In this document: positions 1 to 64,000 of the stretch, piece after piece | Layout of the letters: each line of letters starts with the position of its first letter | Position numbering within the stretch: position 1 is the stretch's first letter | Assembly (NCBI GenBank): GCA_964566425.1 | Contig: CAZMIL010000003.1 | Location: forward strand, 1,203-65,202 | Length of the DNA stretch: 64,000 nucleotides | Direction of reading: 5' to 3' | Source: an uncultured Gammaproteobacteria bacterium | GTDB taxonomy: Bacteria > Patescibacteriota > Microgenomatia > UBA1406 > GWC2-37-13 | Made by a program: the position numbers and the translations under genes | Notes under the pieces: generated by a model | What the model saw: the letters and a program-made list of their open reading frames with translations, nothing else | Database searches by the model: none | Told to the model about the DNA's origin: nothing

Positions 1-174
1 CTGAAGAATCAGCCTTTTTTCAGAAACGCACAAAACGGCGATAAGATTTTGTTTTATACGAAAGCTCGAGAAGTGATTTTGTATCGACCGTCGTTGAATA
101 AAATTGTCCAAGTTGCGCCGATAAGTATCGGAGGGAGTCCTTCTGCGAGCGGATCGGCAGCCCCTGCCCCCTAA
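1..174 (+). CDS. C-terminal fragment (57 codons) of a CDS entering from the left edge
   Basis: Frame 1 is open from base 1 to TAA at 172-174 (...GDKILFYTKAREVILYRPSLNKIVQVAPISIGGSPSASGSAAPAP*). No family recognised. Confidence 0.35.
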   Translation: MKNQPFFRNAQNGDKILFYTKAREVILYRPSLNKIVQVAPISIGGSPSASGSAAPAP

Positions 175-186
175 AAAGAAAGAGGG

Positions 187-255
187 GAGAGTGTGAAGAT
201 TTTGCTGCTGGCAAGGGCCAGGAGTCGACTGGAAGTCGACAATCTTCACACTCTC
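187..255 (-). terminator. Rho-independent terminator candidate for the 377..832 gene
   Basis: 15-bp perfect inverted repeat gagagtgtgaagatt (187-201) / aatcttcacactctc (241-255) with a 39-nt loop. On the minus strand it is followed by ccctctttcttttt. Confidence 0.5.
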
Positions 256-376
256 TCCCTCATCTGGGTTTGAAACTCGACTTTCAAGACTGTTGATCCA
301 AAGAAGCGGATCATGCGGGCAGTGATTAAATCATGTTCCGCTCCTTCAGTTTTTAGCTATACCGAGTTTCCTCCTT

Positions 377-832
377 TCAGCGTCTGCCGCAGATAGGCCA
401 ATCAGAAGTCCAACCTTTGGCATGGGCCATTTTGATGGAAACGATCACGTTAGAGCGTGGATTATCTCCCCACTTTGCTAGCGGATGTTTCCATGTGGGC
501 GGGTTGTACTCATTGCGTCGTCCAGACCAATACCTTTCGGCTTGTTGAAAGGTACCGATATAACCATCTCCGCCTGGATCACGCAGATCTGAACCCGATT
601 CACACTCGGCTACGGTAAGCGCCTTCTTAAATCCTCCTTGGACAGGCCACTTATCGATGGCACATTGGATAGTTTTCTTGATTTCCCAGACCGTCCAGTT
701 GCCTTTTTGTAGCGTTTGATAACTGCACTCCTTGAGGCGCCAAGACGGATCTTTTTGGCGAAGGTTAACTTGCGAAAAACCTGCAGGCAAAACTACACTC
801 AGCAGGGTAAAACTGATGAGAGCTTTTCTCAT
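377..832 (-). CDS. Secreted protein, possible transglycosylase-like (Rpf/SLT-like) cell-wall hydrolase
   Basis: ORF track 377..844. The GTG at 844 lies inside GAGGTGG; the ATG at 832 follows that SD by 8 nt. Signal peptide MRKALISFTLLSVVLPAGFS. AECESGS...GDGYIGTFQQ resembles the CESG...GYxGxxQ core of transglycosylase-like domains. About 50% GC. Confidence 0.55.
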   Translation of the reverse strand: MRKALISFTLLSVVLPAGFSQVNLRQKDPSWRLKECSYQTLQKGNWTVWEIKKTIQCAIDKWPVQGGFKKALTVAECESGSDLRDPGGDGYIGTFQQAERYWSGRRNEYNPPTWKHPLAKWGDNPRSNVIVSIKMAHAKGWTSDWPICGRR

Positions 833-1015
833 CTTAATTACCACCTCGCTTTGGCAATCGGCTCCCGGTGCCTTACGCCTAGCTACGGTTGGCTTTTTCT
901 ACCACCCCCAATCTATTTTGTTCCAAACCCAGTTGTTAAAGAATAGAGACCTATTACTCGACAGATAAAAGCTTGGTTATTATCAGCGCCTAATTAGGCT
1001 CTAGAACAAGAGAAA

Positions 1016-1044
1016 ATTATACTATAAGTTAGTTATCGAGTCAA
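1016..1044 (-). promoter_or_regulatory. Sigma70-type promoter TTGACT-N17-TATAAT
   Basis: Minus strand: TTGACT (1044-1039), a 17-nt spacer, then TATAAT (1021-1016). The next start codon is ~175 nt downstream, at 832. Confidence 0.5.
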
Positions 1045-1050
1045 AAAGCT

Positions 1051-4000
1051 TTATTTCGCAGTGGTGAATTCGTGGAACGAGTCGTAAGTGTAATTTTTGC
1101 CTTGAGACATCACTTCAAAAAGATATTTTACTCCAGATTTAAGATGTGTCAACTTTACTTTGTGTTCTTTTTGTTCATCAGGAGCAAAAGCTTGACTCCC
1201 ATAGGACCTTGTTTCACCGTAATTGACCTTATTGTTGTTAGTGTACTGATTGGTTTTCCAATAAATCACTGCATAATCTTTGCCCGTGGTGAGAACTTTA
1301 ACCTCCGTAATTCTAGTCGGCTCTTTATTTAACCAAATGGCGCTAAGAGTATCTACGGTTACTGCCAATTTATTTTTGATTTCCTTAAACGGATCTTCTG
1401 AGGGGATTTTAGAAACAGTTGTTTTTAGTGGGGTAATTTTTCTTGCGACTTGGCTTATGAACAGAGGTATTTTTGCTGCCGCATAAGAAGTTAGTGCGCG
1501 AATTTTTTGAATTGATTGTACGCCTTTGGAGAAAAAATCTAAAATTCCTGAGCCGACTTGGCTGAAAAAGTTTTGTAGAGGAGAACTTTTATTTACTGCC
1601 GTTGGTTTAACCACGTTTAGCTGTTGCTTAAGCTTATTTTTTTCTTCCGGAGTTGCGTTGGGAAATTTTTTTTCAATTTGTTGTTCGATATATTTATTTT
1701 CTTCTGGAGTAATGATTTGCGAATAGGAGCCGATAGTTAAGTAAAAAGCGACCGAATTTCCCGAAGTGTTTCCGGCTTTATCTTTAGCCGTCAAAGTTAC
1801 GCGGTAACTTCCATAAGTCAGCGGATCAGATGGTGTGAAAGAAAAAAGCGAATATTTATCGCTGTCGTTTTGTGAATTATCGTCTATTTTTTGCCCATTG
1901 GAAGTAAAAAAAGAATCAGTCAAAGTAAAGTTTTCGAGGCTGTAAACGTCGTAGCCACCTGCAAAGTTTTGTTTTTCCAGGCTTAATTGCAGGCTCTGTG
2001 GCCCAGACGCTGCTTTTTTCCCAACTTCGCCCAGCAAATAGTCGGTGACTCTGCCAGAAATAGTCGGCTTGGTGCTGTAAGCACTATACGAGTCAATAGA
2101 GGCAGAGACCGAGTAGTCGTTTATCTTCTCAAGATTCAAAACCGGACCGGTCGTGTCCAAAAAGACTGTTCTTTGTAACAGTTGATTATTACCGGAATTA
2201 TCTTTTGCCGTCACAGACCAGGTTCTTTTTCCCTCTTTGAGCTTAGCATCGTTTTGACCCGAATTCCAATCAGGAGAAGATTTTGTCATCACAGAAATAT
2301 AGTTATTGGTGGCATCACTGTCGGAAAAATTTTCATAGTGGATCATATATTTGCTGGTGATGATATCACTAGTTCCGGTTGCAGGAATATTATCGATACT
2401 AAAATCGCCGTCTCCGTTGTCGATATTTAACTTATAGCTGGAAATTGCCCCGCTTGAAGAAGCACGCCAGCGAAAATCAGGACGTTCATTGCTGATATAT
2501 GAGTTATCTCCTGGCGAATCGAGAGAAAAATTAACAAAACTGGCTCCGGTAAACGACCAATTAGTATTGTTGCCGGAATCAACGCTGCCGGTACCGGCGA
2601 TAATCGGATCGGAATTGGTGTTTTTGGAATCTTTGACATCGAGATAAGAAAGAAGTCTTCCGGCCTGGGGGTCAATTTGCCATTGAGTTCCGGGAGAAGA
2701 GGAGCGTAAAGATAAGAGATTGCCTGGGGCTCCATTTAATCTTAAATCACCGACAAAAGTTTGTTTGCCGGAAGCGTCAAAAGTCAAGGTGGCGGCTGAA
2801 GTTACAGCTTTCTGAAAATTATTAAAAGTAGTTGTTCCCAAGATAGTCTGATCGTTTCCATTTAAAAGAATAGTTCCGTGGTTATGATTGAAAGTCCCGC
2901 CGTTGTGAGCAAAGTTACCAGTGAGGGTAAGAGTATCGGAGGGAGCTGTGAAATTTCCATCGCTGAGAGTGAAATTTCCGGCAATACTCAAAGTATTTAA
3001 GGTGCCGTATGTCCCGCCGGGGCCGTTAATGGTCAGATTTTGATAAGACCAATCACGAAGAGTATAAGGTCCGCCGGTGCCGACATACATCACGGTTGAG
3101 CCGCCTTCCAAGACGGGAGTAGTAATTGTCGTACCGCCACCAAGTAACTTAATGGTTGTCCCGTTTTTAATCGTTAAGGTCGAGCCGCAGACAAAATCAA
3201 AAGCTCCGCCACTTACATCTAAGATACCTGAAGTTAGGGTACAGGTTGCGGCGGAGCCGCTACTTCTGAAGCTCCCCGTACTAAGGGCTACAGTTCCACC
3301 TCCGCTTTTGTTAATTGTAAGCGGAGAGGTAAAAGCGGTGCTGTTTGCAGAAGCAAGATTGGTTGCTGTAGAGCCTGTGAGAACTACGCTTAGATTACTT
3401 CCACCAAAGGTATCTGTACCGTGATTGATAAAATCTCCCTGGACAGTAAGAGTTGTCATGGTGACGGGGTTATTTATAAGTCCCTGATCACGATTGAATG
3501 TCCCAGATACCGTACAGTCACTGCCAAGGCTGAAAGACGTCCCGGAATTATTTTTTTCAATGAAAATAGATCCCTGAAAAGTACTACCACAGGTTAAGGT
3601 TGTGGAATCACTGTTGTTATTATCGTCAAAGGTTACAGTTTTACCGGTGAGATCAAATGTACCATTCTGGGTAAAGCTTCTGGAAATATTTAAATCGGTA
3701 CCTGCATAAGTGATTGTCGCCCCAGTGTTGTTAGTGATTGAAGAACTGGTGCTGGTCCAAGTAGTCCCATTATGAGTGAAGGTCCCATTGTTGACTAAAT
3801 TTATGCTGGTCATTGTGAGACTTGAAGCAACGGTCATTGTCCCATTGTTGGTGACGGTTATAGGACTTGAAGGTCCGGAAATCGTTGTTGCCAGATTGAT
3901 ATTACAGCCCGAAGCCAGAGTAAAACTACCGGAGGAAGAGGTTTTGTTGATCCCAACTGTTCCACCAAAATTCCCACTACAAGTAAGAGTTGAAGTCTGT

Positions 4001-4575
4001 GTGCTTCCGTTGAAAGTTAATGTTTTTCCGGACATATTTAAGGATCCACCACTAGAAGTAAAGTTACCGGTGACGGTAAAAGAACCTGATGTGGGAGTAA
4101 AAGTTCCACCGCTGATTGAAAATGAAGAGTTGACGAATCCGCCGCTGGTATCTCCAACTAAGAAACCACTGTCGCCGCCTGAAAAAGTTCCTGCAGATTG
4201 AGAAAAACCATCACCTCTAATCTTGACAATAGCTCCAGAGGCTTGAGTAATAGTTCCCGTGTATCCAGAATTGATACTTATTCCTTTAACTTCAATATTT
4301 CCATCAATCGTGGCATTTTTTGTCGAAGTGCTGTTAAAGACTGCATCATCAGCAGAAGTAGGGAGCGTGTCCGATGACCAATTTGCTGCACATGACCATT
4401 TGTTTCCATCGCCTACGCTTCCGCCACAAGTTCCATCAGTTCCACCGCCGTCCCAAGTTCTGGTGACAGCAAAAACTCTCACCGGAAGAAAGAAAAAAAA
4501 GAATAGAAAAAAGGTTAAAAAAATGATTCGCTGTAGGCCTGCTAGGCGATTTTTTGTTGACATTTGTACGAGCAA
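1051..4575 (-). CDS. Very large secreted surface protein (T/S/G/N-rich beta-helix/adhesin-like repeats, C-terminal FN3-like module)
   Basis: 1174-aa ORF with an N-terminal hydrophobic poly-Phe signal. More than 700 aa are degenerate T/G/S/N repeats. The C-terminus (YAVIYWKT...VNYGETRSYG...VKYLFEV) is FN3/purple-acid-phosphatase-N-like. Alternative start ATG at 4563 (MSTKNR). Confidence 0.8.
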   Translation of the reverse strand: MLVQMSTKNRLAGLQRIIFLTFFLFFFFFLPVRVFAVTRTWDGGGTDGTCGGSVGDGNKWSCAANWSSDTLPTSADDAVFNSTSTKNATIDGNIEVKGISINSGYTGTITQASGAIVKIRGDGFSQSAGTFSGGDSGFLVGDTSGGFVNSSFSISGGTFTPTSGSFTVTGNFTSSGGSLNMSGKTLTFNGSTQTSTLTCSGNFGGTVGINKTSSSGSFTLASGCNINLATTISGPSSPITVTNNGTMTVASSLTMTSINLVNNGTFTHNGTTWTSTSSSITNNTGATITYAGTDLNISRSFTQNGTFDLTGKTVTFDDNNNSDSTTLTCGSTFQGSIFIEKNNSGTSFSLGSDCTVSGTFNRDQGLINNPVTMTTLTVQGDFINHGTDTFGGSNLSVVLTGSTATNLASANSTAFTSPLTINKSGGGTVALSTGSFRSSGSAATCTLTSGILDVSGGAFDFVCGSTLTIKNGTTIKLLGGGTTITTPVLEGGSTVMYVGTGGPYTLRDWSYQNLTINGPGGTYGTLNTLSIAGNFTLSDGNFTAPSDTLTLTGNFAHNGGTFNHNHGTILLNGNDQTILGTTTFNNFQKAVTSAATLTFDASGKQTFVGDLRLNGAPGNLLSLRSSSPGTQWQIDPQAGRLLSYLDVKDSKNTNSDPIIAGTGSVDSGNNTNWSFTGASFVNFSLDSPGDNSYISNERPDFRWRASSSGAISSYKLNIDNGDGDFSIDNIPATGTSDIITSKYMIHYENFSDSDATNNYISVMTKSSPDWNSGQNDAKLKEGKRTWSVTAKDNSGNNQLLQRTVFLDTTGPVLNLEKINDYSVSASIDSYSAYSTKPTISGRVTDYLLGEVGKKAASGPQSLQLSLEKQNFAGGYDVYSLENFTLTDSFFTSNGQKIDDNSQNDSDKYSLFSFTPSDPLTYGSYRVTLTAKDKAGNTSGNSVAFYLTIGSYSQIITPEENKYIEQQIEKKFPNATPEEKNKLKQQLNVVKPTAVNKSSPLQNFFSQVGSGILDFFSKGVQSIQKIRALTSYAAAKIPLFISQVARKITPLKTTVSKIPSEDPFKEIKNKLAVTVDTLSAIWLNKEPTRITEVKVLTTGKDYAVIYWKTNQYTNNNKVNYGETRSYGSQAFAPDEQKEHKVKLTHLKSGVKYLFEVMSQGKNYTYDSFHEFTTAK

Positions 4576-4608
4576 ATTCCGGGCTTGAAAATTTCGTCGT
4601 CCCGCTAA

Positions 4609-4637
4609 AATTTAGCAGGGTTTTTTTAATCTGTCAA
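4609..4637 (-). promoter_or_regulatory. Promoter candidate TTGACA-N17-TAAATT overlapping a 20-nt palindrome
   Basis: Minus strand: TTGACA (4637-4632) and TAAATT (4614-4609). The palindrome cccgctaaaa/tttagcaggg (4601-4620) overlaps the -10 box, in the manner of an operator. Confidence 0.35.
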
Positions 4638-4774
4638 GTAAAGAATTGAGGCGCATATGGCATTTATCTCTCGACAAGAACTAGCAATTTCATAACCTAT
4701 ATAATTTTGCCCTTCCCAAAGTGATTTAAAAAGACTATGCTGGAGTTAGCACATTTATTTGTGTTATTTTTGGG

Positions 4775-6484
4775 ATGGAAGAGATTAATAAAATCAAAGT
4801 TCGACTGCAAAAATTGATAAAAAGTAAGGTCAAGTACCCTTATGCTCGTCCCTTAAAAGTAATAGAGGAGAACGGTAAATATTACCTGATTTTTAGAAAT
4901 TTTAAGCAAAATGAGAGTGATTTAGTCGCTGGCAGCAGTGACGGATTTGATTTTGAGAATCTTGAAACTATCCCCAAACTGGCTAACTTTGAAAGCCGAC
5001 ATCCGGCCAGCGCCATTGTTGCTGAGTACAAAGCACATGGGAAAAAAGTTATATATTATGGCGACCGTCAAATTTTTCTTGCCTACGCAGACGGAAGACA
5101 GCAGTGGGAGACCAACACGCAGCCGCTTATCCTCTCTGCAAATCCAACTGAGGTGGGTGGAGCGTTTTTGTTCTCTAAGGGGCCACTGATTCTTTATTTT
5201 GAAAAATATATCGAAGAGGGCATTACTTACTACCGCGCTTTTTTTGCCCAATTTGATAAAAAAAACCCAGAAAATTTATTGTGGAAAATGAATAGGCCAA
5301 TATGGGATAGTCGTGATTCGTGGCCGCATAAACAAGCCGTTCCTCTTGGGTCGGTCAAACGCGACAAGGAAATTGTTGCCTATTGGTATGTCGGTGAAGA
5401 AGTTATCTATGCGGTTCTGCTCAGAGACTTTTTCTATGAACCCCAAGCCATTGATATTCGTCCTACTTATTTAAAAAAACACCAGCAAAATCCAATTCTT
5501 GCTCCACGAGAGGAAAATGCGTGGGAAGCCTTCACGACGCTTAATCCGGCTGCGGTTTATTTAGACGGTAAGGTCCACCTTTTGTATCGGGCCCAGGGAT
5601 ATGATTATATTTCGACAATCGGATATGCCGTCAGTTCTGACGGTTTATTTATAGACGAGCGCATGAATCAACCGGTCTATGAACCATCTGTGTGGTTTGA
5701 GACAAATACAAGCGGCCGCGCAAATCCGAAACTCGTCTCTGCTGGCGGCTACGGCGGCTGTGAAGATCCGCGGGCGACTGTGCTTGACAAGAGACTTTAT
5801 ATGGTCTATGTCGCTTTTGACGGGTGGTCAAATCTGCGTTTAGCCCTAACATCCATTGATATTTACGACTTTTTAAACCAACGTTGGAATTGGGAGAAAC
5901 CCGTACTTATCTCGCCGCCAGGTGTAATTGATAAAAGCGGATGTCTTTTGCCGGAAAAGATAAACGGCAAATATGTCTTTTTCCATAGAGTTTTCCCCAA
6001 CATTCTTATTGACTATGTAGACGATCTGAACTTTGATGGTAAAAACAATTTCTTGCCAGGCAAATATCAAATAAAAGTGAGGCCAGGGAAGTGGGACAGC
6101 AGAAAAATTGGGGCTGGTGCGCCGCCTCTAAAGACAAAAGATGGCTGGCTGTTGATATATTATGGAGTTGATGATAAAGATGCCTCTAAATATCATATTG
6201 GAGCAATGCTTTTGGATCTAAATGACCCAACGCGCGTTTTGCACAGATCAAATAGACCGATCTTAAGCCCTGAAGAAGAATACGAAGTGACAGGTTTTAA
6301 GCCGGGGATTGCTTATCCTTGCGGGGCAGTAATTATCAAGGATGATTTACTTGTATATTATGGAGCAGCCGATTCTGTGGTTTGCGTGGCAAAAGCAAAT
6401 TTGGCGGCTTTTTTAGCAGAGTTCAAGTCCGATCAAACTCCACACATGAAAAACGTACAAATTAAGGAGGTTGCCTACAGATGA
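4775..6484 (+). CDS. GH130-family glycoside phosphorylase/hydrolase-like protein (C-terminal GH130 module plus a degenerate N-terminal beta-propeller-like half)
   Basis: 569-aa ORF. NPILAPREENAWEAFTTLNPAAVYLDGKVHLLYRAQG, GCEDPR and YYGAADS motifs are typical of GH130. Confidence 0.75.
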   Translation: MEEINKIKVRLQKLIKSKVKYPYARPLKVIEENGKYYLIFRNFKQNESDLVAGSSDGFDFENLETIPKLANFESRHPASAIVAEYKAHGKKVIYYGDRQIFLAYADGRQQWETNTQPLILSANPTEVGGAFLFSKGPLILYFEKYIEEGITYYRAFFAQFDKKNPENLLWKMNRPIWDSRDSWPHKQAVPLGSVKRDKEIVAYWYVGEEVIYAVLLRDFFYEPQAIDIRPTYLKKHQQNPILAPREENAWEAFTTLNPAAVYLDGKVHLLYRAQGYDYISTIGYAVSSDGLFIDERMNQPVYEPSVWFETNTSGRANPKLVSAGGYGGCEDPRATVLDKRLYMVYVAFDGWSNLRLALTSIDIYDFLNQRWNWEKPVLISPPGVIDKSGCLLPEKINGKYVFFHRVFPNILIDYVDDLNFDGKNNFLPGKYQIKVRPGKWDSRKIGAGAPPLKTKDGWLLIYYGVDDKDASKYHIGAMLLDLNDPTRVLHRSNRPILSPEEEYEVTGFKPGIAYPCGAVIIKDDLLVYYGAADSVVCVAKANLAAFLAEFKSDQTPHMKNVQIKEVAYR

Positions 6485-8421
6485 TACTTTCTAGGTCTCC
6501 AAATAATCCTATTCTGAAGCCTAATCCAGCTAATTCTTGGGAAAATAGCGCGACTTTTAATGGGAGTATTATAAAAAGCGATGGGAAATATGTTCTTTTT
6601 TACCGTGCGCTTGGCGACGAACAAAAAATTGAGAACAAAAAATTGCAGGTTTCGGTAATCGGCAAGTCAATAAGTGCCGATGGAGTGAATTTTAATCAAC
6701 GATCTGTATTCCTTTCCCCTAAAGATATTTGGGAAAAATACGGCTGCGAAGATCCGAGAGTTACTTATCTAGAAGGAAAATATTTCATTTTTTATACTGC
6801 TCTTTCCAGTTTTCCTCCCGACTTCAAAAATATTCGTGTCGGTGTGGCAATCTCGCCGGATCTTCAGAATATAACTGAGCGACATTTAGTTACGCCCTTT
6901 AATGCTAAAGCGATGGTTATGTTTCCGGAAAAGATAAACGGCAAATATACTGTTATCTTAACCGTAAATACAGATAATCCGCCAACACATATTGCGCTTG
7001 CACAATTTGAAAAGCTTGAAACCTTGTGGGATTTGAATTATTGGCAGGATTGGTATCAAAATTTAAAACAGCACATCGTCCCACTGCGTAGGGTCAACAG
7101 TGATAATGTAGAGGTTGGCGCAGTGCCGCTAAAGACTTCAGCCGGGTGGGTATTTATTCATTCATATATCAAACATTACTTTAGCGCTAATGTTAAAAGA
7201 GAGTTCAGAATAGAGGCGGTTTTGCTCGACTTAAATGATCCACAAAAAATAATCGGTCGAATAGAAAATCCTCTTTTGATCCCTGAGGAAGAGTACGAAA
7301 AAAAAGGCAACATTTCCGAGGTTGTTTTTCCTGAAGGAGCTTTGGTCCAGGGGAATACGTTACGAGTCTATTACGGTGCCGCAGATACTTACTGTGCTCT
7401 TGCTGAAGCACCTTTTGACGAATTTATGCGCTCTTTTGAAGTGAATCTTCCAGGGACTCTTAAGTGCAACAAATTTCCCCAAAACCCGATCTTAGAGCCT
7501 ATTGTGGAACATTCATGGGAGTCAAAAGCTGTATTTAATCCTGGCGCCGTAGAGCTTGAGAATAAAATTTATCTGATTTATCGTGCAGTGTCCGAAGAGA
7601 ATGTATCACAGTTTGGATTGGCGATAAGCCAAGACGGATTGTTGATTGACGAGCGGATAGATAAACCGATTTATTCCTTGAGAGCAGATTTTGAAAAGCC
7701 CTTAGAAAATGATAAGCCGGGCGGAGTCGAAGATCCAAGAATTACTAAAATCGGCGATATTTTGTACATGTTTTATACAGCTTATAATGGTAAAACTGCT
7801 CGTCTGGCAATCTCAAGCATTGCTGTGACTGATTTTTTGCAGCGTAAATGGGAGGCTTGGTCTTACCCCAAAGTGATTTCTCCCCCAAAAATAATGGATA
7901 AAGACGGGATGATTTTTCCGGAAAAGATAAACGACAAATATGTTATTTTTCACCGCATAGAGCCCAATATTTGTATTGATTTTGTCGAAAACCTTGATTT
8001 TTCAAACGGCTTTTTAAAAACAAAAGGCATTATTACTCCCCACAATCGGACATGGGATGAAAAGAAGATTGGGATAAATACTCCACCTATGAAGACCGCA
8101 GCAGGATGGATCGTTTTTTATCATGGGATAAGTAAAATTGACGGACATTACAGAGTAGGAGCGTTGCTTTTAGATCTTTCAGATGTCACTAAAGTGATCG
8201 GCTGGACGCCGTACCCAATTCTTGAACCGGAGACCGATTTTGAAGAACGCGGCTTAGTAGACAATGTGGTTTTTCCTTGCGGCTATGTCATCCGGCAAGA
8301 TACAATCTATCTCTATTACGGTGGCGCAGATAAAGTAGTCTGCGGCGCAACCGTCTCATTGAAAGCCTTGTTAACCTATCTTCTCAAAAGCACATCCCGA
8401 AAATACCTTGTTTATCCGTAA
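6481..8421 (+). CDS. Tandem double GH130-family protein
   Basis: 646-aa ORF with an ATGA overlap on the upstream gene. There are two copies of NPIL.P....WE..A.FN, GCEDPR/GVEDPR and YYGAAD/YYGGAD. Confidence 0.8.
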   Translation: MILSRSPNNPILKPNPANSWENSATFNGSIIKSDGKYVLFYRALGDEQKIENKKLQVSVIGKSISADGVNFNQRSVFLSPKDIWEKYGCEDPRVTYLEGKYFIFYTALSSFPPDFKNIRVGVAISPDLQNITERHLVTPFNAKAMVMFPEKINGKYTVILTVNTDNPPTHIALAQFEKLETLWDLNYWQDWYQNLKQHIVPLRRVNSDNVEVGAVPLKTSAGWVFIHSYIKHYFSANVKREFRIEAVLLDLNDPQKIIGRIENPLLIPEEEYEKKGNISEVVFPEGALVQGNTLRVYYGAADTYCALAEAPFDEFMRSFEVNLPGTLKCNKFPQNPILEPIVEHSWESKAVFNPGAVELENKIYLIYRAVSEENVSQFGLAISQDGLLIDERIDKPIYSLRADFEKPLENDKPGGVEDPRITKIGDILYMFYTAYNGKTARLAISSIAVTDFLQRKWEAWSYPKVISPPKIMDKDGMIFPEKINDKYVIFHRIEPNICIDFVENLDFSNGFLKTKGIITPHNRTWDEKKIGINTPPMKTAAGWIVFYHGISKIDGHYRVGALLLDLSDVTKVIGWTPYPILEPETDFEERGLVDNVVFPCGYVIRQDTIYLYYGGADKVVCGATVSLKALLTYLLKSTSRKYLVYP

Positions 8422-8428
8422 AGATTGC

Positions 8429-8517
8429 TGGCGGAGAGGGTGGGATTCGAACCCACGTGAGCATTGCTGCTCGCAGGTTTAGCAAACCTGTGCTTTGGAC
8501 CGCTCAGCCACCTCTCC
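8429..8517 (-). tRNA. tRNA-Ser (anticodon GCU), long variable arm, CCA encoded
   Basis: Hand-folded cloverleaf from the reverse complement ggagagg-tg-gctgagcggtccaaagc-a-caggt-ttGCTaa-acctg-[17-nt variable arm]-gtggg-ttcgaat-cccac-cctctcc-g-cca. Confidence 0.9.
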
Positions 8518-8524
8518 TTTGCAG

Positions 8525-8608
8525 TGCCGCAGAGAGGAGTTGAACCTCTACCTCATTGCTGAGACACGCTCCTGAAGCGTGCGCGTCTGCCAGTTCCGCC
8601 ACTGCGGC
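8525..8608 (-). tRNA. tRNA-Leu (anticodon CAG), CCA not encoded
   Basis: Reverse complement gccgcag-tg-gcggaactggcagacgc-g-cacgc-ttCAGga-gcgtg-[variable arm]-agagg-ttcaact-cctct-ctgcggc-a. Closely parallels E. coli tRNA-Leu(CAG). Confidence 0.9.
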
Positions 8609-8641
8609 AGCTTTTAAGCTTTCTTATTATACTACTTAAGA

Positions 8642-9727
8642 CTATTTTATTGCTGCGGGAGGAGTGGGGGTGACAGTTGTTCCCGCAATCGCGTTTCTAA
8701 TCACTTTATAGATATTTGACCAATTGTCGATTCCTTCTTTGGGAATCAGGATAGCTTGACCGTTGCTTGAAAAACTATCATCAAGATAATCGGCGTCGGA
8801 TAAAACCATACGTCTTATTTGATATTTGTTGATGTCGACGATTTCTGTTGCAAATTTTTTAGACAGATCAAAAGGAATATCTGTTTTGACATTATTTTTA
8901 AGCTCATCCATAAGCGGAACAATTTTTGTAACAAAATCAGGACGAAGAATCTTATTTTTTACTGCTTCTAAAAATAATTGCTGGCGTCTGGCGCGGGCGA
9001 AGTCTCCACCGTCTTGAGGGGAATGCCGTGAACGAACAAATTTAAGGGCAGTAGCCCCATCCATATGCTGGAGACCCGCACTAAAATGCAAATTTTCATA
9101 GCGGCAAGGAAACGCAAGCTGGGGGCTTTGAGTAGCGATTTTTTCTAATTCCGGTAAGTCAGATTCAGACTTCCCACAAAGGTCCTTTTCCCGCCCTTCG
9201 ATCGGATATTGTGGATCATCAAAAGCTACCTGGACGTTAATGTCAACTCCACCGAGAATATCGACCATTTTGGTAAAGCCCGCAAAATCAATGGCTAAGT
9301 AGTTATCTATCGGTAAGCCGGTAATTTGTTGAATTCCCGAAAAAAGAATATTTGGAGACTGTTTAACGTCTGGAAAATCTTGAGGGGAAAGATACATTTC
9401 ATACAAGGTGTTTACTTTAGCATGGAAGTTCTCACCTGACTTGGTAGGGACTTTTAACCAAACATCACGGGGGATTGAAATTTGAGTAATTTGATTTTTG
9501 GCAAGGTCAATATTAATTACTAAAATAGTATCTGTGAGATACGGACCATCATGACCAGGTCCTCCATAACCGAGAAAAAGAATATTATAGGAAGTTTTGG
9601 CAGTTTGCACTTTTCCATCGTTTTTTTTTGGTGTATAAATACCTTGATAAAACTGGTTAATTTTGATGGAGAAAAAAATGATCAAGCCAAGAAGCACTCC
9701 GCCAAGGATGAGTAAAGCCTTTTTCAT
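8642..9727 (-). CDS. LytR-CpsA-Psr (LCP) family cell-envelope transferase
   Basis: 361 aa with an N-terminal TM. LGYGGPGHDGPYLTDTILVINID...ISIPRDVWLKVP is typical of the LCP domain. Confidence 0.85.
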   Translation of the reverse strand: MKKALLILGGVLLGLIIFFSIKINQFYQGIYTPKKNDGKVQTAKTSYNILFLGYGGPGHDGPYLTDTILVINIDLAKNQITQISIPRDVWLKVPTKSGENFHAKVNTLYEMYLSPQDFPDVKQSPNILFSGIQQITGLPIDNYLAIDFAGFTKMVDILGGVDINVQVAFDDPQYPIEGREKDLCGKSESDLPELEKIATQSPQLAFPCRYENLHFSAGLQHMDGATALKFVRSRHSPQDGGDFARARRQQLFLEAVKNKILRPDFVTKIVPLMDELKNNVKTDIPFDLSKKFATEIVDINKYQIRRMVLSDADYLDDSFSSNGQAILIPKEGIDNWSNIYKVIRNAIAGTTVTPTPPAAIK

Positions 9728-9747
9728 TATTGACTTTCAAGTATACT

Positions 9748-10137
9748 CTATTTTTTCGTTTGTTTGAAGATTTTGTCGATTTCGGCAATCAGTTCGAGTA
9801 ATTTCTTGCCGACATTTGGGTCAACCGAATGTTTAGCTTCTCCGGCCTGTTTGGTAGCTTGCCAAAAAAGATCATGGAGCTTGGGAAATTGTTTAAGGTG
9901 TTCGGGTTTAAAATAATCTGTCCAGAGGACCCAGAGATGGTGTTTAACTAACTCTGCCCTTTCTTCTTTAATAATTAATGCTCTGTGGCGAAAAACCTCG
10001 TCAGAGCTATCCTGATATTTGTTCATGATTGCTAGCACCGATTCGGCCTCGATTCTGGCTTGTGCAGGATCATAAACCCCACAGGGAAGATCGCAATGAT
10101 AGGCGACAGGTGAGCGCATAATCTGAATTCTGTTCAT
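9748..10137 (-). CDS. sodN: Nickel superoxide dismutase precursor
   Basis: The Ni-hook HCDLPCGVYDPAQARIEAES follows a 13-aa propeptide MNRIQIMRSPVAY. The start is chosen at ATG 10137, 10 nt after a TATAGT box; the track ORF extends to 10176. Confidence 0.85.
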   Translation of the reverse strand: MNRIQIMRSPVAYHCDLPCGVYDPAQARIEAESVLAIMNKYQDSSDEVFRHRALIIKEERAELVKHHLWVLWTDYFKPEHLKQFPKLHDLFWQATKQAGEAKHSVDPNVGKKLLELIAEIDKIFKQTKK

Positions 10138-10147
10138 AGGAAAGTTA

Positions 10148-10176
10148 ACTATAATCTGCGAACAAAAAATTTTCAA
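10148..10176 (-). promoter_or_regulatory. Promoter TTGAAA-N17-TATAGT for sodN
   Basis: Minus strand: TTGAAA (10176-10171), 17 nt, then TATAGT (10153-10148). Confidence 0.5.
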
Positions 10177-10184
10177 GCCCTAAA

Positions 10185-10649
10185 TTATAAACTGAGAGGA
10201 GTATGGAAGAGAGTGGAATAAAAAAAACTGACTTTTTTGGCTAATTCGATCTCCTGATCATAGGTATGATTGAAAAAAGTGAAACGGTAAAGGCCGTCTG
10301 TAAATAGAGGATATTGAAATTGAACAGGATTTTGTAGTTGCCCGTCAATAGAGGCTATTTCTTGGTCATTAAAATAAACTTTCATCAAAATTTTTTGTGT
10401 AGGGGAAGGTAGTTGATTATCTGGTCCGAGAGAAGTTACCTTGAAGAAAATGCGCTGATTTTGTAGTTTATAATCTACAAGCGAATTTTTGGACAAGGCA
10501 TTTTTCCACAAGTCAGAAAGGAGAACAGAAGCGGTAACTGTTAATTGAGTCGAAAGTTGCTGGGCTTTTACATTAGGGAGGAGATAAAAAAGACCCAAAA
10601 TCAGGATCGAAATGCCCGCCGCCGAAACGGCCCGCCGTCCCCTTATCAT
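10185..10649 (-). CDS. Hypothetical secreted protein
   Basis: 154-aa ORF with an N-terminal signal/TM (AAGISILILGLFYLL). No family recognised. Confidence 0.6.
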   Translation of the reverse strand: MIRGRRAVSAAGISILILGLFYLLPNVKAQQLSTQLTVTASVLLSDLWKNALSKNSLVDYKLQNQRIFFKVTSLGPDNQLPSPTQKILMKVYFNDQEIASIDGQLQNPVQFQYPLFTDGLYRFTFFNHTYDQEIELAKKVSFFYSTLFHTPLSL

Positions 10650-10706
10650 ACTTTGCCTATTATAAGGACAAAAGCTGAGATTTCAAGCAGAGAGAATTAA
10701 TTACCA

Positions 10707-11078
10707 TTAGGAAGCAAGCCGTGAAATAATTTTCTCTATCTCCCTATCGTTGATGCGGTGATATTTTCCACGATGAGAAAGCAGTGCGCCGGAAAAAGTC
10801 TTGGGGATGTGCATGAGTTCATGAATTAGTGTTTTAATTTGCTCACGTTCGGATAATTTATCAAATTTTCGTGCGTTGACCTCAATAATATAATGCGGCT
10901 GTAATCCTACAACGTCAGTGAAAAGTTTAGCCATCCCCCAGATGCGTGCGTAAGCCCTGGTCTTTGCATCGAAACTACGAATGCAGTGAATATTTTTAAT
11001 CTTGATATGTTTTAGATCGAGACTTTTGACCAACGAGTTAACTTTTTTTTGCACATCGAATGCCTTTTTATAAAGCAT
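10707..11078 (-). CDS. Small putative zinc metallopeptidase (HExxH, SprT/DUF45-like)
   Basis: 123 aa with LIHELMHIP (an HExxH motif). Confidence 0.5.
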   Translation of the reverse strand: MLYKKAFDVQKKVNSLVKSLDLKHIKIKNIHCIRSFDAKTRAYARIWGMAKLFTDVVGLQPHYIIEVNARKFDKLSEREQIKTLIHELMHIPKTFSGALLSHRGKYHRINDREIEKIISRLAS

Positions 11079-11152
11079 AAATTCTTATTTATCATAGCAT
11101 TAATTTTTGCTCTTGACAATTTTTTAAGCTTTTATTAAGCTTATCAGCGTTT

Positions 11153-11803
11153 ATGAAATATCAAAAAGGTAAATCTTCAACATGGGTAATTATCTTGGTG
11201 GTTGTAATTCTTTTTCTTTTAGGTGGCTATTTCTATCTTAACAATCGAGGTTCAGCAAAAGTTGGAGGACCTGCATCAAATCTGCAAAAAACTAATGGCA
11301 ATGTTTTCACCAGCATCCAAGATGCGCTTTCAAAATCGCTTTCTTTACAATGTAATTATCCTAATAAAAATGGAGGAGGAAATACCTCCGTTTACATTAA
11401 AGGCGGCGCAGTTAGAATTATGGGCTATGCTACTGCTAACGCCAATCAAGGTCAGCCTCAATATGGTCAGGCCTTGATGAAGGGTGGCAAGATATACATT
11501 TGGGATGATAAAACCAAACAAGGGATGATGATGAGTTTCAATTTGCAAGAAATGATGAAAAATGCTGGTTCGACCAAGGTTACCGCGGCACCACAACAGG
11601 CAACGAATAATCAAGGCGGAGATTTTCTTAAAGGGCTTGAGCAATACAAAAATTATTGTAAGGCTGCTGTAGTATCTGATTCCTATTTCACTGCCCCGAC
11701 AGACGTAAAATTCGTCGATTTTCAACAACAGATAAAAAACAACGGAGTTGACTATCAAAAAACGATGCAACAATACCAACAACAAGCTCCTGCTGGTCAA
11801 TAA
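11153..11803 (+). CDS. Hypothetical membrane-anchored, Q/N-rich protein
   Basis: 216-aa ORF with an N-terminal TM (WVIILVVVILFLLGGYFY). Overlapping ORFs in other frames are judged spurious. Confidence 0.6.
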   Translation: MKYQKGKSSTWVIILVVVILFLLGGYFYLNNRGSAKVGGPASNLQKTNGNVFTSIQDALSKSLSLQCNYPNKNGGGNTSVYIKGGAVRIMGYATANANQGQPQYGQALMKGGKIYIWDDKTKQGMMMSFNLQEMMKNAGSTKVTAAPQQATNNQGGDFLKGLEQYKNYCKAAVVSDSYFTAPTDVKFVDFQQQIKNNGVDYQKTMQQYQQQAPAGQ

Positions 11804-11834
11804 TCCTTCGTATGCTAAAATATACTTATTAAAA

Positions 11835-11911
11835 GACCTCGTAGTTCAATTGGATAGAACGTCGGCTTGCGGAGCCGGTGGTTGGGCGTTCGAATCGCCC
11901 CGAGGTCACCA
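11835..11911 (+). tRNA. tRNA-Arg (anticodon GCG), CCA encoded
   Basis: gacctcg-ta-gttc-aattggata-gaac-g-tcggc-ttGCGga-gccgg-tggtt-gggcg-ttcgaat-cgccc-cgaggtc-a-cca. Confidence 0.85.
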
Positions 11912-11985
11912 GGGGGTGTCGTTCAATGGTAGGACTGCGGTCTCCAAAACCGCCGATGGGAGTTCGATTCTCTCCACCCCTGCCA
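11912..11985 (+). tRNA. tRNA-Trp (anticodon CCA), CCA encoded
   Basis: gggggtg-tc-gttc-aatggta-ggac-t-gcggt-ctCCAaa-accgc-cgat-gggag-ttcgatt-ctctc-cacccct-g-cca. It starts at the base after the CCA of tRNA-Arg. Confidence 0.9.
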
Positions 11986-12142
11986 GCGATGAGGCTCGCG
12001 GTATGCTGCTTTAACTTCAGCTGATAGCTTCTACTTTTTCTCTTATGAACCTAGCACTATTTGTCGCCATTGTTTTTAAGGCGAATTTAAAATTCACGTC
12101 AGTCTTAAGTCGACTTAAAATATAGATTAAAAAGTACTGTCG

Positions 12143-13318
12143 TTAAAGAAGTAATAATAAAGCAATTGCCCCAAGGAAGGCAAACATCGCTCCATATAAA
12201 AAGACCGCAAAATGCCCAACCCTATCCCACAATTGACCTGCAATAACACTTGCGAAAAGCCCGGAGAGTCCAAGAGTAGTACTATACCAACCTATGCCGC
12301 TGGCGCGCAACTTTTCCGGTACAAAATCAGTCGAAAAAGCCTTACCGACCGATCTAAAAATTCCCTGATATAAGCCATAAAGAATGAAAAGAATTCCGAT
12401 TAAATAAACATTTTTAGTCAGCGCGAAACCTAAATAAGTAATGAAGAAAATCAATATAGAAATTAGCAAGATCTGTTTGCGGCCGAGCTTATCAGATAGG
12501 TATCCTGAGGGATAAGAGATGAAAGCAGCAACCAAGTTAAAAGCGGCATAAATAAGAATTGTTAAAGCTAAGGGAACGCCTAAATCTTTGGTCTGCAGAA
12601 TCAGAAATGAATTGCTGGAATTACCGATACCAAAAAGGGCAATGACCCCTAAGTACTTCCAATATTGTTGGGGAAATTTTTCAGTGCGCACGTCCAGTTT
12701 TGCTTTTGGCTCAATTTTGGTCGCTTTTTCTTTTACAAATAAAATCATCAAAAAAGCTAATAATCCTGGGATGACCGCAAGATAAAAGATGTTACGAATA
12801 TTAGTATTGAGACTGAAAAGCAGGACGATTGCCAATAGTGGCCCCAAAAACGCCCCCAAATTGTCGCCGATCCCCTCCAAACCAAAAGCCTTCCCTCGGC
12901 TTTTTTCATCGGCAGAGGAGGCGATTAGCGCATCACGAGGGGCAGAACGTGTGCCTGTCCCTAATCTATCAAGGAAGCGGCTCCCAAGCACGCCTTGCCA
13001 GGCAGTTGAGAGACCGATTAGTGGTTTTGAGACTGCAGCGAGAAAATATCCGACCAAGGCAACAGGCTTTCTTTTGTGAATCTTGTCTGAAAACCATCCG
13101 GAAACGCCCTGAACAATATTTTGGGTTGCCTCAGCTATTCCTTCAACAATTCCGACAACACTGCCCCCTGTCCTCAATGTTTCAGTGAGGAAAATTGGCA
13201 ATATAGGGTAGAGCATTTCGGTTGAAATATCGGCAAATAGACTGCCGAAGGCAAGTAAGACGGTATTGATCGAAAGCCCGTGGAAGTATTTTTTGAAGCG
13301 CGAAGTTTTTCCCACCAA
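12143..13318 (-). CDS. MFS transporter (12 TM)
   Basis: 391-aa polytopic ORF with a typical MFS loop (GWFSDKIHKRKP). The likely true start is GTG 13315, 6 nt after TATAAT (13327-13322). Confidence 0.85.
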   Translation of the reverse strand: MVGKTSRFKKYFHGLSINTVLLAFGSLFADISTEMLYPILPIFLTETLRTGGSVVGIVEGIAEATQNIVQGVSGWFSDKIHKRKPVALVGYFLAAVSKPLIGLSTAWQGVLGSRFLDRLGTGTRSAPRDALIASSADEKSRGKAFGLEGIGDNLGAFLGPLLAIVLLFSLNTNIRNIFYLAVIPGLLAFLMILFVKEKATKIEPKAKLDVRTEKFPQQYWKYLGVIALFGIGNSSNSFLILQTKDLGVPLALTILIYAAFNLVAAFISYPSGYLSDKLGRKQILLISILIFFITYLGFALTKNVYLIGILFILYGLYQGIFRSVGKAFSTDFVPEKLRASGIGWYSTTLGLSGLFASVIAGQLWDRVGHFAVFLYGAMFAFLGAIALLLLL

Positions 13319-13321
13319 TTA

Positions 13322-13327
13322 ATTATA
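13322..13327 (-). promoter_or_regulatory. -10 box TATAAT, 6 nt upstream of GTG 13315 (leaderless-type)
   Basis: Minus strand reads tgtttataat-taattg-GTG. Confidence 0.4.
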
Positions 13328-13350
13328 AACATTTTTCCTTCTGTTTCCTC

Positions 13351-13379
13351 TTGACAAGCATTTCAATTAATGATATATT
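13351..13379 (+). promoter_or_regulatory. Promoter TTGACA-N17-TATATT
   Basis: TTGACA at 13351-13356 and TATATT at 13374-13379, with ATG 13 nt downstream. The TTG start in the ORF track is the -35 box itself. Confidence 0.55.
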
Positions 13380-13392
13380 CGAAATATCGAAT

Positions 13393-13869
13393 ATGTATTA
13401 TGAAGTGTTCAAACTCCACGCCGGACTGCTCAAAGCCCTTTCCCATCCTAAAAGGCTGGAAATAATTCAACTTCTACGAGAACACGAATTGCCGGTGGGC
13501 GAGATTCAAGAGATGCTTGATTTGCCACAGGCGAATCTGAGTCAGCATTTACAGGTCCTTAGGAAAACCGGGGTTGTCAAGACGCGCCGTAATGGTAAAC
13601 AAATTTACTACAGCATTGCTCACAAAAACTTCGTTAAAGCGAGCGATTTATTCCGTGAGATTTTAATTGAAAAAAACCGAAATCAAGTTTCCGACGTTGT
13701 CTTTAGAAAAATGACTGATTTGCTGCCTCTTACTTCTGATCCGGTCTGTGGAATGCGGGTTAGTCCTAAAACCTCGGCTTTTGCTTATAAAGATACTAAC
13801 AACGAATTATTTTTTTGCGGTTCAGGATGTTATGAAAATTTTTTAAAACATCCACATAAATATTTCTAG
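13393..13869 (+). CDS. ArsR/SmtB-family metalloregulator fused to a C-terminal YHS/TRASH-like Cys motif
   Basis: Winged HTH LKALSHPKRLEIIQLL...ANLSQHLQVLRKTGVV. C-terminus PVCGMRV...FFCGSGCYENF. Confidence 0.8.
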   Translation: MYYEVFKLHAGLLKALSHPKRLEIIQLLREHELPVGEIQEMLDLPQANLSQHLQVLRKTGVVKTRRNGKQIYYSIAHKNFVKASDLFREILIEKNRNQVSDVVFRKMTDLLPLTSDPVCGMRVSPKTSAFAYKDTNNELFFCGSGCYENFLKHPHKYF

Positions 13870-13897
13870 GAGCAAAAGACAGATTAATCAGACGAAA

Positions 13898-14836
13898 ATG
13901 AAAAAGAAAAAAGGAAATCCTAATAAAAAATTGCTGATTCTTATTGGAATTGTTTTTGTGATAGATATAGTGACAGCATTTTTTGTTTTTAAACCCCAAT
14001 TTATTGCCTTTTTGCTAAAGAAAAATCTTTCACGGCAGCAACAATCTCAACAGACGGGTGCAAACGATCCTCTTTTGGAAGAAATTAATCCTAGTAAAGG
14101 AGTTGCTTTGAAAGTAAAATACGGAAATCTCGGCCCGGAAATGCTTGCCTCGGGAGTGATAGATTTGGAGAAATTTAAGCAGATCTATACACAGGGCGGA
14201 GATCCGTTGACTCAAGAACAGCTCGATATTTTGACCAAAGGTTCTGATCAAGAAATTGTTATTACTCCTGAGAATTCTCATTTTTTGCTCAACTTTTTTT
14301 GGGCAGCCGGGCTTGCAAATAAAACAAAAATTCTGACGGAAGGGGCAATGGTAAAAAACGGAAATACTGCTAATTTTGCCTCCACAGGCGGGTGGACGAT
14401 AGCAAAACAAGATGCAATGACATATTACGCCAAACAAATTTTGATTCCTTTAACACCGCAACAGGAGGATCTTGTCAACAGGGTTGCCTCAAATATTTAT
14501 CGTCCTTGTTGTGATAATCCAACCAGCTTTCCCGACTGCAATCACGGAATGGCAATGTTGGGAGTCTTAGAATTGATGGCGTCACAGGGAGCGACCGAAC
14601 AACAAATGTATAGTTTGGCAAAGTATGTCAATTCTTATTGGTTCCCGGGGACATATTATGATTTAGCTCAATATTTTAAAGCCAAGGAGGGTAAAAATTT
14701 TAAAGATATTGATGCCAATATAATCTTGGGGAGAAATTATTCTTCGGCTTCGGGCTATGTTGCTGTTAAAGATTGGTTGACCAAAAAAGGGATTGTTAAA
14801 GAACCACCACAGAAAGGAAGAAGCTGTGGGGCATAA
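13898..14836 (+). CDS. Hypothetical membrane-anchored extracytoplasmic protein with a Cys cluster
   Basis: 312-aa ORF with an N-terminal TM and a PCCDNPTSFPDCNHGMAML motif. No family recognised. Confidence 0.65.
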   Translation: MKKKKGNPNKKLLILIGIVFVIDIVTAFFVFKPQFIAFLLKKNLSRQQQSQQTGANDPLLEEINPSKGVALKVKYGNLGPEMLASGVIDLEKFKQIYTQGGDPLTQEQLDILTKGSDQEIVITPENSHFLLNFFWAAGLANKTKILTEGAMVKNGNTANFASTGGWTIAKQDAMTYYAKQILIPLTPQQEDLVNRVASNIYRPCCDNPTSFPDCNHGMAMLGVLELMASQGATEQQMYSLAKYVNSYWFPGTYYDLAQYFKAKEGKNFKDIDANIILGRNYSSASGYVAVKDWLTKKGIVKEPPQKGRSCGA

Positions 14837-14853
14837 GCGAAGGAGGTGATTTC

Positions 14854-14880
14854 ATGAGAAACTTGAAACCTTGTTGTTAA
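14854..14880 (+). CDS. Candidate 8-aa sORF MRNLKPCC behind a perfect extended SD
   Basis: GAAGGAGGTGAT (14840-14850), then ttc, then ATG 14854 ... TAA 14878-14880. Not in the ORF track because it is too short. Confidence 0.2.
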   Translation: MRNLKPCC

Positions 14881-14997
14881 TGATCACAGAATAAAAATTT
14901 TAGTAAGAGGAGATTCTAGATGGATAAAATAGTCAATCATAATTTTTTTGTTTTCCGCACAACCAAGATCTGCTATAGATGTTTGATTTAAGGAACT

Positions 14998-15495
14998 ATG
15001 GCCAAAGGGCTTTTCTTGATAATTGTTTTCGCTATTGCTTTTGCCTTTGTTGAGGCGGCGGCGGTCGTTTATTTGCGACATCTTTTGGGAGCGGCGCAAC
15101 CGGGAATTTCAAAAAAGGAAGTGCTGTTTTTAGTCCCTGGGATCGCTTTTTTGCAACCAGAAGCTGCAGTTAAAATAATAAAGAACGCCTCAATTTTAAA
15201 TGTTGAACGAATTCGTGAGGGCGCGACTTTGGCGATGTTGGTGGCGGCCGGTTGGTTAGCAGGAAAGAAATCGCGAGAGATATTTGCCTATTTTCTCTTA
15301 GCTTTTGGGATCTGGGATATTTTTTACTATGTTTTTTTGCGGCTGACAATCGGCTGGCCCACTAGATTAGGCGATTTAGACATCTTTTTTCTTTTACCAA
15401 CACCTTGGGCAGGGCCTGTTTTTGTCCCGATTTTGATTTCGTTATTTTTTGTCGCCGGTTCGCTATTATATATTTCAAAAACTAGAGATGGATAA
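14998..15495 (+). CDS. Hypothetical integral membrane protein (about 4-5 TM)
   Basis: 165-aa hydrophobic ORF. Confidence 0.65.
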
Positions 15496-15616
15496 GGAGA
15501 CGGTGTATACCTGTCCGATGCATCCCGAGATCCAGCAGGATAAGCCAGGCAGATGTCCGGAGTGCGGAATGTATCTGGTTCCTGCTAAGAAGGAAAAAAA
15601 AGATCAGGATAAATAA
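15488..15616 (+). CDS. 42-aa heavy-metal-binding-domain (HMBD-like) small protein
   Basis: ATG 15488 overlaps the stop of the upstream gene by 8 nt. [42 protein letters not shown] carries the YTCPMHPE...PGxCPxCGM motif known from N-termini of Cu/Ag efflux proteins. Not in the ORF track (<60 aa). Confidence 0.6.
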
Positions 15617-15696
15617 CGCATCAAGGGTATAAAAACATGAAGGTTAAAGCAAGCCCCGGGGTTTACGTTCCGGATGGAAGTTGTTCATAAACTTGT

Positions 15697-15702
15697 TATA
15701 AT
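15697..15702 (+). promoter_or_regulatory. Extended -10 (TGtTATAAT), 6 nt before ATG 15709 (leaderless-type)
   Basis: The sequence reads cttgttataat-tttttt-ATG. Confidence 0.45.
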
Positions 15703-15708
15703 TTTTTT

Positions 15709-16275
15709 ATGCCTCCTTTTAAAAAATGGTTTTATACACTGTTGCGGCGGTGGCTACCTTTGGCAATTACACTCTCAGTAATTTCACTGATGGTTTATGT
15801 TGTGATTCTACAATCTTTTCGACAAACTGCCAACGATCCACAGATTCAGATGGCCGAAGATGCAGCCGCAGATCTTGCTCAAGGCTTCAATCCCTCGGCA
15901 GTTCTGCCTGGAAAAAACATTGATATCGCTAAAAGCCTTTCTCCTTATATGATTGTTTACGGTGAAAGTGGTAATGCTATAGTTGGATCGGGGTTATTGG
16001 CTGAAAAACTACCTACCCCACCCGCTGGCGTTTTTGATTTTGCGCGGCAAAACGGCAGAGATATCATCACCTGGCAACCACAAAATGGTGTTCGCAATGC
16101 AATCATCGTTGTCTATTACAAAGGTCAGGATACTAAAGGTCAAAATGTTTCAGGTTTTGTGTTGGTTGGAAAATCTTTACGTGAAATTGAAGCCAGAGAA
16201 AGCAATATGTCTTTGATTATCTTGCTGGGGTGGTTGACAGGGTTGTTTGCAACTTTTATTGTTTCCTTACTCTAA
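15709..16275 (+). CDS. Hypothetical protein with N- and C-terminal TM helices
   Basis: 188-aa ORF. No family recognised. Confidence 0.65.
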   Translation: MPPFKKWFYTLLRRWLPLAITLSVISLMVYVVILQSFRQTANDPQIQMAEDAAADLAQGFNPSAVLPGKNIDIAKSLSPYMIVYGESGNAIVGSGLLAEKLPTPPAGVFDFARQNGRDIITWQPQNGVRNAIIVVYYKGQDTKGQNVSGFVLVGKSLREIEARESNMSLIILLGWLTGLFATFIVSLL

Positions 16276-16290
16276 AAACGTAAAAACCTC

Positions 16291-16319
16291 TTGACAAAGA
16301 CTATATCCTCCTTTATAAA
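16291..16319 (+). promoter_or_regulatory. Promoter TTGACA-N17-TATAAA
   Basis: TTGACA at 16291-16296 and TATAAA at 16314-16319. Confidence 0.5.
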
Positions 16320-16375
16320 ATAACTAAATGAGAGCCTTGGTTTTACTTATAGAGAGGACGGTGGGTTTAACCTAG

Positions 16376-16978
16376 ATGGCCTTGGCCGAATCCGAAGCCC
16401 GTTGGGGCAAACGTCAAAGTTGGGTTGCCGAAGCGGAAGCCGCCTTTGCCCGCGGGCGGACATATCCTGAAATTCAGCAGACTTGCCGCACAGAATTTGT
16501 ACATCCCGAATATGATATTTTTATTGGTTATGCAACACATTGGCGATTAAAACCAACATCCGCTGCAAATTTTTTGCTTGGGGAACAAAGAGCCTATATT
16601 GAAAAAATATCTGCCGAAGATGAAATAATAGAAACGAAAGAAAGCTATTTAAAGCGCGTACTATCGTCTATAAACAGACACTTGCTGTCAAGAAGGCGTG
16701 TCTCATCAGCCCTCACTCCCGAACAGTTTTATAAATCGCTGGAGATAATTCTATTACCCGAGAATAAGCGTTTTTTGAGCAATTTAGCTGAGGCTTTCGA
16801 TTGGGAAGGAGTTAATTTAGGAGGATCTTCGCAAGAAGGAATTATTTTAACCGGCTTACTGCCGCAGCCGAAAGATGATGAAAAACCACCACTGTATTTG
16901 GCCGGTCTGCCTGTTAGTGAAGAATATGCATCTATTTACGAACCAACTAGACCGTTAAAGTTGGTTGAATTGAAGTAA
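16376..16978 (+). CDS. Hypothetical protein
   Basis: 200-aa ORF whose first ~100 nt are noticeably GC-richer. No family recognised. Confidence 0.55.
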   Translation: MALAESEARWGKRQSWVAEAEAAFARGRTYPEIQQTCRTEFVHPEYDIFIGYATHWRLKPTSAANFLLGEQRAYIEKISAEDEIIETKESYLKRVLSSINRHLLSRRRVSSALTPEQFYKSLEIILLPENKRFLSNLAEAFDWEGVNLGGSSQEGIILTGLLPQPKDDEKPPLYLAGLPVSEEYASIYEPTRPLKLVELK

Positions 16979-16985
16979 CTATTGT

Positions 16986-18092
16986 TTAAAAATATCCTTG
17001 CGCCCAATAGGCGAATTTGCCAATCCCCTGTGAGCGGAGATAATTTTCTTTCGCTTGAACGGAATTTAAATCTTCAAACCAGACGACATGACTTTCTTCT
17101 TCTGCCAAGCCTGCATCGTTTATCCCTAAAAATTTGACATAATCAACTTCTGTTTCTTGAGAAAGTTCATCACGGATAATCACACAATTTTTAACAGAAC
17201 AGTTATCTATATATTTAGCTTTTATTTGGGCCATAGTTAATACCTGCGCAGGTTTAATTGGACGTTTTTTTTCGTCTACAGTCCAGTCATAGCCATACAT
17301 GCCAAAAATTACGGAAATTTTTTCCCTCGGGATAACTGTTAAATACTCTTTGAGCATTGTTTTCAAATCGTAGCCGTATTTCTCTTTTCCCGTGAGCGGA
17401 AAATTTGGTCCAGGTTCCCCGGTATTTTTGGAAAAGTCATAAGCCATAATCAATATTTCGTCGACGTACTGAGCTATAAACTTGAGATCATAAGGGCGGC
17501 GCCGATAAAAAGAATCCCCATATATAGTCATAGCAAAATAAAGATTATTCTGTTTTAAAACCTTGGAAAAATTAGCGACAAAGTTATCGATTTGTCCCGG
17601 AACTCGTTCATCAAAAAGACTAAACAATTCTAAATCTAAGACAAGTCCCGAGAAATTGTTGCTTTTGGCTATTTCTATACTTTGAGCGATAATCTTTGCT
17701 TGTGTCTGTTTATCAGCAAGAATCGTCCTGTTTAAATTGGAGTTGGTCATAATAACCGCCAATAACTTTTGTTTTGATGTCCACCGCTGATTATATTCAA
17801 CTAGATTTGTATATCCGGAATCATTCTTATCGATTCCGTCGGCAGTTGGACTGATTCCAAAATAAACAGAGCGGTCATAATTATTTTGATCACTTGTGTC
17901 TTGCGACAGCGACCAGGAGGGAACAAAAATGGTCGTATCGGTGATCGCGGCGGAAGGTTGAGGAATTGAACTTGGTCGTAATTGAAAATTAACCCGCGTT
18001 GTTGTTTGCTGATCCGGTTGTTTAAATTTTAAAAAGATAAAAAATCCCGTCACGACAATTAGAAATGTCAACAACAATATTTTTTTAGCCAT
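16986..18092 (-). CDS. GH18-like (chitinase/YaaH-like) secreted glycosyl hydrolase-fold protein
   Basis: N-terminal TM. FSGLVLDLE resembles the DxxDxDxE region of GH18; YGYDW is also present. The start is moved to ATG 18092 (MAKKILLL), 6 nt after a TATAAT box. Confidence 0.5.
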   Translation of the reverse strand: MAKKILLLTFLIVVTGFFIFLKFKQPDQQTTTRVNFQLRPSSIPQPSAAITDTTIFVPSWSLSQDTSDQNNYDRSVYFGISPTADGIDKNDSGYTNLVEYNQRWTSKQKLLAVIMTNSNLNRTILADKQTQAKIIAQSIEIAKSNNFSGLVLDLELFSLFDERVPGQIDNFVANFSKVLKQNNLYFAMTIYGDSFYRRRPYDLKFIAQYVDEILIMAYDFSKNTGEPGPNFPLTGKEKYGYDLKTMLKEYLTVIPREKISVIFGMYGYDWTVDEKKRPIKPAQVLTMAQIKAKYIDNCSVKNCVIIRDELSQETEVDYVKFLGINDAGLAEEESHVVWFEDLNSVQAKENYLRSQGIGKFAYWAQGYF

Positions 18093-18098
18093 AACTAT

Positions 18099-18104
18099 AT
18101 TATA
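18099..18104 (-). promoter_or_regulatory. -10 box TATAAT, 6 nt before ATG 18092 (leaderless-type)
   Basis: Minus strand reads tctataat-atagtt-ATG. Confidence 0.4.
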
Positions 18105-18174
18105 GATTAAAGACAAGGAGTAGAGGTATTTGCAATTTAGTATATCGTAAAAAAACGACTACGTCAAAAAAATT

Positions 18175-19689
18175 TTAAATTTCGACTGCAAGATTTTCTC
18201 TTCCCAAATCTTCTTCGGGTTCAAATTCGCGTTTATTTTCTTTAACGAACAAAGCAGAAAACGCCCCAATAAGCATAAAGATGCTGGCAATCTTAAAGAC
18301 GGTTGCAAATGATAAAACGTAGGCCTTAACAGCTACAAGGCCTGTTATTGCTCCGAATAAAGAAGGGTTCTGAGTGTTGATTATTGAATGTTGTTGGAGG
18401 GTGATTAGATTGGCATCAAAACTATTCGAAAGAATGGTGGCAAAAATGGCAACACCATAAGCTCCTGCAATGTTTCTGGCCAGAGCCAAGACCGAGGAAG
18501 CAACTCCGACTTCTTGAATAGGGACTGTAGAGGTTGCAGCGTTGGTCAAAGGTGCAAGACCTAAACCTAATCCAAAGGCTAAAATTGCTAGACGGTAAGT
18601 AAGATCAAAAAAGGTCCATTTGATATCTATGCCGGCAAAGACAAACATCATTATTGCCGCAATAAGCATTCCGGTAGCCGTGACAAAACCGGCCTGGATT
18701 TTAGTTGAAAGCCTAGCTCCAAACTGTGCTGCTACACCAATTGCGATTGCCATTGGAATAAAAATGTAACCTGATTTGGTGACCGAATATCCGAGCAGAT
18801 TTTGGGTAAAAATAGGAATTAGGAATAGCCCGCCGAACATGCCCAAAAAAGACATAAAGGAGGTAATAATTGAGGCAGTAAAGGTAGGGATTTTAAAAAA
18901 TTTCAAATCCACCACAGGCTCGGGTTGTCTTTGTTCAAGGAGAATGAACCAGATTAAAGTTATGCCGCTAATTATATAAGAGAGCCAGCTTTTACTACTC
19001 ATCCAGCCCCAGGATTGGCCTTGATCAAGAACCAAAACCATTGTTCCCAAACTAACGCCAAGAAGCAGAGAACCAAGAATATCAAAATTTTTCAAACCGC
19101 GGATTCTTTGCACAGGTTCTTCAATAAAATACCAGGCCAGAAAAGTCGCGATGATCCCCAAAGGCAGATTGATATAAAAAACTGACCGCCAGGTAAACGT
19201 ATCGATCAAGGGGCCGCCGAGAAGGGGGCCGAAAACCGCTGCTGCCGCAAAAGCTGCTGACCAGATTCCCATAGCCTGAGCTCTTTTTCCGCGATCGGTA
19301 AAAGTGAAAGCAATGATAGAAAGCGCAAGAGGATAATCAATCGAAACTGTAATTGCTTGTAAAATTCGGAAAAAAATGAGTGAGGAGAGATTAAAAGAAA
19401 TTCCTGCAAACATCGAACTGACAGTAAAGCCAACAATCCCAAAAATATACAGCGGTTTACGTCCAATCATATCACCGAGTTTGCCAAAAATAGGGACAAA
19501 AATGGCATTGGCAATAATGTATGCGGTTGAAATCCAACTGGCCTGATCAACTGTAATTCCAAAATCTGTAATAATCTTAGGCAGGGCAAGATTGACAATC
19601 GTTCCATCCAAACGACCTAAAAAAGTACCTAGAATGACCGTAATCAAAATCAAGATATGATGACTTGGGTGTTTTTTTCTTTGTTCCAC
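18175..19689 (-). CDS. MFS drug:H+ antiporter, DHA2/EmrB-QacA type (14 TM)
   Basis: 504 aa; LALPKI...D, GKLGDMIGRKP and the 14-TM layout. Confidence 0.85.
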   Translation of the reverse strand: MEQRKKHPSHHILILITVILGTFLGRLDGTIVNLALPKIITDFGITVDQASWISTAYIIANAIFVPIFGKLGDMIGRKPLYIFGIVGFTVSSMFAGISFNLSSLIFFRILQAITVSIDYPLALSIIAFTFTDRGKRAQAMGIWSAAFAAAAVFGPLLGGPLIDTFTWRSVFYINLPLGIIATFLAWYFIEEPVQRIRGLKNFDILGSLLLGVSLGTMVLVLDQGQSWGWMSSKSWLSYIISGITLIWFILLEQRQPEPVVDLKFFKIPTFTASIITSFMSFLGMFGGLFLIPIFTQNLLGYSVTKSGYIFIPMAIAIGVAAQFGARLSTKIQAGFVTATGMLIAAIMMFVFAGIDIKWTFFDLTYRLAILAFGLGLGLAPLTNAATSTVPIQEVGVASSVLALARNIAGAYGVAIFATILSNSFDANLITLQQHSIINTQNPSLFGAITGLVAVKAYVLSFATVFKIASIFMLIGAFSALFVKENKREFEPEEDLGRENLAVEI

Positions 19690-19697
19690 GATCTAAA

Positions 19698-20336
19698 TTA
19701 TGGGGTTTTAGTAAAGACTGTTATTTTTGCCGACATGCCATTTTTGATTTCCGGGTGCCGGCTCGCATCGTACCTGACATAAATAATAAATTGTTGAATA
19801 GGCCTTTCGCTGGAAATGCTGAAAGAAAGTTGTGTTTGCTTGGCGCTGGGTGAAATTTCATCGACATAGCCCCAAAAAGTCTGACCCGGCAGAGCATCAA
19901 CCGTAAACGAAACAGACTGGCCCACTTTAATTAGATTAAGACCTTTGTTTTCATCGATAGTCGCAGCAATTCTCATTTTTGCTGGGTCGATCATTTGCAC
20001 AACTGGCGCTTGAGCAGAAAAAAGAGAACCAATTTGATCACTAGCCATGATTATCAGGCCGTCAGAATCGGCTCTTAAGGTATCGGTACCTACAGCGGCC
20101 AGCGGGTCACCCCTTTTGACCGTTTCTCCTTCGGTAACATAAGTCTCTGTTAATTTTCCGGGCGCCGTGGGAGAAACATTAACAATTTGAGCTTGGACTA
20201 AAGAATCTTCAACGAAAACTCTGTTTAGAGTTAGTCGCAGATAAATAAATCCTCCAACCAAAAGCAAACCAATCGTTACTCCGATTAGATATCTGATAAC
20301 TTGTGGATCTCTAATTTGTTGAAAAAGTTTGTTCAT
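19698..20336 (-). CDS. HlyD/EmrA-like membrane-fusion (adaptor) protein, short form
   Basis: 212 aa with an N-terminal TM and barrel-sandwich lipoyl-like motifs (GKLTETYVTEGETVKRGDPLA). Confidence 0.65.
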   Translation of the reverse strand: MNKLFQQIRDPQVIRYLIGVTIGLLLVGGFIYLRLTLNRVFVEDSLVQAQIVNVSPTAPGKLTETYVTEGETVKRGDPLAAVGTDTLRADSDGLIIMASDQIGSLFSAQAPVVQMIDPAKMRIAATIDENKGLNLIKVGQSVSFTVDALPGQTFWGYVDEISPSAKQTQLSFSISSERPIQQFIIYVRYDASRHPEIKNGMSAKITVFTKTP

Positions 20337-20341
20337 CGTTT

Positions 20342-21472
20342 TTAATAATTTTTTGTCACTATAAATTGTGGGTTAGTGATAATCTTATCTCCGGCCGATA
20401 GACCCCCGATTACTTCAATTTGGTCGCCGTGTCTTTTACCAAGTCGAACAGTTTTCAGGACGGGTCTTCCTTGATTAGCCACCCAAATATACTTATTTGC
20501 TAGAACTGTCCATAGCGGCACCAGCAAAGCATTATTCTGTGCATTTGAATTAATCAGTACTGTGCCTGTCTGATCTAATTTTGCTTTGTTATTTAACTTA
20601 TCACTGGAGATGTCGACACGATAGACCTGGCGGCCATCGGGTAAAGTCATCTTTCCCGGATAGACTTTAGTTACGGTTCCTGTCAATGATTGGTCGAGAC
20701 CGTTAATTTTTATTAGTGCAGTTGCGCCTTCGCTAACAAAATCAATATCCTTTTCGCCGACGTGAGCTTGGAAAACTAGATCATTCGGATTGGCTACGGT
20801 AAAGCCTGTACTAGAAGTGACATTAACATTGGGAACATCAATATCGGCACGCGTGATCACACCATTGATTGGTGAAGTGAGAGTTGCCAGTTGTAAAGCG
20901 TAATTAGCCAGTTCGACATTAATCACGGCGTTATCAAGACTAGCTTGATTCTCATCAATTATCCTTTTGACAATATCATCGATTATTGGCGATTCGTTAC
21001 TGTTGGGAAAAACGCCTTTTGACTGTACATCCAAAAGATATTTTTGTTGTCCCTGAACTACATTATCTTGACTATTTTGTTTTAGTTGATCAAAAACATC
21101 GCGAGTTGAACGAAAATTGTTCAGAGTTGTCGAGAGTTGACGTTGTAAAGCATAAGTGTCCAGACGGGCAATAGCTTGTCCTTGTGTGACAGGTGTTCCT
21201 TCTTTAAGCACATAAACCATTTTCCCACCAGTTTGGAAGTGTAAAGTAACCAGTTGCTGCGAAGTTACTGTTCCTTCAGCATCAATTTGACCAGAAACTG
21301 TTTTGACTGAGATAGTTTGTTCAGCGTTTTTTGCTTGCGGCCTAGACAAAAGCCAGAAACTGCCGCCTACCAAAGCAAAAATAACCAGCGGGACGATGAG
21401 CAGAGGAATGAAATTATTGATTTTAGATGGGTATTTTTTCTTAATTTGTACTTTTTCTATTTTTTTCGCCAT
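20342..21472 (-). CDS. Efflux periplasmic adaptor (HlyD/MacA-like)
   Basis: 376 aa with an N-terminal TM, a coiled-coil hairpin region and a GQAIARLD lipoyl-like motif. Confidence 0.65.
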   Translation of the reverse strand: MAKKIEKVQIKKKYPSKINNFIPLLIVPLVIFALVGGSFWLLSRPQAKNAEQTISVKTVSGQIDAEGTVTSQQLVTLHFQTGGKMVYVLKEGTPVTQGQAIARLDTYALQRQLSTTLNNFRSTRDVFDQLKQNSQDNVVQGQQKYLLDVQSKGVFPNSNESPIIDDIVKRIIDENQASLDNAVINVELANYALQLATLTSPINGVITRADIDVPNVNVTSSTGFTVANPNDLVFQAHVGEKDIDFVSEGATALIKINGLDQSLTGTVTKVYPGKMTLPDGRQVYRVDISSDKLNNKAKLDQTGTVLINSNAQNNALLVPLWTVLANKYIWVANQGRPVLKTVRLGKRHGDQIEVIGGLSAGDKIITNPQFIVTKNY

Positions 21473-21478
21473 CCAAAT

Positions 21479-21484
21479 ATTATA
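21479..21484 (-). promoter_or_regulatory. -10 box TATAAT, 6 nt before ATG 21472 (leaderless-type)
   Basis: Minus strand reads ggtataat-atttgg-ATG. Confidence 0.4.
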
Positions 21485-21508
21485 CCATAAAACTGGAGCT
21501 AGTTATAG

Positions 21509-21796
21509 CTATTCTGCCTTTTGTAGCGGTCTCTTTTGACTCTTGAAGGTTCCCATTTCTTTAAGTTTCCACATAAAAAGAGCGGCTTTTTTGCGAGCTT
21601 TGGAATCGATAACAAAACGTAGGGCTTCTTCAAGGACGGGGCGAGGAAGATTTTTGGCAAATTTTATATACATACTTTTGTGTTGTTTATCCTGGAGTTT
21701 TTCAGCCAAATGTACACCATATGCTTGATATTCATGGGAAACATAGCGATCCTCTAAAGGATCAAAATCTTTAAGAATATCGCGGACCGTTTGCAT
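21509..21796 (-). CDS. Hypothetical small protein
   Basis: The ORF track gives 21509..21838. The start is moved to ATG 21796 (MQTVRDIL) to remove the overlap with the upstream gene. Confidence 0.5.
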   Translation of the reverse strand: MQTVRDILKDFDPLEDRYVSHEYQAYGVHLAEKLQDKQHKSMYIKFAKNLPRPVLEEALRFVIDSKARKKAALFMWKLKEMGTFKSQKRPLQKAE

Positions 21797-21812
21797 GAGC
21801 AGAGTATAGCAG

Positions 21813-22622
21813 TTATTTATTAGGAAAGTCCGGGACAACCGGAGAACTAGGAGGCATTGGTGGCGTTATGGGTTGAGGTTGAGGATTTGGATTTGGCGGT
21901 TGTGGTGGAGGTGGAGTTTGGGGCTCTGTTGGCTCTTCTTTGGGTTGGTCAACTGGCTGCGGTGTTGACTGATTTTGTTGTGCAGAATATGTTTCGTTGA
22001 CTTTATTTTGCAGATCTTTCAAAATTGCGTCGAGAGCGGTATTACCTTCAGCATTTTGTGGCGGTGTTTCTGGTTTTGGCGGTTCGGTAACAGGCGGAGT
22101 AGGAATTTCAGGTTCTGGAGTAGGCGGTTGGGGTTGAGGTTCAGGTGGCGTAGGGGGCGTTGGCGGTTCCGGTTGTGGAGCTACTTGCTCTAGAGGCGGC
22201 TCGGGAGCCGGCACCGGCTCAATTGGTTCAGTCATGGGAGGTGGAGGAGGGGGTGTATCAGTTGTTGGAGGCTCCGGAGCTGGTTCGCCAACTGGCGGAT
22301 TGGGGGTTGACGGTTGAGGTTCAGGTGGCGCCGCGGGAGTGACGGGCTCGGCGGGCGGCTGCGCCGCTTGCATTACCGGTCCGAGGGCATTATCAAACTC
22401 TTCTTTGGTAAAACCTTTGAGAACGACACTTTGTCCGTTGTCCTTTTCAACCTTGGTTACAGGCGTACCGGCAAAATTATTGGAAACAGCCAGAAGTTCA
22501 TTTAGATATTCGCGATTAAGCTCAAGATTTTTTTCATCAAAAGGAATGTTTTTACTCTGTAAATAAGCTTTCTCCTGTTGGCTAAAAGGACAGGTAGAAG
22601 TGGTGTAAACAGTAACTTTCAT
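21813..22622 (-). CDS. Glutaredoxin/NrdH-like thioredoxin-fold domain (CPFS) with a long Pro-rich tail
   Basis: N-terminus MKVTVYTTSTCPFSQQEKAYLQSKNIPFDEKNL. About 180 aa of P/E/T/Q-rich low complexity follow. Confidence 0.7.
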   Translation of the reverse strand: MKVTVYTTSTCPFSQQEKAYLQSKNIPFDEKNLELNREYLNELLAVSNNFAGTPVTKVEKDNGQSVVLKGFTKEEFDNALGPVMQAAQPPAEPVTPAAPPEPQPSTPNPPVGEPAPEPPTTDTPPPPPPMTEPIEPVPAPEPPLEQVAPQPEPPTPPTPPEPQPQPPTPEPEIPTPPVTEPPKPETPPQNAEGNTALDAILKDLQNKVNETYSAQQNQSTPQPVDQPKEEPTEPQTPPPPQPPNPNPQPQPITPPMPPSSPVVPDFPNK

Positions 22623-23164
22623 TTTATTAATTCATTATGAAAGATAATTCGTAGTTTGTCAACCGCTTTCTTAAAAATTTCCGGTAAAAGAGTTTCTTCT
22701 TGGAGCAAAAAATTTTGTAAAACGTATTTCTCGCCTTCAGTTCTGTGTTGCGAGTCCCGATTATCAACGCCGATTCGCAGGCGCCAAAACTCGGCTGTTT
22801 TTAAGCTCTTCTCGATAGAATTTACCCCATTGTGTAATTTCGGCCCGCCCCCCAGCTGAATTTTAAATTGTCCAAGTTGAATATCCAAATCGTCATGGAC
22901 GATAATTAAATCAGCGGGTGTCAATTTATGGATTTTGAGTAATTTCTTAACCTCGGCCCCTGATTGATTCATGAAGACTGTGCTTTTAACCAAACGCCAT
23001 CCGTCAGCTTCATGCCTCCTGTTATTCTCGAGGAAACGAAGATTTGCAGAATCTCGATCAGATAGAGAATGATTAATGACCCAATCTATAAACATCTGGC
23101 CGACGTTGTGCCGATTGTGTTGAAATTTCTCTCCGGGATTACCTAAGCCAATTAGTAATTTCAT
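22619..23164 (-). CDS. pth: Peptidyl-tRNA hydrolase
   Basis: MKLLIGLGNPGEKFQHNRHNVGQMFID and ...VFMNQSG...IIVHDDLD. Confidence 0.9.
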   Translation of the reverse strand: MKLLIGLGNPGEKFQHNRHNVGQMFIDWVINHSLSDRDSANLRFLENNRRHEADGWRLVKSTVFMNQSGAEVKKLLKIHKLTPADLIIVHDDLDIQLGQFKIQLGGGPKLHNGVNSIEKSLKTAEFWRLRIGVDNRDSQHRTEGEKYVLQNFLLQEETLLPEIFKKAVDKLRIIFHNELIK

Positions 23165-23183
23165 AATCCAGTCATTGTCATAA

Positions 23184-23930
23184 CTACTTAGTAGTCAGTT
23201 TTCTTTCTGGTGTTTTAACGACAGTGCCATTGGGAAGATAAAGGACGATTTGATAACTCAGATTATCAGACAGATTTAACTGAGTAGAGGTAAAAACATG
23301 GTTTTTGCTATTTTTGGGGGCAATAGTTTTGACAAATTTTTTATTAAGTGTCTGATCATTAAAAATTATTTGCGAGCGGTCTGCGCTATTGGTTTGGAAA
23401 GCAACAATCAAGAAGCGGCCGGAAGAAGTGATCTCCAGATTTTTGATCTGATTTGCTGCTTGTAATTGCAGGCTGGCATTTCTTTGGATTGTAGAATAGG
23501 TGAAATACAAACTTGCAGAGATGAAGAGGATAAAAGATAGCACGATTACGGCCCGCAGCGACGAAAGGGGAGTCTCCCACATTTTATAGTAATCAACTTT
23601 TGTATTTTGTGCTTGTTTGAACTTAACTAAATCTTCGGGAAAGGCAAAAATTCCCCGACACCTTTGGCAACGCAAGAGAGTAACACCGCGAGGGATTGCT
23701 TCATCATTCAGAACAGCCACTAAGCGGTTGCCGTCTTTGGGACAATGTTTTATCTCCGAAGAGATCTCATCTGTTTTTTTGTCCACTGCCAGTTGAACAG
23801 CAGATTTTAAAGAGAGTCTGTTGATTCCATTTTCTTCAAAAAAAGTCCCGCCACAGTTTGAACAGTGAAAGACGGTTTGGTTGTCGAGGTGACGTGGAGA
23901 AAGCTGCTGGCCGCAATTGGGACACGACAT
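23184..23930 (-). CDS. Zinc-ribbon membrane protein, hypothetical
   Basis: 248 aa with CPNCG...CSNCG and CPKDG...CQRC pairs and one central TM. Confidence 0.6.
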   Translation of the reverse strand: MSCPNCGQQLSPRHLDNQTVFHCSNCGGTFFEENGINRLSLKSAVQLAVDKKTDEISSEIKHCPKDGNRLVAVLNDEAIPRGVTLLRCQRCRGIFAFPEDLVKFKQAQNTKVDYYKMWETPLSSLRAVIVLSFILFISASLYFTYSTIQRNASLQLQAANQIKNLEITSSGRFLIVAFQTNSADRSQIIFNDQTLNKKFVKTIAPKNSKNHVFTSTQLNLSDNLSYQIVLYLPNGTVVKTPERKLTTK

Positions 23931-23957
23931 ATATATATACTATATATTAAATTATGT

Positions 23958-23963
23958 TATAAA
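23958..23963 (+). promoter_or_regulatory. -10 box TATAAA (TGt-extended), 6 nt before ATG 23970
   Basis: The sequence reads atgttataaa-taaaat-ATG. Confidence 0.4.
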
Positions 23964-23969
23964 TAAAAT

Positions 23970-24272
23970 ATGGCGATTCCGCAAGCAGAAGAATTTAGAC
24001 GGTTGATTGAAATGGAAGTTTTAAATATCATTCGCGAATTAGTCGAAAAAGACGACACGCCGCGAGAAAAAATTCAGCAAATTGCTCAAACTACTTTACA
24101 AATGATCCGGCCAGGGATGCAGCTCACCGAACTTTACCAAAATGTCGTCAAGCTCGATAACCTGCATCCTGAACTAGCTCCGGTAGTTTTCAAAATTAAG
24201 ACAGAATATGAAGAAAAATATCATAAAGACATTAAAAATTTATTAGAATTTAAGATACAAGAAAAAAATTAA
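23970..24272 (+). CDS. Hypothetical small acidic protein
   Basis: 100-aa ORF. Confidence 0.55.
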   Translation: MAIPQAEEFRRLIEMEVLNIIRELVEKDDTPREKIQQIAQTTLQMIRPGMQLTELYQNVVKLDNLHPELAPVVFKIKTEYEEKYHKDIKNLLEFKIQEKN

Positions 24273-24273
24273 T

Positions 24274-24855
24274 ATGGCCGATGAACCGCCTAGGGAGATT
24301 GATATTCCAATTCCACCCAGAGAGCTTGATATTCCACTGCCACCAAAAACTGTTCTCAGTGAGTTGGTGAAAACTATTAGCGGAGAAACGGCTCCTGATT
24401 TTCCCAGATTGCTTCTAAGGTTTGCGGCGGAGGGTCAACAGCTATCTGGTGATTTATCTGAGCAACTTGATAAGTTGCGGCAAAAGGCCGAAGGAAATCC
24501 GCAGCAGACAGCCCTAGTTTGCGATATTGAACTTGGTTTATTGATCAAGAGAGCGACAGAATTAAACAGTCAATTGAAAGAAAATTTGACCAAAAATGTT
24601 CTGGATATGGGCTTGGCTCTTGAGGCAAACACAGTAATTGAGGGCATCCACGAAGTCCAAAAACGGCGGCCGGTAAGTCAGCCGAATCAAGTAACTGAGT
24701 TTGCTCAAAGTTTAGGGGTTGAAGAACAAATCGCAAAGACAGATCCCTTCGGCGCATTAGAAGAAAAACTTTCCGCAGCGCTTAGAGGAGAGTTTCAAAG
24801 ACAAAAAATTGGTTTGGCGATTGAAAATTGGAGTTCAACCCACAGCAAAGTTTAA
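24274..24855 (+). CDS. Hypothetical protein
   Basis: 193-aa ORF that starts 2 nt after the upstream stop. Confidence 0.55.
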   Translation: MADEPPREIDIPIPPRELDIPLPPKTVLSELVKTISGETAPDFPRLLLRFAAEGQQLSGDLSEQLDKLRQKAEGNPQQTALVCDIELGLLIKRATELNSQLKENLTKNVLDMGLALEANTVIEGIHEVQKRRPVSQPNQVTEFAQSLGVEEQIAKTDPFGALEEKLSAALRGEFQRQKIGLAIENWSSTHSKV

Positions 24856-24857
24856 AG

Positions 24858-25070
24858 TTATTCTTCCGCTTCGACGCCGAGAAGGCGAGTAATGACCTCT
24901 TTTTTATAACGGCGATCACCGCGGGAGTTAATTCTGACTGCGGGGAGTTTACCTTTTTTGCCCCAGCGTTTAATGGTTAACGGAGAAACTCTAAGTAGTT
25001 CTGCAACTTCGCGGATAGTTAAAAGATCGGGTAAATCGGAGAGTGAGACCTTTTTGTTATTGTTTGACAT
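24858..25070 (-). CDS. Excisionase/MerR-type helix-turn-helix DNA-binding protein
   Basis: LLTIREVAELLRVSPLTIKRWGKKGKLPAVRINSRGDRRY. The start is moved to ATG 25070 (MSNNNKK), 7 nt after a TATAAT box. Confidence 0.7.
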   Translation of the reverse strand: MSNNNKKVSLSDLPDLLTIREVAELLRVSPLTIKRWGKKGKLPAVRINSRGDRRYKKEVITRLLGVEAEE

Positions 25071-25077
25071 GGTGTGA

Positions 25078-25106
25078 ATTATAAAATTCAATTTTAATTT
25101 TGTCAA
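25078..25106 (-). promoter_or_regulatory. Promoter TTGACA-N17-TATAAT
   Basis: Minus strand: TTGACA (25106-25101), 17 nt, then TATAAT (25083-25078). Confidence 0.55.
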
Positions 25107-25122
25107 CAACAAGAGCCTCCTC

Positions 25123-25151
25123 TTGACAAATACTTTTTTTTTCAATACTAT
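25123..25151 (+). promoter_or_regulatory. Promoter TTGACA-N17-TACTAT
   Basis: TTGACA at 25123-25128 and TACTAT at 25146-25151. The TTG start in the ORF track is the -35 box. Confidence 0.45.
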
Positions 25152-25161
25152 TTTAGTAACG

Positions 25162-27033
25162 ATGGCGCAAAAAAAACCGACAAGTACTAGGAGTTTTTAT
25201 CTTCTACTTCTCACTGCACTTCTGGGATTGTTTCTATTTGTAACCTACTACGCTGTCCAACAAATCCAAGTTTATCGTTCCAGCGCGGCCTCGGGCTGTC
25301 AAAAAACTTGTCCTTCTCCTTCAAGAAAATGTTCAGGCGGAAATGTACAAGTTTGCAAGAATCCACCAGGACCAAATAATTGTATAACTTGGTCAACGGT
25401 CAGTTGTGGTGGAAAAGGTTGTTCAAATGGACAATGCAATTCCACTCCTGGCGGAGGCGGCGGAGGCGGAGGAGGCGGCAAACCTTCGCCAACACCTAGT
25501 TGTTTCACGGGGGGTAAACCTTGCACAGGTTCCGGCGCCAAATGTTGTTCAGGAGCTTGTTCAGCCAAAACTAAAACCTGCTTACCAGTAGCAGCGACCG
25601 GACCGGGGGGCTGCGCTCCAGCAGGAGCTATTTGTTCAGGAAGCGGTGCTCAATGTTGCTCCAAGACTTGTAATAGCGGAAAGTGTGCTGTTAAGCAAGC
25701 TTGTGTTCAAGATGGTAAAGCTTGTAGTACCGGTGGGATAGGTTGTTGTAATACTAGTAGTGTCTGTCGTAATAAAAATGCTAATGGTACAGGAATTTGC
25801 GCCGTTCAATGTAAGAGCAAAACAGATGCATCTTCGTGTGTCTCAACGACAGGTTGTCAGTGGAGCGCAAGCACCAATTCATGCAGTGCTTGTAAGGGGA
25901 CTACATGTCCGACAGTCGTTTGTGCGACAATACCCGATCAAACTACTTGTCAGTTATATCCAAGTTGTTCTTGGAATCCTACGACCAATACGTGTGGCAC
26001 TAATTGTTTAAGTGTCACCGATCCAGCCGCTTGTAGTAATACCGCGGGTTGTTCTTGGAATAGCACCACTAACAAATGTGGTGCTATTTGCGAGATGACA
26101 ACTGATCCTGCTCAATGTTTACAATCAGGGTGTTATTGGAGTGGACAATCTTGTTCAAGCACGCCTCCAGCCTGCGGGCAAATTTCCGATCAAGCTTCTT
26201 GTACTACTTCAAGCTACGGTTGTATCTGGGATAGTGCAAATGGCTGTCAGCCTAATTGTCCTTCATTCTTTGATCAAGCCTCTTGTACTTCTGGCGGTGG
26301 CGCAGGTTATTGTAGTTGGAATGGCACCTATTGTGTCCAGGGCTCCGGCGACGGAGGCGGCGGGGACGGCGGCGGAGGAGGCGGCGGTGGTAATCCAACT
26401 CCCACTGTTGGTCCGGGAACGCCCACCCCAACGCCTGGTGGCGGTGGAGGAGGTGGAGGAGGAAATGCTTCAGCCACGCTCAATCTTGCGCTTTCCTTCC
26501 AAGGGATTAATCAAGCCCCGGCTTCAGGAGAAAACAGTATGGATGTGAAAGTGACGCTTACCGGCGGTCCATCAAACCAAACTATTTCTTCCACCGGAAC
26601 CTTTACAGCCGATAGCAACGGTGAATGGACAGGATCGGTTTCCTTTAATAGCGTGGCAACAGGTGGAGGCTACAAAGTCTTAGTTAAAGGAGCAAAACAT
26701 ATCCAGAAGAAAGTTTGTGACGCAACACCTTCAGAGTCGGCCCTCGGTACTTATCGCTGCGGAGATGGCAACATCACTATTAACTCGGGTTCAAACAACT
26801 TTGACTTTTCCGGGATAAAGCTCTTAGTAGGTGACCTTCCACCTCAAGATGGAATAGTTGATTCTTACGACATCTCATTAGTCAGAAATAGTCTTTGTAC
26901 TACAGCCAACCCGAATATCTGCAAGGAATCTGCTACCCTATCTAAAGCCGATCTTAATCTTGATGGCATTGTTGATACACAAGATTATTCTCTCTTGATT
27001 TCATCATTGTCAGTCAAATACGATGAAAATTAA
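25162..27033 (+). CDS. Secreted Cys-rich modular protein with poly-Gly linkers and a C-terminal dockerin-like pair
   Basis: N-terminal TM/signal. At least 6 copies of a ~25-aa (T/S)D..(A/S)C....GC.W.....C...C module. C-terminus GDLPPQDGIVDSYDISLVRNSL ... ADLNLDGIVDTQDYSLLISSL, which are EF-hand-like dockerin repeats. Confidence 0.7.
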   Translation: MAQKKPTSTRSFYLLLLTALLGLFLFVTYYAVQQIQVYRSSAASGCQKTCPSPSRKCSGGNVQVCKNPPGPNNCITWSTVSCGGKGCSNGQCNSTPGGGGGGGGGGKPSPTPSCFTGGKPCTGSGAKCCSGACSAKTKTCLPVAATGPGGCAPAGAICSGSGAQCCSKTCNSGKCAVKQACVQDGKACSTGGIGCCNTSSVCRNKNANGTGICAVQCKSKTDASSCVSTTGCQWSASTNSCSACKGTTCPTVVCATIPDQTTCQLYPSCSWNPTTNTCGTNCLSVTDPAACSNTAGCSWNSTTNKCGAICEMTTDPAQCLQSGCYWSGQSCSSTPPACGQISDQASCTTSSYGCIWDSANGCQPNCPSFFDQASCTSGGGAGYCSWNGTYCVQGSGDGGGGDGGGGGGGGNPTPTVGPGTPTPTPGGGGGGGGGNASATLNLALSFQGINQAPASGENSMDVKVTLTGGPSNQTISSTGTFTADSNGEWTGSVSFNSVATGGGYKVLVKGAKHIQKKVCDATPSESALGTYRCGDGNITINSGSNNFDFSGIKLLVGDLPPQDGIVDSYDISLVRNSLCTTANPNICKESATLSKADLNLDGIVDTQDYSLLISSLSVKYDEN

Positions 27034-27056
27034 TTGCAAAAATTGAATGAATAAGG

Positions 27057-27740
27057 ATGAAAAAATATGGCAAATATTGGCTGCTACTGGGGATATTTTT
27101 TGCGCTCTTCTTTTTTAGTCCCAAAATAGTTGAAGCCGGTATACTGAAATTTGATACAACGACGGTCAACACAAACGTAGATAGTACCTTTGATGTACAG
27201 GTTGTTGTTGATGCCGCTTCGGATGAAATAAACTCAATTGACGCCTATATCAACTATAACAGTACTCTGCTGCAAGCCCAATCAGTTTCTGCAGGTTCAT
27301 ATTTCCCCTCAATTGCCCAGAATTTGACTACGGGGAGAGTCTATATCGCAGGTTATGTTGACGATCCGGCCACCAGTAAAACGGGTACGGGGACCGTAGC
27401 TACGATAACCTTTAAGGCTTTACAAGAGGGGACTGTTACCTTGAGCTATTTCTGTGATACTAGCGTCAACGAATCTTCCAAAATAATTAAAAACGACATC
27501 AATGCTACCAACGTTATTGACTGTAGCAGCAACGGAAGTACAACGGTGACCATAGCCGCTGCCGGAGGATCAGGCACTGGTACGCCTACACCTACGCCTA
27601 CTTCTACCAATGGGAGTGGAGGAACATCCGATGTGACAGTGACAGAGTTGCCGCGTGCTGGAACGCTGGATAATTTGATTTCAATTTCGGTTCCGGGCTT
27701 GGTTTTGCTTACGGTTGGAATTTTGTTTAAATTCTTGTAG
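27057..27740 (+). CDS. Cohesin-domain surface protein with a C-terminal hydrophobic anchor
   Basis: Signal peptide. FDVQVVVDAASDEINSIDAYINYNSTLL...GTGTVATITFKALQEGTVTLSY is cohesin-like. C-terminus LPRAGT plus TM. Confidence 0.65.
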   Translation: MKKYGKYWLLLGIFFALFFFSPKIVEAGILKFDTTTVNTNVDSTFDVQVVVDAASDEINSIDAYINYNSTLLQAQSVSAGSYFPSIAQNLTTGRVYIAGYVDDPATSKTGTGTVATITFKALQEGTVTLSYFCDTSVNESSKIIKNDINATNVIDCSSNGSTTVTIAAAGGSGTGTPTPTPTSTNGSGGTSDVTVTELPRAGTLDNLISISVPGLVLLTVGILFKFL

Positions 27741-27756
27741 AATAGCCTAAACTGAT

Positions 27757-28383
27757 ATGTTTCAGAACATGAGTAAGAAGAAAATGATCGCCATTGGCTT
27801 AGGGATCGTTTTAGGAATTGTAGTAATTATCCTCGGTTTTACACTTCTGCAGGGTGTGTTTACCCGTGCCAGCGATGTCCAGCCTCAAGATGTAATTATT
27901 TCCAGTGTGACCGAAAACTCGGCCCGCGTAACCTGGACAACCGACCAAGAAAGCTTAAGCAATATCGAATATGGTACCTCGCCGACAGCTTTGACTTTCA
28001 GCGCGCCAGAAACGCAAAAAACCAAAAATCACTCCGTCGATTTAACTTTACTTTCTAAAAATACTACCTACTACTTTGATATTGCTGTTGGAGATCAGAA
28101 GTTTGATAACGGAGGGATTCCTTGGACTTTTACTACAAAAAGCGGTGCAGACAGTGCGCAAGCAACAGCGGTGGATCTTACTCCCACAGCAAGCCCGACA
28201 GCAGTCCTTACCACTCCTACAGCTACTCCGACATCAACGTTGAGTACACCGACGCCAACAGTAGCCAATGGCAGTTGTAACTACACTAACTGTGAAGACA
28301 TGAAAGCGCAATTTGGCAAGGGTTGTACGACTCAAGACTACTTCAAATGTGTGCGCAAGCAAACACCCACACCTACACAATAG
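27757..28383 (+). CDS. Membrane-anchored FN3/PAP-N-like domain protein with a T/P linker and Cys-containing tail
   Basis: N-terminal TM; SVTENSARVTWTTDQESLSNIEYGTSP...TTYYFDI. Confidence 0.65.
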   Translation: MFQNMSKKKMIAIGLGIVLGIVVIILGFTLLQGVFTRASDVQPQDVIISSVTENSARVTWTTDQESLSNIEYGTSPTALTFSAPETQKTKNHSVDLTLLSKNTTYYFDIAVGDQKFDNGGIPWTFTTKSGADSAQATAVDLTPTASPTAVLTTPTATPTSTLSTPTPTVANGSCNYTNCEDMKAQFGKGCTTQDYFKCVRKQTPTPTQ

Positions 28384-28385
28384 TT

Positions 28386-29051
28386 TTAGATTACTCCTGA
28401 TGGGACAAGACCAACAGGCAGCAATAATTTGAGGATAAAATTGATGACGGGTCCTAAGATGAAAGATAACATACTGCTTCCCTGCGGCCCAAGAGGGAGA
28501 ATGAGGACGATAAGGAAAATCAATCCGTATCTTTGCAACTGATACCACTCGTGAGCCTTTGCATCGGAAAAAAGACCTCCAACTATTTTGAAACCGTCCA
28601 GCGGCTCGACAGGGATAAAATTAAAAACACCCAAGAGGACATTAAGAAAGATTATTGGGACAAAGATTACAGAACCTATAGTTAAAAGAAACGAGAGATT
28701 AAAAAAAATGAACAATCTTAGAATTATAGAAAGTCCTAAAGCTACAATAAAATTTGACCCCGGGCCGGCTAAAGAGATCAAGGCAGCATCTTTTCTCGGC
28801 TCTTTTAAATTAAAAGGGTCAAACATCACCGGTTTGCCCCAACCAAAGCCGACCAGAAAAAGTAGAAGAGTCCCAATTGGATCCAAATGTGCCAGTGGAT
28901 TGAGAGTTAGCCTGCCCTGAAGCCTTGGAGTCGGGTCTCCCAAATAGTCGGCAACCTTAGCATGTGAATATTCATGAATAGTTATCGCAATCAGAAGGGC
29001 TAAAACATAAAGCAAAAAAGCCAAGGGACTAGAACTTAAGAGTGAAAACAT
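28386..29051 (-). CDS. Site-2 protease (peptidase M50) family membrane protein
   Basis: HEYSHAKVADYLGDPT...GRLTLNPLAHLDPIGT. Confidence 0.85.
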   Translation of the reverse strand: MFSLLSSSPLAFLLYVLALLIAITIHEYSHAKVADYLGDPTPRLQGRLTLNPLAHLDPIGTLLLFLVGFGWGKPVMFDPFNLKEPRKDAALISLAGPGSNFIVALGLSIILRLFIFFNLSFLLTIGSVIFVPIIFLNVLLGVFNFIPVEPLDGFKIVGGLFSDAKAHEWYQLQRYGLIFLIVLILPLGPQGSSMLSFILGPVINFILKLLLPVGLVPSGVI

Positions 29052-29112
29052 AGATTGAGCTTTAATTTTTGCTCTCTATATGCTATCATACTTGGATAAA
29101 TTTGCCAAGACT

Positions 29113-29400
29113 ATGAAATGTTATCACTGTGGCAAGACAATTCTTTTCGGGCGCTCACATACGCATCATCGTGGCGTAGCTGGTGGACGATGGAAAAAAA
29201 GAGCGCCAAAGACACAGCGCGTCTTTAAGCCCAATCTACAAGTATTCAGTATCTTTGAGGATGGCAAAGTCAAAAGAGTTAGATTATGCACGAAGTGTCT
29301 TAAGCGGATAAAAAAAGATCTTAAAGATGGAAAGAAACCGTTCTTGCAAGTGCTTAAATTTCAACCTTTAATTGCTGTTAAGACTGCGAAAACTGCTTAA
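29113..29400 (+). CDS. rpmB: Ribosomal protein L28 with a C-terminal extension
   Basis: MKCYHCGKTILFGRSHTHHR...RVFKPNLQ. The start is moved to ATG 29113. Confidence 0.65.
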   Translation: MKCYHCGKTILFGRSHTHHRGVAGGRWKKRAPKTQRVFKPNLQVFSIFEDGKVKRVRLCTKCLKRIKKDLKDGKKPFLQVLKFQPLIAVKTAKTA

Positions 29401-29957
29401 TATTCGACTTTTTTCAGTTTGCCGTCGGTCTGTTCTTCGTAGATCGAATTGCCTTGCTCGAGAGCTCGCTGAGTAAACAGAATACCATTGAGATGGTCAA
29501 TTTCGTGCTGGATAATGATGGCTTTAAAGCCTGTAAGAGAAGCGGTTTTTTCTTCACCCTCAAGATTAAGATAGTTTATTTTGACCATTTTTTGCCGTTT
29601 AATAGGAGCCCAAATACGGGGAATAGACAAACACCCTTCCAACTTCGAATTTTTTGGTTTTTTGACCACGTCGCCGGCCACTTCACCAACAGTTTCTTGT
29701 TGTCTAATCTGTGATTTGGAAATGATTTTAGGATTGATAAAAACTTCAGTTTTAGCTTTGGGCGAAGGTTTAATAATGAAAAAGCGTAAGTTTATGCCGA
29801 CTTGCGGAGCGGCCAGGCCGACTCCCGGCGGATCATCTTGAACGATTAACAATTTCTCCATATCTTGAACCGATTTCTTTAGGCGCCGATCAATTCTAAT
29901 CACGGGTTTGGCAGGTTCGGAAAGGACTTTATCTGGTACATTCAGAATCTTTAGCAT
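29397..29957 (-). CDS. def: Peptide deformylase
   Basis: GVGLAAPQVG, EGCLSIP and HEIDHLNG motifs. Confidence 0.9.
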   Translation of the reverse strand: MLKILNVPDKVLSEPAKPVIRIDRRLKKSVQDMEKLLIVQDDPPGVGLAAPQVGINLRFFIIKPSPKAKTEVFINPKIISKSQIRQQETVGEVAGDVVKKPKNSKLEGCLSIPRIWAPIKRQKMVKINYLNLEGEEKTASLTGFKAIIIQHEIDHLNGILFTQRALEQGNSIYEEQTDGKLKKVEY

Positions 29958-29986
29958 CCATAGATATTATATAATAAAGTACTAAG

Positions 29987-30745
29987 ATGAAGCTATCGCT
30001 GTGTATTGCTACATTTAACGAGGAGAAATTTATTCACTATCCATTCGATTCTACTTATTCTTGGGTTGATGAAGTGGTGATCGTTGATGGGGGATCTAAA
30101 GATAAAACGGTAGAGAGAGCCTATTCTTATGGCGATAAAGTCAGAATTATTAAAACTACCAATCCGCCGATGTTTCACCTCAACAAACAAAAAGCGATAG
30201 AGGCGGCAAAAGGGGAGTGGATTCTGCAATTGGATGCGGACGAGTACGTCAGCAACGAATTAAAAAGGGAAATTTTGAAAACAATCAAGGGAAAAACAAA
30301 ATTTGCTGCTTATTGGCTATCGCGTAAGAACTATTTTTTGGGTCGTTTTTTGATTAAGGGAGGAGTTTATCCCGACCGAACAATCCGTCTATACAAGAAT
30401 GGCGTGGCACACTTTCCTTGTAAAAGCGTCCATGAGAATGTCGAAATAAACGGCAAAGTCGGTTATCTCACCAGCGATCTTTTGCATTACGCAGACCCAG
30501 AATTTTCCCGTTATCTGAAAAGATGGAAAAGATACAACCTGTTGGATGCTAGATTGTTAGTAGAAAAAGATAAGAAGCCCGGTTTTTTCAGTTATTTTTT
30601 CGGTAAACCGCTGTGGACATTTGTCATGATGTATGGGCGGCACAAAGGGTTTATGGACGGCTGGCAAGGTCTGATTTTTGCCTTTTTTTCCTCAATCAGA
30701 TATGGCGCAATCTATTTGGAATACCAAAAGCTGAAGGAACAGTAA
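29987..30745 (+). CDS. Family 2 glycosyltransferase
   Basis: SLCIATFNEE...VVIVDGGSKDKT...LQLDADE. Confidence 0.85.
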   Translation: MKLSLCIATFNEEKFIHYPFDSTYSWVDEVVIVDGGSKDKTVERAYSYGDKVRIIKTTNPPMFHLNKQKAIEAAKGEWILQLDADEYVSNELKREILKTIKGKTKFAAYWLSRKNYFLGRFLIKGGVYPDRTIRLYKNGVAHFPCKSVHENVEINGKVGYLTSDLLHYADPEFSRYLKRWKRYNLLDARLLVEKDKKPGFFSYFFGKPLWTFVMMYGRHKGFMDGWQGLIFAFFSSIRYGAIYLEYQKLKEQ

Positions 30746-30754
30746 TAATTGCCG

Positions 30755-31801
30755 TTAGGCATTAATTTTGAAGTCAACGACATCCCCTTCTTGGATGATA
30801 TAATCTCGGCCAACTGTTTGGATAAGGCCTTTTTCTCTAGCGCCAATCCAACCATTTGCTTTGACAAAATTATCATAACTGACGATTTCAGCTTTGATGA
30901 ACTTCTTAGCAAAATCCGAGTGAATTACTCCGGCCGCTTGTGGAGCAGGAGTTCCTTTGACGATCGTCCAGGCCCGAGCCTCAATTTCGCCTGCAGTCAA
31001 AAAAGAAATCAGATTTAAAGCTTCATATGCTTTTTTGATGAGTTCATCTAGCGACTCCTCCAAGAGGGGATTAAACAAGAGGAACGGACTGGTGTCATTC
31101 CGACTCTCACCGTTATTCTGAACTTGTTTCAGAATTTGATTAACCGTTTCCTCCGTCTTTTCTTTCTCCTCCAGTTGTTCCAACGAGCAGTTAAAGCAGA
31201 AAATCACCGGTTTGGCCGTCAACAAGTTCAGATGTTTAATCAATTCCAACTGCTCTCCGGGCAGTTTTTGATTACGAACAGGAATTCCTTTATCTAAATT
31301 TCCCCTAACGTTTTTTACGATATTAAATATTGCGATTTCATCTTTTGAAGCGTTACCTTTGGGTTCTTTCTGTTTGTCCAACGTTTGTAAATCGGCCAGC
31401 ATCAGTTCTTCCTCAATGATTTTAATGTCAACTGTCGGCTCAATTGCTTGCTGAGTATTGATAACTTTCTTATCCTCGAACAGACGAATAACATGAACGA
31501 TTGTTGAAACTTCGCGAATATGCGAGAGAAACTTATTCCCCAGTCCTTCGCCAACTGCAGCTCCTTTAACCAGACCTGCGATGTCATAAAACTCGACCAC
31601 CGCCGGCACAATTTTGTTCGTATGAACGATTTTAGCTAACACAGGAAGTCGCTCATCCGGAACCTCAACGACTCCGACGTTTGGATCGATGGTCGCAAAG
31701 GGATAATTAGCAACTAGCGCCGTTTGTTTTTTCAGTAAGGCGTTAAAAAGAGTAGATTTACCGACATTCGGCAGCCCCACAATTCCGCAACTTAATTTCA
31801 T
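30755..31801 (-). CDS. ychF: Ribosome-binding ATPase YchF
   Basis: GIVGLPNVGKSTLFNAL, DIAGLVKGA and a C-terminal TGS-like ...RAWTIVKGTPAPQAAGVIHSDF. Confidence 0.9.
   Translation of the reverse strand: MKLSCGIVGLPNVGKSTLFNALLKKQTALVANYPFATIDPNVGVVEVPDERLPVLAKIVHTNKIVPAVVEFYDIAGLVKGAAVGEGLGNKFLSHIREVSTIVHVIRLFEDKKVINTQQAIEPTVDIKIIEEELMLADLQTLDKQKEPKGNASKDEIAIFNIVKNVRGNLDKGIPVRNQKLPGEQLELIKHLNLLTAKPVIFCFNCSLEQLEEKEKTEETVNQILKQVQNNGESRNDTSPFLLFNPLLEESLDELIKKAYEALNLISFLTAGEIEARAWTIVKGTPAPQAAGVIHSDFAKKFIKAEIVSYDNFVKANGWIGAREKGLIQTVGRDYIIQEGDVVDFKINA
31094..31135. repeat. GTCATTCCGA-anchored palindromic module inside ychF
   Basis: gtcattccgactctcaccgtt followed by an 8-bp perfect hairpin attctgaa-cttgt-ttcagaat (31115-31135). 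The 15-mer ctgaacttgtttcag is identical to 48246-48260. Confidence 0.6.
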
Positions 31802-31918
31802 ATTGTCCTAAGGCTCTAAATTAAAATAGCTAACGGTTCACAATCCCAACTTTGGGCCTGAGGAGAATTATACAGTTTCTGACTTGAAATTATCTAGATT
31901 ATCAGACATACTCATATT

Positions 31919-32212
31919 ATGGATAAAATAACAATTTTAGCCAAAAAAATTGAAATAGATTTTTTAAAAGCAATCTCCGAACTACTTTCAAATGGGGAGA
32001 TAACTCTTCAAACAGCAAAACAATCTGGAAAGGATTTTTTAGCTCTCCTCCCATTTTCATCCGAAGAGGATATGCAAAGCAAGATTAAAACATTTGTTGA
32101 AGATTATCCTAAGCTGGAAAAAGTAAATGCTATTTTACTTACCTATATTGATGAAGGGAAGACAAATGAATTGCTAGAAAAAATAAGGGTATATATTCAT
32201 AAAACAGAATAA
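31919..32212 (+). CDS. Hypothetical small protein
   Basis: 97-aa ORF. Confidence 0.5.
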   Translation: MDKITILAKKIEIDFLKAISELLSNGEITLQTAKQSGKDFLALLPFSSEEDMQSKIKTFVEDYPKLEKVNAILLTYIDEGKTNELLEKIRVYIHKTE

Positions 32213-32214
32213 TT

Positions 32215-33186
32215 ATGGATCCAATATCTTCGGCTATTGAAGTCGCTGGAACAGCCGCAGGAGTCGCTGAGGCGGCTGGGACTGTTGCAGCGGCTGCTAC
32301 AGAAGCTGCACAAGTAGCGGGCGAGGCCGCGAAAACAGTGGAGGTTGTTGGAAAAATCACTCAAGGCGTTAGTGAAGCATCAAAGGTTGCTGAAGCTTTC
32401 CCAAACCCTGTTGCGGCAGAAGAGATTTCAAAAATGGCTTCAGGAGCTGCAGAATCTACGGATGTCCTAGCTGGCAGAAAAGCCATAGAGGATTTAACTC
32501 AATTATCAGACAATCTAGGAATACCTAAAGAAATTCCAGTAGACGTATTGACAGAGCAATCCGTTAAATTTACTCAAGCTCAAGAGGCAACAACTCATAT
32601 TAAAACAGAATCGGCCTTGCAACGATGGGATCAAGAAAATCCAAAGCCTGATCCCAAAACAAACCCTGAAGGCTATAAAAAATGGTGTGAGGATAGGGAA
32701 GTTGCGGAGATAGACTATATAACAGAAGCAAAGACAGAATTAGCGATGAAAGATTGGGAAAATAAAAATCCAGAGCCTGATAAAACTAAAGAGCCCGAAA
32801 AACACAAAGAATGGATGGATAAGAGATCAAAACTGGAGAATTCATTAAAAGAGAGAATAAGGAAAGAGACTCAAAATCTAAAAGCTAATGAAAAAGCTGC
32901 GGTTATCACAGAAATAAATAGATTAAGAGAACTTTACTCTGTGCGGATTGACATCGTCGAGGCGATAAAAGCACTTAAAAGAAAAGAATCACCATCAGAC
33001 GAAGATAAAATAACTTTAGGAAAACTCCAAGATCGCAAATCTTCTATCGACAGTGAAATAAATAATATCGAAACAGATTTAAAGTTAAAACAGTCTATTG
33101 CTGGGCCGCTAGTAGCTTTAATAATAGCGACTGCACTTATAAGTATGCAGGTTTATAAGATAGGTCAGCAAGAAGGAGCTTTATAA
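32215..33186 (+). CDS. Hypothetical Ala-rich/coiled-coil protein with a C-terminal TM
   Basis: 323 aa. Internal repeat W(D/E)xxNP(K/E)PD...PE..K.W occurs twice. C-terminal TM IAGPLVALIIATALISM. Confidence 0.55.
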   Translation: MDPISSAIEVAGTAAGVAEAAGTVAAAATEAAQVAGEAAKTVEVVGKITQGVSEASKVAEAFPNPVAAEEISKMASGAAESTDVLAGRKAIEDLTQLSDNLGIPKEIPVDVLTEQSVKFTQAQEATTHIKTESALQRWDQENPKPDPKTNPEGYKKWCEDREVAEIDYITEAKTELAMKDWENKNPEPDKTKEPEKHKEWMDKRSKLENSLKERIRKETQNLKANEKAAVITEINRLRELYSVRIDIVEAIKALKRKESPSDEDKITLGKLQDRKSSIDSEINNIETDLKLKQSIAGPLVALIIATALISMQVYKIGQQEGAL

Positions 33187-33455
33187 TAGTTTCACACGAA
33201 TAATCTTGCTTATTTCATCTCTCTTCAAGATCACTCTCGCGCACCACGACTTAGGCAGATTGAAGGAGATTTCAAAAGACAAGTAGCCTTCATATCTTCC
33301 CATAATAAAAGAACGTTTTAGAAATTAAGCACTTTTTCTTTAAATATTTAAAAAGTTTTCCTTGATTAATATAACCAACCTTCAGTTCTTGCACTAAAGA
33401 TTATATTTGGAGCGTCAATAAAAGCGTAAGTTTTCATAGACAGCAATTATAGCAG

Positions 33456-34481
33456 CTATTTATTTCCAAACAGATCAATGAACCGATCCCACAAGTTTAG
33501 AGTAAAGCGGTCGACCTGCTCCAATATATTCGCAAGAAAAGAGAATAAATTAAACCGTTGGCTTTGTTTAATTTCCTGAGCAGTGCTGGTATGAGCGCCC
33601 AAGACGCTGCCTTGATCATAAAAATTCAGCTGCCCGCTGGACGTGCTCGCTCCCAGAACATTTGTTTGCGAGAAAAGCTTCGATTGTTGTTGCTCTTCTT
33701 CACTGGTGACTTTTTCCGGCAAAATGAGATAAGAAGCAGAAGGGAGATCTTTTAGGACATTGTTTCCTCTACTGTCATTAACTAAAACCAGACTTGAAGG
33801 TAAAAACTGGATTGTTACCAGACCGGCGCTTTTACCTTTGAAATAGATTGTTCCGAAAGTCCCGTTTTGTCCGAGATAGCCAGGATTGGGGAGACCGCCA
33901 GTAAGCCTTGCCCAGCCGCCCTGATTGTTGATTTCTTTTTGAATAAAGACATTGGCAAAAGAGCCATCGGTAGAAATATTGACAACCTCGAGCTTATTGG
34001 GGTCAAAACCTACATCTGCCTGCACAGCATTGATTGCATTTTGAAGATTGTTGATATCTATTTTCATTGGGAAAACCTCTCCAATCCGGTATTGACCCTT
34101 GGCGGGGATAATGAAGGAAGCAGTCTTAGCGGTGGGTGGGAAACCAAGTTTGAAGAGAATCCGGCTTTCACCATAGACAACTCCGAATGAAACGAAAGCG
34201 AAAAGCAAGATAAGCGCGCCATTCAAAACAGCAGACTTAAAATTTACCGGAGAAAGTCCCTGTTTTTTGATGACTTGTCTTCTACAGAATGGACAAAATG
34301 CTCCCTCACGGAGGGCATTACAGAACAAACAGGGTGTTTTTTTCGGAGCGATCAGCCACCAAAGTGGATAGGCAAAAGCCAAAAAGACTCCAAAGACTGC
34401 CATGAGATGGATTAAAATCCATGATAAAATTATCCACCCAATAATTAAAAATAGTATCTTTAGGTCAAAAGTCGTATCCAT
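33456..34481 (-). CDS. Membrane protein with a zinc-ribbon loop and an extracytoplasmic cohesin-like domain
   Basis: 341 aa with TMs, CLFCN...CPFCRRQ and FPMKIDINNLQNAINAVQADVGFDPNKLEVVNIS...GTFGTIYFKGKSAGLVTIQF. Confidence 0.6.
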   Translation of the reverse strand: MDTTFDLKILFLIIGWIILSWILIHLMAVFGVFLAFAYPLWWLIAPKKTPCLFCNALREGAFCPFCRRQVIKKQGLSPVNFKSAVLNGALILLFAFVSFGVVYGESRILFKLGFPPTAKTASFIIPAKGQYRIGEVFPMKIDINNLQNAINAVQADVGFDPNKLEVVNISTDGSFANVFIQKEINNQGGWARLTGGLPNPGYLGQNGTFGTIYFKGKSAGLVTIQFLPSSLVLVNDSRGNNVLKDLPSASYLILPEKVTSEEEQQQSKLFSQTNVLGASTSSGQLNFYDQGSVLGAHTSTAQEIKQSQRFNLFSFLANILEQVDRFTLNLWDRFIDLFGNK

Positions 34482-34488
34482 CGTTTAT

Positions 34489-35127
34489 TTACCTCCCCAC
34501 ATAGAACATCAAAATTGAAAAATCTCGCAAATCGCAACGGCCATCGCGATTAAGATCACAATCAGCATTGGTAAGATTATTGACTATTGCTTTTGCCTGT
34601 TGTGAAAAATTACTTTGCCAATCATCGACCCAAATTTTGACCACCGCCGGCAAATCGCTGCGCAAAATTCTGCCAATACCATTGATATCAAAAGCCTTTA
34701 AAGCCGGTGGAAGAACAGGTGTAGGGTTGAGGGTAATGGTTGACGTTGTTGCCGTGCCCGGAGTCGGCGTGGATGTAGTCGTGCTACTAGTAACAGAAAC
34801 TGTTATAGTCGGTGTCGGCGTGGGGGTTGAAGAGGGAGTAGGAGTAGCTGTCGGCGTGGGAGTTGCGATGCAACCAGATGTATCGTAACTACAGCTGATA
34901 TCGCAGGTAAGCGTCCCTCCGCCGTAACCTAGACTTGCACAAGTGGCTCCTCCCAGATCAGAATTATCGCAATCTTCTCCGCCTTCTTTGACGTTATTGC
35001 CGCAGATGCTTATTTTGACGGTGGCATTAATTGGACTGGATGAACTCGCGCGAACGTATTGCATAATCAGTAAAAATGCCGCTAAGAGAAAGAGTAAAGC
35101 GAGCAGTGTATTGTTTAAAAATTTCAT
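34489..35127 (-). CDS. Secreted Cys-rich-repeat protein with a TP linker and a dockerin-like C-terminus
   Basis: Signal peptide. CGNNVKEGGEDCDNSDLGGATCASLGYGGGTLTCDISCSYDTSGC. (TP)n linker. FDINGIGRILRSDL ... CDLNRDGRCDLRDFSILMFYV. Confidence 0.6.
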   Translation of the reverse strand: MKFLNNTLLALLFLLAAFLLIMQYVRASSSSPINATVKISICGNNVKEGGEDCDNSDLGGATCASLGYGGGTLTCDISCSYDTSGCIATPTPTATPTPSSTPTPTPTITVSVTSSTTTSTPTPGTATTSTITLNPTPVLPPALKAFDINGIGRILRSDLPAVVKIWVDDWQSNFSQQAKAIVNNLTNADCDLNRDGRCDLRDFSILMFYVGR

Positions 35128-35139
35128 CCATTCGTTTGT

Positions 35140-35772
35140 TTATTCCGGCTTTTTTAAATTAATTTGGATATTAAAGTACTTTCTGATTAAGGTGGCCAAG
35201 ACAATCACTATAATTATTCCCAAAATCCATTGCGGCCAAGGGGCATAGACTTCCCAGAAAGAAATCAATTTGTAATAAAACGCCTGAAAAATATTGGCAG
35301 GAACGATAGTGAAGTAAAGCTTTGAAGCCGCAGCAATCCCAATTGTTGTCACTCCGGCTTTAGCTTTTTGGATGGGCATGCCTTCTAAATAGGCAAAATA
35401 ATTTCCTGGTTTAGTTGCCAACGGCAAATTTAATTTAACGTCGACGACCTGGACTTTACCTGGGTTGAGGCGGAATGTCTGCGGAGAGAAGATAAACCAG
35501 CTCTGAGGGGGACGCAGCCGAGTTTGTTTCTCATGATATTGTATATCAACCGTATAATCGGATGGTTCATCCCCGGTATTTATCACGCTGAAAGGAGGAA
35601 GGTTGTAGATGACGCCCGGTTTGAGTTTTTCTTTGACTTCAATCTTACCTGCGGCAACTCCCACTCCCAATCTAGCCAAAATAAGGGCGGGGAAGAATAG
35701 AAAAAGAAACAAAATAATAATGCCCGTCTTTCTCACTGTTTGAATTATAGTCAAGCCAAAAAAAGAATGCAA
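35140..35772 (-). CDS. Membrane-anchored Ig-like-fold protein (DUF916/DUF3324-like, by inference)
   Basis: 210 aa with an N-terminal signal/TM, LKPGVIYNLPPFSVINTGDEPSDYTV...FRLNPGKVQVVDVKLNLP and C-terminal TMs. Confidence 0.55.
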   Translation of the reverse strand: MHSFFGLTIIQTVRKTGIIILFLFLFFPALILARLGVGVAAGKIEVKEKLKPGVIYNLPPFSVINTGDEPSDYTVDIQYHEKQTRLRPPQSWFIFSPQTFRLNPGKVQVVDVKLNLPLATKPGNYFAYLEGMPIQKAKAGVTTIGIAAASKLYFTIVPANIFQAFYYKLISFWEVYAPWPQWILGIIIVIVLATLIRKYFNIQINLKKPE

Positions 35773-35779
35773 GAGTAGG

Positions 35780-36310
35780 TTAGTAAGCGACAGCCTGAAC
35801 AGTTACATTGACTGACTGCTGAGTATAATCGCTAGAACTAGTGGGAGTGCTTATTTGCAGGTTTAAATTCTTAGTTCCACTTGTTGCTACATTAGTTGCC
35901 AAGGTCTGGTAGCTGGTGGTCAAAGCTGTACCTCCCGAAAAGGTGCTACAAGTATTGTTGAGAAATTTTTGAGTATAGGCGTCAGATGCTGGTGAAGCAG
36001 CTAATGTCCAATTTGCAGAATCTTGACCTTTTATATTAAAAGTTTCAGCTACATTCCCATCATTAGTGACGGTTTGCAGATCGTTTAAGTCACCGGTGCA
36101 AGTACTTTTGCTTGCGCTTGTTGCCAAAGTTCCATAACCAACTGCACCATCAGCCACAGAAACAGAAATATTTTGGACAGTAACAGTAGCAGTGACATTT
36201 GCTGTACCTCCTGCTCTTACTGCATGGGTAAAGACAAGAAGCGCAAGAAACAAAAATACGGGAAAAATTATAAGCAGATAGTTTCGCAGATTAAAATAAT
36301 TTTTTTTCAC
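35780..36310 (-). CDS. Secreted 176-aa protein, paralog of the C-terminal domain of the upstream 506-aa protein (WxL-like, by inference)
   Basis: GTG start and signal peptide. It shares ALTTSYQTLATN, NIKGQ, WTL and QQSV.VT.QAV with 36366..37886. Confidence 0.6.
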   Translation of the reverse strand: MKKNYFNLRNYLLIIFPVFLFLALLVFTHAVRAGGTANVTATVTVQNISVSVADGAVGYGTLATSASKSTCTGDLNDLQTVTNDGNVAETFNIKGQDSANWTLAASPASDAYTQKFLNNTCSTFSGGTALTTSYQTLATNVATSGTKNLNLQISTPTSSSDYTQQSVNVTVQAVAY

Positions 36311-36365
36311 TATATGTTCAAGTAAAGCAACTTTTTAAATTCTTGTCAAGGACAATTGTAAGAAA

Positions 36366-37886
36366 TCAACGTTGGACAGCTTGAATAGTAACATCTACGG
36401 ACTGTTGACTATAACAGTTAGTTGAAGTAGGCGTAGTCAAACGTAAATCGAAATTTTGAGTCCCGTTGGTGCTGATGTTAGTAGCCAAAGTTTGATAAGA
36501 AGTAGTCAAAGCCGTCCAATTAGTCCCCCCATTAGTTGAGAATTCATGGACATACTGATCAGTGCCACTGGTTGCTGATAATGTCCATGGACAGGCTGTA
36601 TTTTGGCCCTTGATATTAAAATCTTCGGCCAGACTTCCGTTGTTGGTCAAAGTTTGAGTATTGTTCAAGCCACTGGAAGTAGTATTTTTGGAACCACCGG
36701 GGGCAACAAAACTGTATGTTACAGCACCATTGGAAACGCTCACAGAGATTATTGCAGTAGTGAAACTCACTTCGCTTCCATAACTGTAACCGGCTGTGTT
36801 ATGGGCATAGGCGCGGCCGTAGTAAGTGGCGCCGCTAGTTAGACCTGTCAAACTAACCGTAAAAGCGCCGGTACCAAAGCTGCCCGCATTTTCGGTATAG
36901 CTGGCATAGCCGGAAGAAGTCGGAGCAACATCACCAGGGAGACTGCGACTTGACGTATCATAGACAAATCCGTTTTTGTCGGCGTTTATCCCCCCTGTAT
37001 CTGTAATGTTGCCGTTGGCTGTAGCGGTTATACCTTTAACATTCGATGCAGCTTGAGTGGTAACCGTGGTTAACTGCGGCGGTTTCAGGGCAAGGGAGAT
37101 TGCGCCTTTATATGTAGTTTGGGCCATCGTGAGTGTTGTCGTAGTATAAGAACCAGCTGTTGCCTTTTCGCCTGTAGCCATACAATTTCCTCCTCCATTT
37201 CCGGCCGTGCTGGTGTTATCACTACGCTCAGTTATATTGGCAAGATCCGCATTGGTCCAAGCAGAGCATTGAGCAGTGCTAGTCCCGTTGAAACTCGAAG
37301 ATATTATCAGGGTCACCAGGGTGTTAGCTACTGTGGTGGTGGCACCCGGGATAGTGCCGGTGGTATCGTTAGCGGCGCTATCATTGCCGCCCGCGCCGGT
37401 ATCCCAGGGATTACCTGTTTGGATGACACCAGAAAAACAATAGATGATACCTTCAGTGTTGTCCCCGGAGTCAGCCACTGTGGGGGCCGTATCTCCGCCA
37501 ACAGTCCGTTTCCAGAAAACTGCCAATCTAGAAGCTGGATTCGTGGCTGCAGTGCCTGCAGACTGGGGAGACCACGTCGGCAGTTCGGAAAAACCCTGAG
37601 CCGAAGAGAGTGAAATAGCCTGGTTTTCTGACGAAACAGCGAGGAGACAGATATCATTAGCCTGCATCGAGGCAGGATAAGGCGGCGCTATAGTTCCGGT
37701 GCCGGCAGTGAAAGTACCCGCGGCCCTGTATGCCGGTAATGGTGCTGTTGCCCGCACTTCCTGGATCTCCGGTGGAATTTTTGGATTCTGCCAAATGACC
37801 GGCCAGCCTGCGAGTATCCAAAAGAGGACGAGGAAAAAGACGAATAAACTTTTAAGCAATTTTTTTACTCTTTTCGTCATATCCAT
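36366..37886 (-). CDS. Membrane-anchored multidomain surface protein (unknown N-domain, FN3-like, C-terminal WxL-like domain)
   Basis: The ORF track gives 36366..37946. The start is moved to ATG 37886 (MDMTKRVKK), just after TATAAT (37896-37891). TM FVFFLVLFWILAGW. FN3-like ...ATYYGRAYAHNTAGYSYGSEVSFTT. Confidence 0.65.
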   Translation of the reverse strand: MDMTKRVKKLLKSLFVFFLVLFWILAGWPVIWQNPKIPPEIQEVRATAPLPAYRAAGTFTAGTGTIAPPYPASMQANDICLLAVSSENQAISLSSAQGFSELPTWSPQSAGTAATNPASRLAVFWKRTVGGDTAPTVADSGDNTEGIIYCFSGVIQTGNPWDTGAGGNDSAANDTTGTIPGATTTVANTLVTLIISSSFNGTSTAQCSAWTNADLANITERSDNTSTAGNGGGNCMATGEKATAGSYTTTTLTMAQTTYKGAISLALKPPQLTTVTTQAASNVKGITATANGNITDTGGINADKNGFVYDTSSRSLPGDVAPTSSGYASYTENAGSFGTGAFTVSLTGLTSGATYYGRAYAHNTAGYSYGSEVSFTTAIISVSVSNGAVTYSFVAPGGSKNTTSSGLNNTQTLTNNGSLAEDFNIKGQNTACPWTLSATSGTDQYVHEFSTNGGTNWTALTTSYQTLATNISTNGTQNFDLRLTTPTSTNCYSQQSVDVTIQAVQR

Positions 37887-38015
37887 CTTAATTATAGCGA
37901 AATTTTGTGGTAACGAAATCAATAAGCCTGCATCGTAGGATTGCACATCTCGAGAAACATCTCGAGCTTTCTTCTAATTGAACCTTTCGCAAATTTTTGT
38001 TATAACTAAACTTTC

Positions 38016-38804
38016 ATGATTAAAGTTAGCAATTTGGTGAGAAAATTCGGCGATTTAACAGCAGTTAATGATATTTCTTTTAATGTAGCAGAGGGTGAGA
38101 TCTTTGCTTTTCTCGGACCAAATGGAGCAGGGAAAACGACCACAATTAAAATGTTGACAACTTTACTACATCCCACTTCCGGGACAATTGAAATTAACGG
38201 TTTTAATCCAGTCACCCAGCAAGATCAAGTGCGGAAATCTTTTGGCATTGTTTTCCAAGACCCCAGTCTTGACGATGAACTAACAGCTTTTGAAAATATG
38301 GAATTTCACGGCGTTTTGTATAGAGTGCCACGTGATTTAAGAAGAAAACGGATTGAAGAATTGATGAAAATTGTCGAGTTGTGGGACAGAAGAGGCGATT
38401 TGGTCAAAACTTTTTCCGGCGGGACTAAACGCAGACTGGAAATTGCCAGAGGCTTAATCCATCATCCTCGAATTTTTTTTCTTGATGAACCGACTCTCGG
38501 TCTTGATCCGCAAACCAGAAATCATATGTGGAATTATGTTAAGGACTTAAATCTTAAAGAAAAAATTACCGTCTTTTTTACCACGCATTATATGGAGGAG
38601 GCAGAGCGACAGGCCCAAAGGATTGCGATTATAGATTATGGAAAGATTGTCGCGCGAGGAACGCCCCACGAACTGAAAAAGCAGACGCAAAGCAAAACCT
38701 TAGAGGATGCTTTTCTGAAATTAACCGGCCACGCCATCCGCGAAGAAGAAGCAAGCGGCATAGAGCATTTGCGGATACGGGCCAGAGTCTGGAGGGGACA
38801 CTAA
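38016..38804 (+). CDS. ABC transporter ATP-binding protein (ABC-2/DrrA-like)
   Basis: GPNGAGKTT, FSGGTKRRLEIA and FFLDEPT. Confidence 0.9.
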   Translation: MIKVSNLVRKFGDLTAVNDISFNVAEGEIFAFLGPNGAGKTTTIKMLTTLLHPTSGTIEINGFNPVTQQDQVRKSFGIVFQDPSLDDELTAFENMEFHGVLYRVPRDLRRKRIEELMKIVELWDRRGDLVKTFSGGTKRRLEIARGLIHHPRIFFLDEPTLGLDPQTRNHMWNYVKDLNLKEKITVFFTTHYMEEAERQAQRIAIIDYGKIVARGTPHELKKQTQSKTLEDAFLKLTGHAIREEEASGIEHLRIRARVWRGH

Positions 38805-38819
38805 GAGTTAAATAAATTT

Positions 38820-39566
38820 ATGGATGTAATTTATATTCTTTGGTTGAGACAGCTCAAGCGGTATCTGCGTTCACGCTCGCGGATAATCGGCTCGATTGGC
38901 CAACCATTGTTATTTTTAGTCGCCTTGGGTTTTGGTCTAGGTCGTGTTTTTCAAAAAGCAGGCGGCGGAAATTACATCATTTTTTTGACTCCGGGAGTAA
39001 TTTCTCAAGGGATCTTGTTTACAGCCATTTTTACCGGAATCGAACTAATCTGGGATAGACAATTTGGTTTTTTGAAAGAAACCTTAGTCGCGCCTGTTTC
39101 CCGTTTTAAAATCATGTTGGGAAGGACTCTGGGGGGAGCAACAATTGCCACTCTGCAAGGAATAATTATTTTGCTTTTGACTTTTGTCGTCGGTTTCAGA
39201 CCTTATAGTTGGTTAATGATGTTTTGGTCTTTTCCAATTATGTTTTTGATCGCTCTTTTCTTCACGGGTATCGGCACTGCTATTGCTTCAACGCTCGATG
39301 ATATGCAAGGGTTCCAGTTGATTATGAACTTTCTTGTCTTACCATTATTTTTTCTCTCCGGCGCACTCTTTCCGCTCACCGGCGCCCCCGGATTCTTGAT
39401 CGCCATTGCCGAAGTTGACCCTTTGACTTATGGTGTTGACGCTTTGAGAGGTGTTTTATCAAATTCAACTCAATTTTCGATGTTTACCAATCTTAGCGTG
39501 ATGATCATTCTAGCCTTTTTAATCCTAGTTATCGGTAGTTACCTATTCTCCAAAATCGAAACTTGA
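38820..39566 (+). CDS. ABC-2 type transporter permease
   Basis: 248 aa with 6 TM, adjacent to the ATPase. Confidence 0.8.
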   Translation: MDVIYILWLRQLKRYLRSRSRIIGSIGQPLLFLVALGFGLGRVFQKAGGGNYIIFLTPGVISQGILFTAIFTGIELIWDRQFGFLKETLVAPVSRFKIMLGRTLGGATIATLQGIIILLLTFVVGFRPYSWLMMFWSFPIMFLIALFFTGIGTAIASTLDDMQGFQLIMNFLVLPLFFLSGALFPLTGAPGFLIAIAEVDPLTYGVDALRGVLSNSTQFSMFTNLSVMIILAFLILVIGSYLFSKIET

Positions 39567-40873
39567 CTCCGGTTATAATGGAAATTATGGATAGTGATTC
39601 ACTGTTAATTATTTTTTCTTATGCTCCTGCCGGTTTTGGTCATTTGCGGGTGATGGATGCGCTTTATGACGGACTGGAGAATAAAACCAGCGCTTTGGTC
39701 CTTGGTTCACAAGATCAAGTTGTGACTTTTTTCCACCGTTTGAGCAGTGTCCATCCTTTAATCCGCAAAGTTTTTGAGTGGATGCAGCAGGGAACAGCCG
39801 AAGAGATCTTTACCCGCATATATAGATTTTCACTAAGAGCTAAAACTTCGCATCTCGAAAAACAAATCAAGACAATCTTGAATCAAGTAGTGATTAAACC
39901 CAAGACTCTTCTGGTAGTTTCAACCCACTTTGGTTTAGCTCACCAGTTTGGTAAATTGAAACAAAAAATTACTCAAGAGCTTAAATTGAAAACTTTCTTA
40001 GTTGTTCAGGTAACCGATGATAGTCCCCAAAAAATGTGGTACATCCCCGAGGCAGATATTATTTTTGTCCCCAGCGATTACACCAAAGAAAAATTGCTAG
40101 CATATGGTCAACAATCCAATTTTCGCATTCCAAAAATTGAAGTCATTCCTTATCCAGTTAGTCCTTTATTGACTAGACAAGCCCAGGATTTATATTGGCA
40201 GAGCCGCTGTAGTCAAGTCGACCCACAAAGAGACACGCAAATTAATATTTTGATTCCGATCTCCGGAGCCGCAGTTGGGCTGGATTTTTTTATCAAACTT
40301 ACCCAACACTTATACGAGGCAAATAATCGTTTTAAGTTTCACATTTTAGTCAAAAAAACTCTTTATACGGAAATGTTTGTCAACAAAATGGTTGTTTTAC
40401 CTTATATCAACCTTCATGTTTTCCCCGATGATAGGGAAATGGTCAATCAATACGAAGAAATTTACCATCGTGAAGTAATTTCTCTTGAGATAACCAAACC
40501 TAGCGAACAAGCATTTAAAGCCTTGCTGGCTCCGCAGCAAGTTGGCGGATCAATATTACTGTTTACAACGCCAATTGGCAGACAAGAATATGATAATCTC
40601 AAGTATTTGGCCAGGAATACTTTGATACCCGACCGAGAGCAGACCCGCAAAATATGGAAAAGGGCTAAAATCCGCAAGCCTTTAGCAATTGAAAGCGCAG
40701 ACGGCTTGAGGGGAATACAATTACCAAGCGAGCCGGTTCAGGCGGCAACCTTTATCGAGCAAATGTTAACAGAAGGTGTTTTCCAAAATATGCTGAGATA
40801 TAAAAAACGGGGAATTTTGGATTCAAGCGGAGTGGCAAAATTCTGGCAGCATGTATATAGTATGATATATTAA
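39563..40873 (+). CDS. Hypothetical protein, possibly GT-B-like glycosyltransferase fold
   Basis: 436 aa. N-terminal IFSYAPAGFGHLRVMDAL loosely recalls the G-rich loop of MGDG-synthase/GT28-type enzymes. Start uncertain (TTG 39563, ATG 39578 or ATG 39587). Confidence 0.5.
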   Translation: MTPVIMEIMDSDSLLIIFSYAPAGFGHLRVMDALYDGLENKTSALVLGSQDQVVTFFHRLSSVHPLIRKVFEWMQQGTAEEIFTRIYRFSLRAKTSHLEKQIKTILNQVVIKPKTLLVVSTHFGLAHQFGKLKQKITQELKLKTFLVVQVTDDSPQKMWYIPEADIIFVPSDYTKEKLLAYGQQSNFRIPKIEVIPYPVSPLLTRQAQDLYWQSRCSQVDPQRDTQINILIPISGAAVGLDFFIKLTQHLYEANNRFKFHILVKKTLYTEMFVNKMVVLPYINLHVFPDDREMVNQYEEIYHREVISLEITKPSEQAFKALLAPQQVGGSILLFTTPIGRQEYDNLKYLARNTLIPDREQTRKIWKRAKIRKPLAIESADGLRGIQLPSEPVQAATFIEQMLTEGVFQNMLRYKKRGILDSSGVAKFWQHVYSMIY

Positions 40874-40958
40874 GTTCAAATTTAATGGAATTTTCTGATA
40901 TAGAAAAAAAACACTTGCATCGCCAAAGCAATCTCTTTATACTGAAAATACAAAAAAT

Positions 40959-41564
40959 ATGGCTCAAGAATTGCAACATGGGCACCCGGTTATCAGAAGA
41001 ATTTACTTATATATTTTCATTCTGACGTTTCTACTTTTATTTGGTTTTATAGTTCTTTATTTTGCTTTAGTTCAACCTTCTTCTCAACCAGAACAAACAA
41101 ACCTTAGCCTTTCACCGACAGCTTTGCAAACTGAAAATAAAGGGACTTTGACGATGGCGGTGCAAAACAATCAACTGGCGGAAGTAAGTATGGGGCAAAC
41201 CTTTAATTTGCTGGTTTCGGCCTCGGCAGAAGACAGTAAAATCGTCGGTTATGATGTGCTGTTAAATTATGACAAAAAGGCTTTTAGCGTCGGGAAAGCA
41301 ACCACTCCTCTGCAATCCTTTCAAGTTTTCTCCAGTGACCATAATTCATATATGACCTTTACAGGAGCCTTAAATGTTAGCGGAGCACCGGTAGTTCTTT
41401 CCCAGACTCCTATTTTAACTGTCCCTTTTACCGCAAAACAAAAAGGCAAATATACTTTCAGCATTTTGCCAAAAGCGCAAAATGAATTGACTAAACTGGT
41501 GGAAGCGCAAACGACCAGATTGTTTGCTCCACAAGTCGCTACCTTACAAGTGACGGTGAACTGA
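40959..41564 (+). CDS. Membrane-anchored cohesin-like domain protein
   Basis: N-terminal TM. FNLLVSASAEDSKIVGYDVLLNYDKKAFSV...ILTVPFTAKQKGKYTFSI. Confidence 0.55.
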   Translation: MAQELQHGHPVIRRIYLYIFILTFLLLFGFIVLYFALVQPSSQPEQTNLSLSPTALQTENKGTLTMAVQNNQLAEVSMGQTFNLLVSASAEDSKIVGYDVLLNYDKKAFSVGKATTPLQSFQVFSSDHNSYMTFTGALNVSGAPVVLSQTPILTVPFTAKQKGKYTFSILPKAQNELTKLVEAQTTRLFAPQVATLQVTVN

Positions 41565-41597
41565 TTATTGTCATCCGCATAAAATTACAAACTTTGG

Positions 41598-41603
41598 TAT
41601 AAT
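41598..41603 (+). promoter_or_regulatory. -10 box TATAAT, 6 nt before ATG 41610 (leaderless-type)
   Basis: The sequence reads ggtataat-atttgt-ATG. Confidence 0.45.
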
Positions 41604-41609
41604 ATTTGT

Positions 41610-42089
41610 ATGAATGGAGCAAGAAAATCGACTAAATTTGGTTTAGGTTTAGCCATCGGGATTGTAGCTGGGACTTTGGCAGGCATTTTTTACGCTCCCA
41701 AATCAGGTAAACAGAACCGAAAGGACTTCGAAAAGAAATTGAATGAGCTGAAAAAGAAATTTTCTGAAATGGAAATTGAAAAAAGAGTTAAAGAAATTTA
41801 CGGGACGGTTAGTGAAGACGCCAAAGAACAATATCTAACTGTGACTAAGGAAGTGATGGAAAAACTAACCGGATTGAAAGATAAGCTTGAAGAGATTGAC
41901 ACTCAAAAATATCAAAAAATCGTCGAAAAAGTTCTAGCGGACCTCAAGCAGAAAGGCAGACCTTCTCCGGCCGTTCTCAACAAATTGAAGAAACAACTAT
42001 TTGTCGATTGGCAAAGTCTATTTGTCGCCAAAAAGGTCAAAAAAGCTCCTGTTAAAAGGGCAAAACCTCGAACAAGAGCCAAAAAATAA
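41610..42089 (+). CDS. YtxH-like general-stress membrane protein
   Basis: GLGLAIGIVAGTLAGIFYAPKSGKQNRKDF followed by a coiled coil. Confidence 0.7.
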   Translation: MNGARKSTKFGLGLAIGIVAGTLAGIFYAPKSGKQNRKDFEKKLNELKKKFSEMEIEKRVKEIYGTVSEDAKEQYLTVTKEVMEKLTGLKDKLEEIDTQKYQKIVEKVLADLKQKGRPSPAVLNKLKKQLFVDWQSLFVAKKVKKAPVKRAKPRTRAKK

Positions 42090-42091
42090 CC

Positions 42092-42337
42092 ATGGATTGG
42101 CAACAAGTTTTTTACTTTCTGGGTTCAATTATTCTTTCCTTGACTTTAGTTGTTTTTGTTGCCATCGCGGTCTTGACGATAGTCTTTTACTACAGATACA
42201 AAAAATGGGTTCGCGAATCAAAAGAAAAAGTTGCCAAATTTAAGGGAAAAATTGCTGCTCTGCCGTTTTTACCGATTATCGGTTACTTCATTAAAAGACT
42301 CCGTAAAAAGCGAAGAAGAGTAGAGGATGAGTCTTAA
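42092..42337 (+). CDS. Small membrane protein
   Basis: 81 aa with one TM and a basic tail. Confidence 0.5.
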   Translation: MDWQQVFYFLGSIILSLTLVVFVAIAVLTIVFYYRYKKWVRESKEKVAKFKGKIAALPFLPIIGYFIKRLRKKRRRVEDES

Positions 42338-44502
42338 ATGACCGGCTTGCGTCCATACTTTTCTTTCGAAAGTTGAATAATTTTTACTCGGTTGTCATTT
42401 TTTAGATTGGGGAGGGGAAGAGTCTTGGCAGGAAAAGGAGCGGAGGTCATTCCGTCAATTGATAAGCGCATCACAACTTCAAATCTTCCCAGAGAGACAA
42501 GGTCGTTCTCGGAATAGACTTCGCCATACTCTTGGGTGAAAATTTTGGCGTCGCGCGCTCCCATAACAAAGGAAATCAGTGTTCCGACGTTACCAAAAAT
42601 AGCTTTTTGCACGTCTTCGGCGATCTGGTCGATATATTGGTTAGCCAAAGTCAACGACAGACGGTACTTTCTTGCTTCAGAAAGGATTTTAATAAATGAA
42701 TGAGTGGCAAAATTTTGGAACTCGTCGACATAGAGAAAAAAATCGCGTCGTTGTTCTTCATGCTGGTAAGCCCGCCCCATGGCCGCCAGTTGAATTTGAG
42801 TGATGATCATCGCTCCCAGCAGAGCTGCATTATCCTCGCCTAGTTTTCCTTGTGAGAGATTGAGAATCAAGATTTTTCCTTCGTCCATGATTTTTTCTAA
42901 ATCTATGGTGGATTTGGGATGGCCGATGATATTTCTGATCATTCGTGAAGACACAAATTGACCGACTTTATTTTGGATTGGAGAAATCGCTTCCGCCTTT
43001 AATTTATCCGGCATTTTGGCAAATTCTTTAATCCAAAAATCTTTCAACACAGAATCTTTGAGGTAGCCGATAGCTTTTTGACGAAATTTTTGGTCGGCTA
43101 GAAGGGATAAGACATCGACCAAAGTCGCATTCGGCACTTCCAGAAGAGTAAGAATAACGTTGCGTAAAATGTACTCAAGACGCGGCCCCCAACTATCTCC
43201 ATAGAGTTTGTAAAAAATGGAAACAATGCCGGAGGCGACCAGATCCTTGTGTTGTTTATGTTTTACCTCTAGGACGTTTAGTGCAAATGGACGGCCAGTA
43301 TCAAATGGTTCCAAATAAACTACATCGTTCATTCTGCGTTTGGGAATATAGTCAAGAATAGTATTGGAAAGATCGCCATGCGGGTCAATCAAACCCACGC
43401 CGCGGTCTTTCCGGATATCGTCGATAGCCATGTTTGAAATTAAAGTGGTTTTTCCAGCTCCGGTTTTCCCAATAATATAAATGTGTTTGCGCCGGTCGGC
43501 CGATTTAATCCCAAACGTGGCCTCCTTATTTTTAAACTCGGTTTGGGCAAAGAAATTGATGCCCTTTTTCTCTTGTTCACTTAGACCTTCTGCAACCGGC
43601 AGGTTTTCGGGCGGCTCCCCGGACAAAGTTTTACCCCAAGTGATGTTTTTGATTCCGGCTAAAAGATAACCGGGGGGATGCCAAATGGCTGCCAACTCCT
43701 GAGCGTTTAAAATCTGGTATTGGCGTTCAAAATACCACATTTTGCGCTCCTTAATACGTTGCAAGAGCCAATTTTTTAAGATATAACGCTTGTGAAAAGA
43801 GAATTGGTTGCCCTCGCCGAGCGAGAAACTACCAAAAGTCCCGGCCAAGTTGCGCAACATTGGCAAAGATTCTCCGGGCTTGTCTGAACCGACAATCAAG
43901 CGAATCCCAACTTTTCCGCCTTGAAAAGATGACTTTTTCATCATCAATAGCTGTTGCGGACTGCGAATATATTTCTGCGATACGGAATCGTAGCTTTGTT
44001 GTTTGGCCGCTGTCACCGCCCTACTTTGCCAAGGAAAGGAAGCCGGGGTAACAATGATTTGCACTGCTAAGCGAGCATGCTCATTCTGTTTAGAAAGGAA
44101 ACCAATCAGCGAAGAAAGCGGATCGACGTCTTTGAAATCAAGATAGGTTTTGATAGGTAGATAAAAACTGTTTGACAACACCGCCTCACCTAGTGAGATC
44201 TCTTTGGCTTTTAAAACAAGCCCCAAAGGATCAGAGGTATTGTTAAATAGTGATTGGTGGTAAGAAGAAGTAACCAAACTTTTGACAAAAGCTTCATTTT
44301 GGTTGAGGGTCGAAATGTAAAAATAGACAGTTTGTGAGAGGAGATAGATTTCGAAAGCAAAGGTTCTAGGTTTAACGAAAGTCCGCTTCCAAAATGGGAG
44401 ATAAGCTTGAGACAGGAGCGAAGCGAAAATCTGGGTGGCCGACTCGATTGGAGTTTCATCATCCTTGGGATTTCTGATCTGCAGATGAGATAGAGTAGCC
44501 AT
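42334..44502 (-). CDS. VirD4/TraD/TraG-like P-loop ATPase (type IV coupling-protein-like) with a ~330-aa unknown N-domain
   Basis: Walker A GKTGAGKTT, Walker B FFLYVDEFQNF and a C-terminal SEARKYRLSLTLANQY (TraG-D-like). Confidence 0.6.
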   Translation of the reverse strand: MATLSHLQIRNPKDDETPIESATQIFASLLSQAYLPFWKRTFVKPRTFAFEIYLLSQTVYFYISTLNQNEAFVKSLVTSSYHQSLFNNTSDPLGLVLKAKEISLGEAVLSNSFYLPIKTYLDFKDVDPLSSLIGFLSKQNEHARLAVQIIVTPASFPWQSRAVTAAKQQSYDSVSQKYIRSPQQLLMMKKSSFQGGKVGIRLIVGSDKPGESLPMLRNLAGTFGSFSLGEGNQFSFHKRYILKNWLLQRIKERKMWYFERQYQILNAQELAAIWHPPGYLLAGIKNITWGKTLSGEPPENLPVAEGLSEQEKKGINFFAQTEFKNKEATFGIKSADRRKHIYIIGKTGAGKTTLISNMAIDDIRKDRGVGLIDPHGDLSNTILDYIPKRRMNDVVYLEPFDTGRPFALNVLEVKHKQHKDLVASGIVSIFYKLYGDSWGPRLEYILRNVILTLLEVPNATLVDVLSLLADQKFRQKAIGYLKDSVLKDFWIKEFAKMPDKLKAEAISPIQNKVGQFVSSRMIRNIIGHPKSTIDLEKIMDEGKILILNLSQGKLGEDNAALLGAMIITQIQLAAMGRAYQHEEQRRDFFLYVDEFQNFATHSFIKILSEARKYRLSLTLANQYIDQIAEDVQKAIFGNVGTLISFVMGARDAKIFTQEYGEVYSENDLVSLGRFEVVMRLSIDGMTSAPFPAKTLPLPNLKNDNRVKIIQLSKEKYGRKPVI

Positions 44503-44508
44503 AATCTA

Positions 44509-47271
44509 TTATAAAACTAAAATTACGATAAAGGCTAGAGTTAACAGCCCGAAGCCGACATATTCCAAATACTGTGGCCAAAAAATCATCACAATGTTTT
44601 TTGCAGAGGGACTGTCTAGTTTCCAGCCATTTGCCCAATTATCGATCAAGACGTGGTCGGTTAATTCTTTTCCGTTTTGATAAGCTTTCCAACCAGGCTG
44701 ATACGATTGCCGAAGCAGGAGATAAGCTTGTTGCTGGTTGGATGATGAAGTTTGCATAGTTTTAAGCGCCATAATATCACTGTCAATCTCGGTAATTTTT
44801 ACTTGCGCTAGTTCATTGATGGCATCGTAATTTCCATAAGAAATATTGTCGATCGAGAGGTTATATCCCAGGCTGTTCTCCGACGGCGGGAGATAAAAAT
44901 AATCTTGTCCGAATTGTTTATTTTTAGAGAGTTCATCATATAGTGTGCACAAATTTGAATAAAGGTTTAAGAGACAGAATCTTAAAGGCATGCCGCTAAG
45001 ATTTTTAGAAGTAAAAGTGACAAAATAGCCTTTAGTATGCGGCAAACCGGATAGATCAAGATTGATTCCATTTTGGAAATTGTTAGTCTTCAAATAAATC
45101 GCTTTAGTTCCATTGTCATTAATCAACTTGAGTTGGAAACGATTTTTATTGAGAGAAAAAAGCGCGTCCGCATTCAAAGCTAATGTCCCCGCGCTTTTGC
45201 CGCTGTTGCTAAACTGATTAAACTTATTTGGACCAACGCGGTCGCTGACCTCGATCATACTACGGTAAGGGTAAACAACTGTTAACGGCGTTTGCAGGCT
45301 GTTAACAGTCAAATAATTACCATAACTCTCGTAGCCGTAATCGTTGAACCCCCAACGGTATGGTTGTAAATTAGCCTGTGGATAAATTATTTGGGAATAA
45401 GCAGGAACAGCTCCTCTGTACTTGAAAATTTGCAGCTTGCCAAACTGGCCGATTTTTGACAGACGTTGATCTTTTTCCAACTGCTTGATTAAAGCTTGAA
45501 TTTCCCGTTGATAAAGAATTTGTGGTCGATTTTTTTCATTATAGGTAATTACGCTTTGATCCCACAAAATATATTGGATATTGTATTTTTTCAAATCGTT
45601 AACAAAGTCTTGAGGACTGCGCGAGTAAATTGCAAAGTGGAATTCACGGAAAGCCTGTTCATTGGCAACACTCCAACGGTCGGAATCGCGATCAAGAATG
45701 GGCTGTTTTAAACCAAACCAAATAAAACCAGAGCCTTGGTATCCCCAGCGATAGTAATTCCAACCGGCAAAATTATAAACAGGAAGTGAAAGTACGGTTC
45801 CGTCGGGCTGCTTGTTCATAAAATCCCACATTTGCCAGTAGACCGCCGGAATTTTAATCCTAACTTTATCCGAAATGAGTCGTCCTTGGAAGAAAGGGAA
45901 ACTATAGATTATCAATCCGGCGATAAATATCAAAACACCTGTGAATAACCACCTGCTGCGGGTAATTTTCTCACTGATAAACCGCAAAAAAAGAGCCAAA
46001 TAAAGAGCGTAAGAAAAAATCAACAAGATCGAAAATTTAGTAAAAACAAAGCGTAGAGCCTCCTCCAATAATTTAAAAGACAACAACCAATTGAAAAGTC
46101 GATCAAAAGGAAAGGTATGATTCATCAGAAAAATAAACGGCAGGATAAAGAAGGGGAACAAGGAAAGAAAAGTTTTATTTTTACGCAGGAAAGAGAGAAT
46201 TATACCGAGAATCACCCCCACAAACAGCAAATAGCCGATTCCCGCCACGATCGGGTTATTGAGATATTGTCGCCAGTCATACATCAAATATTCGAAACGA
46301 TTTTTTTGAAAGTTATAAACAGTCCAGTTGAAATAAAAGCCTTTGCCCAAAGCAACGTCGGCAAGATAACCATTTTCTCGGTTACGCAAGCCGTATTCTT
46401 GCGAGTACAGACGGTTTTGTTTGGCTTCTCGATTGACAGTGGATGAGGTAAAAATATAATAGAGATTTGGCAACAGCCAGAACGAATTAATCAAAAGGGT
46501 TAAAACAATCAGAATTACTGACCTTTTTATTCTAATTATTCTGGTTTGTCCAGAATCTCGCTGAGCAGATTCCGGAGTTGCTTTACTCCCCAGAATGATA
46601 TAAACGACTAGGAAAAGAGCATAGGTCCCAAAGAAGGCATACCAAAGATGCGCAGCATAAGCTTGTGGTGTGGCCAACAGAGTAATCAATGAGAACAATA
46701 ATAGTGTTTTTCTGCCACCTTGCAAATATTTCAACGTTAGCAGGATGATCCATGGCAAAAAAGCATATTGAACAGTAAACATTTCAAAGGGGACAAAAAA
46801 TTGCTGCAAGGTTGAGAGATTAAAGAGATAAAAGAGAGCTGTTAAGAAGGCCACAATTCTGTCATTCTGAGTGGAGCGAAGAAGCCGCTTAAAATCTAGT
46901 CCTTCACTTCGTTCAGGGAGACGGCTAAACAAGTATTTGATTAGAGCATATACCCCCAAAGGACCGAGCAATAAGTTTATAAAAATATAGAAGTAGCGTA
47001 GGGTGTTTAAGGGAAGGATAAAATGCAATAGCCAAAGGATAACTACGCGTGGTAGATCGGCCATTTGACTGTGTCCGGGTAGCGCCCCCAGACCTTGTTC
47101 GCTATGCCAGACCGAAAGTAATCTTTGGAAATTGAGTCCGAAATTAAACTCCGGGTGCAGGGTATCCCAACCACTCAAGAATGTCCCGGCCTTGTAATTC
47201 AAAAAAGCAATGATCACGACAACAAGAGTTATAATTGCCTGCGGCCAATGTTTGTTCAGCCAGGTTTTCAT
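44509..47271 (-). CDS. Large polytopic membrane protein, putative GT-C-type glycosyltransferase
   Basis: 920 aa with about 15 TM in the N-terminal 500 aa and a soluble C-terminal half. Family not identified with confidence. Confidence 0.6.
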   Translation of the reverse strand: MKTWLNKHWPQAIITLVVVIIAFLNYKAGTFLSGWDTLHPEFNFGLNFQRLLSVWHSEQGLGALPGHSQMADLPRVVILWLLHFILPLNTLRYFYIFINLLLGPLGVYALIKYLFSRLPERSEGLDFKRLLRSTQNDRIVAFLTALFYLFNLSTLQQFFVPFEMFTVQYAFLPWIILLTLKYLQGGRKTLLLFSLITLLATPQAYAAHLWYAFFGTYALFLVVYIILGSKATPESAQRDSGQTRIIRIKRSVILIVLTLLINSFWLLPNLYYIFTSSTVNREAKQNRLYSQEYGLRNRENGYLADVALGKGFYFNWTVYNFQKNRFEYLMYDWRQYLNNPIVAGIGYLLFVGVILGIILSFLRKNKTFLSLFPFFILPFIFLMNHTFPFDRLFNWLLSFKLLEEALRFVFTKFSILLIFSYALYLALFLRFISEKITRSRWLFTGVLIFIAGLIIYSFPFFQGRLISDKVRIKIPAVYWQMWDFMNKQPDGTVLSLPVYNFAGWNYYRWGYQGSGFIWFGLKQPILDRDSDRWSVANEQAFREFHFAIYSRSPQDFVNDLKKYNIQYILWDQSVITYNEKNRPQILYQREIQALIKQLEKDQRLSKIGQFGKLQIFKYRGAVPAYSQIIYPQANLQPYRWGFNDYGYESYGNYLTVNSLQTPLTVVYPYRSMIEVSDRVGPNKFNQFSNSGKSAGTLALNADALFSLNKNRFQLKLINDNGTKAIYLKTNNFQNGINLDLSGLPHTKGYFVTFTSKNLSGMPLRFCLLNLYSNLCTLYDELSKNKQFGQDYFYLPPSENSLGYNLSIDNISYGNYDAINELAQVKITEIDSDIMALKTMQTSSSNQQQAYLLLRQSYQPGWKAYQNGKELTDHVLIDNWANGWKLDSPSAKNIVMIFWPQYLEYVGFGLLTLAFIVILVL
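46538..46556. repeat. Palindromic module attctgg-tttgt-ccagaat inside the 920-aa CDS
   Basis: 7-bp perfect stem with a 5-nt loop, the same design as 31115-31135. It encodes ...RDSGQTRI... Confidence 0.5.
46861..46916. repeat. GTCATTCTGA-anchored imperfect inverted repeat inside the 920-aa CDS
   Basis: gtcattctgagtggagcgaag ... cttcacttcgttcag. It encodes PERSEGLDFKRLLRSTQND. Confidence 0.45.
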
Positions 47272-47275
47272 ATAC

Positions 47276-47992
47276 TTATTTTGACAGATTGAGTCTTACA
47301 GTGGGGGCGATATCGTAAGGTGTAGAAACTAGTCTTTTGTAAAAGTTGAGGGTTTTATCAAGTTTTTTTTCTTGTTTGTGGTCGGTGCGTACTAGGGTTG
47401 CCGGTAAGAGAATGATCTGTTCCTCGGGAATAAACTGACTCAATTTTTTCTGCAATGAGGGCTTAAACAAGATGATGTTATTGGTTAGATTAGCGATTGA
47501 TTTATAAAAATATCCGAGAAAGAGATTAAAAAGTGTGCGTTCGAAAACGGCTTTCCAAGGCGTATTTTTGCGGATGCTCTTCTCACTCAAAACTTGGTGG
47601 AATTCGAAATAGACTCTCTTTTTGCTCAGCTTTAACCAAAAGAGAATAAGAGGAAGGACTAAATTATTAGTCAATTTTTTACCAAAAATTTTGAAATGAA
47701 ATTGGACTAAAATATGAGTGATTTTATCGTTTTTGACGATGTAGGGGACAAGTCTGAACAAAGAGAGGGGTTTGTTTTTCTCCCAGATGCGCTCGATGAT
47801 CAGATTTTTCTGCTCGGAATGACGTTGCCTTTTTCCATAGTGTTCGGCCAGAACCAATATCTGTTGCTTTTTAGCCAATTTTTTGAGGGCCTTTTGGCTG
47901 TCAAAGAGCATGTCGTGGGCGAAAGGGGAGATGACTAGCAAAGTTTCTTCGCTGTTTAGGTAGATTCTTTTTTTTGTCGTGCGTTTTTTCAT
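47276..47992 (-). CDS. Hypothetical protein (possibly a GT4-like N-terminal half)
   Basis: 238-aa ORF that contains gtcattccgagcagaaaaatc (minus-strand sense, about 47803-47823). Confidence 0.5.
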   Translation of the reverse strand: MKKRTTKKRIYLNSEETLLVISPFAHDMLFDSQKALKKLAKKQQILVLAEHYGKRQRHSEQKNLIIERIWEKNKPLSLFRLVPYIVKNDKITHILVQFHFKIFGKKLTNNLVLPLILFWLKLSKKRVYFEFHQVLSEKSIRKNTPWKAVFERTLFNLFLGYFYKSIANLTNNIILFKPSLQKKLSQFIPEEQIILLPATLVRTDHKQEKKLDKTLNFYKRLVSTPYDIAPTVRLNLSK

Positions 47993-47996
47993 ATTT

Positions 47997-48218
47997 TTAG
48001 TACCCTTTTTCTTTTAGACACTGTTCATAAACCTGTTTCACTGGATAGGAAACTATTGCTCCGTTGACGTCCTTGGTTTGATATTGAGAGCTCAGGGCAC
48101 AGTCTCCCATGGCTTTTAGTTTGAGAAAAGTATTAACTTTTTGTAAACCAAGCCACAGTGCAACCGCCAGTAAAACTAGCCAAAAGAGGTTAAAAATGAT
48201 TTTTTGTGCGTTGTTCAT
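47997..48218 (-). CDS. Small membrane-anchored protein
   Basis: 73 aa with an N-terminal TM and 2 Cys. Confidence 0.5.
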   Translation of the reverse strand: MNNAQKIIFNLFWLVLLAVALWLGLQKVNTFLKLKAMGDCALSSQYQTKDVNGAIVSYPVKQVYEQCLKEKGY

Positions 48219-48262
48219 ATTTCGCTCTACGTTCGAAATGTCATCCTGAACTTGTTTCAGGT
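48219..48262. repeat. Two adjacent palindromic modules abutting the ATG of 47997..48218
   Basis: atttcg-ctctacgtt-cgaaat (48219-48239), then gtcatcctgaa-cttgt-ttcagg (48240-48261). Confidence 0.55.
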
Positions 48263-48408
48263 CATGATTATTTCTCGACCGTATAGGGAAATACGGGAGC
48301 TAATGAATATTTTGATAACTGGCGGGCAAAAGCCAGCTGTCGAGAATTAATCTCGACTTAAATCAAAACTTCAAAAGCTCCCGACATCAGTCGGAGTATC
48401 TAGGAATT

Positions 48409-48487
48409 CCCAGGAGGGGGAGCGAGCTCAGGGTAACAGCCCCGGCCGAAGGGAGGATTTCCCCGTCGCTCGCTCCCCAAACCTGGG
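48409..48487. other. Long GC-rich hairpin (6 + 11 bp stem, 40-nt apical region)
   Basis: cccagg-ag-gggagcgagc... pairs with gctcgctcccc-aaa-cctggg. It lies between the stop of the 357-aa island gene and the AT-rich hairpin cluster. Function unknown. Confidence 0.5.
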
Positions 48488-48556
48488 TTGTGGAATCACT
48501 GAAGACTGTTATCTCTGTAACAGTTTTAACTCCAGCGATCCACGCTTAGGCGACGC

Positions 48557-49603
48557 TTACCGCGTGACAGTGGTCTTGAGCACGGCCAAGATGTCGGTCC
48601 CTGCGGACACGACGACCGTAGCGTTAACCACGTTGCACCCTTTGACGTCACCGCAGTTACCACCGGCGTTGGCGGGGTTTCCCGAGTTGAGAATTTCTCC
48701 CGGACGCGCCAGTGTTGGCATGTTCAGCATGTTCGCCGCGGTGTTGGAAACGAGTCCCCAGACTGCCTGATCGAGCTTGTCGCCGTTCCAGTAACGACCG
48801 GCAACGGTGAAACCGTTGTCAGCCATTTGGTTGCGCCAAGTGACAGTCTTGTCCATCACGTTGATCAACAGGAGGAGACAACCCTGGTTGCAGTTCATCC
48901 CCTGGAAGTTGTATCGAGCCGTGATCAGACGGTAGCTCCAACCTGGAACCACGAAATCGCAACGCATGTCCTGTTCGCAGAACGGGACGTTGGCAACTCC
49001 GTATTCGGCTCCGTTGCGCACGCTAAACGACGAAACATCCGGATTGGGGATGTTGGGATAAGTCCGCCAGTTAGCCGGCTCGGGATCCTGCAGCCGCTTG
49101 ATCCAAGTCAGAACGATCGGGTTCTTGGTCAGATCCTTCATCTGCTGGACCTGCCAACTACCGACGTTCCAAGTGGAAACAGGTTGCGGCATGGTTCCGG
49201 TGTCGCCAACCAACTGACCGTTGCCGTTGTCCGCGGGAGCAGGGGACTGCTCAGCCGGGCTCGGACTGACGTCACTGACGCTGTTGCCGACCTGACTGGG
49301 CGAGGGATCGACCTTCTGCTGTGAACCAGCAGTGTTGATATACTCAACCCTGGTTCCAGAAGGCCAATTCACTGCCACCACGAATGCAAGGAATACAACC
49401 GCAGCGGCGAGAATCGCCACCGATGGTGCGAGCCACTTGGAGATGGGGCTCTGAACGACCTTGACTTCGGTCTTACTGGTCCGCCTCGGCGTTGCCGGAC
49501 GGGATGCAGTTGACTTGCTTCCGCTCTTGCGCGGAGGATCTACCATTGCTTGTCTCCTTTCGATTTTCGGAGGGCGCATGAGACGTCGGTGTCGACGTGT
49601 CAT
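48557..49603 (-). CDS. High-GC hypothetical single-pass membrane protein (Arg-rich N-terminus, P/S linker, Cys-containing ectodomain)
   Basis: The ORF track gives 48557..49630. ATG 49603 (MTRRHRR) has a GGAAGGA SD 7 nt upstream. TM SVAILAAAVVFLAFVVAV. No family recognised. Confidence 0.7.
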   Translation of the reverse strand: MTRRHRRLMRPPKIERRQAMVDPPRKSGSKSTASRPATPRRTSKTEVKVVQSPISKWLAPSVAILAAAVVFLAFVVAVNWPSGTRVEYINTAGSQQKVDPSPSQVGNSVSDVSPSPAEQSPAPADNGNGQLVGDTGTMPQPVSTWNVGSWQVQQMKDLTKNPIVLTWIKRLQDPEPANWRTYPNIPNPDVSSFSVRNGAEYGVANVPFCEQDMRCDFVVPGWSYRLITARYNFQGMNCNQGCLLLLINVMDKTVTWRNQMADNGFTVAGRYWNGDKLDQAVWGLVSNTAANMLNMPTLARPGEILNSGNPANAGGNCGDVKGCNVVNATVVVSAGTDILAVLKTTVTR

Positions 49604-49837
49604 GACATTTCCTTCCTGCTTGTATGCCAACAGAGCACGACACTATTCAGTTCTGACTGTTTTAAGTCATCACCTCCTTCTTGACCGCGAAGAGACTCCG
49701 ATGACTTTCTTGCGGTCTCTAATATGGTAGCGCCGTCTGATTAGTCGCTCTTTTTTTCTCCTTTCTTCTTCTTCCGGATCTGGGCGTTGGTTCTTTCTTC
49801 CCATGGGCGGCCCCCTTACCGCACTTGCTGGTAGTTG

Positions 49838-50248
49838 TTATGAACTACCGCCGCCGGTGATCGGGAAGAAGCGTAGATCGACACGCTTGCAGCCTCTTTG
49901 GCACTGATCGAGACTTCTCATATCCCGACCAATCGAATCAACCAGTTGGCCAGTGATGCCGCCGCCGTACCTGAAGAGAACCTTGCATGTGCTCAGACAG
50001 TCGACGATCATGCCAGAGTTAGGGTCGGAATCCGGATGGATCCAATAACCTTTTCTTCCGGCAGGGCCGACTTCAACGTCGCCGAAGACCCGGCAGTCGG
50101 CCTTAACGATCACCTTGACGGGATGCTTTGGCTGGCTGGGAATCGAGCGATCGCCACAACGCGGGTTTGGCTTTTGCGCTTGGGCAATTGTAAAACTGCC
50201 AAAGAGCAGGCCGACTGCAACGAGAGCAACAAACCATTTGTACTTCAT
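49838..50248 (-). CDS. High-GC hypothetical secreted 6-Cys protein
   Basis: 136 aa with signal peptide MKYKWFVALVAVGLLFGSFTIAQA. An AAGGAGG SD lies 7 nt upstream. Confidence 0.7.
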   Translation of the reverse strand: MKYKWFVALVAVGLLFGSFTIAQAQKPNPRCGDRSIPSQPKHPVKVIVKADCRVFGDVEVGPAGRKGYWIHPDSDPNSGMIVDCLSTCKVLFRYGGGITGQLVDSIGRDMRSLDQCQRGCKRVDLRFFPITGGGSS

Positions 50249-50292
50249 CTGCCGTCCTCCTTTTTTGCGGGGCCGCGCGTCGGGGAAAACAG

Positions 50293-50397
50293 TCAGCAGG
50301 GTCGCTGAAGAACCACCACCAGGGCAGTTCCCAGTACCAGAGCAATCACAAGCAGAGCGAAGCTCAGCTTTGATTCTTTGGTAGGCAGCCGATGCAT
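50293..50397 (-). CDS. 34-aa single-TM sORF MHRLPTKESKLSFALLVIALVLGTALVVVLQRPC
   Basis: A GGAAAGGA SD lies 6 nt upstream of the ATG (50397-50395). Same strand as the island genes and 44 nt upstream of the next one. Not in the ORF track. Confidence 0.4.
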   Translation of the reverse strand: MHRLPTKESKLSFALLVIALVLGTALVVVLQRPC

Positions 50398-50628
50398 GAT
50401 TGTTCCTTTCCGGGCCGCGCGTTACAAATGACGATGCTCAGGCTCCTCTCTCAGGAAGGGGGAGAAGTAGAAGGCAACCCGAGCCGTCCCAACGTGCACG
50501 ATCTACTCCAGATTTACCTCATTTTCACCTCCTTTAGAAGCCTTGTGATATACAGGTCAGAGCTTGAATTTTCTGTAAAAATTGTTGATGCCAAAATCCA
50601 TTCTCCTTAAGCTAATAGGTTTCCTGTT

Positions 50629-50686
50629 ACTAGAGTTAGGGTCCTAGAGACGACCAGAGAGTCATCTCCAGAATCCTAACTCTAGT
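50629..50686. other. 58-nt hairpin with a 12-bp perfect outer stem
   Basis: actagagttagg (50629-50640) / cctaactctagt (50675-50686), with an inner 6/7 stem ctagaga/tctccag. On the plus strand it is followed by ttatttttcc. Confidence 0.5.
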
Positions 50687-50821
50687 TTATTTTTCCTAAA
50701 TACTCTAGATGTTAAAGTGCGATGAAAATCTTGGCTGTTCAAGCTAAATAAACAGAGTTAATTTTTCATCACCTGTTTCTTGGCATCTAGGAAAAAGGAA
50801 GCAATCTCCCTTCCTAATACC

Positions 50822-50846
50822 AAAAAACCTTGGGCTCAACCCAAGG
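50822..50846 (-). terminator. Rho-independent terminator of 50911..51588
   Basis: Minus strand: ccttggg-ttgag-cccaagg followed by tttttt. Confidence 0.7.
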
Positions 50847-50910
50847 AATAAGAGGCAGCTCCTGCTAGCAGACAGGGAGTTACCTCTTACTCCCATTGTC
50901 GAGTCCGTGA

Positions 50911-51588
50911 TTATCGTGGACGTTTTTTCAAAAAAACACCAACTCCTAAAGCTCCGAATTCAAGACCGATTAAGACCAATCCAAATTCTGGCCCTGTGGA
51001 AGGGACACTTTTCACCCCAAGAACCTGTTTTTCGATACAAAATTGAGCAGTATCTTGATCAAAAACTTCGCTATTGGAAGCTTGTGCTTTGTTGATTTCA
51101 CAAAAAACACTTTGATCTATAGGCATCTGATCTTGTGGAGTTATTTTCATGGTTAAAAAGTAAGTTTTTTCTTCTTGAGAAGCGAAATTACCAGCATCGA
51201 AGCTAAGTGTGCGAGAATTGGCGTCAAAATTACCAGGACCGGAAACAGGAACCAAAAGGGCAGGGACAAAATCCTTAACCTGCACATTAGTTAAAGCCAC
51301 ATCAGAAGTATTTTTAACCTTTAATTTAAAAACGATCTGTTGATCCGGAGCAAAACGAACATCAGAAGAAGAAAGGTTGTCGACAAAATTTAGTTGATCA
51401 ACATTATTATTTTTGGCTTGATTAGGGACGCTGATCATTTTATCTATCATAATAGATTTAGAAGGAACAGGGGCTCCATATTGTCCATATTCGCCGTACT
51501 GCCCATGAACTTTTGGAGTTATAAAAAGAAGTAGGGCTGCTGCTACAACCCCGACAAAAAAAGTATTACTCGTCCGCCCCCTTTTCAT
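50911..51588 (-). CDS. Secreted DUF11-like repeat protein with an LPXTG-type sorting signal (VPSTG + TM + KKRPR)
   Basis: Signal peptide. KLKVKNTSDVALTNVQVKDFVP. C-terminus SVPSTGPEFGLVLIGLEFGALGVGVFLKKRPR. Confidence 0.65.
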   Translation of the reverse strand: MKRGRTSNTFFVGVVAAALLLFITPKVHGQYGEYGQYGAPVPSKSIMIDKMISVPNQAKNNNVDQLNFVDNLSSSDVRFAPDQQIVFKLKVKNTSDVALTNVQVKDFVPALLVPVSGPGNFDANSRTLSFDAGNFASQEEKTYFLTMKITPQDQMPIDQSVFCEINKAQASNSEVFDQDTAQFCIEKQVLGVKSVPSTGPEFGLVLIGLEFGALGVGVFLKKRPR

Positions 51589-51673
51589 ATTGAGAGATAA
51601 GTATACTACAGGAATAAATAATAGTCAACTATAGGACAAATTTTGAAATTTTTATAGGAAAATTAATAACTGG

Positions 51674-51679
51674 TATAAT
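51674..51679 (+). promoter_or_regulatory. -10 box TATAAT, 6 nt before ATG 51686 (leaderless-type)
   Basis: The sequence reads tggtataat-ttttat-ATG. Confidence 0.45.
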
Positions 51680-51685
51680 TTTTAT

Positions 51686-52216
51686 ATGAAATTGGGAGCA
51701 AGGGAACTTAGAGAAGTGGAGGGGAAGGATGCGCAGCAGAGGCTAAAAAAGCTCAAGCGCCGCCCGCTTTATCTAATTTTGGAGAACATATATGATACGT
51801 ATAATGTGGGGGGACTTTACCGGCTTGCCGACGCTTTAGCCGTGGAAAAGCTATATTTGTGCGGAGAGATGGAAACCCCTCCCAATTCGCGTATCGCTAA
51901 AGCTTCGATAGGCACATATAAGATCGTGCTCTGGGAGTATAAAAAAAGCGCCAAAGAGGCAATAGAAGGACTAAAGGCAAAAGGAGTGCAAATAATAGGG
52001 ATTGAGCAAGATAAGCGCGCTATAGCTTACACAGAAGCAAAATATAGCCTTCCTCTAGCCTTCGTGGTTGGCAACGAGACCGCAGGCGTTACACCCGCAA
52101 CTCTTAACCTCTGCGATCAGATTGTCGAGATTCCGATGTGGGGGATTAATAAGTCCTTGAACGTTATCGTTTCGGCCGCAATCGTTAGCTATTGGGCTGT
52201 TGCTAAGCAAGAATAA
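51686..52216 (+). CDS. SpoU/TrmH-family RNA 2'-O-methyltransferase
   Basis: LILENIYDTYNVGGLYRLADA, VVGNETAGV and IPMWGINKSLNVIVSAAI. Confidence 0.8.
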   Translation: MKLGARELREVEGKDAQQRLKKLKRRPLYLILENIYDTYNVGGLYRLADALAVEKLYLCGEMETPPNSRIAKASIGTYKIVLWEYKKSAKEAIEGLKAKGVQIIGIEQDKRAIAYTEAKYSLPLAFVVGNETAGVTPATLNLCDQIVEIPMWGINKSLNVIVSAAIVSYWAVAKQE

Positions 52217-52225
52217 GCAGTTTTT

Positions 52226-52939
52226 TTAGCGCATTTTTACTTCACCAATTGGGAATTGTCTGTTGTTTTTGGTAAAGTAAAGCGTCCCGTTTTCTGCTTT
52301 GCCTGAAACTACCACGGCTTCTAAGCCTTGGGGCGTAACAGCAGAACGAGTGAAACTACTATTGGAAATATAGCCATATCCTTCCAAACCAAACTGTTGT
52401 AGATTAACGGCGAACCAAGTATTGCTCAAAGGTTCATTAGGTTCAACAGGCGCGCCGCGAACAATGGCTGCATTTTTAATTTCCAGCATTTTTCCGGGGG
52501 GAATTTCGACCGCGATTCCGCCCGTCTCACCTTCGGCAGAATCGGGGAGAGTCCTTGCATAGTAGCGAATTTTGAGCGTAGGACTATCTTGAGGGACAGC
52601 AATTGTTAAGTCTTCGACCTGAACTTGATTTCCGACCGTAAATTGACTCTCGACTTCTTTTTTGAAGCTGTCTAAACTCTTAATCCCACGGAAGGAATAA
52701 GTTTTGACTTCGTTGGTGCCGAGCCAATTTTGGACCTCTTGTTTAACAAAATTAGCCCCGGTTTCAAATGGTTTAACAGCTTCACCGGTAACTGCTCCAG
52801 CAGTGACCAAAGCTAGAGGAACAGTCATTCTACGCACTAATTTTTGTCGGCGGGTCAACTTGGATTTAGCTTTGTAGGCTGGCACAGGTTTATTCTCTCT
52901 TGGTTGTGAGGGATAAATTGAGTCTCTTTTTTCTGTCAT
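52226..52939 (-). CDS. Hypothetical membrane-anchored protein
   Basis: 237-aa ORF with a basic N-terminus and one TM. Confidence 0.55.
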   Translation of the reverse strand: MTEKRDSIYPSQPRENKPVPAYKAKSKLTRRQKLVRRMTVPLALVTAGAVTGEAVKPFETGANFVKQEVQNWLGTNEVKTYSFRGIKSLDSFKKEVESQFTVGNQVQVEDLTIAVPQDSPTLKIRYYARTLPDSAEGETGGIAVEIPPGKMLEIKNAAIVRGAPVEPNEPLSNTWFAVNLQQFGLEGYGYISNSSFTRSAVTPQGLEAVVVSGKAENGTLYFTKNNRQFPIGEVKMR

Positions 52940-52952
52940 AATTTCAATCTAA

Positions 52953-52976
52953 ACTATAAGCTGATATTTTGTCAAG
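52953..52976 (-). promoter_or_regulatory. Conserved 24-mer promoter element, copy A (contains TTGACA and TATAGT)
   Basis: actataagctgatattttgtcaag is identical to 53188-53211. The ATG follows 13 nt after TATAGT. Confidence 0.45.
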
Positions 52977-52982
52977 AGCAAT

Positions 52983-53174
52983 TTATTTAGCGCTACTTTT
53001 ATTGGTTTCGTAGTCAAAAAGTCTAGTAACTTTTTTGACGGTAACGTTAGTGTCTTTGGGAGTCTCATTTCTGTTATGAGTAGGTTCATTTTTTGTAATT
53101 ATTGGACTTTTTACTATTCGGGCCAAAGCATCTAGTGTTTCTCGCCTGACCATAGCGCCCATTTTTCTTTCCAT
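52983..53174 (-). CDS. Hypothetical small protein
   Basis: 63-aa ORF behind its own copy of the 24-mer. Confidence 0.45.
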   Translation of the reverse strand: MERKMGAMVRRETLDALARIVKSPIITKNEPTHNRNETPKDTNVTVKKVTRLFDYETNKSSAK

Positions 53175-53187
53175 ACTTTTAGTCTAT

Positions 53188-53211
53188 ACTATAAGCTGAT
53201 ATTTTGTCAAG
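53188..53211 (-). promoter_or_regulatory. Conserved 24-mer promoter element, copy B
   Basis: Identical to 52953-52976. Confidence 0.45.
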
Positions 53212-53258
53212 GGGAAAATTTGCTTTATGAAAGAAATAATTATAGAATAGATGGCTCT

Positions 53259-53999
53259 ATGGCTGAAAAACAGAGATACTTTCCGGAACATCGGCATATT
53301 CTGATTGAGAATAGGTGGCCAGACTTTCAAAATCTACTCTTTAACTATGGTTGGAGTGCTATAAATGTTCAGAGGGTCAAAGAAGGATATTCGATTGCTC
53401 AAAGCGCTTTTTATGGCCAATTAAGAAAATCCGGTCAAGATTGGATGTTCAATCATGGAGAGAAAATATCCAAAAATTTGGTTGTCGAATGGGGATACAA
53501 GGACCCCGTGGCGGTGATCTCAGCCCTTAATCACGATACGGTTGAGGACACTTTTGTTTTTGAACCGCCAAGAAACGAGTTTATGGAGGAGATTTCTGAT
53601 GAAACAAACACTCCGCACCTCTGGCCGACCAATTCCCAAAAAAGGGAATTTGCGAAAGCAAGGATGAGAAAACTTTTCGATAAGGACACGGCAAGGATTG
53701 TTTTAGTTTTAACCCGCCCGTTTATAGATCAAGTAGAGGTTTGGAGTTATGAACAAGCGCAGACGATGTATGTTAGGCAGATAGCGGAAGCCAAAGATAT
53801 GAGGGCTTTGGTGATCAAACTCGAGGATAATATTAATAATCTTGAGGAACCTTTCGACCAGGAAGCACACAAACTCAAAAAACAGCAGATCAAGCGAGAT
53901 TTTTTACCGATTTACAAAAGGTTGTTGACAGATAGATACAAACTGGAAGTAGCGCAAAGAAGGCTATTGAGACTGAATGAATTGTTAAAGGAGGACTAA
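53259..53999 (+). CDS. Stand-alone RelA/SpoT-type HD-domain protein (putative (p)ppGpp hydrolase / small alarmone hydrolase)
   Basis: AFYGQLRKSGQDWMFNHGEKI...ISALNHDTVEDT...LVIKLEDNINNL parallels the SpoT hydrolase motifs (GQ.RKSGEPY..H, LLHD..EDT, IKLADRLHNM). ATG 53259 is preferred over TTG 53220. Confidence 0.65.
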   Translation: MAEKQRYFPEHRHILIENRWPDFQNLLFNYGWSAINVQRVKEGYSIAQSAFYGQLRKSGQDWMFNHGEKISKNLVVEWGYKDPVAVISALNHDTVEDTFVFEPPRNEFMEEISDETNTPHLWPTNSQKREFAKARMRKLFDKDTARIVLVLTRPFIDQVEVWSYEQAQTMYVRQIAEAKDMRALVIKLEDNINNLEEPFDQEAHKLKKQQIKRDFLPIYKRLLTDRYKLEVAQRRLLRLNELLKED

Positions 54000-54033
54000 A
54001 GGGGGGTTAGAGCCGGCTTTGCAATTTTTCTTC

Positions 54034-54432
54034 TCAGACGGGTTTTAATATAAGAGTTTCTCTGCCGCGCTCGTTTTCGATATATAAAAGTGGATAACCT
54101 TGCTCATATATACGTAGATTTTCATCGTCTTCATCCGCGATCACTTCCCCGTTTCTAGCGATTATGGCTGCTTCGATCATGCTCGGATCAAAAACGTAGG
54201 TTCTTTTTTCCCACTTTGATCGAGGATCGGTGAATTTTTCAGGATTTCTAACCCGCCCAGTTACCAAAATATATCCTTGTTTGTTGACCAATCTCTGTAC
54301 TTGACCAGGATCTTGGTCCATCAGGGAATTAGCAATATTAACGTAGCCGTTTCTTTCCAGTTGGATTCTGAAAATATTGCTAAAGAATAGGCGATCCTTA
54401 ATTACTGGCTTTGGGGGTTCGAATTCTATCAT
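54034..54432 (-). CDS. Hypothetical protein
   Basis: 132-aa ORF with its own TTGACA-N16-TATAAT promoter. Confidence 0.55.
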   Translation of the reverse strand: MIEFEPPKPVIKDRLFFSNIFRIQLERNGYVNIANSLMDQDPGQVQRLVNKQGYILVTGRVRNPEKFTDPRSKWEKRTYVFDPSMIEAAIIARNGEVIADEDDENLRIYEQGYPLLYIENERGRETLILKPV

Positions 54433-54443
54433 AGGAAACCCAC

Positions 54444-54471
54444 ATTATAATACTCTCAACTATAGTGTCAA
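54444..54471 (-). promoter_or_regulatory. Promoter TTGACA-N16-TATAAT
   Basis: Minus strand: TTGACA (54471-54466) and TATAAT (54449-54444). Confidence 0.55.
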
Positions 54472-54507
54472 GTAAGAAATTGGTAAGAGGTGAGTAAGAA
54501 ATAGGTC

Positions 54508-54534
54508 TTGACAACAAGATAATTCTGTTATAAT
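54508..54534 (+). promoter_or_regulatory. Promoter TTGACA-N15-(TGt)TATAAT
   Basis: TTGACA at 54508-54513 and an extended -10 at 54526-54534. Confidence 0.5.
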
Positions 54535-54556
54535 CTGATTTTTGGTTAAGTAGTTT

Positions 54557-55294
54557 ATGTATAGATTGGAGAGCGGTCCCAGATCAACTCCCGTTTTAGA
54601 CAGGCCACCTCAAGCAAAGGCCTTTATTGAAGGTTCAATTCATCAACCATCATTAATTGGTAGTTTTCCGCATTTAGACGCTTGGTTGGAGGTTGTTGGT
54701 CGCGCGGAAACCTCTGTTCCTCTGCGTAAAGGTTTTGCTTTAGTTGCGGAAGACGTTTATCGTAAACTCGAGTCTGAAGCGACCAAACAAATCGCAGGCT
54801 TTGTAGCTTATTCTTGCTCGATTATTATTGATAAACTGGGTGCTCCTGATAACGGTTTTAGTTTATCTTTTATTGAGAGAATGCGTGATTTTATCGATAC
54901 TGCGCAAGGTGGCTTAGTGCCGCAAGACCAAATGACCCGTAAAGATGCAGAAGTCTTCATTAATGAGGCTTTAAACTTCATTTCAGATCTTCCCAATGCT
55001 AAAGACGATCTTTTGGAGATCAGGAAAAAAGTAATCGAGTTTATGTTCGGATTCTATCATGAATTAAATAGAGACAATAATTTGACTATTCAAGGCGGGA
55101 TGGCTCTGTTTGGTTTGGCCCTTTCCAAAAGAACTTTCACCGATCATAAAGAGGTTCGGGCAAAATTGATTGAGACTGCCAAAAAAGATCCTACGGCTTG
55201 GAAAATTTACAGGGCTTTTGAAAGGGATCTTTTTGGTGGCAAAGCCTACGAACCTGAAGATAATAATCTCGACTTCTCCGGAACTTATATTTAA
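54557..55294 (+). CDS. Hypothetical protein
   Basis: 245-aa ORF. No family recognised. Confidence 0.55.
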   Translation: MYRLESGPRSTPVLDRPPQAKAFIEGSIHQPSLIGSFPHLDAWLEVVGRAETSVPLRKGFALVAEDVYRKLESEATKQIAGFVAYSCSIIIDKLGAPDNGFSLSFIERMRDFIDTAQGGLVPQDQMTRKDAEVFINEALNFISDLPNAKDDLLEIRKKVIEFMFGFYHELNRDNNLTIQGGMALFGLALSKRTFTDHKEVRAKLIETAKKDPTAWKIYRAFERDLFGGKAYEPEDNNLDFSGTYI

Positions 55295-55845
55295 CTATAA
55301 ACAAAAAGTTTATTTTTTCCTGAAAATATTTTGGCGGGTTTTCTGTGGGGGAGGGGATAAAAGTAGGAGATTAATCTAAACGATTTCAGGTCTTTTTTGA
55401 GCTTCTTATATATTTTCTCTAAAAACCATGGTGAGATATAGAGAAAGATGATAATATCATTTTGGTTTATCCAGGATCCGGTAAAGCTGGATAGTTGTTT
55501 TAGATCGAATTTAAACATGTCGGCATAAAGGATTTTGATCCTCCTTCGATTTGGGTGGAATAAGCGTTTGAGGTTGAGAATTAAGACCAAAACGGGATTG
55601 ATCTCGACTGCGAAGAATTGTGTATTCAGCTTTTGTTGATGAGCATAGGAGGCGGCCGCAAAAATGACTTTCCCATCACCAGCTCCCAGATCCACAATTT
55701 TTTGGTTATTTTTTAGTTTTAAGGCTTTGAGAATAAGCGGGAGATCGTGCTTATTGGTGGGGAAATAGGGGATTGGCGAGAGTCTTCGGGAGATAAAAAA
55801 GAGAGAAAGCAGGCAAAGGATGAGGATTATTATGAGGATAATCAT
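55291..55845 (-). CDS. Class I SAM-dependent methyltransferase with an N-terminal TM
   Basis: KIVDLGAGDGKVIFAAA (motif I). Confidence 0.65.
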   Translation of the reverse strand: MIILIIILILCLLSLFFISRRLSPIPYFPTNKHDLPLILKALKLKNNQKIVDLGAGDGKVIFAAASYAHQQKLNTQFFAVEINPVLVLILNLKRLFHPNRRRIKILYADMFKFDLKQLSSFTGSWINQNDIIIFLYISPWFLEKIYKKLKKDLKSFRLISYFYPLPHRKPAKIFSGKNKLFVYS

Positions 55846-55867
55846 TGGTATAATAATAGCACCAAAA

Positions 55868-55954
55868 GGGCGGGTGGCGGAACCGGCAGACGCGTAGGTC
55901 TCAAAAACCTATGGTGGCAACACCGTGAGGGTTCGACTCCCTCCTCGCCCACCA
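55868..55954 (+). tRNA. tRNA-Leu (anticodon CAA), CCA encoded
   Basis: gggcggg-tg-gcggaaccggcagacgc-g-taggt-ctCAAaa-accta-[variable arm]-gaggg-ttcgact-ccctc-ctcgccc-a-cca. Confidence 0.9.
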
Positions 55955-56050
55955 ATCACTTGACACGCAATTTTTGAAAATAAGGAGTCCCCCTAGCACT
56001 CGCGCGGTTCCCATTTTCCCAAAATTAGCGTAATTGCTCATTACTTTGTG

Positions 56051-56079
56051 TTGAAAATTTAACGCTCCGGTGTTATCAT
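56051..56079 (+). promoter_or_regulatory. Promoter TTGAAA-N17-TATCAT (TGt-extended), 6 nt before ATG 56086
   Basis: TTGAAA at 56051-56056 and TATCAT at 56074-56079. Confidence 0.5.
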
Positions 56080-56085
56080 ACCCTT

Positions 56086-57039
56086 ATGACTCTGCAACAA
56101 ATTTATGATCTGGCCGTTGAAATGGCAATCAAGGCAGATCCGCGCAGTCAGGCAGGAGTCAAAGACTATCTTTCACACCTCAAACAAGACTACACAGAGT
56201 TGCCAGAAAAGAAGAAAAAGCTATTTGATAAAGAGTCGCTGCGCAATCCCTATTCGGATTCGCGGATTCTTTTTGGTGAATCAGAATTGGAAGTTAAGAA
56301 AGTTCTGGCCGGCATTGATGCGGGCACGGCCGAAATATTGCTTGCCGATAGATTAAATCAACAGGGAGCAAAAATTGATTTGTTGATTTCACATCATCCC
56401 AGTGGACACGCCCTTGCAGGTTTACATGAGGTAATGGATATTCAAATAGACATGTTTGCAGAGGCAGGCGTACCGGAAAATGTCGCCCACGCTCTTTTCA
56501 ATGAAAAAAAAGCCATGGTCAAACGACGCTTCAGTCCCTTAAATCATTCACAAGCAGTTGATGCGGCCCGTCTGCTCAATATTCCTTTACTTTCTTTGCA
56601 TACAATTTGGGATAATATTGGTCACCAGTTCATGAAACAGTATGTAGCCAAAAAAACCTACTACAATCTTGGTGAGCTTTTGGAATATATCACTGATATT
56701 CCGGAATTCCAAGAGGCAGCCAAAGGCAAAGCCGCTCCCAGTATCGTTGCCGGCTCACCAAAAAACCGCACTGGGAAAGTTATTGTGGGGTTTACTGGAG
56801 GGACAAATCCTTCTAAAGAACTATATATTGAGTTAGCTAAAGCCGGAGTTGGGACGATCGTCGAAATGCATGTCCCCGAAGAAGTGATTGCAGAACTGCG
56901 TAAATTGCATATCAATATTATCGACGCCGGACATATGGCGGCCGACTCCATTGGTGCAAATCTCTTCCTGGATGAATTGGAGAAAAAAGGCATTAGTGTA
57001 GTTCCTTGTTCAGGACTGATGCGCATCAAGCGCAAATAA
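56086..57039 (+). CDS. NIF3/YbgI-family dinuclear-metal-centre protein
   Basis: DLLISHHP...HTIWDN... with the length and layout typical of NIF3. Confidence 0.65.
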   Translation: MTLQQIYDLAVEMAIKADPRSQAGVKDYLSHLKQDYTELPEKKKKLFDKESLRNPYSDSRILFGESELEVKKVLAGIDAGTAEILLADRLNQQGAKIDLLISHHPSGHALAGLHEVMDIQIDMFAEAGVPENVAHALFNEKKAMVKRRFSPLNHSQAVDAARLLNIPLLSLHTIWDNIGHQFMKQYVAKKTYYNLGELLEYITDIPEFQEAAKGKAAPSIVAGSPKNRTGKVIVGFTGGTNPSKELYIELAKAGVGTIVEMHVPEEVIAELRKLHINIIDAGHMAADSIGANLFLDELEKKGISVVPCSGLMRIKRK

Positions 57040-57054
57040 AGTTTTTACTAGTCG

Positions 57055-57101
57055 TTCTCGACTGCGATCGAGAATCAACAGATCCTCGTTTTCGCGAGGA
57101 T
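57055..57101. repeat. Twin 7-bp hairpins in the intergenic region
   Basis: ttctcga-ctgcga-tcgagaa (57055-57074) and atcctcg-ttttcg-cgaggat (57082-57101). The first uses the same 7-mer as the hairpin at 48339-48357. Confidence 0.5.
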
Positions 57102-57114
57102 AACGGAAACTCCG

Positions 57115-58203
57115 ATGAAAGCGCAGGATATTATTAAAACTAAAAACATTATTCGCGTGTCGCCGGAAGATACCTTGTCTTCAGTTCTGTCGCAACTATC
57201 TTCATCTCATGATGCGGCTCTTGTCTTTTCTGACGATAAAAAATTTCTTGGGATTATTAATCCTTACCATTCCCTAATAAAATCCTCTTACCCTGGCAAT
57301 GCCAAAGTTGAACATGTTATTTTTCATGCGCCTCGCATAAAATCCAATCAGTCGCTGGAGAAAGTTGCTCAAATGATGGTAGAATCAAAAGTTCATTATC
57401 TACCTGTTTTCGAACAACAAAAAGAAAAATTTTTGGGCATTGTATCAGCTAGACACATTTTGACTCTTACTAAGGATTCACCCGCTTTTAGAAACAGTAT
57501 TGAAGAATTTTTAAGGATCAAAAACAGGCCGGTCGTTACCGTTTTTGAAGATGATTTAGTTTCCTACGCGATCCATTTATTCAGAACCCGCAAGCTCTCA
57601 AAACTGATTGTTGTTAACAAAGACATGAAGTTACGCGGAGTACTAGCTCATTATGACCTGATTCAATTTTTAGTTGCGCCAAAGAAAAAAGGTCACTGGG
57701 GAGATCGCAAAGGCGATCGAATCAGCCTCCAACACAGCTTAGTTCGTAATTTTACCAAAACCTTAGTCCTCACTCTTTCCTCCATTCATACACTGAGAGA
57801 CGCTTTGCAGTTGGTTTTGGACAAAGAAATCGGTAGTGTAATCATTGTTGATGAACAAAGACACCCCATTGGAATAATTACTACACGTGATTTTCTTGGA
57901 CAATTAACGAAGAAATCTCAAGCTCAGAAGTTTGAAATTGTCGCCAAAAATCTATCTGTCGAAAGCCGCCGGATCTTCGGCGGTTTTTTTAACAGCGTAG
58001 TTTCTTTGAGCAAGAAGATTCCCGATTTGGCTAAAGTCAGATTGTTTATTCGGGAGGAGAAAAAAGGGGGAGTATTTGAGCACGTAATGGCCTTAATCCC
58101 CAGAAAAGGCACCCCCAAGATAATCAGGCAGCAGGGAAAAAACTTGGTACGCATGTTGTCAGAATCGCGGGCGGCATTAATTAATATGCTTAAAAAGAAA
58201 TAG
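57115..58203 (+). CDS. CBS-domain protein (two CBS pairs) with a C-terminal extension
   Basis: 362 aa with repeated ...HYLPV..../GIIT.RD patterns. Confidence 0.7.
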   Translation: MKAQDIIKTKNIIRVSPEDTLSSVLSQLSSSHDAALVFSDDKKFLGIINPYHSLIKSSYPGNAKVEHVIFHAPRIKSNQSLEKVAQMMVESKVHYLPVFEQQKEKFLGIVSARHILTLTKDSPAFRNSIEEFLRIKNRPVVTVFEDDLVSYAIHLFRTRKLSKLIVVNKDMKLRGVLAHYDLIQFLVAPKKKGHWGDRKGDRISLQHSLVRNFTKTLVLTLSSIHTLRDALQLVLDKEIGSVIIVDEQRHPIGIITTRDFLGQLTKKSQAQKFEIVAKNLSVESRRIFGGFFNSVVSLSKKIPDLAKVRLFIREEKKGGVFEHVMALIPRKGTPKIIRQQGKNLVRMLSESRAALINMLKKK

Positions 58204-58204
58204 G

Positions 58205-58783
58205 CTAACTAGCGATCTCTTCGATGAAAGTGATTGCGCTCCTTAAATTTGAAAATTTATATTTGTAGTTCACTCCTTTATCCAGAGCATTATTAATCCA
58301 AAAAACTTTGGTTTTTGAAAGGCGGTCGTTGTTTAAGAGTTGAATAATATCCCAATTGTCTTCGACGAAAATGTCGAGTTTAAATTTAGCGATCATTTTT
58401 TTTTTGAAGACAAAGGGTTGTTCCTCTTTGGCGTTATGAATATAAGCTTTGAAATATTTTTTGGCTTCAATTTTTTCCATCCATTTATCAAAATCGGTTT
58501 TTAGGCTATCGTAACGGCCGGTGACAATATAGGCCTCGACTTTTCCTTGTTCAACTAAACGTTGCAGATGGCCTACTCCTGGAGCGATAAATAAACTGGA
58601 TTTGTGGATCAGAAGCCATAAAAATTTTTCCCACTTCGTTTTAGGAATATAAAAAGCGGTTTTTCTCCTGTGCAAAAAAAGTTTGCGGAAAGTAGCAAAG
58701 ACTGGGCGGACTATTCGAGCGGGGTTGTAGAGAATGACGCCGTCGAGGTCAAAGCCCACTTTCAGCGGTTGATTGCTTGCCAT
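58205..58783 (-). CDS. HAD-superfamily-like hydrolase
   Basis: Motif I: KVGFDLDGVI. Confidence 0.5.
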   Translation of the reverse strand: MASNQPLKVGFDLDGVILYNPARIVRPVFATFRKLFLHRRKTAFYIPKTKWEKFLWLLIHKSSLFIAPGVGHLQRLVEQGKVEAYIVTGRYDSLKTDFDKWMEKIEAKKYFKAYIHNAKEEQPFVFKKKMIAKFKLDIFVEDNWDIIQLLNNDRLSKTKVFWINNALDKGVNYKYKFSNLRSAITFIEEIAS

Positions 58784-58824
58784 CTTAAGGTTTAATTATA
58801 ATTTATTATAATGGGAGTTTATAG

Positions 58825-59868
58825 ATGAAAGTTTTAATCACAGGCGGGGCGGGGTTTTTGGGCATGCATCTGGCCAACTTTTTTGCCAAAAAGGGGTGGC
58901 AGATCGTTCTGCTTGATCTTGCTGTCTATGACAAGAATGAGTATCCCAAGAATTGTCTTTTCCTCAAGGGCGATATTCGCGATAAGCAGGCTGTGGCGAA
59001 AGCCATAAAAGGGGTGGATGTAGTCATTCATGCGGCCGCCGCCTTGCCTCTCTGGTCAAAAAAAGATATTTTTGCCGTTAATGTTGAAGGCACAAGAAAC
59101 TTACTGAAAGCATCCTGGGAACAGAACATTAAGCGCTTTATTTATATTTCTTCAACTGCCGTCTACGGGATTCCAAAAAAACACCCTGTGTATGAAGATG
59201 ATCCTTTGCAGGGGGTAGGGCCTTATGGTAAGAGTAAAATTGCCGCCGAAAAACTCTGTGAGGAGTATCGCGGCAAAGAAATGATAGTAACGATTGTTCG
59301 TCCCAAGACTTTTGTCGGGACTCATAGACTGGGAGTATTTGAGATTCTCTTTGATTGGATCAAGGAGGGGAAAAAAATCCCGCTTGTCGGTAGTGGTAAA
59401 AATCGTTATCAACTGCTGGATGTTGATGATCTGGTGGAGGCAACTTATTTATTAACGAATTCTAAAAATAGTGAAAGAGTCAATGCTAATTTTAATATCG
59501 GCGCTGAGAAGTTTAAGACGGTCAAATATGATCTTCAAGAATTGTTTGACTTTGCACATTCCGGGTCGACGATTTTTCCTACTCCGGCATGGTTAGTTAA
59601 AAAAACTTTATTTATTTTGGAAAAATTACATCTTTCACCACTTTATCAATGGGTCTATGAAACGGCCGACAAGGATTCATTTGTGGCAATCAGACGGTTA
59701 ACTAAAACTCTCAACTGGCACCCCAAATACTCTAATTCACAAGCATTAATTAAGGCCTATAAATGGTACCTTGACCATTACGACGAAATAAAAGCTCGAA
59801 CACCCGGAGTGACGCATACTGTAGGGTGGAAACAAGGAATCTTAGGGTTTTTCAAAAAGTTTTTATGA
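58825..59868 (+). CDS. NAD-dependent epimerase/dehydratase (extended SDR)
   Basis: KVLITGGAGFLGMHL, YISSTAVYG and YGKSK. Confidence 0.85.
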   Translation: MKVLITGGAGFLGMHLANFFAKKGWQIVLLDLAVYDKNEYPKNCLFLKGDIRDKQAVAKAIKGVDVVIHAAAALPLWSKKDIFAVNVEGTRNLLKASWEQNIKRFIYISSTAVYGIPKKHPVYEDDPLQGVGPYGKSKIAAEKLCEEYRGKEMIVTIVRPKTFVGTHRLGVFEILFDWIKEGKKIPLVGSGKNRYQLLDVDDLVEATYLLTNSKNSERVNANFNIGAEKFKTVKYDLQELFDFAHSGSTIFPTPAWLVKKTLFILEKLHLSPLYQWVYETADKDSFVAIRRLTKTLNWHPKYSNSQALIKAYKWYLDHYDEIKARTPGVTHTVGWKQGILGFFKKFL

Positions 59869-59884
59869 TTCCGTTTCGAGCGCC

Positions 59885-61453
59885 TTATTTGTTCCTTTGA
59901 AAGATTAACACCTTAGGGTGGTCGTAGACGGTGAATGACTCGTCGGCCGAGTCATCGGGAATTTGTAATTTCCAACTACCAATTTGCAAGCGAGGGTAAT
60001 CGGTGAATTCCGCCACTTTTTTGAAGCCTAATTGTCCAATAAAAAGTTTCTTATAGTATTGTGCGGTTAACGGATAACAGAGTCTGAATTTTCGACAATC
60101 GGCCAGTTTTTGCAATGGGACATAAAGCCGATTGGAGGAAAGAATGATGAAATCGCTTTGTTGCAGTTTTTGATTGAGAATGTTCCATTTTTGTCGGTTG
60201 TCCGGTTGATCATAAAGACTCATGATTACGGTCTTGTAATTTTCCGCGCCAACTAAAGGCAAAGAGTCATCCCAATGTTCAACTGCTAGAGTTGCACCCG
60301 CCGGAATATTCTGTTGGATCCATTTGGTTGCGGTGACCCTGGTGTGTTGTTGAGAATAGATGCTCATAAACATTGCCGTCCAAATAAAAATTGCCAACAA
60401 GACAGAGATAAGGACAAATTTCCTAATAGTAAGTTTAGCTAAAGCATAGCCTGCCATAAGCGCTAAAAAGGGGTAAATTGGCAGCATATAGCGCATGAAT
60501 TTTACCGCCGAGCGGCCAATGAGCAAAAAATAATAGATAGCAAACAGGGAAGAGTAGAAAAAGAGTTTATATTTCTCCCTCTCTTTAAGCGACAAGAAAA
60601 TTCCCAGCAAGGTAAAAATTGATAGCAAAGGGCCCAGTCCCCACCAGAAAATATTCTTGAGGTAATAATAATAGGGAATAGTTCCTACGTACTGAAGAGT
60701 GTAAGGGAAAGTATAAGGATCGCTGTTGAGCTTTAATTGCTGGAAAATATCCGACAGGTACTTTTGCCAATCTAGATAGGCAAAGGGCATAGAGATGAAA
60801 CTCAACAGCAGGAATGAGGCAGAAACCAGTAGAAGTTCGGAGATAAGAACTTTAGATTGCCTGAAGCGCTTAATAATTATTGTTAAACCGACAAAAGGAA
60901 TAAAAATAACCGCTGTAAATTTGGATGTTACTGCTGTTGCCAGAATGACTCCCAGCAAAAAGACTTTTTTTAGATTTGGTTTCTGCAAATATAACAGCCA
61001 GACATAGAGTAGAATAGTTAGGAAAAAAGTCAGGAAAGTATCGACGATGAAAAAATGAGCATTCTGGATCGTAAAAAAAGAAATAGCATAAACGAGAGCT
61101 GAAAACAGAGCAATTTTTTTATCTCTAAAAATTAATTTGGCGATTAACCAGATAAAATAGACTGTTAAAATATCAACCCCGCTAGACAATAAACGACCGA
61201 GATACAGCATCCCGTCATAATTAGCAGTGTGTAAACCAAAGAGATCAACAAATTGGGCGATGCCTTTGAGTAAATAGATTGGCAGAGAGCCGTAATTGAA
61301 AAAATCAGGATTGAGTTTATCAAAAAAATGGATTTTGTCGGCGACCATAATCAACTGCCGTTCATCGGGGTGTAAATGAAAACCTTGATCCCAATTTATT
61401 CCGTACAAACGTACCCCCAAAGCTAAAAGGAGAATGGTTGTTATTCCCAGCAT
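59885..61453 (-). CDS. GT-C membrane glycosyltransferase (GT39/ArnT/PMT_2-like)
   Basis: 522 aa, about 12 TM, with first-loop motif FHLHPDERQ. Confidence 0.6.
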   Translation of the reverse strand: MLGITTILLLALGVRLYGINWDQGFHLHPDERQLIMVADKIHFFDKLNPDFFNYGSLPIYLLKGIAQFVDLFGLHTANYDGMLYLGRLLSSGVDILTVYFIWLIAKLIFRDKKIALFSALVYAISFFTIQNAHFFIVDTFLTFFLTILLYVWLLYLQKPNLKKVFLLGVILATAVTSKFTAVIFIPFVGLTIIIKRFRQSKVLISELLLVSASFLLLSFISMPFAYLDWQKYLSDIFQQLKLNSDPYTFPYTLQYVGTIPYYYYLKNIFWWGLGPLLSIFTLLGIFLSLKEREKYKLFFYSSLFAIYYFLLIGRSAVKFMRYMLPIYPFLALMAGYALAKLTIRKFVLISVLLAIFIWTAMFMSIYSQQHTRVTATKWIQQNIPAGATLAVEHWDDSLPLVGAENYKTVIMSLYDQPDNRQKWNILNQKLQQSDFIILSSNRLYVPLQKLADCRKFRLCYPLTAQYYKKLFIGQLGFKKVAEFTDYPRLQIGSWKLQIPDDSADESFTVYDHPKVLIFQRNK

Positions 61454-61459
61454 TTCAAC

Positions 61460-61465
61460 TATAAT
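61460..61465 (+). promoter_or_regulatory. -10 box TATAAT, 6 nt before ATG 61472 (leaderless-type)
   Basis: The sequence reads actataat-aatagc-ATG. The whole divergent intergenic region is only 18 nt. Confidence 0.45.
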
Positions 61466-61471
61466 AATAGC

Positions 61472-62293
61472 ATGCTGCCCGTTTTTCTTGATCTGAAAGT
61501 CCTCAAGATTTATACTTTTGGGATCTTTTTGATCTTGGCTTTTTTTTGGGGAAGTTATTTGCTGTGGAAAAATTTTTTACTCACCGCTCATAAAGAAGAG
61601 GAAGTTTTTGACGGTTTGTTTATCAGTTTGGCGGTAGGTTTATTTAGCAGTCGTTTACTCTACGTTATTCTGCATTTTACTGATTTTGGGATCAGTTTTT
61701 TTAAATTCATTTTGATCAACGGTTATCCTGGTTTATCCCTTTATGGCTTTTTCGCGGGTTTCATTTTCGGGCTTTATTTATTTTTTTTGAGCAAGAAAGT
61801 AAAGTTGCAGGAAGTCCTGGACTATTTTGTTCCTTCTGCTTTTCTGGCTCTGGCTCTGGCCGAAATCGGAGTCTTTTTTTCCGGCCCGGAAACAAAGTTG
61901 CCGGTAGATAAAACATGGTTAAACTTCCTGCCGTTGGCCGAATCACTGTTTTTTTTCTTGGGGGCTTTTTGGAGTTATCGAATTCTCTACGCGGTCAGAA
62001 GAGAAAAATATTTTAAAGGTTTTAATGCTTGGTTTTTCTTTTGGTACTACAGCATAATCAGAGCGATTGCCGATTTTCTAGTTGGCGGAAAGGCAGCCGT
62101 TTTAGCCGTGGATTTTAATCTTATTCTTTCTTTTGTTTTACTCTTGACAACGAGTTTTTATTTTTTATATTATTTCAGAAGTCTTGTTTTTGGGGGATTT
62201 CTAACAATTACCAGACAAGCATTCAAAAGAAATGGCAAAAAAAATCACAAAAGCGCTCATCAAGGGGTACAAGGAACGACTAGAAAAAGATAG
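61472..62293 (+). CDS. Polytopic membrane protein, weakly Lgt-like
   Basis: 273 aa with 7-8 TM. The N-terminal layout recalls prolipoprotein diacylglyceryl transferase, but I do not see the GRxGNF motif. Confidence 0.55.
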   Translation: MLPVFLDLKVLKIYTFGIFLILAFFWGSYLLWKNFLLTAHKEEEVFDGLFISLAVGLFSSRLLYVILHFTDFGISFFKFILINGYPGLSLYGFFAGFIFGLYLFFLSKKVKLQEVLDYFVPSAFLALALAEIGVFFSGPETKLPVDKTWLNFLPLAESLFFFLGAFWSYRILYAVRREKYFKGFNAWFFFWYYSIIRAIADFLVGGKAAVLAVDFNLILSFVLLLTTSFYFLYYFRSLVFGGFLTITRQAFKRNGKKNHKSAHQGVQGTTRKR

Positions 62294-62597
62294 GCGCGAA
62301 CTTCTACAACAAATGGATGAACTAGCTAGGGGAGACCCATTTTCCGATCCGGATCACGCTTCTGATAACGCTGCTATTGATACCGATGTGCGTGAACAAA
62401 TGGGCCACGATACAATTGTAGCGCAACTTAAGGACTTGAAGATGCGACTCAAAGATATTGACTTAGCTTTGGAAAAAATAAAAAAAAATAGATACGGTTT
62501 TTGTGAGAAATGCGGTAAAGAAATCTCATTGGCGCGGCTGAAACTGATCCCGGAAGCCCGCTATTGTGTAGACGACGAGAAAAAGCTCTTCAGCTAG
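62232..62597 (+). CDS. DksA/TraR-family C4 zinc-finger protein
   Basis: YGFCEKCGKEISLARLKLIPEARYCVDDE. It overlaps the upstream gene by 62 nt. Confidence 0.75.
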   Translation: MAKKITKALIKGYKERLEKDRRELLQQMDELARGDPFSDPDHASDNAAIDTDVREQMGHDTIVAQLKDLKMRLKDIDLALEKIKKNRYGFCEKCGKEISLARLKLIPEARYCVDDEKKLFS

Positions 62598-62713
62598 CGT
62601 CTCACGGTTTTTGCCACTAATTGAGAGTTGATTTTTTCAGTGTTATCATTGATAAATGAGCACCCCAAGCTCTTAAAACAGGAGGAGAATTTTCTTCAAA
62701 TTTAGCCTTTGGA

Positions 62714-63472
62714 ATGGCTGGTGGCGTCAAGGCAGAAGAAGGGAAAGGGATACAGGAGCTTTATAATCTAGTAGATAAGAGCAAAACTTTAGATGAGTTT
62801 GCCAATATGGTAAGAAATATCCCTCTTCCTAAAAAATTTAATCTCCAAGACTTTTTTAATAGGGCTAAATCTCTACAATCATCTAATTTTCCCGTAAATA
62901 AACCCATAGAAAATATACAAACATTATCAAGACAATTACCCCAAGTAAAAATTGCGCAGGCGAAAGGGGACAATTTTCAGTACACAGAGTCTCAAATTCC
63001 ATCTAGTAATAGTATACCAAATTTTAGTAATATAGGTAAAGAAGAAAGGCTAAATTTTATAAAAAATAGAAATGTTAGGATTGGCCAAACCAGTCAACTT
63101 GCGACGGATATAGAAAATCTTATTCCAGATAGAACACAACGGGAGGCAATTCCTTTTTATCGGGAAATCAAAAATAATCCAACTTTAGCTAAAAATTTAC
63201 AAGCTGAATTAAATAATCCAACCTCGCCTTTTGCCAGGTACTTTCCACAAATTAAACAAGCCTTAAATCCAACTCCACAAATTAAACAAGCCGACCAACT
63301 TTTAGAACAATACTTTAATCAAAGAGGAGTAGAAGGACTTAAATTGGGTTACCTTAAAAATAATATCAACGATTATATTAACCGTATTTATGAAAAAGGA
63401 CAGTCAACGGAAGGGATGCAAACACCAATTGCACGATCTTCAGTTTCAAGGAGAACTCCACGCTTAATTTAG
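62714..63472 (+). CDS. Hypothetical protein (AT-rich, N/Q/K-rich)
   Basis: 252-aa ORF from the track. No family recognised. Confidence 0.5.
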   Translation: MAGGVKAEEGKGIQELYNLVDKSKTLDEFANMVRNIPLPKKFNLQDFFNRAKSLQSSNFPVNKPIENIQTLSRQLPQVKIAQAKGDNFQYTESQIPSSNSIPNFSNIGKEERLNFIKNRNVRIGQTSQLATDIENLIPDRTQREAIPFYREIKNNPTLAKNLQAELNNPTSPFARYFPQIKQALNPTPQIKQADQLLEQYFNQRGVEGLKLGYLKNNINDYINRIYEKGQSTEGMQTPIARSSVSRRTPRLI

Positions 63473-63474
63473 CT

Positions 63475-63840
63475 GTGACATTCGATAAAATAGGTGATAT
63501 AGTTAATGCAAAAAAATATTACCTAGAGCAAATCAATAATTTTAGATTATCGAGCAAGGAATTTAACTTTGTAAGTGAGAGACTTTCTCTAATGTTAATC
63601 CTTAACAAAGATAAAACGACAGTAAAATTTATTAAAGACGCGATTAAAAAAAATCCAAATTCAGGTAATTTATGGGTGTTACTTGCATTTGCAGAGTTAA
63701 ATGATAAAAATCATAAAGAGGCATTAGAAGCAGCTGAAATAGCAAAAAAATTACAGCCAAATGAAGACAATAGAACTTTATACAATCTTATTTATAATCG
63801 AGCGCCAGTGATTTTAAATAAACCTCAGTCTCAATTCTAA
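63475..63840 (+). CDS. TPR-like repeat protein
   Basis: 121 aa with a GTG start 2 nt after the upstream stop. NPNSGNLWVLLAFAELNDKNHKEALEAAEIAKKLQP is TPR-like. Confidence 0.5.
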   Translation: MTFDKIGDIVNAKKYYLEQINNFRLSSKEFNFVSERLSLMLILNKDKTTVKFIKDAIKKNPNSGNLWVLLAFAELNDKNHKEALEAAEIAKKLQPNEDNRTLYNLIYNRAPVILNKPQSQF

Positions 63841-64000
63841 TATCATATCGACAGATCCTGGTTACATGCTTGATAAGCTTGTAAGACATCAATACTATTA
63901 TCGATATTTTTGATGACAAGGTTTTTGATCTGAATACGCGTATTCAGCGTTTGGAAAAAGATAAAAGCTGGTCTTGAACTGCATCGACCTATCGGTCTGT

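Follow-up and report, generated by a model that had tools for sequence, protein, structure and literature searches.

A candidate chaperone-guided surface fibre with a dockerin-cohesin anchor in an ultra-small bacterium

Introduction

What do five adjacent genes for proteins predicted to be exported build on the surface of an ultra-small (CPR) bacterium of the Patescibacteria? The genes, here called (a) to (e), lie within a 64,000-nucleotide stretch of DNA (the window), and the host genome is 688 kb. A sequence-only reading likened them to the WxL/DUF916 (Csc) clusters of Firmicutes, joined to a cohesin-dockerin pair. WxL clusters were described in October 2026 as chaperone-guided donor-strand pili (Sleutel et al., 2026, bioRxiv 10.64898/2026.10.17.759780). 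This Elr/WxL pilus occurs in Enterococcus faecalis and other Bacilli and is reported to be confined to Bacillota (bioRxiv 10.64898/2026.10.17.759780). The Pam pilus is known from Candidatus Mycosynbacter amalyticus and other CPR bacteria (Troman et al., 2026, PMC13278184 / bioRxiv 10.64898/2026.03.03.709456); this nearer relative was not part of the sequence-only reading. We consider, with moderate confidence, that the five genes build a thin surface fibre by usher-free, chaperone-guided donor-strand exchange and clip it to the membrane through cohesin and dockerin. The fibre type resembles these two pilus systems, both first reported in 2026, and the proposed dockerin-cohesin anchor sets it apart from them.

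A conserved five-gene cassette

All five minus-strand ORFs are present where the sequence-only reading placed them (Table 1). They are real genes and closely spaced, with gaps of 55, 7, 12, and 7 nt in the order (a) to (e). The same gene order was found at about 80 Patescibacteria (CPR) loci of very broad CPR diversity. Of 74 loci, 70 have the small pilin gene beside the chaperone gene and 63 have (d) as the next gene downstream of the chaperone; at least one cohesin gene follows in 52 of 65. Either (d) or the cohesin went undetected in about 15-20% of the loci whose flanks are long enough, and the anchor is hence no obligatory part.

An internal promoter had also been proposed between (a) and (b). 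The string itself is present, and strong sigma-70-like sites are enriched over shuffled sequence in the orthologous gaps: the gap preceding the small pilin gene scores at least 10 of 12 in 20 of 46 related loci (3.1 expected), mostly with a perfect TTGACA. At the study locus alone the count of promoter-like sites does not exceed chance (10 against 8.8 +/- 3.2 expected).

Table 1. Genes and candidate features of the cassette (positions in the window).
Feature	Position	Strand	Remarks
Gene (a), candidate tip adhesin	36366..37946	-	longest ORF 526 aa, GTG start
(a) N-terminal payload domain	37077..37766	-	residues 61-290; no Pfam or NCBIfam match
(a) FN3-like module	36753..37076	-	residues 291-398; seen only as a motif, ...LTGLTSGATYYGRAYAHN...SEVSFTT
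(a) C-terminal pilin-type acceptor domain	36369..36752	-	residues 399-526; without a donor strand ahead
Candidate internal promoter upstream of (b)	36321..36349	-	TTGACA-N17-TTTACT; letters read directly
Gene (b), candidate major (shaft) pilin	35780..36310	-	176 aa
(b) candidate donor strand	36170..36211	-	mature residues 34-47 (GGTANVTATVTVQN)
Gene (c), candidate one-domain PapD-like chaperone, membrane-anchored	35140..35772	-	210 aa
(c) candidate chaperone donor segment	35302..35364	-	residues 137-157 (KAGVTTIGIAAASKLYFTIV)
Gene (d), candidate chain terminator and anchor adaptor	34489..35127	-	212 aa
(d) donor-strand-like mature N-terminus	35005..35031	-	residues 33-41 (INATVKISI)
(d) C-terminal dockerin	34492..34707	-	residues 141-212; EF-hand-like loops DINGIGRILRSD and DLNRDGRCDLRD
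Gene (e), membrane cohesin protein	33456..34481	-	341 aa
(e) cohesin domain	33708..34133	-	residues 117-258; Pfam Cohesin 29.2 bits, cut-off 24.1

The small protein and its N-terminal strand

Protein (b) consists of a signal peptide (residues 1-33), a short mature N-terminus, and a core beta-sandwich (residues 48-176). Its AF2 model reaches an overall pLDDT of 88.7, with the core above 95. In Foldseek searches of the PDB, every top match is a donor-strand-complemented fibre, with probabilities of 0.9-1.0 and with modest scores otherwise (E-values of 4e-3 and weaker, TM-scores of 0.4-0.5). These matches comprise archaeal cannulae (9h8b), FimA (8psv), CfaB (4y2n), CupE (8cio), PapE (1n12), ABP (7ueg), Csu (7zl4), and the Saci_0406 thread (7pnb). 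The model thus points to a pilin fold and makes (b) a candidate shaft subunit. All 612 homologs found are from CPR (612/612). The mature N-terminal segment is conserved, yet it has low pLDDT and lies outside the modelled fold; A41, T42, Q46, and S49 are invariant across 50 sequences. The donor motif occurs in 70 of 79 small pilins against a background of 12 in 1492 other ORFs.

The large protein combines a payload with a pilin-type domain

The domain said to be common to (a) and (b) is indeed homologous, with 54% identity over 128 aa (E=6e-38). Its identification as a WxL domain is not supported: the shared domain scores 1% against a WxL profile in hhalign and has no second C-terminal W-x-L motif, and Pfam WxL matches neither anything in the genome at E<=10 nor any of 50 members of the pilin-domain family. 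Across 81 loci, this C-terminal domain is the sole part kept in (a) orthologs. Payload length varies between 228 and 1770 aa, and among the domains present are fn3, BNR, Laminin_G_3, DUF7483, and DUF2341. The donor motif was found in none of 32 large (a) orthologs within the 22 aa preceding the pilin-type domain, and in none of 60 near the N-terminus. A pilin domain without a donor strand, placed behind a variable payload, suggests that (a) is a tip adhesin.

Counting from the ATG at 37886 (M21), a more plausible start than the GTG, gives the 506 aa of the earlier reading of (a); the ortholog at locus L056 has 500 aa. The payload domain of (a) has no Pfam or NCBIfam match, and its PDB sequence matches, to beta-1,3-glucanases, are weak (E=0.15). 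It recurs at one other locus only, L056 (E=1e-114). The FN3-like module was seen again as a motif but did not gain a Pfam match, as Pfam returned nothing at E<=1 for the whole of (a). At three other loci (L019, L029, and L047), homologous modules sit beside Pfam fn3 domains. A single N-terminal hydrophobic segment (residues 27-53) is either a signal peptide or an anchor. The segment is long and no cleavage site is evident, which counts against the tip role: if it stays uncleaved, (a) would remain membrane-anchored, at odds with a position at the tip.

A one-domain chaperone candidate

The AF2 model and hydrophobicity of (c) agree with the N-terminal signal, Ig-like domain, and C-terminal membrane helix read earlier. 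The Ig domain spans residues 34-158, followed by an amphipathic helix (161-176) and a TM helix (~179-200). Foldseek retrieves Caf1M, FaeE, and DraB at E ~1e-6 to 1e-5, as well as PapD-like domains of HYDIN and OCRL and the solved WxLIP chain 9i25_C (E=6e-5). No direct Pfam DUF916 match was obtained for (c), and it lacks a DUF3324 domain. The proposed DUF916-like character is nevertheless retained as a remote relationship. The (c) family matches a CPR two-domain, TM-anchored family (hhalign 98.5%, E=3e-15), which in turn matches Bacillota DUF916/DUF3324 (97.3%, E=2.7e-11), with negative controls at or below 2%. Through this intermediate, (c) is probably a remote relative of DUF916/DUF3324 (WxLIP) proteins.

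The candidate donor segment of (c) includes several of the family's invariant residues (G140, G145, A147-A149, L152, Y153, and F154), and the mean pLDDT over residues 131-150 is only 62-70 in the monomer model. In the profile chain, the segment aligns with the DUF916 region that seems to hold the published donor hairpin of ElrE.

The dockerin-cohesin pair

Protein (d) is secreted and Cys-rich with a dockerin-like end, as first read. It comprises a signal peptide (residues 1-27), a Cys-rich DUF4215-like module (42-86), a Thr/Pro linker, and the dockerin. The dockerin scores 20.6 bits against Pfam Dockerin_1 (E=5e-4), below the cut-off of 22.9, and longer orthologs (L052, L034, and L065) exceed it at 30-33 bits. 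With family-specific profiles of the Cys module plus dockerin, (d) is the sole match in the genome. The N-terminal consensus of the (d) family, [VI]-x-A-T-V-[KR]-[IL]-S-[VI]-C-G, shares a V-x-A-T-V-x-V core with the pilin strand, which occupies the same position relative to the signal peptide. The strict donor motif is present in only 32 of 67 (d) orthologs, about half, against 0.8% of background ORFs. A pilin-like strand without an acceptor domain, in a protein that ends in a dockerin, suggests that (d) is a chain terminator.

In protein (e), two TM helices precede a CxxC...CxxC ribbon (residues 51-68). A third TM helix (81-104) then leads to the cohesin, which faces outward, and the C-terminal tail is conserved. 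The predicted cohesin ectodomain exceeds the curated Pfam cut-off and matches its family profile at E=5e-62. The types co-vary: of 29 loci with a short (d), 27 have an (e)-type cohesin, and of 27 with a long (d), 20 have other cohesins. Protein (e) is most likely the socket for (d). Elsewhere the genome contains another dockerin-cohesin pair that has no connection with the pilus (25123-27033 and 27057-27740), which makes cohesin-dockerin a general surface clip in this organism. A third cohesin (40959-41564) likewise lacks a pilus link.

Proposed assembly and alternatives

The fibre would assemble on the single membrane of the CPR bacterium after export of all five proteins by Sec. The C-terminal helix would keep (c) in the membrane, where it may lend a strand, probably residues 137-157, to the incomplete Ig fold of each new subunit. 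Having an acceptor domain and no donor strand, (a) would enter first and display its variable adhesin payload at the distal tip. Copies of (b) would then join at the base, the mature N-terminal strand (T-A-N-V-T-A-T-V-T-V-Q-N) entering the groove of the previous subunit and displacing the chaperone; the candidate promoter ahead of (b) would supply shaft subunits in excess. Since (d) has the same strand motif as (b) and lacks an acceptor domain, it would close the chain, and its dockerin would plug into the cohesin of (e), tying the fibre to the cell. This tie would replace the LPxTG/sortase of the Elr pilus or the PamR TM helix of the Pam pilus. No usher was found in the genome, nor an LPxTG motif in any of the five proteins.

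The fibre might form as proposed with (d) and (e) playing another part. Protein (d) might be secreted and Cys-rich yet independent of the fibre, sharing no more than a transcript with it and being held on the surface by (e). Alternatively, it might serve as an adaptor between the fibre and further partners with cohesins, perhaps those of a different cell. The additional dockerin-cohesin pair and third cohesin, the loci where the pilin-chaperone core stands without a detected (d) or cohesin, and the shortness of the donor-like motif of (d) all lean this way. We regard it as unlikely, given the position of (d) right after the chaperone gene in most loci, its pilin N-terminal motif at the same place behind the signal peptide, and the co-variation of (d) and cohesin types; both Elr and Pam, moreover, have a donor-strand-only terminator at the equivalent functional position.

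A second alternative is a static surface complex in which (c) permanently holds (a) and (b) by strand complementation, along the lines of the earlier Csc/WxLIP model, which was accepted for WxL clusters until 2026 (PMC10599100). Polymerisation is here something that we infer rather than show directly. Yet (b) keeps a conserved free N-terminal strand, for which a static complex would have no use, (a) has none, and the fold matches of (b) are polymerising pilins. As the WxL model itself has since been revised to a pilus and related CPR Pam proteins have been seen as filaments by cryo-EM, a static complex seems quite improbable. Hardly any credence can be given to a complex that uses polysaccharides in the manner of a cellulosome or of Csc, with cohesin and dockerin as the enzyme scaffold. 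It would account for the cohesin and dockerin modules, plant polysaccharides were the first proposed target of Csc clusters, and some orthologs have lectin-like or BNR-like payloads. However, neither the five proteins nor the conserved cassette contains a glycoside hydrolase or other catalytic domain, a scan of the genome with the family-specific profile yields a single dockerin protein (the second, 25123-27033, was read by eye), and the genome is only 688 kb.

Relation to known systems

Among these readings, the anchored fibre is best placed as a variant akin to the Pam and Elr/WxL pili, known here from its genes by computation. The analogy with Csc/WxL clusters holds for architecture and mechanism and fails for Pfam WxL/DUF916 membership by direct sequence tests. 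Fold similarity and conserved co-occurrence, whose absence would have spoken against the analogy, were both found. The proposed roles correspond one to one. ElrA and (a) each combine a variable payload with a C-terminal pilin domain lacking a donor strand, ElrE and (c) are membrane-anchored Ig-like chaperones and remotely related, and ElrB and (d) are donor-strand-only terminators. Unlike the Elr pilus, with its LPxTG/sortase attachment, the anchor here would be a non-covalent dockerin-cohesin contact. The CPR proteins also lack the second W-x-L motif and DUF3324, and the host is a Patescibacterium rather than a member of the Bacillota.

A likeness to the chaperone-usher pili of Gram-negative bacteria (Fim, Pap, Caf1, CFA/I, and Csu) shows in weak PapD_N matches for 30 of 50 (c) family members, all below the Pfam cut-off. 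Here, in contrast, there is no usher and no outer membrane, and the chaperone has one domain and a membrane anchor. Type I cohesin-dockerin cellulosome anchors are similar in three respects: the cohesin passes the Pfam cut-off, the dockerin has a pair of EF-hand-like loops, and a plug-and-socket role between a secreted and a cell-bound protein is proposed. They differ in that enzymes and a scaffoldin are absent here, the proposed cargo is the base of a pilus, and (e) is an integral membrane cohesin protein with a zinc-ribbon loop. The coupling to cohesin and dockerin, noted at first reading as undescribed, is still so in the literature searched, where neither a one-domain chaperone nor dockerin-cohesin anchoring of a fibre was found. 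Cohesin, dockerin, WxL, and DUF916 all go unmentioned in the Pam paper (PMC13278184).

The Pam pilus belongs to the same superphylum and is likewise a donor-strand-exchange fibre of truncated Ig-like domains. Its PapD-like chaperones are held in the membrane by a C-terminal TM helix, and it has no usher. The tip subunit is without a donor strand, and the terminator inserts its N-terminal strand and attaches the fibre to the membrane. The Pam pilin is a two-domain protein that donates a linker strand, whereas the pilin here has one domain (mature length ~140 aa) and a candidate N-terminal donor strand. The chaperone has one Ig domain rather than two, the tip carries large variable payloads, and the dockerin of (d) would meet a cohesin on another membrane protein, in place of the TM helix that PamR itself carries. 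The CPR two-domain relatives of (c), ~330 aa and TM-anchored, fit PamC/D by published description only, and they adjoin two-domain subunits of 260-494 aa. The host genome has both kinds of cluster, the one-domain operon and a Pam-like two-domain one.

Operon layout and gene models

Sequence, predicted folds and comparative genomics together make it probable that the operon encodes an usher-less pilus built by a chaperone and donor-strand exchange, in which the adhesin tip would be exchangeable and a dockerin-cohesin pair would anchor the fibre in the membrane. This is the likeliest reading of the cassette. Its fibre and chaperone part is held with high confidence; the anchor part is less supported and is judged only slightly more probable than its contrary.

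The five minus-strand genes described in the sequence-only reading are all present as ORFs, separated from (a) to (e) by 55, 7, 12 and 7 nt. The 506 aa given there for the large protein (a) correspond to a start at ATG 37886, which gives the protein an N-terminus of the usual basic and hydrophobic kind and agrees with the 500-aa ortholog in L056, one of the comparison CPR loci. A domain common to (a) and the small protein (b) is also borne out, with (b) and the last 128 aa of (a) sharing 54% identity (E=6e-38). Pfam and NCBIfam scans returned no match for either protein and no DUF916, DUF3324 or WxL match for any of the five, and the best PDB sequence matches of the (a) N-terminal domain, glucanases at E=0.15, were not accepted as an identification. 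The window's genome comprises 688 kb in 24 contigs and is 92.5% complete, and the nearest homologs are found in Levybacteria and other Microgenomates (CPR/Patescibacteria).

Coordinates of the operon genes and other features (L, comparison CPR loci; C16 and C19, contigs of the window's own genome, G000)
Feature	Sequence	Positions	Strand	Description
(a), large protein	window	36366-37946	minus	ORF; longest frame 526 aa from GTG
(b), small pilin	window	35780-36310	minus	ORF
(c), candidate chaperone	window	35140-35772	minus	ORF
(d), dockerin-like protein	window	34489-35127	minus	ORF
(e), cohesin protein	window	33456-34481	minus	ORF
Promoter-like string ahead of (b)	window	36349-36321
CTCGAGAAACATCTCGAG	window	37949-37966	plus	two CTCGAG palindromes 12 nt apart
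Second dockerin protein	window	25123-27033	plus	636 aa, secreted; poly-Gly runs, many four-Cys modules, C-terminal dockerin-like pair
Cohesin protein after second dockerin	window	27057-27740	plus	227 aa, C-terminal anchor
Third cohesin protein	window	40959-41564	plus	Pfam 26 bits
WxLIP_PGBD-matching protein	L094	7859-8830	plus	31.7 bits, passes cut-off
WxLIP_PGBD-matching protein	L094	5680-6711	plus
WxLIP_PGBD-matching protein	L093	5357-6373	minus
Chaperone-like genes, Pam-like cluster	C16	5051-6938	minus
Chaperone-like gene, Pam-like cluster	C19	202-1242	minus
Chaperone-like gene, Pam-like cluster	C19	7277-8278	plus
Split chaperone gene	L008	6016-6234, 6346-6669		72 + 107 aa
Two chaperone genes	L049	4781-5386, 5956-6681

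The pilin-type subunit

The 612 homologs of (b), at 50-70% identity, come without exception from CPR and carry no annotation. Fifty of them, when aligned, give the mature N-terminus consensus A-A-x-T-A-T-V-T-A-T-V-T-V-Q-N, with invariant residues. In the AF2 model (mean pLDDT 88.7; residues 50-176 above 95), this conserved segment is unstructured and lies outside the beta-sandwich. The best Foldseek matches in the PDB are exclusively donor-strand-complemented fibres, including Pyrodictium cannulae (9h8b), the type 1 pilus rod (8psv), CfaB (4y2n), CupE (8cio), PapE with donor peptide (1n12), Pyrobaculum bundling pili (7ueg), the Csu pilus (7zl4) and the Sulfolobus thread (7pnb). Probabilities are mostly 0.9-1.0, with modest E-values (4e-3 and weaker) and TM-scores of 0.4-0.5. 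Judged by its predicted fold, (b) is a pilin-type subunit. The (b)-family profile returned only noise against PDB sequences, as did the (c)-family profile.

The candidate chaperone

Protein (c) has 512 close homologs, a few of which are named ‘P pilus assembly chaperone PapD’ by JGI. An exhaustive profile search with the (c) family against 1.84 billion representative proteins found 745 clusters at 50% identity (E<=1e-3), and the best 150 of the 745 all belong to the same family. In the AF2 model (pLDDT 82.5), a single Ig-like domain (residues 37-156) precedes an amphipathic helix and then a C-terminal TM helix, whose hydrophobic stretch (175-204) is followed by the basic tail RKYFNIQINLKKPE. 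Foldseek matches at E of about 1e-7 to 1e-5 comprise PapD-like domains (OCRL ASH, HYDIN) and the chaperones Caf1M, FaeE, DraB, SafB, CfaA and FimC; at rank 50 stands 9i25_C, ‘WxLIP from Enterococcus faecium bound to long WxL’ (E=6e-5). In Pfam, (c) matches PapD_N (PF00345) at 15.8 bits, under the cut-off of 23 (E=0.014), and such sub-threshold matches occur in 30 of 50 family members (best E=6e-4). Residues 137-157 (G.TTIGVAAAAKLYF) are nearly invariant in the family, and their first half is modelled with low confidence in the monomer, as would be expected of a strand that folds into place only once a partner is bound. These models make (c) a candidate one-domain, membrane-anchored PapD-like chaperone.

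Dockerin and cohesin proteins

The cohesin-like ectodomain proposed for (e) is confirmed by Pfam (Cohesin, PF00963), with 29.2 bits over a cut-off of 24.1. The dockerin proposed for (d) is recovered as a weak match (Dockerin_1, PF00404; 20.6 bits, E=5e-4) that does not reach the cut-off of 22.9. Its second loop, DLNRDGRCDLRD, is canonical, and its first, DINGIGRILRSD, lacks Asp at position 5. Longer (d) orthologs, which carry a Big_6 Ig domain, match Dockerin_1 at 30-33 bits, over the cut-off. Across loci, the type of cohesin co-varies with the type of (d): short (d) proteins are paired with (e)-type cohesins (three TM helices and a zinc ribbon) in 27/29 loci, and long ones with other cohesin proteins in 20/27.

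The window holds a second dockerin-cohesin pair and a third cohesin protein. This second pair suggests that cohesin-dockerin is a general surface clip in this organism. Its 636-aa dockerin protein has no donor motif or pilin-like N-terminal strand; compared with it, (d) alone combines a dockerin with such a strand.

Conservation across CPR

The sequence-only reading had proposed a survey of gene neighbourhoods across CPR, and the gene order does recur. Scanned with the (c) profile, a set of genomes, one per species, gave 80 loci, in Levy-, Davies-, Woese-, Roizman-, Collier-, Beckwith-, Ames-, Pace-, Moran-, Magasanik-, Nomura-, Vogel-, Falkow- and Wildermuthbacteria, WWE3, Dojkabacteria/WS6, Saccharibacteria and Minisyncoccia. 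With L001 added, 81 loci were annotated by phmmer with pieces of the window's proteins, and the resulting counts are therefore lower bounds; denominators are the loci with sufficient flanking sequence. A small pilin adjoins the chaperone in 70/74 loci, and a Cys-rich (d) ortholog lies immediately downstream in 63/74. A large protein that lies upstream and has the pilin domain at its end is found in 42/52, at least one downstream cohesin protein in 52/65 and all five genes in 27/47.

The large-protein orthologs range from 228 to 1770 aa and carry mutually unrelated payloads, among them fn3, BNR, Laminin_G_3, DUF7483 and DUF2341; the C-terminal domain alone is constant. Strong matches occur in only 7/401 evenly sampled genomes of the phylum, and none of the listed same-family and same-class relatives nearest to the window's genome has one in that sample. 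The cassette is thus patchy, yet present in many distant CPR classes, which suggests frequent loss or lateral transfer.

Individual loci depart from the common arrangement. The chaperone gene of L008 is divided between two ORFs and is probably disrupted, and in L049, two chaperone genes lie on either side of the small pilin gene. Cassette contigs of L005, L008, L009, L030, L058 and other loci come from MAGs classed as Gammaproteobacteria, Pseudomonadales, Chitinophagaceae or Bathyarchaeia, probably through labelling or binning errors.

Candidate donor strands and a proposed division of roles

A few residues past the signal peptide, the (d) family has a conserved strand, [VI]-x-A-T-V-[KR]-[IL]-S-[VI]-C-G, whose core V-x-A-T-V-x-V is shared with the N-terminal strand of the pilins. 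The pattern [VI]x[AST]T[VI]x[VILA] was counted near the N-terminus of the proteins encoded in the loci. In the window's genome it occurs in 7/943 ORFs, two of which are (b) and (d).

Occurrence of the donor motif among proteins of the loci
Protein group	With motif
Small pilins	70/79
(d) proteins	32/67
Large proteins, N-terminal region	0/60
Large proteins, 22 aa ahead of pilin domain	0/32
Cohesin proteins	0/79
(c) chaperones	3/84
All other ORFs	12/1492

This distribution suggests distinct roles for (a), (b) and (d). Protein (a) keeps the pilin domain and lacks the motif, so it would accept a strand and be unable to donate one, which fits a tip. Having both motif and domain, (b) would accept as well as donate, which fits a shaft subunit, and (d), with the donor motif, would only donate, which fits a terminator. 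The logic is the same as that of ElrA/ElrD/ElrB in Enterococcus and PamT/PamA-B/PamR in CPR; here it is read from a sequence motif.

Relation to WxL, DUF916/DUF3324 and Pam systems

The elr WxL cluster of E. faecalis builds a pilus by donor-strand exchange (Sleutel et al., 2026 preprint, 10.64898/2026.10.17.759780). Its membrane-anchored chaperone, ElrE, is a DUF916/DUF3324 protein with a TM helix; the tip adhesin ElrA lacks a donor strand and ends in a WxL domain, and the terminator ElrB has only a donor strand, plus LPxTG (10.64898/2026.10.17.759780). This chaperone-pilin system was reported to be confined to Bacillota, with a small Actinomycetota satellite (October 2026 preprint, 10.64898/2026.10.17.759780). 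In the Pam pili of CPR, described by cryo-EM, each two-domain pilin donates the strand that links its N- and C-terminal domains; the PapD-like chaperones, PamC and PamD, also have two domains and are TM-anchored, the tip subunit is PamT, and PamR, which carries an N-terminal strand and a TM helix, serves as terminator (Troman et al., 2026 preprint, PMC13278184). Neither paper mentions cohesin or dockerin or cites the other's system, and full-text literature searches found no paper joining a dockerin to a donor-strand pilus.

A WxL identity for the shared domain of (a) and (b) was not supported. Pfam WxL (PF13731) had no match to it at E<=1, nor any in the whole window genome at E<=10, and was absent among the 25 listed of 29 families matched by 50 (b)-family members. 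The (b) family has one conserved N-W-T-L, with W101 and L103 invariant, and the C-terminus of (b), V-T-V-Q-A-V-A, has no second W-x-L of the two, central and C-terminal, that mark a WxL domain. No WxL chain stood among the best 50 of 731 Foldseek matches of (b). Profiles of WxL and DUF916/DUF3324 were built from ElrD (translated from the preprint construct) and annotated Enterococcus/Lactococcus plasmid loci. In hhalign, the CPR pilin and the 12-sequence WxL profile aligned at 1% probability over just 17 columns around G.WTL. This is background, and homology of the pilin to WxL is therefore unsupported.

The DUF916-like character suggested for (c) stands as a remote relationship, carried by a chain of profiles and the Foldseek match to 9i25_C, and fails as a direct one. 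PF06030 had no match to (c) at E<=1, DUF916 was absent among the 25 listed of 28 families matched by 50 (c)-family members, and direct hhalign of the CPR chaperone with DUF916 gave 2%. There is no second Ig-like (DUF3324) domain, since the AF2 model passes from one beta domain directly to two helices; WxLIP measures about 350 aa, against about 205 aa for (c).

The chain runs through a bridging CPR family of 310-345-aa ORFs, found in the phylum scan as weaker (c)-profile matches (E=1e-6 to 1e-11), with two beta domains and a C-terminal TM helix. Bridging proteins match Pfam WxLIP_PGBD (PF06030, formerly DUF916), and one additionally matches WxLIP_HBD (PF11797) at 21.2 bits. Profile-profile comparison linked the (c) family to the bridging family at 98.5% (E=3e-15, 123 columns) and the latter to Bacillota DUF916/DUF3324 at 97.3% (E=2.7e-11, 191 columns). 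With a 120-sequence bridging alignment, the two links stood at 95.7% and 93.7%, the second over 293 columns; negative controls were at or below 2%. On these profiles, (c) is a remote one-domain relative of DUF916 and Pam-type chaperones.

Bridging proteins adjoin secreted two-domain proteins of 260-494 aa ending ...AGSY.TTLT(Y/F).AT..F, and the set is consistent with published PamC/D and Pam pilins, compared by description only. PDB sequence searches with these Pam-like subunits found nothing, and hhalign against WxL or the CPR pilin gave about 1%; no profile-level link between the pilins was found, local motifs alone lining up. Apart from the one cluster studied, four genes for two-domain, TM-anchored chaperone-like proteins (299-354 aa) are found in the window's genome, flanked by secreted subunits of 260-494 aa ending ...AGTY..TLTF.AT..F. 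These clusters, on C16 and C19, look like the Pam type, which would give this genome both kinds of system.

Like PamC/D, (c) is PapD-like with a C-terminal TM helix and would work with no usher; it has one domain, whereas PamC/D have two. The pilins differ as well, since those of Pam have two domains and donate a linker strand, whereas (b) is a one-domain protein with its strand at the N-terminus. The cluster would work like the Elr/WxL and Pam pili; by the tests run, it is outside the Pfam WxL, DUF916/DUF3324 and PapD families.

Alternative assemblies and significance

Cohesin-dockerin is known mainly from cellulosomes. A cellulosome-like complex was rejected for this cassette, which is without enzymes. 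Three sortase genes lie elsewhere in the window's genome, and a sortase pilus was rejected on finding no LPxTG-like motif in any of the five proteins. The PapD-like fold of (c) recalls classical chaperone-usher pili, whose chaperones are two-domain (PapD_N and PapD_C) and periplasmic, whereas (c) lacks the second domain and is membrane-anchored; such a pilus was rejected because the usher (PF00577) had no match in the genome at E<=1. An usher-less donor-strand pilus is preferred to all of these. For its anchor, the basis offered for (d)-(e) binding, cohesin adjacency (52/65 loci) and co-variation of types, is indirect.

A broader, two-part reading is put forward tentatively, as somewhat short of probable. 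It holds that across many CPR lineages the load-bearing membrane anchor of a donor-strand-exchange pilus is a non-covalent joint, in which a dockerin-tipped terminator with only a donor strand plugs into a membrane cohesin, and that the one-domain CPR, two-domain Pam-type and DUF916/DUF3324 WxLIP chaperones of Bacilli form a single ancient membrane-anchored family. One such family would make usher-less, chaperone-guided assembly a shared trait of single-membrane bacteria, not one confined to Bacillota. If the model is right, the profile chain from CPR chaperones to DUF916/WxLIP connects the Pam and Elr/WxL pili, two discoveries of 2026, and questions the confinement of the WxL-type system to Bacillota.

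To CPR/Patescibacteria, tiny bacteria whose life is spent attached to host cells, the cassette would supply a modular fibre, in which the assembly core is conserved, the adhesin tip can be exchanged freely and the anchor is of a plug-in kind. Cohesin-dockerin would acquire a new role in holding a pilus base, possibly in a Ca2+-dependent and releasable manner, and one membrane-tethered PapD-like domain would suffice for strand-exchange assembly.

Regulatory elements

The promoter proposed between (a) and (b) is present as a string and, at this single locus, is not significant on its own. Across loci, the gap separating the large gene from the small pilin gene holds a sigma-70-like site scoring at least 10 of 12 in 20/46 loci, against 3.1 expected from shuffled sequence, and the strong sites mostly have a perfect TTGACA. 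A recurrent promoter at this position would be consistent with higher output of the shaft subunit.

Directly upstream of the longest (a) frame, between the operon and a divergent ABC transporter gene at 38016, lies the palindromic element CTCGAGAAACATCTCGAG. It was flagged as terminator-like by the scan and could alternatively be an operator.

Follow-up and report, generated by a model that had tools for sequence, protein, structure and literature searches.

The window, by which we mean the whole 64-kb stretch of DNA that was analysed, contains one GC-rich block that extends from ~48400 to ~50520, where G+C is 52-60%, compared with ~40% over the rest of the 64 kb (Table 1). In 200-nt windows, G+C is 0.52-0.605 from ~48300 to ~50500 and 0.32-0.49 on both sides, the switch at each border spanning about 100-200 nt, and elsewhere in the 64 kb every 1-kb bin stays at or below 0.50. 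Relative to the 58 other ORFs of at least 100 aa (mean GC3 0.388, sd 0.049, maximum 0.494), GC3 is elevated in both larger genes of the block, to 0.68 in the 348-aa gene (z = 5.9) and 0.60 in the 136-aa gene (z = 4.3), and the 2.1-kb segment 48501-50600 is the top tetranucleotide outlier of the 64 kb (z = 5.6). These measures confirm the sharply bordered GC-rich block of the original prediction, and in GC, GC3 and tetranucleotide usage the block is as atypical as a horizontally acquired island is expected to be. As had also been predicted, no tRNA, integrase or transposase gene was found at the borders, where direct repeats and Pfam matches to mobility proteins were likewise absent; the nearest tRNA gene lies at 55868. 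Over 46340-51900, a segment that includes both borders, an independent assembly of SRR5161805 (Logan) matches the window at 99.95% identity.

Table 1. Features of the GC-rich block and the genes around it, in window coordinates.
Feature	Coordinates	Strand	Basis or remark
722-aa VirD4/TraD/DUF87-like P-loop ATPase	42334..44502	-	NCBIfam partial matches
920-aa polytopic GT-C membrane protein (AftD-like)	44509..47271	-	AF2, Foldseek
238-aa protein, homologous to N-terminal half of GT4-type glycosyltransferase	47276..47992	-	tblastn
73-aa single-pass membrane protein, host-like GC	47997..48218	-	GC3 0.39
Structured 3' UTR, several GC-rich hairpins	48372..48556	-	folding
348-aa main gene	48557..49603	-	ORF
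Perfect anti-SD complement AAGAAGGAGGTGA and 2-codon mini-ORF	49660..49683	-	sequence
44-aa highly basic ORF between the 136-aa and 348-aa genes	49670..49804	-	tblastn
136-aa secreted protein, 6 Cys, signal-peptide-like N-terminus	49838..50248	-	ORF
34-aa single-TM ORF, C-terminal Cys	50293..50397	-	ORF
Long hairpin, 26-nt arms (inverted repeat)	50629..50686	-	upstream border of block
225-aa DUF11 (CLIPPER) repeat surface protein	50911..51588	-	Pfam PF01345, E 7e-9

The main gene of the block encodes 348 aa, reduced to 329 aa by gene callers that took an internal ATG. Its product has a cytoplasmic tail rich in Arg, a TM helix and a linker rich in P/S/A, and these lead to a conserved extracellular domain of ~215 aa with six conserved Cys. 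The AF2 model places a helix at residues 59-78, after the Arg-rich N-terminus, and pLDDT exceeds 90 across ~140-348; it depicts a putative anchored surface domain carried on a P/T/S/A linker, with a confidently predicted fold that appears to be undescribed, Foldseek returning no match to the domain in PDB or BFVD. The statement that no family could be recognised holds for curated libraries, since the protein has no Pfam or NCBIfam match, but not beyond them, since a word-indexed search returned 77 homologues and a profile search 158 representative clusters. The family alignment has 16 invariant columns, in-frame indels and invariant Cys, Gly and Trp residues, and P+T+S+A make up 47% of the linker. 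A hydrophobic N-terminal anchor or a lipobox, followed by a stalk, is present in 74 of the 77 members, which together with the TM helix in the model provides the export signal and envelope anchoring expected of an S-layer protein; no SLH or other known S-layer domain and no similarity to a solved protein was found in Pfam, NCBIfam, PDB sequences or Foldseek searches. We conclude that this is a Microgenomates-specific, uncharacterised surface-protein family and not an ordinary housekeeping family, in keeping with the prediction that the block encodes membrane-anchored or secreted proteins.

The three co-directional minus-strand ORFs described previously (348, 136 and 34 aa) were all recovered. 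The 136-aa gene is preceded by the SD sequence AAGGAGG and its product has only two homologues, P0079 (63% identity) and P0080 (59%), both encoded directly upstream of a family gene and with GC3 of 0.52 and 0.66, respectively. At the equivalent position in L023 there is a 34-aa ORF, MLIKAKETRLSFALLILALALVITLEVILRWHTC, which on reading the two sequences differs by conservative changes, and a GC-rich motif, CGCGCGGCCCCG, lies upstream of the SD of both the 34-aa ORF and the 136-aa gene in this window and in L023. A fourth ORF of the block, the conserved 44-aa ORF, had been missed; tblastn matches it in L023 and L025, with equal lengths and conservative changes in the alignment, and it has no match in Pfam or NCBIfam. 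The 136-, 44- and 34-aa ORFs are conserved in place among the closest relatives.

The genes around the block form a recurrent neighbourhood. In about 30 loci tblastn places a match to the 73-aa protein immediately downstream of the family gene. The 238-aa protein, which has no Pfam match of its own, matches 442-aa proteins of L008 and L020 that are themselves Glycos_transf_1 and Glyco_trans_1_4 matches, and the L005 locus includes a GT2 gene. Beside the family gene in nearly all loci is the gene for the 920-aa protein, for which the AF2 model (mean pLDDT 90.4, pTM 0.90) shows a polytopic GT-C fold with C-terminal CBM-like beta-sandwich domains; Foldseek ranks AftD first (6w98, E 7e-12, TMq 0.53), then DPY19, STT3, PglB and ArnT. 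Like AftD (PDB 6w98), PglB, STT3, PMT and DPY19, it combines a GT-C fold and extracytoplasmic carbohydrate-binding-like domains with invariant acidic residues in the first extracytoplasmic loop (W35, D36, P40 and E41 are invariant directly after TM1), whereas it has no detectable sequence similarity to these AftD-type enzymes. This putative GT-C enzyme may glycosylate the 348-aa protein. The ATPase gene that follows the GT-C gene occupies the same place in the nearest relatives, with 723-aa homologues in L008 and L020 and DUF87/TrwB_AAD_bind relatives in L022 and L076, and the DUF11 gene upstream of the block has host-like GC3 (0.27) and is syntenic in many loci.

The order DUF11 gene, 348-aa family gene, small membrane protein gene and AftD-like GT-C gene is common to 49 non-redundant loci and recurs in Levybacteria, Woesebacteria and other Patescibacteria contigs; far from being patchily distributed, the main gene is at the same site in all 49. 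In every one of these loci the G+C of the family gene (0.44-0.63) is higher than that of its flanks (0.34-0.48), with GC3 of 0.44-0.85; the excess is small in Woesebacteria-type members (GC3 ~0.44-0.50), and the shift affects all three codon positions. In a meta-profile of 34 loci, the excess was +0.11 to +0.19 G+C across the final ~850 nt of the CDS and fell to +0.08 in the first 50 nt past the stop codon and to baseline beyond +100. Only the coding sequence carries the GC excess, and the stop codon is where it ends.

The polarity of substitution indicates how this composition is kept. In the one genome pair on which the equilibrium test is based, L014 and L015, the family gene, the GT-C gene and the DUF11 gene have diverged at third positions by 0.31, 0.32 and 0.34, respectively, and polarised changes number 16 S>W and 12 W>S in the family gene (GC3 0.70) versus 86 S>W and 111 W>S in its neighbours (GC3 0.28). 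At synonymous sites, fixation of GC-to-AT changes is ~3-4-fold rarer in the family gene than in these neighbours. No decay of composition toward that of the host, as expected of an ameliorating island, was seen in this pair. Because synonymous divergence reaches the level of the neighbours at a GC3 of 0.70 compared with 0.28, these data are incompatible with unameliorated foreign DNA, and the high G+C of the family gene is a maintained equilibrium and not a relic of transfer. The locus is also subject to recombination. Distance matrices of the domain and of the GT-C protein are weakly congruent (r = 0.29) and include clearly incongruent pairs, some with near-identical domains and distant neighbours and others the reverse; L008 and L020 share a 93-100% identical tract, within a 72-85% identical background, that covers the DUF11 and GT-C genes, both still AT-rich, while their N-terminal module has been swapped; and the N-terminal and linker module is hypervariable between L014 and L015. 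The incongruent trees and the recombination mosaic therefore indicate that lineages do exchange the locus.

In the family gene, third-position C is 0.38 compared with 0.19 in the background (a rise of 0.19), A is 0.13 compared with 0.28, and G is up by 0.06. The C-ending NNY, CGY and GGY codons expected to be preferred under translational codon selection are favoured and A-ending codons are avoided, with G preferred over A in most R-ending pairs, but GAA/GAG usage does not change and GGG gains no preference, so the shift toward GC is not uniform. Conserved sites show a modest excess of GC-ending codons (MH OR 1.18, Z 2.9). The bias is not shared with ribosomal-protein genes: at the same loci as the family gene (10-11 loci), putative bS1 (an S1-domain gene) and Rho have GC3 of 0.32 and 0.34 against a background of 0.35 and NNC fractions of 0.24 and 0.29 against 0.31, and the L28 gene of the window has a GC3 of 0.36. 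Because bS1, Rho and L28 are unbiased, the bias of the family gene is not the top of a genome-wide gradient of translational selection.

The expression signals of the block are, as predicted, unlike those of most neighbouring genes, which are mostly leaderless. SD-like sites were seen at both larger block genes (348 and 136 aa), although they are not unique to the block, SD-like 4-mers being rare (7 of the 68 window ORFs) but not restricted to it. A hexamer with at least 5/6 matches to TATAAT ends 3-10 nt before the ATG of 18 of the 68 ORFs, compared with 26 of 600 random ATGs; the mode of 6 nt is the spacing originally proposed, whereas the claim that most genes start this way was overstated. 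The expectation that the block holds no consensus promoter was borne out, no sigma-70 consensus being found in 48200-50950. Across the family, a 7-mer anti-SD complement lies at most 350 nt upstream in 31 of 49 loci (~4 expected), and in 18 of these 31 it is at -11 to -13.

Downstream of the 348-aa gene, the 3' UTR closes with a terminator-like stem (CUCCGAC...GUCGGGAG) and a U-rich run after it, and its minimum free energy is -93.3 kcal/mol over 211 nt (z = -5.9 versus dinucleotide shuffles). Family-wide, the 120 nt past the stop codon fold at -38.9 kcal/mol, compared with -22.1 kcal/mol for other ORFs (p = 3e-21). The family CDS folds better (mean z -3.8 to -4.3; control genes -1.2) than synonymous shuffles in which codon-junction dinucleotides are not kept. 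Individual base pairs are not retained between L014 and L015, and Rfam gave nothing at the gathering threshold and only a chance-level match at E 0.31. Antisense stop-free stretches in register with the sense codons (median 147 codons) extend over the full gene length in some loci, because TTA, CTA and TCA are avoided. The long hairpin at the upstream border of the block has a counterpart of different sequence at the equivalent place in L023, preceded by an identical 30-nt block, and is possibly a leader element of the block transcript.

We consider the odds somewhat better than even that the block is a vertically inherited, operon-like part of a conserved Microgenomates cell-envelope locus whose G+C is kept high by selection on expression. 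The operon-like unit would encode two peptides, one of 34 aa with a TM segment and a basic one of 44 aa, together with a secreted Cys-rich protein of 136 aa and the 348-aa anchored protein, in which a flexible stalk rich in P/T/S/A joins an N-terminal TM or lipid anchor to a ~215-aa domain that is presumably disulfide-bonded. Its architecture and neighbourhood suggest an abundant, S-layer-like surface coat protein, and the stalk is probably glycosylated by the neighbouring machinery (the GT-C protein and the GT4 homologue). Selection would act on the expression of one transcript, through efficient or accurate decoding, mRNA stability, or both. The codon preference, SD sites that are unusually strong for a largely leaderless genome, very stable 3' hairpins and excess local mRNA structure accompany the GC-richness. 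Cells from the CPR (candidate phyla radiation) have few ribosomes (Luef et al. 2015, as cited in a passage of PMC12641178). In such ultra-small cells a highly expressed coat protein made in thousands of copies would dominate translational demand, which could explain why the bias is seen in a single gene. The fuller proposal, that the family is the major Microgenomates S-layer-like glycoprotein, with a new fold and glycosylation by the AftD-like GT-C enzyme, and that the GC island exists because a cell with only tens of ribosomes spends most of its translation on this one mRNA, is more tentative, and we regard it as a possibility that is rather less than even.

Compositional islands are commonly read in two other ways, both raised in the original prediction. 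Recent horizontal acquisition of a foreign surface cassette would fit the atypical GC, GC3 and tetranucleotides, the sharp borders and the presence of SD-led genes in a mostly leaderless genome, yet the locus is syntenic and GC-rich in all 49 non-redundant loci, down to about 37% protein identity, retains its 136-, 44- and 34-aa ORFs in sister genomes, lacks mobility genes, tRNA and repeats at its borders, and is at equilibrium in L014/L015. Presence of the block in sister genomes refutes this reading, which we now hold to be highly improbable. The prediction had itself named synteny and equal GC-richness in all relatives, with homology to a housekeeping family, as grounds for abandoning it; the synteny and GC-richness were found, the housekeeping family was not. 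Abrupt borders could mark a chimera in which a fragment from a GC-rich organism was joined to an AT-rich contig, but the Logan assembly reads through both borders and the same junctions recur in dozens of unrelated assemblies, which refutes an artefact and leaves that explanation scarcely credible. An export-tuned cassette has also been considered, whose SD sites and GC-rich codons would reflect expression in, or adaptation to, a GC-richer host cell that the cassette reaches, in a T-DNA-like manner, through the VirD4-like ATPase system. The SD-led, compositionally distinct genes do lie next to a VirD4/TraD-like ATPase; however, the family carries its own N-terminal anchor or lipobox, presumably an export signal of the producing cell, always goes with a GT-C and a small membrane protein whose composition is normal, has no transfer-origin features, and in many loci is not adjacent to the ATPase, so that we give this version very little credence.

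Exchange of the locus among lineages lends some weight to recurrent import of the surface cassette, through homologous recombination, from a GC-rich pool that is unsampled (a lineage, plasmid or phage); the cassette would then look foreign every time although its slot is conserved, as has been argued for O-antigen or S-layer cassettes. The weakly correlated domain and GT-C distances with their discordant pairs, the identical tract with a swapped N-terminal module in L008/L020, the hypervariable N-terminal and linker module of L014/L015, the absence of bias from ribosomal-protein genes and the shift at all three codon positions are all in its favour. Against this, none of the 49 host backgrounds is GC-rich, no relatives were found among 2.9 million viral contigs, synonymous divergence in L014/L015 equals that of the neighbours with substitutions at equilibrium, the GC excess stops at the stop codon (34 loci) while the recombination tract that was seen spans the AT-rich DUF11 and GT-C genes, and the codon shift is uneven, GAG and GGG not being raised; we judge re-import unlikely. 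GC-biased gene conversion at a recombination hotspot, driving W>S fixation without selection on expression, would draw on the same recombination and accounts for a fixation bias without lowered synonymous divergence and for the preference of G over A in most R-ending pairs. It does not predict the co-occurring strong SD sites and 3' hairpins. Also against it are an excess limited to one CDS and the small upstream genes and missing from the co-recombining DUF11, 73-aa and GT-C genes, a third-position shift that is larger for C than for G, and unraised GAG and GGG, and we find it quite unlikely. The folding of the 3' UTR and CDS and the long stop-free antisense stretches could suggest a block that serves chiefly as a structured non-coding RNA or as an antisense gene, the protein being incidental, but clear protein conservation with in-frame indels, invariant Cys, Gly and Trp, a confident fold, third positions that diverge most, the lack of Rfam matches or conserved base pairs (L014/L015), and antisense openness that varies and follows codon avoidance make this very unlikely.

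The locus has partial parallels in other bacteria. The slpA-type S-layer genes of Lactobacillus (AT-rich Firmicutes) combine an outlying codon usage with a strong ribosome-binding site, untranslated regions that are structured and a strong terminator. The locus described here resembles them as a single gene for an exported, envelope-tethered surface protein with codon bias, a strong SD and a terminator. Unlike slpA, the family lacks an SLH or other known S-layer domain and has a fold without a PDB match, it is anchored N-terminally by a TM helix or lipobox that leads into a stalk, and its GC3 excess reaches up to +0.45 while ribosomal-protein genes are unbiased. Enterobacterial O-antigen rfb clusters and the Clostridioides difficile slpA cassette are usually AT-rich, a feature attributed to inter-lineage transfer. 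The conserved slot for a surface structure, atypical composition throughout and recombinational exchange are shared with these, whereas here the gene is GC-rich, only one CDS of the slot is affected, and synonymous divergence is at the level of the neighbours with an equilibrium of its own (one pair). Selection for G+C-rich alleles through expression or fitness has been described as genome-wide and weak (Raghavan, Kelkar and Ochman 2012, as cited in Kelkar et al. 2015, PMC4478552). A selective, not mutational, and expression-linked rise of synonymous G+C would be common to both cases, while the effect here is concentrated in one gene family across a bacterial lineage.

Compositional islands are routinely taken as horizontal transfer or misassembly, and this block is an old, syntenic, vertically inherited counterexample whose main gene keeps a base composition of its own throughout a CPR lineage. 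This calls for caution in island-calling and MAG-decontamination pipelines, where such regions might be trimmed in error. Cases in which a synonymous-site fixation bias can be localised to one gene are rare, and this is one of them. If the family does form the dominant coat, a gene-specific GC3 spike could point, from sequence alone, to the dominant protein of uncultivated ultra-small bacteria, and selection on synonymous sites (decoding, mRNA stability) would become visible in one gene alone. To our knowledge, essentially nothing is known of Microgenomates envelope proteins and host-contact structures, for which this family, with its unmatched fold, and its GT-C partner are prime candidates.

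Finally, the 44-aa ORF has at its end the perfect anti-SD complement AAGAAGGAGGTGA, which is situated 76 nt upstream of the 348-aa start and is followed by the mini-ORF ATG ACT TAA. This complement looks like an ancestral coupling SD left upstream of a lineage-specific N-terminal extension of the 348-aa protein, because in L025 and L023 the equivalent SD, also within the end of the 44-aa ORF, sits 4 nt ahead of the family gene ATG. The STAB-SD of Bacillus thuringiensis cry3A is a 5' mRNA stabiliser and is likewise a perfect anti-SD complement located in the 5' leader well upstream of the start. Unlike STAB-SD, the element at 49660-49683 has counterparts in sister genomes that act as a functional SD coupling the 44-aa ORF to the family gene, and it may simply be a displaced SD with a 2-codon mini-ORF.

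The compositional island predicted from the sequence is borne out: G+C in 200-nt windows climbs from ~0.40 to reach 0.52-0.605 over the stretch from ~48300 to ~50500, then returns to 0.36-0.41, and in no further 1-kb bin of the 64-kb window does it exceed 0.50. By tetranucleotide composition the 2.1-kb interval 48501-50600 is the most extreme outlier (z = 5.6), and GC3 is 0.68 in the 348-aa gene (z = 5.9) and 0.60 in the 136-aa gene (z = 4.3), against 0.388 +/- 0.049 (maximum 0.494) for the 58 other window ORFs of at least 100 aa. The three co-directional ORFs of 348, 136 and 34 aa were confirmed, and a fourth, a basic 44-aa ORF, had been overlooked; gene callers start the 348-aa protein internally, which yields a 329-aa form. 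As predicted, the flanks of the block contain no tRNA, integrase, transposase or other mobility gene, border repeats were likewise not found, and a sigma-70 consensus search of the block for TTGACA/TATAAT-type promoters was blank. A TATAAT hexamer matching at 5 or 6 of 6 positions ends 3-10 nt (mode 6) upstream of the ATG in 18 of 68 window ORFs compared to 26 of 600 random ATGs. Many genes thus look leaderless, and the gene architecture of the window at large is mainly of this kind. A TTGACA at -35 often accompanies the near-consensus TATAAT of these ORFs (~6 nt before the ATG; 4% of random ATGs). Since Shine-Dalgarno (SD)-like sites precede only 7 of the 68 ORFs, two of them island genes, the predicted contrast between SD and TATAAT starts is real but was overstated.

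Coordinates of the island ORFs, neighboring genes and associated elements in the window and in related loci
Feature	Window position	Strand	Setting or position in related loci
348-aa ORF (family gene)	48557-49603	minus	GC-rich block
44-aa basic ORF	49670-49804	minus	GC-rich block
136-aa ORF	49838-50248	minus	GC-rich block
34-aa ORF	50293-50397	minus	GC-rich block
Motif CGCGCGGCCCCG	50265-50280, 50407-50422		L023 ~5487-5500, ~5627-5640
Region with 14-codon remnant	50400-50620	minus	
Hairpin with 26-nt arms	50629-50686		L023 ~5150-5210 (hairpin of other sequence)
~30-nt block CGCACTTTAACATCTAGRGTATTTAGGRAAAA	50682-50712		
~110-nt non-coding element	50790-50915	minus	L023:4933-5037
920-aa protein (predicted GT-C)	44509-47271	minus	
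VirD4/TraD/DUF87-like ATPase	42334-44502	minus	
tRNA-Arg (anticodon GCG)	11835-11911		
Swapped anchor and linker module			L008:9450-9900 (vs L020); L014:9095-9900 (vs L015)
Unrelated gene upstream of GT-C gene			L074:5730-6869; L076:5980-6924

The block is neither a chimera nor a recent acquisition, the two origins that the original prediction had entertained. An independent Logan assembly of SRR5161805 (contig L001, 5561 bp) matches window positions 46340-51900 at 99.95% identity and spans both borders. The 348-aa protein, previously described as belonging to no family, has 77 homologues by a word-indexed search, and an exhaustive profile search gives 158 representative clusters; those with a named source come from Levybacteria, Woesebacteria or 'Patescibacteria'. 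We retrieved the contigs that encode these homologues and also scanned collections of genomes and metagenomes. One gene order is kept, in which a DUF11/CLIPPER surface protein is followed by variable small ORFs, the family gene, a single-pass membrane protein of ~73 aa, in some loci a glycosyltransferase, and then a membrane protein of ~900-1000 aa. The family gene occupies this same slot in 49 of 49 non-redundant loci and in each of them is richer in G+C (0.44-0.63) than its flanks (0.34-0.48), with a domain GC3 of 0.44-0.85, and none of the 49 has a GC-rich host background. The accessory ORFs are kept in the nearest relatives: for the 136-aa protein there are only two homologues, both GC-rich and each immediately upstream of the family gene, the 44-aa ORF is kept in L023 and L025, and L023 has a 34-aa TM ORF at the equivalent position. 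The 49 syntenic loci and the conserved small ORFs therefore show the block to be syntenic and equally GC-rich in its relatives, which the original prediction had named as evidence against itself; the housekeeping family that it envisaged in that case is not what the block encodes.

Neither the protein family nor its fold has been characterized. Searches of Pfam, NCBIfam, PDB sequences and profiles, and Foldseek against PDB and BFVD gave no match for the 348-aa protein, and literature searches yielded no account of this family or of gene-specific GC islands in candidate phyla radiation (CPR) bacteria. An N-terminal hydrophobic anchor is present in 74 of 77 members, in the form of a lipobox-like signal or of a TM helix that follows a cytoplasmic tail (as in the 348-aa protein, helix 59-78); behind the anchor come a linker (median 67 aa, range 0-254; 47% P+T+S+A) and a 215-aa domain, predicted with pLDDT >90, whose 16 invariant positions include three closely spaced Cys pairs. 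The anchor and linker module is hypervariable and has been swapped between otherwise near-identical loci.

The genes around it make up an envelope glycosylation locus. The 920-aa neighbor, which lacks Pfam and NCBIfam matches, belongs to a family of >786 members across Microgenomates and is confidently predicted from its structural model (pLDDT 90) to be an AftD-like GT-C glycosyltransferase whose C-terminal domains are CBM-like: mycobacterial AftD matches best (E 7e-12, TMq 0.53), followed by DPY19, STT3, PglB and ArnT, and a W-D...P-E motif after TM1 is invariant. A 238-aa gene product aligns to the N-terminal half of a GT4 enzyme, and L005 has a GT2 gene in its place. Directly downstream of the GT-C gene lies the VirD4/TraD/DUF87-like ATPase gene, which suggests, from gene order, that the envelope locus may be linked to a translocation ATPase; the arrangement recurs in L022, L008 and L020, and L076 has a similar ATPase ~5 kb further downstream. 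The stalked, anchored 348-aa protein is a plausible candidate for a glycosylation acceptor.

Within these loci, the G+C excess follows the coding sequence of the family gene. A stop-aligned profile of 34 loci has an excess of 0.11 to 0.19 across the final ~850 nt of the CDS, declining to 0.08 in the first 50 nt past the stop codon and to baseline from +100, and the excess is smaller upstream of the conserved domain. The excess extends into the 600 nt upstream in ~14 loci, because an extra lineage-specific gene for a small secreted protein lies there, like the 136-aa gene of the window. The excess is mostly at third positions (pooled C 0.38, G 0.25, A 0.13, T 0.24, vs 0.19, 0.20, 0.28 and 0.33 in flanking genes) and is codon-specific: NNC, CGY, GGY, AAG, CAG and CTG/CTC are raised, ATA, AGA, CGA, CTA, TTA and GGA are lowered, GAA/GAG usage equals that of the flanks, and GGG is not preferred. 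GC-ending codons are slightly more common at conserved residues (OR 1.18, Z 2.9, from non-independent sequences). The preferred Arg codons, CGC and CGT, match the tRNA-Arg(GCG) encoded in the window, a direct reader of CGC/CGU. There are hints that the GC3 elevation may belong to the role of the slot upstream of the GT-C gene, since an unrelated gene there in L074 has a GC3 of 0.50 vs 0.21-0.26, although another in L076 is not raised (0.23); in L075 the slot is empty.

The direct test of compositional equilibrium comes from one genome pair, L014 and L015, in which changes were polarized at third positions of codons with the same amino acid. Third-position difference is equal in the family gene (0.31), the GT-C neighbor (0.32) and the DUF11 gene (0.34), and thus the family gene has been co-inherited with its neighbors since the two lineages split. 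We inferred 16 GC>AT and 12 AT>GC changes in the family gene (GC3 0.70) and 86 and 111, respectively, in the GT-C neighbor (GC3 0.28), so that in this pair both genes are close to equilibria of their own; per site, GC>AT changes have a ~3.4-fold lower rate in the family gene than in the GT-C neighbor, and AT>GC changes an equal one. Levybacteria-type members that differ by 20-45% in protein sequence have a GC3 of 0.63-0.75 throughout, in genomes of 0.26-0.38. The equilibrium, tested directly in the one pair, and this persistence together indicate a gene-specific fixation bias rather than too little time for amelioration.

The family transcript is also distinctive in its initiation sites and folding. 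In 31 of 49 loci the 350 nt upstream contain a 7-mer complementary to the anti-SD (AAGGAGG, AGGAGGT or GGAGGTG), compared to ~4 expected from a background of 0.23 per kb, and in 18 of those 31 its position relative to the called ATG is -11 to -13. In the window, AAGAAGGAGGTGA is located at the end of the 44-aa ORF, is followed by a 2-codon mini-ORF and lies 76 nt upstream of the 348-aa start, and its SD equivalent in L025 and L023 is 4 nt upstream of the ATG of the family gene. The window lineage thus apparently gained its Arg-rich N-terminal extension, found also in the homologue P0002, downstream of an old coupling site. The 120 nt 3' of the stop codon fold at a mean of -38.9 kcal/mol vs -22.1 for 241 other ORFs (p = 3e-21), also in members with an AT-rich 3' region, and the 3' UTR in the window has a folding z of -5.9. 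Native coding sequences are more stable than synonymous-codon shuffles (mean z -3.8 for whole genes and -4.3 for 50-codon blocks; 23 control genes, -1.2 +/- 1.3). Base pairs were no better conserved between L014 and L015 than in slid controls, and Rfam gave no match at gathering or permissive thresholds; the excess folding is therefore generic structuredness and not a defined RNA.

Because the excess is confined to the CDS and codon-specific and is accompanied by strong SD sites, 3' hairpins and excess structure, we favor selection on expression of the family transcript, which would act on decoding efficiency or accuracy, on mRNA stability, or on both. The main objection is that the highly expressed comparison genes lack this codon bias: the L28 gene of the window and, in 10-11 of the same loci, the genes for Rho and for an S1-domain protein (putative bS1). 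A passage of PMC12641178 that cites Luef et al. 2015 reports that ribosomes are few in CPR cells; ribosomal proteins might therefore be needed in tens of copies and a surface coat in thousands, in which case synonymous-site selection could be effective in the family gene only.

Recurrent import of the family gene from a GC-rich pool would account for the weak agreement between domain and GT-C trees (r = 0.29, with some pairs clearly discordant) and for the 5.5-kb tract that L008 and L020 share at 93-100% identity in a 72-85% background, with the N-terminal module swapped. However, no GC-rich carrier appears among the 49 backgrounds or in the viral contigs, whose scan found no relatives of the family, and co-inheritance and equilibrium in L014/L015 also argue against import. 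Nor did the short contigs contain a GC-rich reservoir: every flank is at or below 0.55 G+C, raised where there is an additional upstream GC-rich ORF. GC-biased gene conversion accompanying such exchange is difficult to reconcile with co-recombining neighbors that remain AT-rich and with the asymmetry of the third-position shift. The reading of the island as a non-coding RNA or antisense gene is countered by conservation at the protein level, and an antisense gene was ruled out, since the long antisense open stretches vary and are a consequence of the avoidance of TTA, CTA and TCA.

Genes for surface structures provide the closest analogues to this case. S-layer genes of AT-rich Firmicutes have outlier codon bias and structured UTRs, and O-antigen and slpA cassettes are syntenic surface cassettes of persistently atypical GC, although their shift is opposite to the excess described here. 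Selection for G+C-rich alleles, which has been proposed (PMC4478552), is a further analogue. The present case differs from these in that the excess is restricted to one CDS, that equilibrium is demonstrable in one pair, and that ribosomal-protein genes are unbiased where the excess occurs.

Several elements mark the upstream edge of the island. Directly 3' of the DUF11 gene, a ~110-nt element with hairpins and a terminal CCTTGGGTTGAGCCCAAGG-T6 terminator is 89% identical between the window and L023, though the neighboring proteins are only 46-63% identical; it has no Rfam match and is a candidate small RNA or conserved 3' UTR. At the edge itself the hairpins of the window and L023 share their position but not their sequence, and each is preceded by the ~30-nt block, identical save for two R positions; hairpin and block may form a leader or regulatory element in the transcript of the island. 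The GC-rich motif lies just 5' of the SD of the 34-aa and 136-aa ORFs in both loci. Upstream of its 34-aa ORF, L023 has a 68-aa two-TM ORF, of which the window retains a 14-codon remnant with the same initial ATGGAT, followed by the conserved AGGAGGTGA, and this comparison suggests gene decay at the upstream end. Finally, L008, L009, L010, L015 and L019-L021 have clear Microgenomates gene content and synteny, and their deposition as 'uncultured Gammaproteobacteria' MAGs is probably a taxonomic mislabeling.
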